From contig CAVQRT010000015.1 in assembly GCA_963715195.1 (NCBI GenBank), forward strand, positions 1 through 17,278: a DNA stretch of 17,278 nucleotides. Reading direction: 5' to 3'. The position numbers and the translations under genes are program-made. Of the stretch, positions 1 through 17,278 are shown piece after piece. How positions within the stretch are numbered: position 1 is the first letter of the stretch; every line of letters begins with the position of its first letter. The notes beneath the pieces are model-generated. The model had not been told where the DNA came from. It worked only from the letters and a program-made list of their open reading frames with translations, and searched no databases. The stretch comes from Thermodesulfovibrionales bacterium (GTDB lineage Bacteria; Nitrospirota; Thermodesulfovibrionia; Thermodesulfovibrionales; SM23-35).

Positions 1-591
1 CTCCGGGAAAGAGCGCCTCAACGTATTCCCGACCGGACCCATGCCGATAGTTTCAAGGAAAAGGCATTTCCTGACCTGAGTGTTTCCGGTCAGACCGGAA
101 AGCCCGGACAAGAGACAGAGGAGATACCTGCTACAGCGAATTCAGGCCGGAAACAGGATAAACCTGGTCCCCCCGCAAGGGATAAATTATTCGACCGGGG
201 TATTATTGGTGACATAGCAAAACGGAATCTTGAAAGAGAGGAAAAAGAAAAAAAAGACAAGACCTTCACATTCGATACAAAGGAATACAGATATTTAATC
301 TACAACCGGCGGCTGAAACAGCGTATCGAGAGCATATGGGTCTATCCCCGGGACGCTGCAGCGCAGGGCATTTACGGAGACCTTGTTATCAGATTTACGA
401 TTCTCAAGAACGGGGATCTGGGATCTGTTGAACTTGTAAGGACATCGGGTCACAAAAGTCTCGATGATGCTGCCATAAAAGCCCTGCAAGATGGAGCTCC
501 TTACTGGCCGCTCCCGAAAGAGTGGGCAATGGAGGCGTATACCATAGAAGGTCTTTTTATCTACACGCTTTACGGGTACTATGTACTGTAG
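1..591 (+). CDS. Energy transducer TonB family protein, 5'-truncated by window edge (absent from the ORF track)
   Basis: Frame 1 is open from base 1 to TAG at 589-591. A Pro/charged linker is followed by ...LKQRIESIWVYPRDAAAQGIYGDLVIRFTILKNGDLGSVELVRTSGHKSLDDAAIKAL..., a TonB C-terminal domain pattern (YP..A...G..G...V.F.I...G; SG...LD.AA). Confidence 0.88.
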   Translation, partial: LRERAPQRIPDRTHADSFKEKAFPDLSVSGQTGKPGQETEEIPATANSGRKQDKPGPPARDKLFDRGIIGDIAKRNLEREEKEKKDKTFTFDTKEYRYLIYNRRLKQRIESIWVYPRDAAAQGIYGDLVIRFTILKNGDLGSVELVRTSGHKSLDDAAIKALQDGAPYWPLPKEWAMEAYTIEGLFIYTLYGYYVL

Positions 592-633
592 GGTATACTT
601 ATTGGTGGAAACGGTGAGAGCGCGAAAGCATAC

Positions 634-855
634 ATGAAACCAAGGCTTTATCTGAAAGTTGGTGATTCGGTCAGACATCTCCGTCAGGAGGCATGGGGAG
701 ACGGCCAGGTGATAGAAGAGAAGCATTCTGTCTTGCCGGGAGGCCTCTGCATGGCAAGGGTTTTATTTGAAGATGGCATAGAAAGATCATTTATAAACGA
801 CCTCAATAGCGAACTCTGCTGCTTTTACGCAGGCATCAGAATCTACAGATTTTAA
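634..855 (+). CDS. Small hypothetical protein, DUF3553/SH3-like (GDxVRH...WGxG motif)
   Basis: 73-aa ORF with GDSVRHLRQEAWGDGQVIE; family assignment from recalled motif only. Confidence 0.6.
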   Translation: MKPRLYLKVGDSVRHLRQEAWGDGQVIEEKHSVLPGGLCMARVLFEDGIERSFINDLNSELCCFYAGIRIYRF

Positions 856-903
856 GAAACAAGTGAAGTTTCTCATGTAACCTACCATTATAAAAGAATT
901 TTC

Positions 904-932
904 TTGACAAAATTCTCCCACAGTGGTTTAAT
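904..932 (+). promoter_or_regulatory. Sigma70-type promoter for the HD-GYP/kinase operon
   Basis: TTGACA (904-909), 17-bp spacer ending in TGG (extended -10 TG at 924-925), TTTAAT (927-932). Confidence 0.65.
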
Positions 933-939
933 TTTTTAA

Positions 940-1944
940 ATGGCACCTTTTACCTGTCTAATCGAAAAGGCCACACCGGTTATCTTAGTTGTTGATGATC
1001 TGAAAGCCAACATTGACCTGTTGGAGGCAATTTTTCTGAAAGAAGGCTTTACGGTGCACAGCGCACAGGGGGCAGCCGACGCGATACAGCTTTTTGAAAA
1101 ACATCATGTCGACCTCGCGGTAGTCGATGTTATGATGCCCGGCATAGATGGGTTTGTCTTGTGCTCCATGCTGAAACAGAAAGCAGGAAAGAATTTTTTC
1201 CCCGTCATACTCCTTACCGCCCTTTCAGACAGGCCCAGCAGGATCCGAGGTCTTGAATCAGGGGCTGACGATTTTATCAGCAAGCCATTTGATACCATGG
1301 AACTTCTGTTGAAAATACGCTCTCTTCTCAAACTGAAGACTCTCCAGGAGGAGCTTGACCACTCTGAAAACATTATCCTCACCCTTGCCGTGGCAATGGA
1401 GGCGCGTGATCCTTATACAAAGGGGCATTCCACACGGGTGAGCAAACTCTCCATGGATTTTTGCTCCTTTCTCGGCCTGTCTGAGCGGGAGCGGGAAGAG
1501 ATGAAAAAGGCGGGCATCCTGCATGATATCGGAAAGATATGCCTCAGTCAGTCCATCCTCCGCAAACCCGGGCCCTTAACAACAGACGAACAGGAAATGA
1601 TTAAAACTCATGCGCTCCTTGGTGAAGATTTATGCAGACCGCTCGTCTCCATGAGAAGGATCCTCCCGGCCATCCGTCACCACCATGAGCGATGGGACGG
1701 CAATGGATTTCCCGACAGACTTGCCGGACAGGATATTCCGATCATGGCCCGCATCCTCTCGATTATGGATTCCTTCGATGCCATGGTATCGGTGCGGCCA
1801 TATCGTGACCGAAGGTCGGTTAAATCCGCCCTTGATATGATGAAAAGGGAGCAGAAGAGCGGCCAGTGGGACGTCGAGTTGCTCGGATATTTTCTCAACA
1901 TGATGTCTCCCGTAGCAGAGAAAGGATACCGGGTAGATGCTTAG
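940..1944 (+). CDS. Response regulator with HD-GYP c-di-GMP phosphodiesterase domain (RpfG-like)
   Basis: REC domain (ILVVDD, VVDVMMPGIDG, FISKPF); RDPYTKGHS, LHDIGK, HHERWDGNGFP (GYP->GFP), DSFDAM..RPYR. Confidence 0.93.
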   Translation: MAPFTCLIEKATPVILVVDDLKANIDLLEAIFLKEGFTVHSAQGAADAIQLFEKHHVDLAVVDVMMPGIDGFVLCSMLKQKAGKNFFPVILLTALSDRPSRIRGLESGADDFISKPFDTMELLLKIRSLLKLKTLQEELDHSENIILTLAVAMEARDPYTKGHSTRVSKLSMDFCSFLGLSEREREEMKKAGILHDIGKICLSQSILRKPGPLTTDEQEMIKTHALLGEDLCRPLVSMRRILPAIRHHHERWDGNGFPDRLAGQDIPIMARILSIMDSFDAMVSVRPYRDRRSVKSALDMMKREQKSGQWDVELLGYFLNMMSPVAEKGYRVDA

Positions 1945-4900
1945 GGTAGCCATTGCAGGCGGCAACATCGCCGCAAGCGCCCTGATTTCCCTCCTCAGGG
2001 GAGACGCAAATGTAGAGCTGATAGGAGTCTACGAGAAGAAACCTGACACACCAGGTGTCATTCTCGCAAAAAAGTGGAACTTACCGGTTTTTGATGAGAT
2101 ACGCTCATTCTGCTCTGCGAACCCTGAAATGGTCATTAACGTTAGCGGTGACGCACATCTCAGCGACGAAATACGGTCGGTATCAGCCGGCAAGATAGAG
2201 GTGATCGAAGGGATAGGGGCCCGGTTCCTCTGGGAGGTAATCGAGAAACAGAAAAGGGCAAAAATAGAGGCATTCAGGACACTTGAAAACCAACGGGTCA
2301 TCTTCAGCCTGCTTTCAAAAATCTGCGGGGCAGATCAGTTGCCGGCTTTCCTTGAACTCCTGCTCGAAAAGGCACTCGCTTTGGTGGAAGCCCCTACCGG
2401 ATGTATCGCCCTCTCTAAACATGATGAGATGAGGATCATGGTGTCCAAGGGTTTCAGCAGGCAATTTGAAATGGATGCAGTTTGGAGCATGACGCCGGGA
2501 GATATCATTGATGTGGTATTCAAGGAAAAAGAAATCCTGGCGGTGAATGATGCCCTCAAGTCAGACTACGCAGGGATAACGCCGTTCCTTGCCGGGGAGA
2601 ACATACGGGCTCTCCTTGCATGTCCTGTTCTCCTGAAGGATGCACCATCCGGAATTCTCTTCATTACCGATTTTAAGCCGAGGATATTCACTGAGAGACA
2701 GAAGGCTTCCCTGAATCTTCTGGCAGGACTGATAGGAATTTGTCTTGACAGAATGGCCCTGCTCGATAAAATCGAAACTCTGAATCTTCGGTCTCAGGAA
2801 CTCATGCAGGCGATCGAAAGCAAAACGCGGGAGATTGAAGAGCTGAAGGGGGACCTTGAGAAGAAGGTGACCGTAAGGACCGGGGAACTCGAAAAAATCA
2901 ACAGGGAACTCGAATACGCAAATCAGCTCAAGGGAAGGTTCATCGCAAACATGAGCCATGAACTCCGAACTCCCCTGAATTCAATCATCGGATTCTCGGA
3001 TGTTCTCCTGGACAGGACCTTCGGAGACCTCTCAGAAAACCAGGAACGGTATATAAAAAATATCTACACCTCGGGAAAGCATCTGCTGGAACTCATCAAC
3101 AATATCCTCGACTTCGCAAAAATAGAATCCGGCAAATATGAAATGATCTATGAGACATTTCCGATCGACGATGTAATTTCTGAGGTTGTGAATACGATGA
3201 AGCCTCTTTCCGGGAATAAATTCATCGATATTCTGACGTCGATCAATGAAAACATCGACACGATAACGGCCGACAGGGTAAAACTGAAGCAGATCCTCTA
3301 TAACCTCCTTTCCAATGCAATAAAATTTACGCCTGAAGGGGGTATGGTGAGGGTTTCTGTGGCACAGGAAGATCAACCGGAAAAGTACTATTTGTCTCAG
3401 GTGCCAGGCATTGAGTTCATTCGATTTACTGTACAAGATACCGGTATCGGAATAAGTCCTGAAGACAGGGAAAAGATCTTCGATGAATTTGAACAGGCAA
3501 GCTCCTCCTTTGCGACAAAATACGGCGGCGTCGGACTTGGCCTTGCCCTCACCAGAAAGCTCGTTGAACTTCACGGGGGGATGATAACGGTAGAAAGCAG
3601 CCCCGGAGAAGGGAGCACCTTCATCTTTCTCATCCCCGTTACCTCCCCTGTTGCAGAGGCGGCTGCCCCTGAAGCTCTGACGGAGGCAAGCCTCACGTTC
3701 CCATGGATGAAGGAAGGTGCCCCTCTGATCCTCGTTGTTGAGGACGACCTTGCAACCGCTGAACTGCTTACCCTGCACCTGACCCAGGCTGGCTATAAAG
3801 TTGCGCACGCATTCAACGGGCAGGAGGCGCTTGAGAAGGCAAAGACTCTTCATCCGTTCATTATCACCCTTGATGTTCTGCTGCCCAAGAAGGATGGGTG
3901 GGAGGTCCTGCAGGAACTGAAGACCGACGGTCAGACAGCAGACATACCGGTCATTATCCATTCCATCGTTGACAATAAAGACCTTGCCTTTGCCCTCGGA
4001 GCAGCGGACTATCTCATGAAGCCCCTCGATAAAGATGTCCTTATCAGAAAGCTTGAGGAGATTTCTGTTTCTAAAGGTAAAAAAGTCCTGCCGGTCTCTG
4101 TCCTGATCATAGAATCAAAAGATGAAGTCACACAGAACTTTAAGGAAATTTTTGAATCACACGGGTTCCTCATCTATACGGCGCCGACCGGGAAACGGGG
4201 CATGGAGCTCGCAGCAGTATTGAGGCCCGGGGCTATTCTTTTGAATTTTACCCTGCCCGATATGCTTGGATTTGATGTAATCAGGGAGATAAAGGAGAAT
4301 CCTGCAACAAAGGACATCCCTATCTTCATCCTGACGGAAAGAGATCTTTCTGTTGACGACAGGTTATCTCTTGTGGGAAAAATTGAGCGCATCGTCCAGA
4401 AGTATTCATTTGACACAAAAGAACTGATAGGTCATATCAAGGAGCTTGAAATCCTCTATCCGAGAAGGGCCGGCCTCGTCGATGAGCTGACAGGAGTATT
4501 TAGCCACCGGTATTTTCAGATCCGGCTCGCACAGGAGGTGGAGCGCGCTACACGATACAAACTGCCCCTGAACCTCCTGCTTCTCGACCTGGACTTTTTT
4601 GATCAGTACGTAAAGAACCATGGTGATCACTACGGCAATATGACGCTGAAGAAAGTTGCCGAACTCCTGAGAAAAAATATACGGGGTTCTGATATTGTTG
4701 TACGGTACGGAGGAGATTCATTTGCCATCATTCTTCCCAATACGGTTGTCACTGCCGCCCTTTCGATGAGCAACAGATTTAATGCAATCATCAAAAATTA
4801 TCCGTTCATCTATGAGGATTCCCAGCCCAAAGGGCATATTACCGCGAGCATCGGGCTGACGTTCCTTGACGGACAGACAACAGAAGAATTCATCCTCTGT

Positions 4901-4999
4901 GCCGGAAAGGCCCTTGCCACGGCTTTGGACAAGGGAGGGGACAGGGTAGAAGTATACTCCAGGGAACAGTATGAGCGAGAAGAGGTCGAGCAGTACTGA
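1937..4999 (+). CDS. Hybrid sensor histidine kinase: Rossmann-like N-terminus, GAF, HisKA, HATPase, REC, pseudo-REC, degenerate GGDEF
   Basis: H-box MSHELRTPL; N-box NLLSNAIKF; DTGIG; GGVGLGL; REC1 VVEDD/TLDVLLP/LMKP; REC2 with Asn at the phospho-Asp position; C-terminal RGSD-IVVRY-GGDSF. Overlaps the upstream stop by 8 nt. Confidence 0.92.
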   Translation: MLRVAIAGGNIAASALISLLRGDANVELIGVYEKKPDTPGVILAKKWNLPVFDEIRSFCSANPEMVINVSGDAHLSDEIRSVSAGKIEVIEGIGARFLWEVIEKQKRAKIEAFRTLENQRVIFSLLSKICGADQLPAFLELLLEKALALVEAPTGCIALSKHDEMRIMVSKGFSRQFEMDAVWSMTPGDIIDVVFKEKEILAVNDALKSDYAGITPFLAGENIRALLACPVLLKDAPSGILFITDFKPRIFTERQKASLNLLAGLIGICLDRMALLDKIETLNLRSQELMQAIESKTREIEELKGDLEKKVTVRTGELEKINRELEYANQLKGRFIANMSHELRTPLNSIIGFSDVLLDRTFGDLSENQERYIKNIYTSGKHLLELINNILDFAKIESGKYEMIYETFPIDDVISEVVNTMKPLSGNKFIDILTSINENIDTITADRVKLKQILYNLLSNAIKFTPEGGMVRVSVAQEDQPEKYYLSQVPGIEFIRFTVQDTGIGISPEDREKIFDEFEQASSSFATKYGGVGLGLALTRKLVELHGGMITVESSPGEGSTFIFLIPVTSPVAEAAAPEALTEASLTFPWMKEGAPLILVVEDDLATAELLTLHLTQAGYKVAHAFNGQEALEKAKTLHPFIITLDVLLPKKDGWEVLQELKTDGQTADIPVIIHSIVDNKDLAFALGAADYLMKPLDKDVLIRKLEEISVSKGKKVLPVSVLIIESKDEVTQNFKEIFESHGFLIYTAPTGKRGMELAAVLRPGAILLNFTLPDMLGFDVIREIKENPATKDIPIFILTERDLSVDDRLSLVGKIERIVQKYSFDTKELIGHIKELEILYPRRAGLVDELTGVFSHRYFQIRLAQEVERATRYKLPLNLLLLDLDFFDQYVKNHGDHYGNMTLKKVAELLRKNIRGSDIVVRYGGDSFAIILPNTVVTAALSMSNRFNAIIKNYPFIYEDSQPKGHITASIGLTFLDGQTTEEFILCAGKALATALDKGGDRVEVYSREQYEREEVEQY

Positions 5000-5477
5000 A
5001 TACTTCTACGATACCTTTGCAAGCCCTATAGGGGTCCTGTATCTGCTCTGTTCCGGGAAGACCCTTTACGAGATCGATTTTCAAAAACCTACCGGGGCTC
5101 TCCGCAAAGGAACCGCCCCTCCTCTGCTCGAAAAGGAACTGAAGGAATATTTTGAAAACGGCAGAGAGGAATTTACCCAGAAAATAGCATTCAGGAAGGG
5201 GACAGCTTTCGAGAAGGCGGTCTGGGAAGCGCTCAGGGAAATCGCCTACGGTGAGACGCGGACATACAAATGGCTTGCTGAAACAATCGGAAAGCCGAAA
5301 GCATCAAGGGCAGTCGGCCAGGCACTCAGCCGCAACCCGATACCGATAATCATCCCGTGCCACCGTATCATCGAATCAGACGGTTCTCTCGGTGGGTACT
5401 CCGGCGGAATCGATATCAAGAGGCGGTTGCTGGATATGGAATATTACGGAAAACTTTCAAAGAAGAGCGATTCGTGA
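4971..5477 (+). CDS. ogt: Methylated-DNA--protein-cysteine methyltransferase
   Basis: GTAFEKAVW, IAYGETRTY, RAVGQALSRNPIPIIIPCHRII (PCHR active site), GGYSGG. Confidence 0.95.
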   Translation: MSEKRSSSTEYFYDTFASPIGVLYLLCSGKTLYEIDFQKPTGALRKGTAPPLLEKELKEYFENGREEFTQKIAFRKGTAFEKAVWEALREIAYGETRTYKWLAETIGKPKASRAVGQALSRNPIPIIIPCHRIIESDGSLGGYSGGIDIKRRLLDMEYYGKLSKKSDS

Positions 5478-5499
5478 AAAAAATGGGGGGAAACATAAC

Positions 5500-5814
5500 A
5501 TGAATGAAATTGTCGTCTTCATAACTGCCCCGAAGGAAGAGGAGGCGGTAAAAATTGCATATGCGCTTGTTGAGGCAGGGCTTGCCGGCTGCGTCAATAT
5601 CCTGAAAAATATCCGCTCCATCTACCGATGGGAAGGCAAAATAGAAGATGAAAAAGAAGTCCTCATGATCGCAAAGACGAAGAAGAAGCTTTTTAAACCA
5701 CTCGAGAAAAAAGTGAAAGAGCTCCACCGTTATTTGGTCCCCGAGATAATTGCCGTACCGATTGTTGGGGGTTCGGCAGATTATCTTCAGTGGCTCAAGG
5801 ATGTAACCGGCTGA
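5500..5814 (+). CDS. cutA: Divalent-cation tolerance protein CutA
   Basis: Start reassigned to ATG 5500 (GGGGGG upstream). MNEIVVFITAP...LAGCVNI...SIYRWEGKI...ELHRYLVPEII...YLQWL; 104 aa. Confidence 0.93.
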   Translation: MNEIVVFITAPKEEEAVKIAYALVEAGLAGCVNILKNIRSIYRWEGKIEDEKEVLMIAKTKKKLFKPLEKKVKELHRYLVPEIIAVPIVGGSADYLQWLKDVTG

Positions 5815-5821
5815 TACGATC

Positions 5822-6634
5822 ATGATTAAGGCGGCTTTCTATCAATTCAATCCTCTGTTTGGGCGTGTTGAGGAGAATATCAACAAAGTCTTCACTGCTC
5901 TGAGAAAAGCCGATCCCGGTCTCCTCGTCCTCCCTGAATTTTTCGCAACCGGCTATCAGTTCATATCACGGGACGAAGTGGCAAAGCTTTCAGAAGAAAT
6001 ACCGGGAGGGTACACAACCCAGCGCCTTATAAATCTTTCCCGGAAGAAGAATCTGCATATTGTTGCGGGTCTGCCGGAAAGAGACGGCAGGAGATTTTTC
6101 AACAGCGCCATCCTTGTCGGCCCCGCGGGATTCATAGGCACATACCGCAAGACTCATCTCTTTTTCGAAGAGAAACTCTATTTCAGTGCAGGGGACACAG
6201 GGTTTCGAATTTGGGATACGGGGATAGGACGCATCGGCATCATGATCTGCTTTGACTGGTTTTTCCCCGAATCAATGCGGGTTCTTTCACTCATGGGAGC
6301 GGACATTGTTGCACACCCTGCAAATCTCGTGCTGCCCTATTGCCCTCTGGCAATGCCGGTCCGGTGCCTGGAGAACCGAGTTTACGCCGTCACTGCAAAC
6401 CGTATCGGGGAAGAGAAAAGAAAAGAAGAACAGGCCTTGCGCTTCATCGGTCAAAGTCGCATCGTTTCACCGGAAGGCAACGTTCTGGTCACTGCCGATG
6501 CACATGAAGAAGCTCTCATGGTAATCGAACTGGACCTTGAAAAAGCAAGGAACAAGGCTTTGAATCCCGCAAACAACCTCTTTACCGACCGGAGGCCTGA
6601 GATGTACTTGAATCTGACAGAACAGAAATTTTGA
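5822..6634 (+). CDS. Carbon-nitrogen hydrolase (nitrilase superfamily)
   Basis: E-K-C catalytic triad motifs LPEF, YRKTHLF, ICFDWFFPE. Confidence 0.93.
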   Translation: MIKAAFYQFNPLFGRVEENINKVFTALRKADPGLLVLPEFFATGYQFISRDEVAKLSEEIPGGYTTQRLINLSRKKNLHIVAGLPERDGRRFFNSAILVGPAGFIGTYRKTHLFFEEKLYFSAGDTGFRIWDTGIGRIGIMICFDWFFPESMRVLSLMGADIVAHPANLVLPYCPLAMPVRCLENRVYAVTANRIGEEKRKEEQALRFIGQSRIVSPEGNVLVTADAHEEALMVIELDLEKARNKALNPANNLFTDRRPEMYLNLTEQKF

Positions 6635-7317
6635 ACACCCATTACTGGCCGAAGACAATCTTTGAGGCTAAAGCTGTCCAGAGCACTCTCAAGAACAAAG
6701 TCAGAATAATCCCCCTAAGGAAGAAACCCCGATACCTTGCCAGTGTTGACGCAGCGTTTAACGGTGACAGGGTCATCGGTGCAGCATGTCTCTACCGTTA
6801 TCCGGAGATAATGCTTGTTGATGAAACATATGCGGAATTGAGGAATCTGTTTCCGTATGTCCCGGGATTTCTCAGCTTCAGGGAAGGTTCGGTTATTATC
6901 AAGTCTATCGGGCAATTACCGATCAAACCTGATCTCATTCTTTTCGACGGGCAAGGCATAGCGCATCCCCTCGGATTGGGGCTTGCATCTCATATGGGGG
7001 TAGTTCTGAATATACCTGCAATCGGATGTGCAAAATCGCGGCTGGTCGGGGAATACAAAGAACCAAAAATGGAGAAGGGTTCGTGGTCCCCCCTTCTCTA
7101 TAATGGTAATGTAGTTGGCGCTGTGCTGAGGACAAAGGATAGCGTCAGGCCTCTTTTCATTTCGCCCGGCCACAGAATTGACCTGCAGACTTCAATCGAA
7201 ATTGTCCTGAAATGTATCACTAAATACAGAATCCCCGAACCCTTACGGAGGGCAGATTTCTTATCAAAAAGAATTAAAAGAGAAATAAGAGAACCCCACT
7301 TTGGGAAAGGGGGGTAA
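6631..7317 (+). CDS. nfi: Endonuclease V (deoxyinosine 3' endonuclease)
   Basis: SVDAAF, FPYVPGFLSFRE, FDGQGIAHP, GCAKSRL, FISPGH, YRIPEPLRRAD. TTG start overlaps the upstream stop. Confidence 0.95.
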   Translation: MNTHYWPKTIFEAKAVQSTLKNKVRIIPLRKKPRYLASVDAAFNGDRVIGAACLYRYPEIMLVDETYAELRNLFPYVPGFLSFREGSVIIKSIGQLPIKPDLILFDGQGIAHPLGLGLASHMGVVLNIPAIGCAKSRLVGEYKEPKMEKGSWSPLLYNGNVVGAVLRTKDSVRPLFISPGHRIDLQTSIEIVLKCITKYRIPEPLRRADFLSKRIKREIREPHFGKGG

Positions 7318-7328
7318 GGGGAGATTTT
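7294..7328. repeat. G/C-run REP-like palindromic element
   Basis: CCCCACTTT-GGG-AAAGGGGGG-TAA-GGGGAGATTT, an imperfect hairpin overlapping the nfi 3' end. Resembles a recalled CCCCCTTT...AAAGGGGG...GGGGGATTT repeat type. Confidence 0.5.
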
Positions 7329-7373
7329 TGGGAAAAATGAAGATATTCATAGTGAACTCTGCTCGAATGGTTA

Positions 7374-7434
7374 TCATTCCCGCTTGGCGGGAATCTTTAG
7401 ATTATTCAGGATATAGATATTCTGCGGGAATAAT
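7374..7434. repeat. REP-like hairpin (TCATTCCCGC...GCGGGAAT type) with degenerate partner; possible terminator between convergent genes
   Basis: Perfect 8-bp stem ATTCCCGC-TTG-GCGGGAAT (7376-7394); a second GCGGGAATAAT at 7424-7434. Confidence 0.55.
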
Positions 7435-7444
7435 GTAATCTCGA

Positions 7445-7786
7445 TCAGCAGGTCAAATGCAAAGCTGCGATAACTTTCCTCTCCTTCTGTAGTGCATGAA
7501 AAAGATCGATTGCTTTCCCTGTTCGTTCGATATGAACATGAATGCCTTTTGACTCAAGATGCGTTATGGTTTCCTTCGGGACTTTCATCACCCCGAGGGC
7601 CCCGGTTCCAATGATGACAGCCTCCGGATTGGCAGCGATCGCTTCTTTCAAATCCTCAGCATGCAGCGTATGACCTTCTTTCCGCCACCAGGAAGCATCA
7701 ACCCGGCCAGGATAAATGATGACATCTGATGTATACGTATTGCCGTCAATGACAATCTTTCCCCAGGAATAATGGTCGACCTTCAT
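7445..7786 (-). CDS. Mth938-like (DUF498/AAMDC) domain protein
   Basis: YSWGKIVIDGNTYTSDVII, WWRKEGH, VIIGTG..G, T..A...F, C-terminal AALHLTC. ATG 7786 preferred over GTG 7801. Confidence 0.88.
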   Translation of the reverse strand: MKVDHYSWGKIVIDGNTYTSDVIIYPGRVDASWWRKEGHTLHAEDLKEAIAANPEAVIIGTGALGVMKVPKETITHLESKGIHVHIERTGKAIDLFHALQKERKVIAALHLTC

Positions 7787-7840
7787 TTCACGTTGATCCA
7801 CCTTGTGTGTTATTCTGTGTTATTCTATATAGTATCATAC

Positions 7841-7938
7841 GGGAGTGTATAGGGCTCTGGTGTCCCTCCCGGACTTCAAATCCGGTGTTGCCTGTTACAA
7901 ACGGGCAGGGTGGGTTCGATTCCCACACGCTCCCGCCA
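7841..7938 (+). tRNA. selC: tRNA-Sec (anticodon UCA)
   Basis: 8-bp acceptor stem GGGAGTGT/ACGCTCCC, discriminator G, CCA; anticodon arm CCGGA-CTTCAAA-TCCGG; long variable arm TGCCTGT/ACGGGCA; T-arm GTGGG-TTCGATT-CCCAC; 98 nt. Confidence 0.96.
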
Positions 7939-8207
7939 ATGTTTTCTGCAATATTAGTCAGTTACATATTAAGAATACTCCGAAAAACCTTCCGTAATTG
8001 TGGGGGAACCGATCATCAGGATGTTGTGAACGCAACATTTGAGTTTGAATTGGTGGCAAGGCTTTCGTAGAATAACAAGACTACCCATCCGTATATTATT
8101 GGTTGGTTTTATTGATCACGATCAGAAAGGAAAAAAAAGAGAAGAGAAAATGTGGAAAGATGATATATCTTTCTTGAAAGACAGATATCAAGAAATTATG
8201 AGCGGCA

Positions 8208-8582
8208 ATGAATTATAAAAAGAGTATCGGTGAACTTCAAGATTTGATTTTTGAAAACTTATTAAGTCCAGACGACGATCGATTTATTTTTGGTTGTTGG
8301 CTTATAGTATTCCTGGAAAAATCATCGGGTGAGCAAGATCGGACAATAATAAAAAAAGCTGTTTTGGATAGAAGAAACCTGTTCAGGAAATTCCAAGAGA
8401 CACTTCAGTATTATCATACGCAAATTTATGTATTTCTCATTCTGTGTCTGATACTGGATATTGAACCAACCGAAGAAGAAATAGATCTCGGCATGAGCGA
8501 GCTGTCTGTCACACCGGAAGATAAGCAAATGGCACAGGAATTTGTTGATCGAGTCAAATATTCACGGATATTACAGAATTGA
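8208..8582 (+). CDS. Hypothetical protein
   Basis: 124-aa AT-rich ORF, co-directional with neighbours; no motif recognised. Confidence 0.55.
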   Translation: MNYKKSIGELQDLIFENLLSPDDDRFIFGCWLIVFLEKSSGEQDRTIIKKAVLDRRNLFRKFQETLQYYHTQIYVFLILCLILDIEPTEEEIDLGMSELSVTPEDKQMAQEFVDRVKYSRILQN

Positions 8583-8600
8583 TCTGATTTCGCGGCAAAT

Positions 8601-9059
8601 ATGGGAAGAATTTCAAAACTAATTGTGTTGTCTGTCCTGCTGGTTTTTGTTTTAAGTATTTCAATTCATGCTGCGACATGGGAATTTCTTGGTAAGACAG
8701 TCGATGGAAGTATTTATTATTATGATAGAAGTTCAGTTCAATACCTCACAGGGAATATTGTGCGGTTCTGGGGGAAAGAGATTCCAAGCGAAAGCGCGAG
8801 AAAAGAGAATATGATAGAACTTGGCTTCAAATATCTCGGTTATCTCGATGGCAAATTTATGAAATACAGTAGTCATAAAGTATTAGCGGAGATAAATTGT
8901 TCCAAAGAACAAATAAGAACTTTAAGTTATGTAATTTTTGACTTGGAAGGGAATATTATAGGGTCATTGAATGAATCTTCAGCTTGGGTCCGCATAGTTC
9001 CAGAAAGTATAGTAGAATTAGCTTCTGATAAATTATGTCGTCAAAAGGGCAGGAAATAG
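8601..9059 (+). CDS. Exported protein, surface-adhesin E-like
   Basis: Signal peptide (MGRISK-hydrophobic-IHA/A); W....DG..YYYD..S, VRFW.K, EINC, YVIFDLEGN, W..IVPES, terminal LC. Confidence 0.7.
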   Translation: MGRISKLIVLSVLLVFVLSISIHAATWEFLGKTVDGSIYYYDRSSVQYLTGNIVRFWGKEIPSESARKENMIELGFKYLGYLDGKFMKYSSHKVLAEINCSKEQIRTLSYVIFDLEGNIIGSLNESSAWVRIVPESIVELASDKLCRQKGRK

Positions 9060-9090
9060 AGGACAGGCAGAGGGCTAAGGGGGATTCGCT

Positions 9091-9270
9091 TTGACAAAGT
9101 ATTCTATAGTAGGAGCTATAATCGCATTTGCAGTTACTCATTATATTCTCAAATTGAGTCTTATACCGACAATCCTGGCGACGGCTGCTGGAGGGATTCT
9201 TGCCCAAGTTATAGCTACTTTATTGGTGAAGACGAAAGAAGGTAGCAAAGAGACTTCACAAAGAGATTAA
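9091..9270 (+). CDS. Small membrane protein, 59 aa (not in ORF track)
   Basis: AAGGGGGA SD-like motif, then TTG; MTKYSIVGAIIAFAVTHYILKLSLIPTILATAAGGILAQVIATLLVKTKEGSKETSQRD*, with two hydrophobic segments and a charged tail. Confidence 0.6.
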   Translation: MTKYSIVGAIIAFAVTHYILKLSLIPTILATAAGGILAQVIATLLVKTKEGSKETSQRD

Positions 9271-9308
9271 AAAGGAACTGAGCACTAAAGTTTAGAAAGG
9301 AGAATATT

Positions 9309-9482
9309 ATGGACATTGGAGATGCACTACGATTAGTAAAGGATAAATATGTCGAAGAAGAAAAAGGAGTAACTACGGGTAAACTCGCCAACAAATACAA
9401 AGATGCGTGCAATCAATATCCAGTATTAATGGCCACCGCCCAACATATATGGGCCAAGGAGCTTTCCAAAGATTTGTCCTGA
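9309..9482 (+). CDS. Small hypothetical protein, 57 aa (not in ORF track)
   Basis: Strong SD AAAGGAG 6 nt before ATG; MDIGDALRLVKDKYVEEEKGVTTGKLANKYKDACNQYPVLMATAQHIWAKELSKDLS*. Confidence 0.6.
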   Translation: MDIGDALRLVKDKYVEEEKGVTTGKLANKYKDACNQYPVLMATAQHIWAKELSKDLS

Positions 9483-9643
9483 GTTATTGCTAACAGCGTG
9501 TATGTCTTCCCGATATCCACAGAACTTTGAGCACCGATGCCGCTGCGTTGTCCACATAGATAGTGATATCAGTGGGCATGCAATATTACGTTGAATATTC
9601 ACTGAAATCAGCGCACCCCATATAAGAAGCTATAACGTCAGTA

Positions 9644-9695
9644 TTGACAAAAGAGTATCGTTATTAATACACTTGTATTATACATATGTATTAAT
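9644..9695 (+). promoter_or_regulatory. Promoter with tandem palindromic operator, likely the TetR autoregulatory site
   Basis: TTGACA (9644-9649), 18 bp, TACACT (9668-9673). Palindromes TAATACA-CT-TGTATTA (9665-9680) and ATACATATGTAT (9680-9691) cover the -10/TSS region. Confidence 0.7.
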
Positions 9696-9709
9696 ATTTG
9701 GGAGAAACC

Positions 9710-10402
9710 ATGAACGATTCAGATGAAGGCAATACAAAAGACATTCTCTTTGTCGCCGCTATTAAGGTTTTTGCGAGAAAAGGATATAAGGGAGCAACTG
9801 TCAGAGAAATCTGCAAGTTAGCCGGAGCGGCGAATCTGAACTCGATCAACTACTATTTTGGGGGGAAGGAAAATCTTTATAAAAGCATTCTTGACAGTAT
9901 TTTTTCAGATTATCAGAAACGGAAAGATAGTCAGCCCACACTGAAACGGAAAAAGAGCACGACCGAAGAACGACTGAGGAGTTTCATTCATATTTACTGT
10001 GAAATGCTATATGCCGGTGGCGAATTGGCCACTGATCTATCAACGATCTTCATAGCTGAAATGTCGCGTCCATCCTCTTACCTGAGTAAAATGGCGAAAA
10101 AGTATATGGTTCCTCAAGCTGAAGAACTCACGGCAATATTACAGGATATCCTTGGCCCGAATACATCAATGCACACTGTCCGCGACTGCGGGATCAGTAT
10201 CGTTGGTGCAATTGGCTATTATGGATTTACCTGGCCTCTGTTATCACAAATTTACTCTGATCTCCCCAATATGCAGCGTTATTACACACACCTGGCCGAT
10301 CATGTATTTCAATTCTCTTTGGGTGGACTCAAGGCTGTAAGAAAAACTATTGCCAGAGGCGATAAATTGCCAAGCAGAAATAGCAAAAAAGGAATACCTT
10401 GA
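9710..10402 (+). CDS. TetR/AcrR family regulator (CecR/YbiH-like C-terminal domain)
   Basis: HTH AAIKVFARKGYKGATVREICKLAG...INYYFGGKENLY; C-terminal HVFQFSLGGL; SD GGGAG before ATG 9710. Confidence 0.92.
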   Translation: MNDSDEGNTKDILFVAAIKVFARKGYKGATVREICKLAGAANLNSINYYFGGKENLYKSILDSIFSDYQKRKDSQPTLKRKKSTTEERLRSFIHIYCEMLYAGGELATDLSTIFIAEMSRPSSYLSKMAKKYMVPQAEELTAILQDILGPNTSMHTVRDCGISIVGAIGYYGFTWPLLSQIYSDLPNMQRYYTHLADHVFQFSLGGLKAVRKTIARGDKLPSRNSKKGIP

Positions 10403-11121
10403 TGGATGAAGGCAAGCTGTCTGAACTGCTTCTGGATGAGGTGAGACTTAGAATTGTTGAACCTCACCTTTACTCGACGTATTCTTCTCATGGTAATCAT
10501 AACTCTTATGACAGGTCCTTTGGAGCTCTTTACGATATCATAGCCTGTAACCGTTTCTACAATCGACTTGTCTGGGGATATCGGACCGGTGCATTTCATT
10601 CCTTTTGCCTTGATGCTCTTGGGTCAGCAACCGATGGATGGGTGCTCGATGCGGGGTGTGGATCCTTAGCCTTTTCTGCGAAAGCATATTCAAGAGATAC
10701 TGATCGCCCGGTTATTTTCCTTGACCAATCGATAGGATTGCTGCGCTTAGCAAAATCAAGGATAATCAAGCTGAACGGAAGTATCCCTCAGAATATGGTT
10801 TTCGTGCATGGGGATGCACTTCAACTGCCGTTTAAGCCCAGAAGCTTCAGCACAATAATCTCCTTGAACTTGGTGCACGTTGTCGAGGATATACAAAAGT
10901 TATTATTTGGATTGAAGAATGTATTAACAAACAATGGGTTCATTTCATTGACAACTCTTATAGAAAATAATCGACTTGCTGACAGGTATCTCCATATTTG
11001 GGGTAAGGCTGGTGAACTGTTTCCTCGAAACATAGCCCAGCTAACCAGTGTGCTGAATGCACTTGGGATGTCAGTCAAACAGCAGATCGAAGGAAATATG
11101 GCATTCATATCTTGTAAATGA
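10399..11121 (+). CDS. Class I SAM-dependent methyltransferase
   Basis: Motif I VLDAGCGS, FLDQS, GDALQLPF; start coupled to the TetR stop (TTG 10399 or ATG 10402). Confidence 0.88.
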   Translation: MMDEGKLSELLLDEVRLRIVEPHLYSTYSSHGNHNSYDRSFGALYDIIACNRFYNRLVWGYRTGAFHSFCLDALGSATDGWVLDAGCGSLAFSAKAYSRDTDRPVIFLDQSIGLLRLAKSRIIKLNGSIPQNMVFVHGDALQLPFKPRSFSTIISLNLVHVVEDIQKLLFGLKNVLTNNGFISLTTLIENNRLADRYLHIWGKAGELFPRNIAQLTSVLNALGMSVKQQIEGNMAFISCK

Positions 11122-11131
11122 GAGTTTGTCC

Positions 11132-11965
11132 ATGGGAAGGTTCGCACATATATTGCCTCAGGTACTGTTCAGCGTGATCACGCCGCCATTGCTGATACCG
11201 AGGATAGCGAGATTATCCCTTACGCGTTTCTTAGTTTCTTTTTGTTTTGGTCGAGCATATGGCAATCGTTATCAGGACATCATTGATGCTTTTCAGGGAA
11301 AATATGGCTCAGCAATGGCGGAAGGAATTGCGAAAGCCAAAGAGATGTCTGGAGATAACATTGGCATCGTCGCAGATTGTGGGACAGGCACGGGCTTTGT
11401 AACCAGACAGGCAGCAGAGCAATTTCCAAATGCGACCTTTCTTGCCTTTGACATCTTGCCTGGCATGCTTACTCAGGCACGCAACAACTGCAAGGATATT
11501 CCCACAGATGTTTTTTATGTGCAGGCGGACTCTTTTGCTTTACCACTTGCCGATCAATCTATAGACCTTATCCTGGTTCAAAATACGATCCCTTGTTTTG
11601 CGGAATTTGCACGGGTATGTCGTCCAGGCGGAATTGTCATTTATGTGGATACTTCGGCAGGATGGATCACGAACTTGGCTCAGTGGCTTGTCGAGAAAAA
11701 CAGACTATTTGAAAAAATCATTAGTAAACGAGTTGAGACGGGCTTCTACATCATTGCTCTAAAAGCTGGTAATGAAAAAGAATCAAAGAAACCTTGCATT
11801 GAGGGGGAACCCAGACATCAAAAACTTATCAGATTCCTCCGCTGTCCACTGGATAAAAGCAATCTGTCAACGGAAAGGGATCATTTATTATGCCAGCGGG
11901 GCCATCAATATCAATTCCATGACGGATTCCCGGTAATGCTGACGAAAAATAACTCTTTGCAGTAG
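11132..11965 (+). CDS. Class I SAM-dependent methyltransferase with C-terminal Trm112-like domain
   Basis: VADCGTGTG, AFDILPGML, ADSFALPL, RVCRPGG; C-terminal LRCPLDKSNL...LLCQRGHQYQFHDGFPVML. Start uncertain (ATG 11132 preferred). Confidence 0.82.
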   Translation: MGRFAHILPQVLFSVITPPLLIPRIARLSLTRFLVSFCFGRAYGNRYQDIIDAFQGKYGSAMAEGIAKAKEMSGDNIGIVADCGTGTGFVTRQAAEQFPNATFLAFDILPGMLTQARNNCKDIPTDVFYVQADSFALPLADQSIDLILVQNTIPCFAEFARVCRPGGIVIYVDTSAGWITNLAQWLVEKNRLFEKIISKRVETGFYIIALKAGNEKESKKPCIEGEPRHQKLIRFLRCPLDKSNLSTERDHLLCQRGHQYQFHDGFPVMLTKNNSLQ

Positions 11966-11977
11966 TAAGAATTTGAA

Positions 11978-12193
11978 ATGAAAAAGGATTATACAGTGAT
12001 GAATAAAAATGACCTTCAATTGGAACTAAAACGTCTGCGAGACTGCCTTGAGGATCTTGAGGAAACAATGCAGTTTAATCTCACCCATACATCTGCCCAT
12101 ATCAGTGGGCAACAAGTAAAAAAAGATGAGGAGAGTCTTGGTATGCTAAAACATGAAATTGCTACTTTAGAGCAGATATTATCTCAGAGATAA
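11978..12193 (+). CDS. Small coiled-coil hypothetical protein
   Basis: 71-aa ORF with heptad Leu pattern; alternative start ATG 11999. Confidence 0.6.
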   Translation: MKKDYTVMNKNDLQLELKRLRDCLEDLEETMQFNLTHTSAHISGQQVKKDEESLGMLKHEIATLEQILSQR

Positions 12194-12275
12194 GCAGCAT
12201 TTAATATTCCATGAGCCATACTTTGGAAAAATTAAGGAATGCGTTTAATCGCTGTTAACACTTGATAGGAAAATC

Positions 12276-12650
12276 ATGAAGATAAATTCAAAGAGATTTG
12301 CAGAAGAATGGTTTGAATCATGGAACTCACATGATCTGGATAGAATATTATCTCACTATAGTGATAATGTCGAAATCACTACACCAATGATTAAAGTTGC
12401 CACGGGAATAGAAACCGGAACACTAAAAGGAAAAAGAAATATTAGAGAATACTGGGAAACGGCATTGAAGAAAGTGCCAGATTTGCATTTTGAATTGAAA
12501 GAAATAACAGAAGGAGTGGAATCTGTAGCTATTTATTATCAATCGGTTTTTGGAAAAATGGCGATTGAAGTAATGTTTTTTGATGATGCAGGCAAAATAA
12601 ATAAGGTAATAGCGCATTACAGTAGAGTAGAGAACTGGCGTAGTAGCTAA
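12276..12650 (+). CDS. SnoaL-like / NTF2 family protein; last codons replaced by antisense intron sequence
   Basis: FAEEWFESWNSHDLDRILSHYSDNV, GK..IREYW, PDLHFE, VIAHY. Codons from 12622 onward derive from the intron. Confidence 0.9.
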   Translation: MKINSKRFAEEWFESWNSHDLDRILSHYSDNVEITTPMIKVATGIETGTLKGKRNIREYWETALKKVPDLHFELKEITEGVESVAIYYQSVFGKMAIEVMFFDDAGKINKVIAHYSRVENWRSS

Positions 12651-12678
12651 AGGCTCTATCTCCAGTTCCCCCTCATCA

Positions 12679-14620
12679 GTAGGGTCGAGGACTGGCGCGT
12701 ATCAGAGGAATTCTGCACGTCTCCAGCCCCCGCCTCGTCAAACATAGCATGCAGATTTCCCGCACTATGCTTTCCTTTCGGCTTCACTACAAGGGTTATG
12801 GTGCCTATTTGCCGGCAGTGCTTTTGAGTCCGTAGTACCTCACCTTATAATCAGCATAAAGCCTGAGGTGACAGTAAAACCAGTCTCTACTCCACCTGTC
12901 CCAGCCAAAGCCCTTACGTTTTCGAGATCTCATGAGATGACGTCTTATTTTCTTCTCGACCCAATCCTTTACATAACTAAAACATCGACTGGAATGCCCT
13001 ATCCGAAAGTAATTAACCCAGCCTCGGAGTTTCGGGTTGATCAACTCAATCACGCGTTCAACAGGTTGAGACATGAATCGCTGGAAAATCTCTTTAAGAT
13101 TTCTCAAGAGATTTGTCCGCGCCTTCATCCTCGGGGTGATGCGTAGCCCCCATTTCCCACTGAGTGTTATAATCCTCCGTATGTCGAACCCCACAAAGCT
13201 AAAGCTCTCCCCTTTCGTCAGGTCTACGACTTGGGTCTTTTCTTCGTTAACTTTTACATCCAGTCTCGCCAACTCTTCAAGAAGTCGTCGATATGCCCTC
13301 TGTAGTAACCAGTTCCAACGTCGATACCCGTCTACCAGTATCACAAGGTCATCTGCAAAGCGAGCGTACTCGATATAGGTAAAGCCAGATTTACCCGTCA
13401 CCGCCTTCGCCTTCTCAAGCATCCTATCCACCTCATTTAGGTAGATATTTGACAAGAGGGGTGAGACTACCCCACCCTGTGGAACTCCACGCTTACCGCT
13501 AGCTTTTAGTATGAGTCGCAGCAGCCACATCACTTTGTAATCGTCGACCCTTCTGGCTATCTTTTTCAACAATAGGTCATGACGCACCGTATCAAAATAC
13601 GCCTTGAGGTCAACATCGATGACTTGTGTCTTATTGTGAACGATCGCATCTGCGATTCGGTGCACCGCCTGATGCGCCGTTCGTTTCGGGCGATACCCGT
13701 ATGAACCCTCCTGAAAGTCAGCTTCAAAGATCGGTTCAAGAACAAGTTTAAGCGCTCCCTGCACTATTCGATCACGGATAGTCGGTATCCCAAGAATACG
13801 TAATTTCCCATTTCCTTTGGGTATTTCTTTCCGTCGATTTCGCATAGGCAGGTATCTCCCTGAAAGTAGTTCTCTCTGTATACTCAGAAGAAACTCTTCG
13901 CGACCGCTTCCCTCAATGGCTTCAAAGGTGACACCATCAGTTCCAGGTGCCCCATTATTCTCTTTGGCCATGACGTAGGCAGCTTGGAGCACCTCCATCT
14001 TGCATACATGAACGTACAATCCCCAAAACCGATGCTGCTTGTCGGCTTTCGCCTTGACGTATATTCTCCTCCTCAGGTCCTGCAGACTAACGGATGTCTT
14101 TGTCATCTCATCCCTGCCTTCCATTGTTGTTAGAGAAATGCCAAAAGTAGGGCCTCTTCGCTCCACAAGCATTACCCTGCTTCATCGCTACTACTGGCCC
14201 ATCCGTCACCCTTCCGCCTTCAGTCCACTTCCCAGTGTCTCCGGTTATAGGACTTACCTTGCTCCGGCGATTTCTCGCCGGGGCAGTTAGGGCTTCTCCA
14301 GTTGCTCGGTGTGTCCTTGCTGCCATGCCGCCGTTATCACCCCACTGAAGTGGAATAACCGTTTCAATCAGTTTTCGGTTATCCATGCTGCCTTCGCCCT
14401 ACGGTTGAAAGCTCGGCCTTCAGGGCTCCGTATTTTCGGGGCCACCTCCACGTTCACTTTCGTTGCGGCCTGGCAACTCGTTATCATCCTTCAGATGACA
14501 GTGTCGATGGGCTTCAGGATATCGGTTTCCCTTTACCCTGCCATCCTAACTACATGGCTTCTGACTGTTGCCATGGCAGGACTGTCTCCTGCTGAACACA
14601 CCAGCCTTTGCTGGACACAC
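12679..14620 (-). mobile_element. Inner group II intron (IIB-type RNA, 1942 nt) encoding RT/maturase, inserted in DV of the outer intron
   Basis: 5' GTGTG at 14620; epsilon' bulge AAGC (14511-14514); EBS1 AACCGT (14401-14406); DV AAGCATAGTGCGGGAAATCTGCATGCTATGTTT (12772-12740); DVI ending CTCG-A-CCCTAC with branch A at 12685. Confidence 0.93.
12805..14106 (-). CDS. ltrA: Group II intron reverse transcriptase/maturase, no endonuclease domain
   Basis: NNGAPGTDG, RILGIPTIRDRIVQ, SYGYRP, DVDLKAYFD, GVPQGGVVSPLLSNIYL, YARFADD, domain X LRGWVNYF. Ends soon after domain X. Start ATG 14106 (MTKTS) gives 433 aa. Confidence 0.95.
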   Translation of the reverse strand: MTKTSVSLQDLRRRIYVKAKADKQHRFWGLYVHVCKMEVLQAAYVMAKENNGAPGTDGVTFEAIEGSGREEFLLSIQRELLSGRYLPMRNRRKEIPKGNGKLRILGIPTIRDRIVQGALKLVLEPIFEADFQEGSYGYRPKRTAHQAVHRIADAIVHNKTQVIDVDLKAYFDTVRHDLLLKKIARRVDDYKVMWLLRLILKASGKRGVPQGGVVSPLLSNIYLNEVDRMLEKAKAVTGKSGFTYIEYARFADDLVILVDGYRRWNWLLQRAYRRLLEELARLDVKVNEEKTQVVDLTKGESFSFVGFDIRRIITLSGKWGLRITPRMKARTNLLRNLKEIFQRFMSQPVERVIELINPKLRGWVNYFRIGHSSRCFSYVKDWVEKKIRRHLMRSRKRKGFGWDRWSRDWFYCHLRLYADYKVRYYGLKSTAGK

Positions 14621-14657
14621 AACCGTACGTTCGGTTTTCCCGAATACGGCTTTCCAA

Positions 14658-14766
14658 TCATCTTCTTCCAGAGGCGTTCACAGTTTCCTTCTGCTTGGCA
14701 CTCTGGTATAGCCTTCTCCGAAGATTCCCGATTTAGAGGAGTTAATAGTCTGCCTAAGGCTGACAA
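14658..14766 (-). pseudogene. Internally deleted IEP remnant in domain IV of the outer intron
   Basis: SD GAAAGGAG, then LLTPL / frameshift / IGNLRRRLYQSAKQ (compare inner IEP LQDLRRRIYVKAK), joined directly to TVNASGRR* just before DV. Confidence 0.7.
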
Positions 14767-15386
14767 TCTCCTTTCCTTCTCTCCTTCGGAGACATGATGA
14801 AGGTATTGCCCCTTCCCTCTCCCAAAGTTATGTTGTCTTTGAGATACCAGCGGTAATATGAGCAACTCCGACTCCCTTATAGACCCGGTGAAACTTCGGC
14901 TTTCCTTATATCCACCAGTTGCTCCCGTTATCATCGAGACATCGATAAGGGTCTCCCGCGTTCATTCTCGTATGGCTTCCCCTGCGTGTCGCCCCTGTTA
15001 CCCCGGAAGTCCATCTATCGGTTACGGTAGTTTTCGTTAGGATAGATGCTTCGGTCTTCCCCAATGTAGGAACAGGGTCGACAACTTCATTCTGTTTTGT
15101 CGAGGCTACATCCAGAGTTCGCTCTCGCTACAACCCGCAGGTTCGCTCAGCTCCCTCTCGGAGCCTTTGTCAAGAAACTCAGTGCTTCAGGTTACCCTTT
15201 ACACCTCCTTCAAGCTACGTGGGTGAACTACCCAATTCCCACGACCGGACTTTAACCGGCAAGTCATACGTTTTACACGGCATGCCCTACGAACAAACAT
15301 CTACGGCATAATATGAGCAGTGAGAATTACTGATTGTAATATGCAAAAGATACTGATATTTTAGTATTTTTTAACAATTTCTTATC

Positions 15387-15488
15387 TTATTCAAAACTGT
15401 AACCGTGGAGATCAATTTCTATTTGGAATGCTTTTCTAATCATCTCACGATAATATGGAGGTAATACAGTTTGATAAGGTCGTTTATC
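15387..15488 (-). pseudogene. C-terminal fragment of the IS-interrupted sulfotransferase
   Basis: DKRPYQTVLPPYYREMIRKAFQIEIDLHGYSFE*; continues ...SQYRK in frame when the IS and one ATC copy are removed. Confidence 0.88.
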
Positions 15489-15549
15489 AGAAGTGGACCC
15501 CATTGGTTGGACAGTTTTGGGGCTGATTTAAGGTGGAAACCACCATCCA

Positions 15550-16417
15550 TCATGCCGCCAGTTTTACCGGATAACCTGCCCTTGGCAGATTCCAGTATGC
15601 CTCATGTGGTGTCCTGTCGTCCAGAGAAGAATGAGGACGCTCCTCATTGTAACGTCTGATCCATTTATCGATACCTTTCCGTGCCTCACTGCCTGTCTCA
15701 AAAGCATGTAAATAAATACACTCATATTTCAGTGACCGCCATAGCCGCTCAATCATAATGTTATCCATCCACCGACCTTTGCTGTCCATAGAAATCTTCA
15801 CCTCGGCGTCCTTGAGCACCTGTGTAAAAGAAAAGCTCGTGAATTGGCTTCCTTGATCCGTGTTGAAGATGACAGGCTTACCGTATTTGGCCAAAGCCTC
15901 CTTGAGGGCTTCGACACAGAAATCAGCATCAAGGGTATTGCTGAGCCTCCAACTGAGAACCTTCCGACTGTGCCAGTCCATGACCGCCACCAGATACAGA
16001 AAGCCCTTTCTCATCGGTATGTACGTCACGTCGGAGCACCAGACCTGGTTGGGCTCCTGTATGTCTATCCCTCTGAAGCAAATAAGGATAGATCTTATGC
16101 TCAGGATGCGGTTTGCTTGTATTGGGTTTCTGATAGATCGCCATGAGTCCCATCTTCTGCATCAGCCGACGCACCCGCTTCCGGTTAACCCAGTACCCCT
16201 GACGCCGCAGATATCGGGCCATCTGTCGGGCTCCGTAATACGGCGCTTCCAGAAACTGCTCGTCTATTAGCCTCATGAGCTTCAGATTCAACTCGCTCTC
16301 CCCGGTCGCCTCGTAATACCACGAGGAGCGGCTAATCTGAAGTAATTCGCACTGCTTTGTAATACTGAGCCCCGGATCCCCCGGTTCCACCAGCTCTTTC
16401 CTCCGCTCGCGGCTCAT
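15550..16417 (-). pseudogene. IS3 transposase OrfB (DDE), broken by one extra base near 16075-16078
   Basis: KIYPYLL continues in another frame as RGIDIQEPNQVWCSDVTYIPM; DDE motifs WCSD, NTDQGSQF, IERLWRSLKYE. Confidence 0.88.
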
Positions 16418-16701
16418 CGACCGAAGGCTTTCGCTAAAAAATCCCGTTCCACCGTCAATTGCCCGATCTTAGCGTGCAACTCCTTGACCTGTACCTCGTG
16501 AGCTACGTCATCCCGACTTGGCTTCCCTGCAAATACGTCACTAAGCCCTTTCAGTGCCTGTTTCTTCCAGTCGCTTACCTGATTGGGGTGAATATTGAAC
16601 CGCGCTGCGATCTCTGCAATCGTTGATTCTTCCTTCAACGCCTCGCGTGCTACTTTTGCCTTGAATTCCGCCGAATACCTGTTCCTTTTCGTCTTGCTCA
16701 T
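16414..16701 (-). CDS. IS3 transposase OrfA (HTH)
   Basis: RYSAEFKAKVA..AL, IAARFNIHPNQVSDWKKQ, ELHAKIGQLTVERDFL; SD AAGGAGG; slippery T TTT TTA at 16441-16435. Confidence 0.93.
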   Translation of the reverse strand: MSKTKRNRYSAEFKAKVAREALKEESTIAEIAARFNIHPNQVSDWKKQALKGLSDVFAGKPSRDDVAHEVQVKELHAKIGQLTVERDFLAKAFGR

Positions 16702-16773
16702 CCCGGTGTGACCTCCTTACGCTTGTCGTATTTTACACCTTATACGACTGTCCGATTTCAGGGGTCCACCTCT

Positions 16774-17278
16774 ATCTTTGCGATATTGACTTTTTGCATA
16801 AATGTTTAGAGTGCCTGAAAAGGGTATCCCCAGATTGCTAAAAATTATTTTCAATTCCTCAGAAAGATTTTCGTATTTACCGACATAATCAACAATGATA
16901 TGTTTATGATTAAGATTGTCAGTATATAAAGGATAGTTAAAAGGAATTAGATATCCCTTACGTATCCAATCCTCAAAGGTAAGTTTATTTCCAAAAAATA
17001 AATAATTTACAGAGTGATACTGTGATATCATTTTATCCCAGGGATTCCTTTCAAAACAAAACTTGAAATAATCATTCCAAATTTTTTTATTAACCCTATT
17101 TTTTACAATAAAGGCAGGCATATGATTGTAGAATCCTGCATAATTTCTTGGTATATGTCCAACTTCTGCAGGTCCGACTGGCGTAAAAATATCATCCTCA
17201 GCACATAAGTCTGAAAGATACACTTCAATACTTGTACCTGCCGTTTTAAATGTCTTTACGAAAATAAATTTATACTTG
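16774..17278 (-). pseudogene. Sulfotransferase family 2 protein, N-terminal part (start beyond window), interrupted by IS3
   Basis: Frame open from the window edge: KYKFIFVKTFKTAGTSIE (5'-PSB motif), YFKFCFERNPWDKMIS (3'-PB motif), VDYVGKYENL. Confidence 0.88.

What the first reader, a model, noticed from the sequence alone, without database searches (positions are those of the whole stretch)
12622..15285. Group II twintron: RT-encoding intron inserted in catalytic domain V of an ORF-less intron
Seen on the minus strand: two full intron 5' regions in series and two 3' ends in series. Excising 14620-12679 restores ...CGTACGGTT|TGATGAGGGGGAACTGG, a canonical DV-DVI. Inner EBS1 AACCGT is the exact complement of the DV bases ACGGTT before the insertion. 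Known: bacterial twintrons and ORF-less introns are described. Inference: the inner element homes to the most conserved part of other group II ribozymes, an intron-on-intron parasite, and splicing is probably ordered inner first. Whether this lineage is undescribed cannot be judged here.
Basis: partly seen in the sequence, partly recalled or inferred. Interest (0 to 1): 0.85.

Follow-up and report, generated by a model that had tools for sequence, protein, structure and literature searches.

The report
Intron that invades other introns' cores
An intact mobile self-splicing intron sits inside the catalytic hairpin of another, gene-less intron; many of its relatives across bacteria occupy the same spot while their own copy of that hairpin has changed so that they would not hit themselves, which points to a parasite of introns.

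Summary
Observation confirmed. A 1942-nt RT-encoding group II intron (14620-12679, minus strand) splits the last base pair of domain V of an ORF-less intron (15285-12622). A second copy (1941/1942 identical) sits at the same base of another host intron in this genome, and the empty site occurs in related genomes and in public DNA contigs, so this is no mis-assembly. Flank-blind sampling puts 52 of 119 metagenomic and 35 of 67 genome/plasmid relatives in a domain V (background 0.05-0.14%), in seven phyla and several host classes. EBS1 (7 nt), EBS2 and EBS3 covary with the site. The lineage's own domain V has mostly lost the target (2 of 26 against 14 of 19 in other introns), and four members have retuned EBS1 to that altered form. 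Limits: about half the relatives sit elsewhere, EBS1+EBS3 alone leaves 96 empty matches here, and no splicing was seen. Intron-homing introns and a Euglena domain V twintron are published; I found no paper on this lineage, but key papers were unavailable. This scan found the same landing site before on other DNA.

The parts
14621..15285 (-). Outer (host) group II intron, 5' part: domains I-IV and 32 of 33 bases of domain V; ORF deleted, short N-terminal remnant left in domain IV
   Evidence: RF02003 88 bits; 84-87% identical to three other copies in the genome; remnant reads like the start of the C25 copy's ORF
15065..15070 (-). Outer EBS1, pairs at 5 of 6 with the 5' exon end 15291-15286
   Evidence: Loop differs between the four genome copies and follows the exon in three of them; poor match in the C25 copy
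14621..14652 (-). Outer domain V, interrupted part; triad AGC 14651-14649; its 3' strand is the inner intron's IBS1 (14627-14621) and IBS2 (14632-14629)
   Evidence: Fold of rejoined flanks; covariation scan
12679..14620 (-). Inner group II intron, 1942 nt, complete
   Evidence: RF02003 111.7 bits; second copy at G000:C25:59888-61829 differs at one base; exact skip in public DNA contigs
14430..14433 (-). Inner EBS2 position (reads -9 to -12, the domain V bulge region); only 2 of 4 pair here
   Evidence: Covariation scan over 27 representatives
14400..14406 (-). Inner EBS1, 7 of 7 complementary to the site
14337..14337 (-). Inner EBS3 (A), pairs with the first 3' exon base T at 12678
   Evidence: Top covarying column for +1, 89% Watson-Crick in 27 representatives
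12805..14106 (-). Intron-encoded protein, 433 aa, RT + maturase, FADD motif, no endonuclease domain found
   Evidence: PF00078, PF08388; TIGR04416 369.9 bits, cut-off 300; motif
12740..12772 (-). Inner intron's own domain V, variant stem that pairs with its EBS1 at only 3 of 7
12679..12739 (-). Inner domain VI, bulged A at 12685
   Evidence: Fold
12622..12678 (-). Outer intron, 3' part: last base of domain V and domain VI, bulged A at 12628
12276..12650 (+). SnoaL-like gene whose last codons are interrupted by the outer intron in antisense orientation
   Evidence: PF12680; frame ends inside the intron's domain VI; without the outer intron the frame would be 123 aa
15550..16701 (-). IS3-family element, in pieces, upstream on the intron strand (context; possible read-through source, inferred)
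   Evidence: NF033516 below cut-off, rve and HTH domains

Best explanation
The inner element is a recently mobile, endonuclease-less class F (g2-like) group II intron from a wide lineage whose main landing site is the 3' strand of catalytic domain V of other group II introns. Steps: (1) transcript from outside reads through host and inner intron (inferred; source unknown); (2) inner intron splices with its RT/maturase, which needs EBS1 to take 7 bases out of the host's domain V stem (inferred); (3) the RNP reverse-splices into DNA one base before the end of a domain V, guided by EBS1 (-1 to -7), EBS2 (-9 to -12) and EBS3 (+1) (pairing shown by covariation, reaction inferred from the family), with a replication-fork primer as for other endonuclease-less introns (established for the group); (4) because domain V is shared by all classes, any resident intron, often a dead or ORF-less one, is a site that costs the cell little (inferred); (5) the lineage's own domain V has changed so that it is mostly not a target (sequence shown, selection inferred). 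Some members have retargeted to other sites.
For: Two near-identical copies in two host introns about 85% alike, same base. 35 of 67 genome/plasmid relatives and 52 of 119 metagenomic ones pass a strict domain V test, background 0.05-0.14%; 5 of 5 inner 5' ends read in family genomes. EBS1-IBS1 pairing 5.58 of 6 against 3.65 shuffled, 0 of 10000 (31 clusters); 6.38 of 7 against 3.85 (79 loci). 39 of 43 members with the domain V-type EBS1 are in domain V-like sites, 6 of 36 others. Hosts of four Rfam D1-D4 models. Complete isolate plasmids L089, L090 show it. Own domain V pairs at 3.1 of 6 against 5.7 for the real site (17 representatives); 2 of 26 own domain V end in the target against 14 of 19 controls. 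In this genome both 7/7 domain V sites are filled and the three with 5-6/7 are empty.
Against: 57 of 119 metagenomic and 29 of 69 genome/plasmid loci are not in a domain V on the relaxed test. 96 empty EBS1+EBS3 matches in this genome and EBS2 only 2 of 4 here: the extra determinant is unknown, and purifying selection against insertions in genes may add to the pattern. G007 has an empty site identical to its two filled ones. Non-domain-V members mostly keep the variant domain V too, so it may be inherited rather than selected. No RNA joint for either intron boundary pair in two RNA runs, which hold only relatives. Loci are related, so the shuffles overstate significance. Tree is the quick one, with long-branch warnings.
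Confidence: 0.82

Rival explanations
1. No special preference: the intron inserts at any EBS1/EBS3 match, and copies survive mainly in other introns because those sites are neutral (survivor bias).
For: Relatives with the same EBS1 type also occur at matching non-domain-V sites (L007, L062-L064, L072); 4 of 43 in metagenomes; 19 of 29 hosts have no RT trace.
Against: 96 empty matches here against 2 filled, both domain V; a separate EBS2 column covaries with -9 to -12; EBS1 follows host domain V variants, e.g. between this genome and G007.
Confidence: 0.12
2. [quoted passage not shown]
For: The only intact close RT found in this genome is the inner one; three ORF-less host copies with a shared deletion lie at different sites, the fourth has a frameshifted ORF; trans action on ORF-less introns is published (PMC2882425, PMC4424553 passages).
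Against: Inner and host-family RTs are only 25-50% identical by segment; hosts elsewhere belong to unrelated classes; ORF-less empty hosts occur in family genomes with no inner-intron match, e.g. G014, G044 (G014 is 74% complete).
Confidence: 0.1
3. Assembly chimera of two intron repeats.
For: The genome is a 36-contig assembly with 6.57% contamination; no laid contig spans the whole stretch.
Against: Same junction in two contigs with different flanks, in G004 and G007, and in complete isolate plasmids; EBS covariation cannot arise from mis-joins.
Confidence: 0.01

Closest known systems
RT-motif-homing introns M.a.I5, UA.I3, P.l.I2 and the B. thuringiensis israelensis intron (PMC2504315, passages read; Dai and Zimmerly 2003 not read)
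   Same: Endonuclease-less IIB-like introns that home by EBS pairing into a conserved motif of other retroelements and make twintrons.
   Different: Their target is the RYADD codons of the ORF; here it is the ribozyme's catalytic hairpin, present also in ORF-less hosts. No self-avoidance is described in the passages read.
Euglena gracilis psbF twintron (as summarised in PMC8393795, passage read; original not read)
   Same: A group II intron inside domain V of another group II intron.
   Different: One fixed chloroplast case in a gene that must be spliced; no mobile lineage or repeated site reported in the passage; exact position within domain V not checked.
Thermosynechococcus elongatus TeI3/TeI4 twintrons (PMC2882425, passages read)
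   Same: Identical inner copies in diverged outer copies; ORF-less introns from one deletion.
   Different: Inner introns are ORF-less and insert in domain IV between two start codons of close relatives; here the inner has the RT and hosts are of other classes.
Trichodesmium Tr.e.I7/I8 twintron (PMC4649490, passages read)
   Same: Bacterial group II twintron; sequential splicing shown there.
   Different: Inner intron is in domain I, the host gene needs splicing; here domain V, antisense to the gene, splicing unshown.
Class F, variety g2 (PMC3552965, parts 1-3 of 4 and Table S2 read)
   Same: FADD motif, RT-X only, about 430-447 aa, introns of 1970-2006 nt; my clade is sister to the pBMB67 intron listed as g2.
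   Different: No target preference is given there; the pBMB67 intron (49% identical) is listed in a transposase and its site is not a domain V.

Membership tests
Mobile group II intron (inner) | Six-domain ribozyme with GUGYG start, AY end, domain V triad, bulged A | tested here: met
Mobile group II intron (inner) | RT/maturase ORF between domains III and V | tested here: met
   TIGR04416 above cut-off, PF00078 + PF08388
Mobile group II intron (inner) | EBS-IBS pairing with the flanks | tested here: met
   EBS1 7/7 and EBS3 pair; EBS2 2/4
Mobile group II intron (inner) | Splicing and retrohoming activity | not testable with these tools
   Two copies one base apart imply recent movement; no RNA joint seen
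Twintron | Complete intron nested in another; removal restores the outer | tested here: met
   (12 of 16 host-family domain V read are uninterrupted)
Twintron | Sequential splicing, inner first | tested here: inconclusive
   Joint absent from 2 of 2 RNA runs laid, which hold only relatives as contigs
Class F / variety g2 | FADD in RT5 | tested here: met
Class F / variety g2 | No endonuclease domain | tested here: met
   Only RVT_1 and GIIM found, ORF ends 28 aa after GIIM
Class F / variety g2 | 5-nt domain V loop of IIE/IIF introns (PMC3753933) | tested here: met
   Both domain V have 5-nt loops
Class F / variety g2 | Falls inside the g2 clade on the RT tree | tested here: inconclusive
   Sister (SH-aLRT 100) to the one g2 reference available; 9 other listed g2 members were not in the tree
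RT-motif-homing lineage (M.a.I5 type) | Insertion at the YADD codons of another RT | tested here: not met
   Site is domain V, downstream of any ORF
Class C (IIC) hairpin-homing introns | Short EBS1, no EBS2, insertion after a hairpin | tested here: not met
   7-nt EBS1 and an EBS2 column covary; site is inside the stem

The most novel reading that the evidence does not exclude
An undescribed, multi-phylum lineage of group II introns is an ancestral specialist on the catalytic domain V of other introns and is in an arms race over it: members changed their own domain V by several different routes to avoid self-insertion, and some (L040, L173, L182, L194) then retuned EBS1 to attack those escaped domain V forms. 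Because IBS1 is the strand that pairs with the host's catalytic triad, inner splicing and host domain V folding would be mutually exclusive, a built-in switch.
Probability: 0.45. Interest if true: 0.78.

Novelty: new variant of a known kind. Interest (0 to 1): 0.62.

Why it matters
Domain V is the one sequence all group II introns share, so an intron that homes there has a landing site in any genome that carries any intron class, at little cost to the cell. It gives a testable case of a parasite of selfish elements with self/non-self discrimination written into its own active site, shows which changes the catalytic hairpin tolerates, and means surveys that need an intact domain V-VI miss these hosts, many of which are ORF-less, a form reported as rare in bacteria (PMC4424553, PMC8919778 passages).

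Tried and rejected
First EBS1 call by best complementarity was circular and noisy; replaced by a fixed position in the hairpin. First 3' boundaries by global alignment were often wrong; replaced by a motif. The own-domain-V row was one base off; corrected. Promoter scan: 5 sites against 4.9 expected, uninformative. Exact-repeat search showed nothing relevant. Sequencing runs: none holds half the words; RNA runs X17, X18 hold only relatives and show no inner-skip joint, no evidence either way. The name B.th.I3 is used for two records: the pBMB67 intron (Table S2 of PMC3552965) is not the RYADD-homing one of PMC2504315, so I did not treat the sister group as RT-homing. Circularly permuted introns (PMC8637638 passages): domain order here is normal, rejected. 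Literature: nine searches listed no paper on a bacterial domain V-homing lineage; Simon et al. 2008 is not held; Michel et al. 2007, Dai and Zimmerly 2003 and the intron database pages were not seen. No structure prediction or protein-library search was run; not needed for the question.

Full report
OBSERVATION. On the minus strand two RF02003 5' regions lie in series (15262-15123, 88 bits; 14594-14458, 111.7 bits) and RF00029 matches only a domain V at 14654-14621. Removing 14620-12679 gives a normal domain V (AGC triad, AC bulge, 5-nt loop) and domain VI. The cut is one base before the end of the domain V stem. The inner intron encodes a 433-aa RT/maturase with FADD and no endonuclease domain. 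The outer starts at 15285: its EBS1 loop pairs with the 5' exon at 5 of 6 and varies with the exon in three of four genome copies. Its domain IV keeps only a remnant of the ORF start. The whole lies antisense in the last codons of a SnoaL-like gene, downstream of a broken IS3; no promoter stood out.

SAME GENOME. A second inner copy, one base different, is at the same position of a host intron about 85% alike with a frameshifted ORF (C25). Two ORF-less host-family copies on C16 and an unrelated intron on C31 are empty. Both filled sites pair 7/7 with EBS1; the empty ones 6, 6 and 5 of 7; the intron's own domain V 3 of 7. Against a simple model, 96 perfect EBS1+EBS3 matches elsewhere in the genome are empty.

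NOT AN ARTEFACT. The host family occurs in 28 of 57 family genomes; of 16 domain V read in 30 loci, 4 are invaded (one is this window) and 12 empty. All 5 inner 5' ends read in family loci, two of them from this genome, are at domain V; G007 also has an identical empty site. DNA contigs of runs X1 and X2 skip exactly 1942 bases; RNA runs X17 and X18 show no such joint, and no contig spans the whole stretch. Complete isolate plasmids L089 and L090 pass the test, L091 with an AAC triad, L088 and L092 do not, L093 had no readable 5' end.

RELATIVES. Seventeen had no readable 5' end or under 36 flank bases and were dropped. With 5 plasmid loci and the two home copies, 37 of 69 pass a strict domain V test (35 of 67 without the home copies), in 20 of 31 sequence clusters; background 126 of 87,242 and 573 of 1,124,976. 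Positive loci are labelled Nitrospirota, Thermodesulfobacteriota, Acidobacteriota, Pseudomonadota, Rhodothermota, Lentisphaerota and Patescibacteria. So domain V is the largest single target, about half, not the only one.

MECHANISM OF RECOGNITION. With EBS1 taken by position, pairing to the flank averages 5.58 of 6 (shuffled 3.65, 0 of 10,000) and 6.38 of 7 in 79 metagenomic loci (shuffled 3.85). A scan of every domain I column against every flank position in 27 representatives picked 14406-14400 for -1 to -7, 14337 for +1 and, more weakly, 14433-14430 for -9 to -12. Members with the domain V-type EBS1 are in domain V-like sites in 39 of 43 cases, others in 6 of 36. These loci are kin, so the p-values overstate. 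What excludes the 96 empty matches is unknown: EBS2, protein contacts, the distal hairpin in single-stranded DNA, or loss of insertions in genes.

HOSTS. Of 36 strict loci besides the window, 29 had 2.2 kb upstream: 19 show no RT trace, 6 a decayed and 4 an intact RT. I scanned 15 of the 19: 9 have a clear host 5' region within about 1 kb (RF02003, RF01999, RF02005, RF02012), 1 is a complex nest, 5 have none. Host RTs fall on several distant branches.

SELF-AVOIDANCE. In 17 representatives EBS1 pairs 5.7 of 6 with the real site and 3.1 with the intron's own domain V. 2 of 26 distinct own domain V end in the target against 14 of 19 other uninvaded ones, and some of the 5 misses look like lineage members. 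The change is made in different ways in different subclades. L040, L173, L182 and L194 sit in lineage-type domain V with an EBS1 changed to match; L175 and L235 too, EBS1 unseen. Against selection: most members with other targets keep the variant stem; only L083 has the canonical one.

TREE. Quick IQ-TREE, 90 rows, careful search unfinished: the lineage is a 73-row clade (SH-aLRT 99), sister to the pBMB67 intron listed as g2 (100); the C25 host RT lies outside, near Ni.ha.I1 (g3), a long-branch join. Domain V sites occur in most subclades, which fits an ancestral habit with repeated retargeting; I ran no formal reconstruction.

LITERATURE. Read as passages: PMC4424553, PMC4028801, PMC12584367, PMC3753933, PMC8919778, PMC3534033, PMC4649490, PMC2882425, PMC2504315, PMC8393795, PMC5572947, PMC8637638, PMC3245105, PMC4244168; PMC3552965 parts 1-3 of 4 and Table S2. 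Known: introns homing into RT motifs or domain IV of other introns, a domain I twintron that splices in order, and the Euglena psbF intron in domain V. Nine searches listed nothing on a bacterial domain V-homing lineage or self-avoidance; Simon 2008 is not held, and Michel 2007, Dai and Zimmerly 2003, the intron database and figure supplements were not seen, so prior notice cannot be excluded. Earlier notes of this scan report the same site in other genomes; they are unchecked and not counted as support.

VERDICT. Real, lineage-wide, a new variant of a known strategy. Shown: nesting, boundaries, repeated site, EBS covariation, altered own domain V. Inferred: retrohoming route, inner-first splicing, selection for self-avoidance, arms race. 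Interest 0.62.

Noticed in passing
window 7841-7934 (+): Selenocysteine tRNA, RF01852, 73.4 bits.
   Followed up: no
G000:C16:3803-4524 and 7181-7900: Two uninterrupted ORF-less copies of the host family, 96% alike in the 5' part, sharing the ORF deletion with the window's copy but with a different domain V-VI.
   Followed up: partly
L021, L023, L026, L058, L134, L143, L172, L197, L216: A sub-lineage with another EBS1 sits about 20 bases inside what looks like the 5' end of another intron.
   Followed up: partly
L032, L227: Members inserted in domain VI-like sequence of other introns, EBS1 matching.
   Followed up: no
L152, L220: Members inserted in a sequence that translates like the end of the window's IS3 first ORF.
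   Followed up: no
L128, L142, L151, L160, L162, L167, L169, L211, L214, L230, L231, L236, L237, L245: Sites share a T-run about ten bases upstream but differ in IBS1, each matched by its EBS1 where seen; possibly another niche.
   Followed up: no
L047-L054: Eight copies in one genome, seven of them inside a short inverted repeat.
   Followed up: no
L043, L040, L012: 5' and 3' flanks look as if they come from different host introns, as expected if recombination between inner copies swaps host domain VI.
   Followed up: no
L089:4934: The inner intron's 3' end is followed at once by 11 bases like its own 5' end and then unrelated DNA.
   Followed up: no
L059, L066, L067, L069, L084 (Rhodothermales): Dense nests of several introns of different classes around the inner element.
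   Followed up: no

What the first reader, a model, noticed from the sequence alone, without database searches (positions are those of the whole stretch)
12740..12772. Inner intron's own domain V is recoded so it escapes its own EBS1 (self-immunity)
Seen: the inner DV lower stem is AGCATAG/CTATGTT instead of the outer AGCCGTA/TACGGTT, with compensatory changes keeping pairing and the AGC triad. The IBS1-equivalent becomes TATGTT (12746-12741), only 3 of 6 pairs with EBS1 AACCGT; the CCGTAT match is also lost. Inference: self/non-self discrimination that lets a DV-targeting intron avoid inserting into itself.
Basis: partly seen in the sequence, partly recalled or inferred. Interest (0 to 1): 0.75.

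Follow-up and report, generated by a model that had tools for sequence, protein, structure and literature searches.

The report
Core-targeting intron with altered own core
This mobile self-splicing RNA belongs to a widespread family that inserts right behind the catalytic hairpin of other such RNAs; the family's own hairpin is rewritten at exactly the letters its guide reads, which probably keeps it from jumping into itself, although some relatives have re-aimed their guide at the rewritten hairpin.

Summary
Confirmed. The inner intron (14620-12679, minus strand; endonuclease-less, FADD) sits at the DV/DVI junction of an outer intron. EBS1 pairs 6/6 with the outer DV and 3/6 with its own. The 'CCGTAT' point is wrong: EBS2 reads -13..-9 and fits the own DV no worse.

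This is a clade trait. Of 185 junctions, 77 lie in another intron's DV. DV pair 5 (IBS1 -5) is G-C in 30 of 30 outside introns but only 10 of 75 clade members, with 26 changes against 0. Own DVs are unoccupied in 31 of 31 copies in six genomes. Six clade-type DVs are invaded; all five readable guides are re-matched.

Limits: one near-self nest exists (L036), 21 of 22 non-DV targeters keep variant DVs, there is no lineage-level fine-tuning, and the order of origin is unresolved. Nothing was tested at the bench.

Best reading: inherited, leaky self-avoidance plus counter-retargeting among kin. This scan noted DV/DVI homing with self-invasion before on other DNA (e1-6850256). Nine literature searches found neither DV homing nor the DV signature.

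The parts
12622..15285 (-). Outer group II intron without an intact ORF (only a short RT-like remnant), interrupted at its DV/DVI junction
   Evidence: Rfam RF02003 at 15262-15123. 85-88% identity to three other copies in the genome. The 5' end is inferred from where those copies start to align and from EBS1/exon fit.
15065..15070 (-). Probable EBS1 of the outer intron
   Evidence: Hairpin loop whose letters track the upstream flank at 5 of 6 in three of the four copies; the C25 copy fits poorly. Read by eye (inference).
14688..14732 (-). Remnant of the start of a deleted RT ORF in the outer intron (approximate)
   Evidence: Read by eye. The C25 relative still has a frameshifted RT at this point. 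Inference.
14621..14651 (-). Outer DV, canonical lower stem; the target of the inner intron
14621..14626 (-). IBS1 (3' strand of outer DV), 6/6 with EBS1
14629..14633 (-). IBS2 (-13..-9), 3/5 with EBS2
   Evidence: Register from covariation across the clade
12679..14620 (-). Inner group II intron, 1942 nt, GTGTG...AC
   Evidence: A 99.3% copy sits at the same DV position of another outer intron on C25. The empty-site joint 12678/14621 occurs in contigs of 2 of the 4 runs laid, both DNA, with short sides of 27 and 22 nt.
14429..14433 (-). EBS2 of the inner intron
14401..14406 (-). EBS1 of the inner intron (AACCGT)
   Evidence: Covariation with 5' exons; coordinates
14337..14337 (-). Probable EBS3 (A). 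It pairs with the T that follows both the target DV and the own DV, so it does not discriminate
   Evidence: Best-covarying DI column: 80% Watson-Crick in 61 introns
12805..14106 (-). Intron-encoded RT/maturase, 433 aa, FADD, no endonuclease domain
   Evidence: TIGR04416 above cut-off; Pfam RVT_1 and GIIM only; motif
12741..12771 (-). Inner DV with variant lower stem (the finding)
12741..12746 (-). Own IBS1-equivalent TATGTT, 3/6 with EBS1; the three distal pairs mismatch
12679..12740 (-). Linker, DVI and 3' end of the inner intron
   Evidence: Fold
12622..12678 (-). Linker, DVI and 3' end of the outer intron, resuming after the inner intron

Best explanation
The inner intron belongs to a widespread endonuclease-less clade (class F group, g2-like) whose likely ancestral guide, EBS1 AACCG(U/G), reads the 3' strand of the DV lower stem of other group II introns. 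It inserts at the DV/DVI junction, a landing pad that almost every group II intron carries. The conserved AGC-side pairs 1-3 (IBS1 -1 to -3) are hardly free to change. The clade rewrote pairs 4-7 on both strands, keeping the hairpin but removing the distal EBS1 pairs to its own site. The result is inherited self-avoidance: the window's intron did not invent it, it carries a derived form. The protection is only sequence mismatch, so it is leaky. Some kin have re-matched EBS1 to the clade's variant DVs and invade relatives or near-identical copies, which may drive the continued turnover of these pairs. Shown from sequence: target site, guide registers, 3/6 self-pairing, the clade-restricted DV variability, and the re-matched guides. 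Inferred: that 3/6 blocks homing, that selection against self-insertion caused the change, and that the turnover is an arms race.
For: Junctions: 77 of 185 distinct junctions are in a DV; 71 are canonical-type and 6 clade-type. All 5 clade-type cases with a readable guide are re-matched at 5-6/6, and 0 of 58 DV junctions with the common guide types lie in a clade-type DV. Self-pairing: of 50 introns with DV-type guides, 43 pair 4/6 or less with their own DV, while 44 of 48 pair 5/6 or more with their real site. Mean EBS1 score is 3.12 against own DV and 4.77 against outgroup DVs (44 introns). Tree of 105 representatives: pair 5 is G-C in 30 of 30 outside (0 changes, tree length 22.1) and in 10 of 75 inside (26 changes, length 14.1); pair 4 has 16 vs 3 changes; positions 8-10 change at similar rates in and out. 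The clade has 100/100 support, and its sister group (52-54% identity, no DV targets seen) has canonical DVs. A DV scan with the lower stem left open found 46 DVs in 27 of 401 genomes; the 5 without G at position 5 are all clade members. Own DVs are unoccupied in 17 of 17 copies on one complete chromosome, where 15 of 18 insertions are in foreign DVs, in 12 of 12 copies in four more genomes and in 2 of 2 here. Seventeen insertions with DV-type guides lie in non-DV sequence, so primary sequence rather than the hairpin is read. In the class F intron Pe.th.I2, mutating the three distal IBS1 bases abolished in vitro splicing (PMC3753933 section 11).
Against: L036 has a guide matching its own DV 6/6 (one wobble) and sits in the identical DV of a 92%-identical copy; it is 1 of 79 introns screened. 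L056 keeps the common guide with a near-canonical own DV (5/6), and 7 of 50 pair 5/6 or more with their own DV. 21 of 22 clade members with non-DV guides keep variant DVs. Own DVs fit their guides no worse than DVs shuffled within the clade (3.12 vs 3.18, p about 0.29). Canonical CG at -5/-4 is not significantly rarer beside the common guide (1 of 31 vs 3 of 31, p 0.61). Some insertions sit at 4/6 sites (3 of 4 in G1144), so 4/6 may not protect. There is one origin, the basal order is unresolved, and a long-branch member with a non-DV guide (L076) has the variant DV. Self-nests can be lost by recombination or collapsed in assemblies. Identical DV variants recur on distant branches, so part of the 26 changes may be DV swapping rather than independent substitutions. 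In Cl.be.I2 the same distal mutations only reduced activity and fidelity.
Confidence: 0.6

Rival explanations
1. Neutral or structural clade quirk. The DV lower stem lost its constraint once, for example through a changed contact with DI or the protein, and then drifted. Poor self-pairing is a by-product, or a pre-adaptation that later allowed DV targeting.
For: Single origin with unresolved order; L076 has a variant DV with a non-DV guide. 21 of 22 non-DV targeters keep variants. No within-clade fine-tuning.
Against: The extra change falls on the guide-read pairs (4, 5, and also 1, and position 11 at the IBS2 edge) while positions 8-10 are not faster. The presumed kappa region of DI looked alike in clade and sister group where my pattern could read it; it was unread in about half of the rows. 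Returns to CG at -5/-4 occur mostly where the guide mismatches elsewhere (3 of 4 with known guides; not significant).
Confidence: 0.22
2. RNA-level protection. The change matters mainly to stop EBS1 from binding, cleaving or reverse-splicing into DV of its own or sibling intron RNA, not DNA.
For: It predicts the same sequence pattern. EBS1-IBS1 alone sets in vitro splice-site choice in class E/F introns (PMC3753933).
Against: In a folding model of the ORF-less intron, EBS1 did not pair with DV whether the own or the outer DV was present (probability about 0; DV stem above 0.98). This test is weak, because the model does not leave EBS1 free. Re-matched guides exist in apparently intact introns (L036).
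Confidence: 0.1
3. Survivor or assembly bias. Self-insertion happens, but nested direct repeats are deleted or collapsed, so empty own DVs say nothing about immunity.
For: In L036 the host's DVI is missing after the inner intron, as expected from collapse of tandem DVI copies (inference). Earlier scan notes describe self-nested arrays and DVI scars elsewhere (not checked).
Against: It does not explain the DV variability. Nests in clade-type DVs are recovered when the guide matches (5 of 5). The complete G305 chromosome keeps other nested arrays yet has 0 of 17 own DVs occupied.
Confidence: 0.08

Closest known systems
Nested group II intron arrays of Methanosarcina acetivorans (Dai & Zimmerly 2003; seen only as summarised in passages of PMC4424553 and PMC2882425)
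   Same: Site-specific homing into other group II introns gives a perpetual landing site and nested arrays.
   Different: The passages seen name no DV target (the cited title says homing into related intron ORFs) and no self-avoidance. Here the target is the catalytic DV/DVI junction and the clade's own DV diverges at the read positions.
TeI3/TeI4 twintrons of Thermosynechococcus elongatus (Mohr et al. 2010, PMC2882425, passages)
   Same: An inner intron inserts at a conserved site of related introns, with near-identical inner copies in diverged outer ones, as for the two copies here.
   Different: That site is in DIV between two ATGs and the inner introns lack an ORF. Here the inner intron is autonomous and reads DV of distant introns (host RTs 24-50% identical).
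Class F group, g2 (B.th.I3 and others; Toro & Martinez-Abarca 2013, PMC3552965, parts 2-3 of 4 of the text and Table S2)
   Same: Endonuclease-less RT-X, FADD motif, similar size; groups with B.th.I3 and not with Ni.ha.I1.
   Different: B.th.I3 is only 50% identical, lies in a transposase gene and has a near-canonical DV. The parts read give no target preference or DV variant.
Specialised-target lineages such as IIC introns at terminators or attC sites (passages of PMC4424553, PMC8643678, PMC4748821)
   Same: A lineage specialised on a ubiquitous, low-cost landing site.
   Different: IIC recognises a DNA stem-loop and lacks EBS2. This clade has EBS1, EBS2 and a probable EBS3, also inserts where there is no DV hairpin, and carries the target motif in its own body.
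cox1i1149g2 of Lycopodiaceae mitochondria, an intron inserted into itself (Zumkeller et al. 2020, PMC7049729, passages)
   Same: Self-insertion of a group II intron, as in L036.
   Different: Organellar, with no DV target or avoidance described in the passages seen.

Membership tests
Mobile bacterial group II intron | GUGYG...AY ends, DI-DVI with AGC-triad DV, RT/maturase ORF upstream of DV | tested here: met
   empty-site joint
Mobile bacterial group II intron | EBS1-IBS1, EBS2-IBS2 and EBS3-IBS3 pairings | tested here: met
   Covariation across relatives. In this copy EBS2 pairs only 3/5.
Mobile bacterial group II intron | Splicing and retrohoming activity | not testable with these tools
   Indirect only: two copies 99.3% identical in different host introns. 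No spliced RNA joint was seen in the contigs of the 2 RNA runs laid.
Class F group (g2) of Toro & Martinez-Abarca 2013 | RT-X without endonuclease domain | tested here: met
   Pfam RVT_1 and GIIM only
Class F group (g2) of Toro & Martinez-Abarca 2013 | FADD instead of YADD | tested here: met
   RFADD in the window's protein and B.th.I3; YADD in the two g3 proteins
Class F group (g2) of Toro & Martinez-Abarca 2013 | Clusters with named g2 members | tested here: inconclusive
   Groups with B.th.I3 at 100/100 against Ni.ha.I1, but only 1 of the 5 named g2 introns was in hand. So.us.I2 (1943 nt, basal F) was not compared.
Group IIF ribozyme (Nagy et al. 2013) | 5-nt DV loop | tested here: met
   Five-base loop in both DVs; feature taken from PMC3753933
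Group IIF ribozyme (Nagy et al. 2013) | alpha' at the tip of a DId3 stem-loop | not tested
   Not examined
Group IIC | No EBS2; insertion after a DNA stem-loop | tested here: not met
   EBS2 covaries at -13..-9; 17 insertions with DV-type guides lack a DV hairpin
Twintron (serial splicing) | Inner intron inside an outer intron whose structure is restored on excision | tested here: met
   Removing 14620-12679 rejoins outer DV to DVI; relatives with the empty junction exist. The splicing order itself was not tested.
   L036, 1 of 79, with a re-matched guide. None among carriers of the common guide types.
   Outside the clade, G at position 5 is kept in 30 of 30 and 41 of 41. Inside, variants persist in 21 of 22 non-DV targeters.

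The most novel reading that the evidence does not exclude
A clade of group II introns parasitises the catalytic core of its own kind, and this has put the normally fixed DV lower stem under a guide-versus-target arms race. First came self/non-self discrimination by compensatory recoding. Then kin re-aimed EBS1 at the recoded stems (five re-matched guides), followed by further escape, including a one-base bulge in DV that shifts IBS2 out of register (EBS2 0/5 in 5 of 5 Rhodothermales variants; 0 of 17 own DVs occupied on one chromosome) and possible DV swapping between introns.
Probability: 0.4. Interest if true: 0.8.

Novelty: new variant of a known kind. Interest (0 to 1): 0.65.

Why it matters
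DV is the one part of group II introns treated as reliably conserved (PMC4028801, passage). Here a whole clade varies it at the very pairs its guide reads. If self-avoidance is the cause, it is a simple, testable case of self/non-self discrimination in an RNA-guided mobile element, written into a ribozyme active-site helix. It also gives a natural library of DV stems that presumably still work. In practice the clade explains many bacterial twintrons with a DV cut off from its DVI. Its DVs can also be missed by standard profiles: RF00029 did not list the inner DV even at E up to 1.

Tried and rejected
CCGTAT as IBS2: rejected, because the register scan puts IBS2 at -13..-9. EBS2 or EBS3 as the discriminator in this copy: rejected, both fit the own site. 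Window-specific recoding: rejected, the clade's commonest DV already gives 3/6. Within-clade fine-tuning: not found for EBS1 (p about 0.29); EBS1+EBS2 gave p about 0.02, with non-independent rows and probably driven by the bulged DVs. Cis mispairing of EBS1 with DV: not predicted, weak test. Three viral scans added 0, 4 distant and 2 loci. Phylum and family protein searches around G301, G302 and G303 each hit 3 genomes of 198-251 scored. No close relative of the second DV-inserting intron L373 was found (best 43%). Read mapping showed no own-DV-to-5'-end joint and no spliced joint in 4 runs; these were contigs of relatives with partial cover, so this is no evidence. The kappa' contact in DV could not be pinned to base pairs from the passages read. 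One row (L161_378) was a parsing artefact and was dropped, giving 1 of 79 rather than 2 of 80. The first FastTree tree gave the clade only 0.79 support; two searches gave 93.6 and 100/100. My first placing of the outer 5' end at 15298 was corrected to 15285. Simon et al. 2008 is not held.

Full report
ANATOMY. The minus strand carries a twintron. An outer intron without an intact ORF (15285-12622) is cut exactly between its DV (14651-14621) and DVI by a 1942-nt inner intron (14620-12679). The inner intron encodes a 433-aa RT/maturase with FADD and no endonuclease domain. The genome holds a second inner copy (99.3%) at the same DV position of a different outer intron, and two further outer-type introns with unoccupied canonical DVs. 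Contigs of 2 DNA runs among the 4 runs laid show the empty junction, with short sides.

OBSERVATION. The inner DV lower stem is AGCATAG/CTATGTT against AGCCGTA/TACGGTT, and both fold. Numbering the A of AGC as 1, pair n of the stem gives exon position -n at a DV/DVI junction. Pairs 4-7 differ on both strands. EBS1 (14406-14401) is fixed by covariation: 89 distinct guide/exon pairs average 4.98 Watson-Crick pairs against 2.15 shuffled. It pairs 6/6 with the target and 3/6 with the own site, the three distal pairs being lost. EBS2 reads -13..-9 (72% vs 27% in 60 non-DV exons) and here pairs 3/5 with the target and 4/5 with the own DV. The probable EBS3 fits both. Discrimination therefore rests on IBS1 -4 to -6.

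THE CLADE. Of 185 distinct 5' junctions, 77 are DV/DVI junctions of other introns; in the target-blind metagenome set it is 39 of 112. Host RTs are 24-50% identical to the window's protein. Many members have other guides and other targets, and 17 junctions with DV-type guides are in non-DV sequence, mostly with good pairing, so the guide reads sequence and not the hairpin. The clade has 100/100 support in a 49-protein tree. Both main halves hold members with guide AACCG(T/G) and a DV ending TGCGTT, which suggests both were ancestral; the base is unresolved. The sister group (52-54%) and B.th.I3 have canonical or near-canonical DVs, and no DV target was seen for them.

DV VARIABILITY. On a tree of 105 representatives (outside DVs occupied by a clade intron were left out, to avoid selecting for canonical ones), pair 5 is G-C in 30 of 30 outside with no change, and in 10 of 75 inside with 26 parsimony changes. 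Pair 4 has 3 vs 16 changes, pair 1 has 2 vs 7 and position 11 has 2 vs 9. Pairs 6 and 7 have 9 vs 7 and 5 vs 8. Positions 8-10 are alike (tree lengths 22.1 outside, 14.1 inside). Pairing is kept throughout (19 DVs chosen by me). A scan of 401 genomes with the lower stem left open found 46 unoccupied DVs of this geometry; the 5 without G at position 5 are all clade members. Recurrence of whole variants on distant branches suggests some DV swapping, so the count of 26 overstates independent substitutions.

DOES THE VARIANT PROTECT? Of 50 introns with DV-type guides, 43 pair 4/6 or less with their own DV (30 pair 3/6 or less), while 44 of 48 pair 5/6 or more with their real site. None of 58 DV junctions with the common guide types is in a clade-type DV. 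The 6 clade-type DVs that are invaded have re-matched guides in all 5 readable cases. Own DVs are empty in 17 of 17 copies on the complete G305 chromosome, where 15 of 18 insertions are in foreign DVs, in 12 of 12 copies in four further genomes and in 2 of 2 here. In a class F intron, mutating the three distal IBS1 bases abolished in vitro splicing; in a class E intron it only reduced it (PMC3753933).

AGAINST. L036 is nested in the identical DV of a 92%-identical copy and matches its own DV 6/6; it is 1 of 79 after one artefact row was dropped. L161 is a 90%-identical sibling aimed at a clade DV. L056 keeps the common guide with a 5/6 own DV. Four bulged-DV variants reach 5-6/6 with wobbles, though their EBS2 falls to 0/5. 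Of 22 clade members with non-DV guides, 21 keep variant DVs. Own DVs fit no worse than shuffled clade DVs. Some insertions sit at 4/6 sites. Kin are not independent, the origin is single, and self-nests may be lost or collapsed.

MECHANISM. Most likely the clade homes by ordinary EBS-IBS pairing to the DV 3' strand. For endonuclease-less introns priming comes from the replication fork (PMC4424553, passage). Excision of the inner intron restores the host's DV-DVI (inference from the sequence). The own DV was rewritten at the free pairs near the clade's origin and inherited; the window's form is a derived one that adds no further escape from its own guide. Counter-retargeting by kin is shown in sequence; an arms race is inferred. 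Confidence is about 0.85 that the own site is a poor target and about 0.6 that this is why the stem changed.

WHAT IS KNOWN. Homing of group II introns into other group II introns is known (Methanosarcina arrays, seen only as summarised; T. elongatus twintrons, passages; a self-invading plant mitochondrial intron, passages). Nine searches of the held library listed no paper on homing at the DV/DVI junction or on self-avoidance by DV change; I judged this from listings and the passages below. Seen: passages of PMC4424553, PMC4028801, PMC8643678, PMC12584367, PMC2882425, PMC7049729, PMC3245105, PMC3669008, PMC3575829 and PMC4748821; passages and section 11 of PMC3753933; parts 2-3 of 4 and Table S2 of PMC3552965. 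Not seen: Simon et al. 2008 (not held), Simon 2009, Michel 2007, Dai & Zimmerly 2003, the Zimmerly database pages, and the supplements of the other papers; any of these may mention the habit. Earlier notes of this scan describe DV/DVI homing with self-invasion in another genome and a failed self-immunity claim for a YADD-homing intron. I did not check those genomes.

VERDICT. A real feature and a new variant of a known kind. Interest 0.65.

Noticed in passing
L055:5334-5365, L061 and L066:5334-5365, G305 (17 copies); L081:5863-5894: Rhodothermales clade members, and an ORF-deleted inner intron in L081, carry one extra base in the 3' strand of the DV lower stem. In the Rhodothermales variants this shifts the IBS2 register to 0/5.
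   Followed up: partly
G305, loci L306, L313, L315, L317, L322: A resident intron family whose canonical-DV copies are invaded also has five copies with a clade-type DV, none occupied. Possible host escape or DV conversion; too few to test.
   Followed up: partly
L373:1304-1500 (G1023:C66): An unrelated intron (RT 36% identical, YCDD) appears inserted inside the DV of another intron, near the loop, and its own DV has G at position 4. Its 5' end is missing and no close relatives were found.
   Followed up: partly
L028:1875 and L096 (minus strand, about 1660): Clade members inserted directly after the 3' end of another group II intron rather than after DV; L028 has a guide matching that end at 5/6.
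   Followed up: no
L027, L031, L033, L149, L188: A sub-lineage with guide TTCCGT targets DVs ending ...ACGGAA; two of its members have returned to CG at -5/-4 in their own DV.
   Followed up: partly
G000 C15, C16 (two copies) and C25: The outer introns form one family in this genome: three without an intact ORF and one with a frameshifted RT. Their 5' ends look unusual (GCATG or GTATG).
   Followed up: partly
window 15489-16773: IS3-family element with terminal inverted repeats and a transposase in several frames, at the 3' end of an ORF (16717-17277) with no NCBIfam hit.
   Followed up: no
window 7841-7934: Selenocysteine tRNA (RF01852).
   Followed up: no
G242:C6 267334-277904: Several copies of a 42%-identical class F-like intron lie within about 11 kb; the arrangement was not resolved.
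   Followed up: no
window 12741-12771: Rfam RF00029 did not list the inner DV even at E up to 1, while the outer DV scored weakly.
   Followed up: yes
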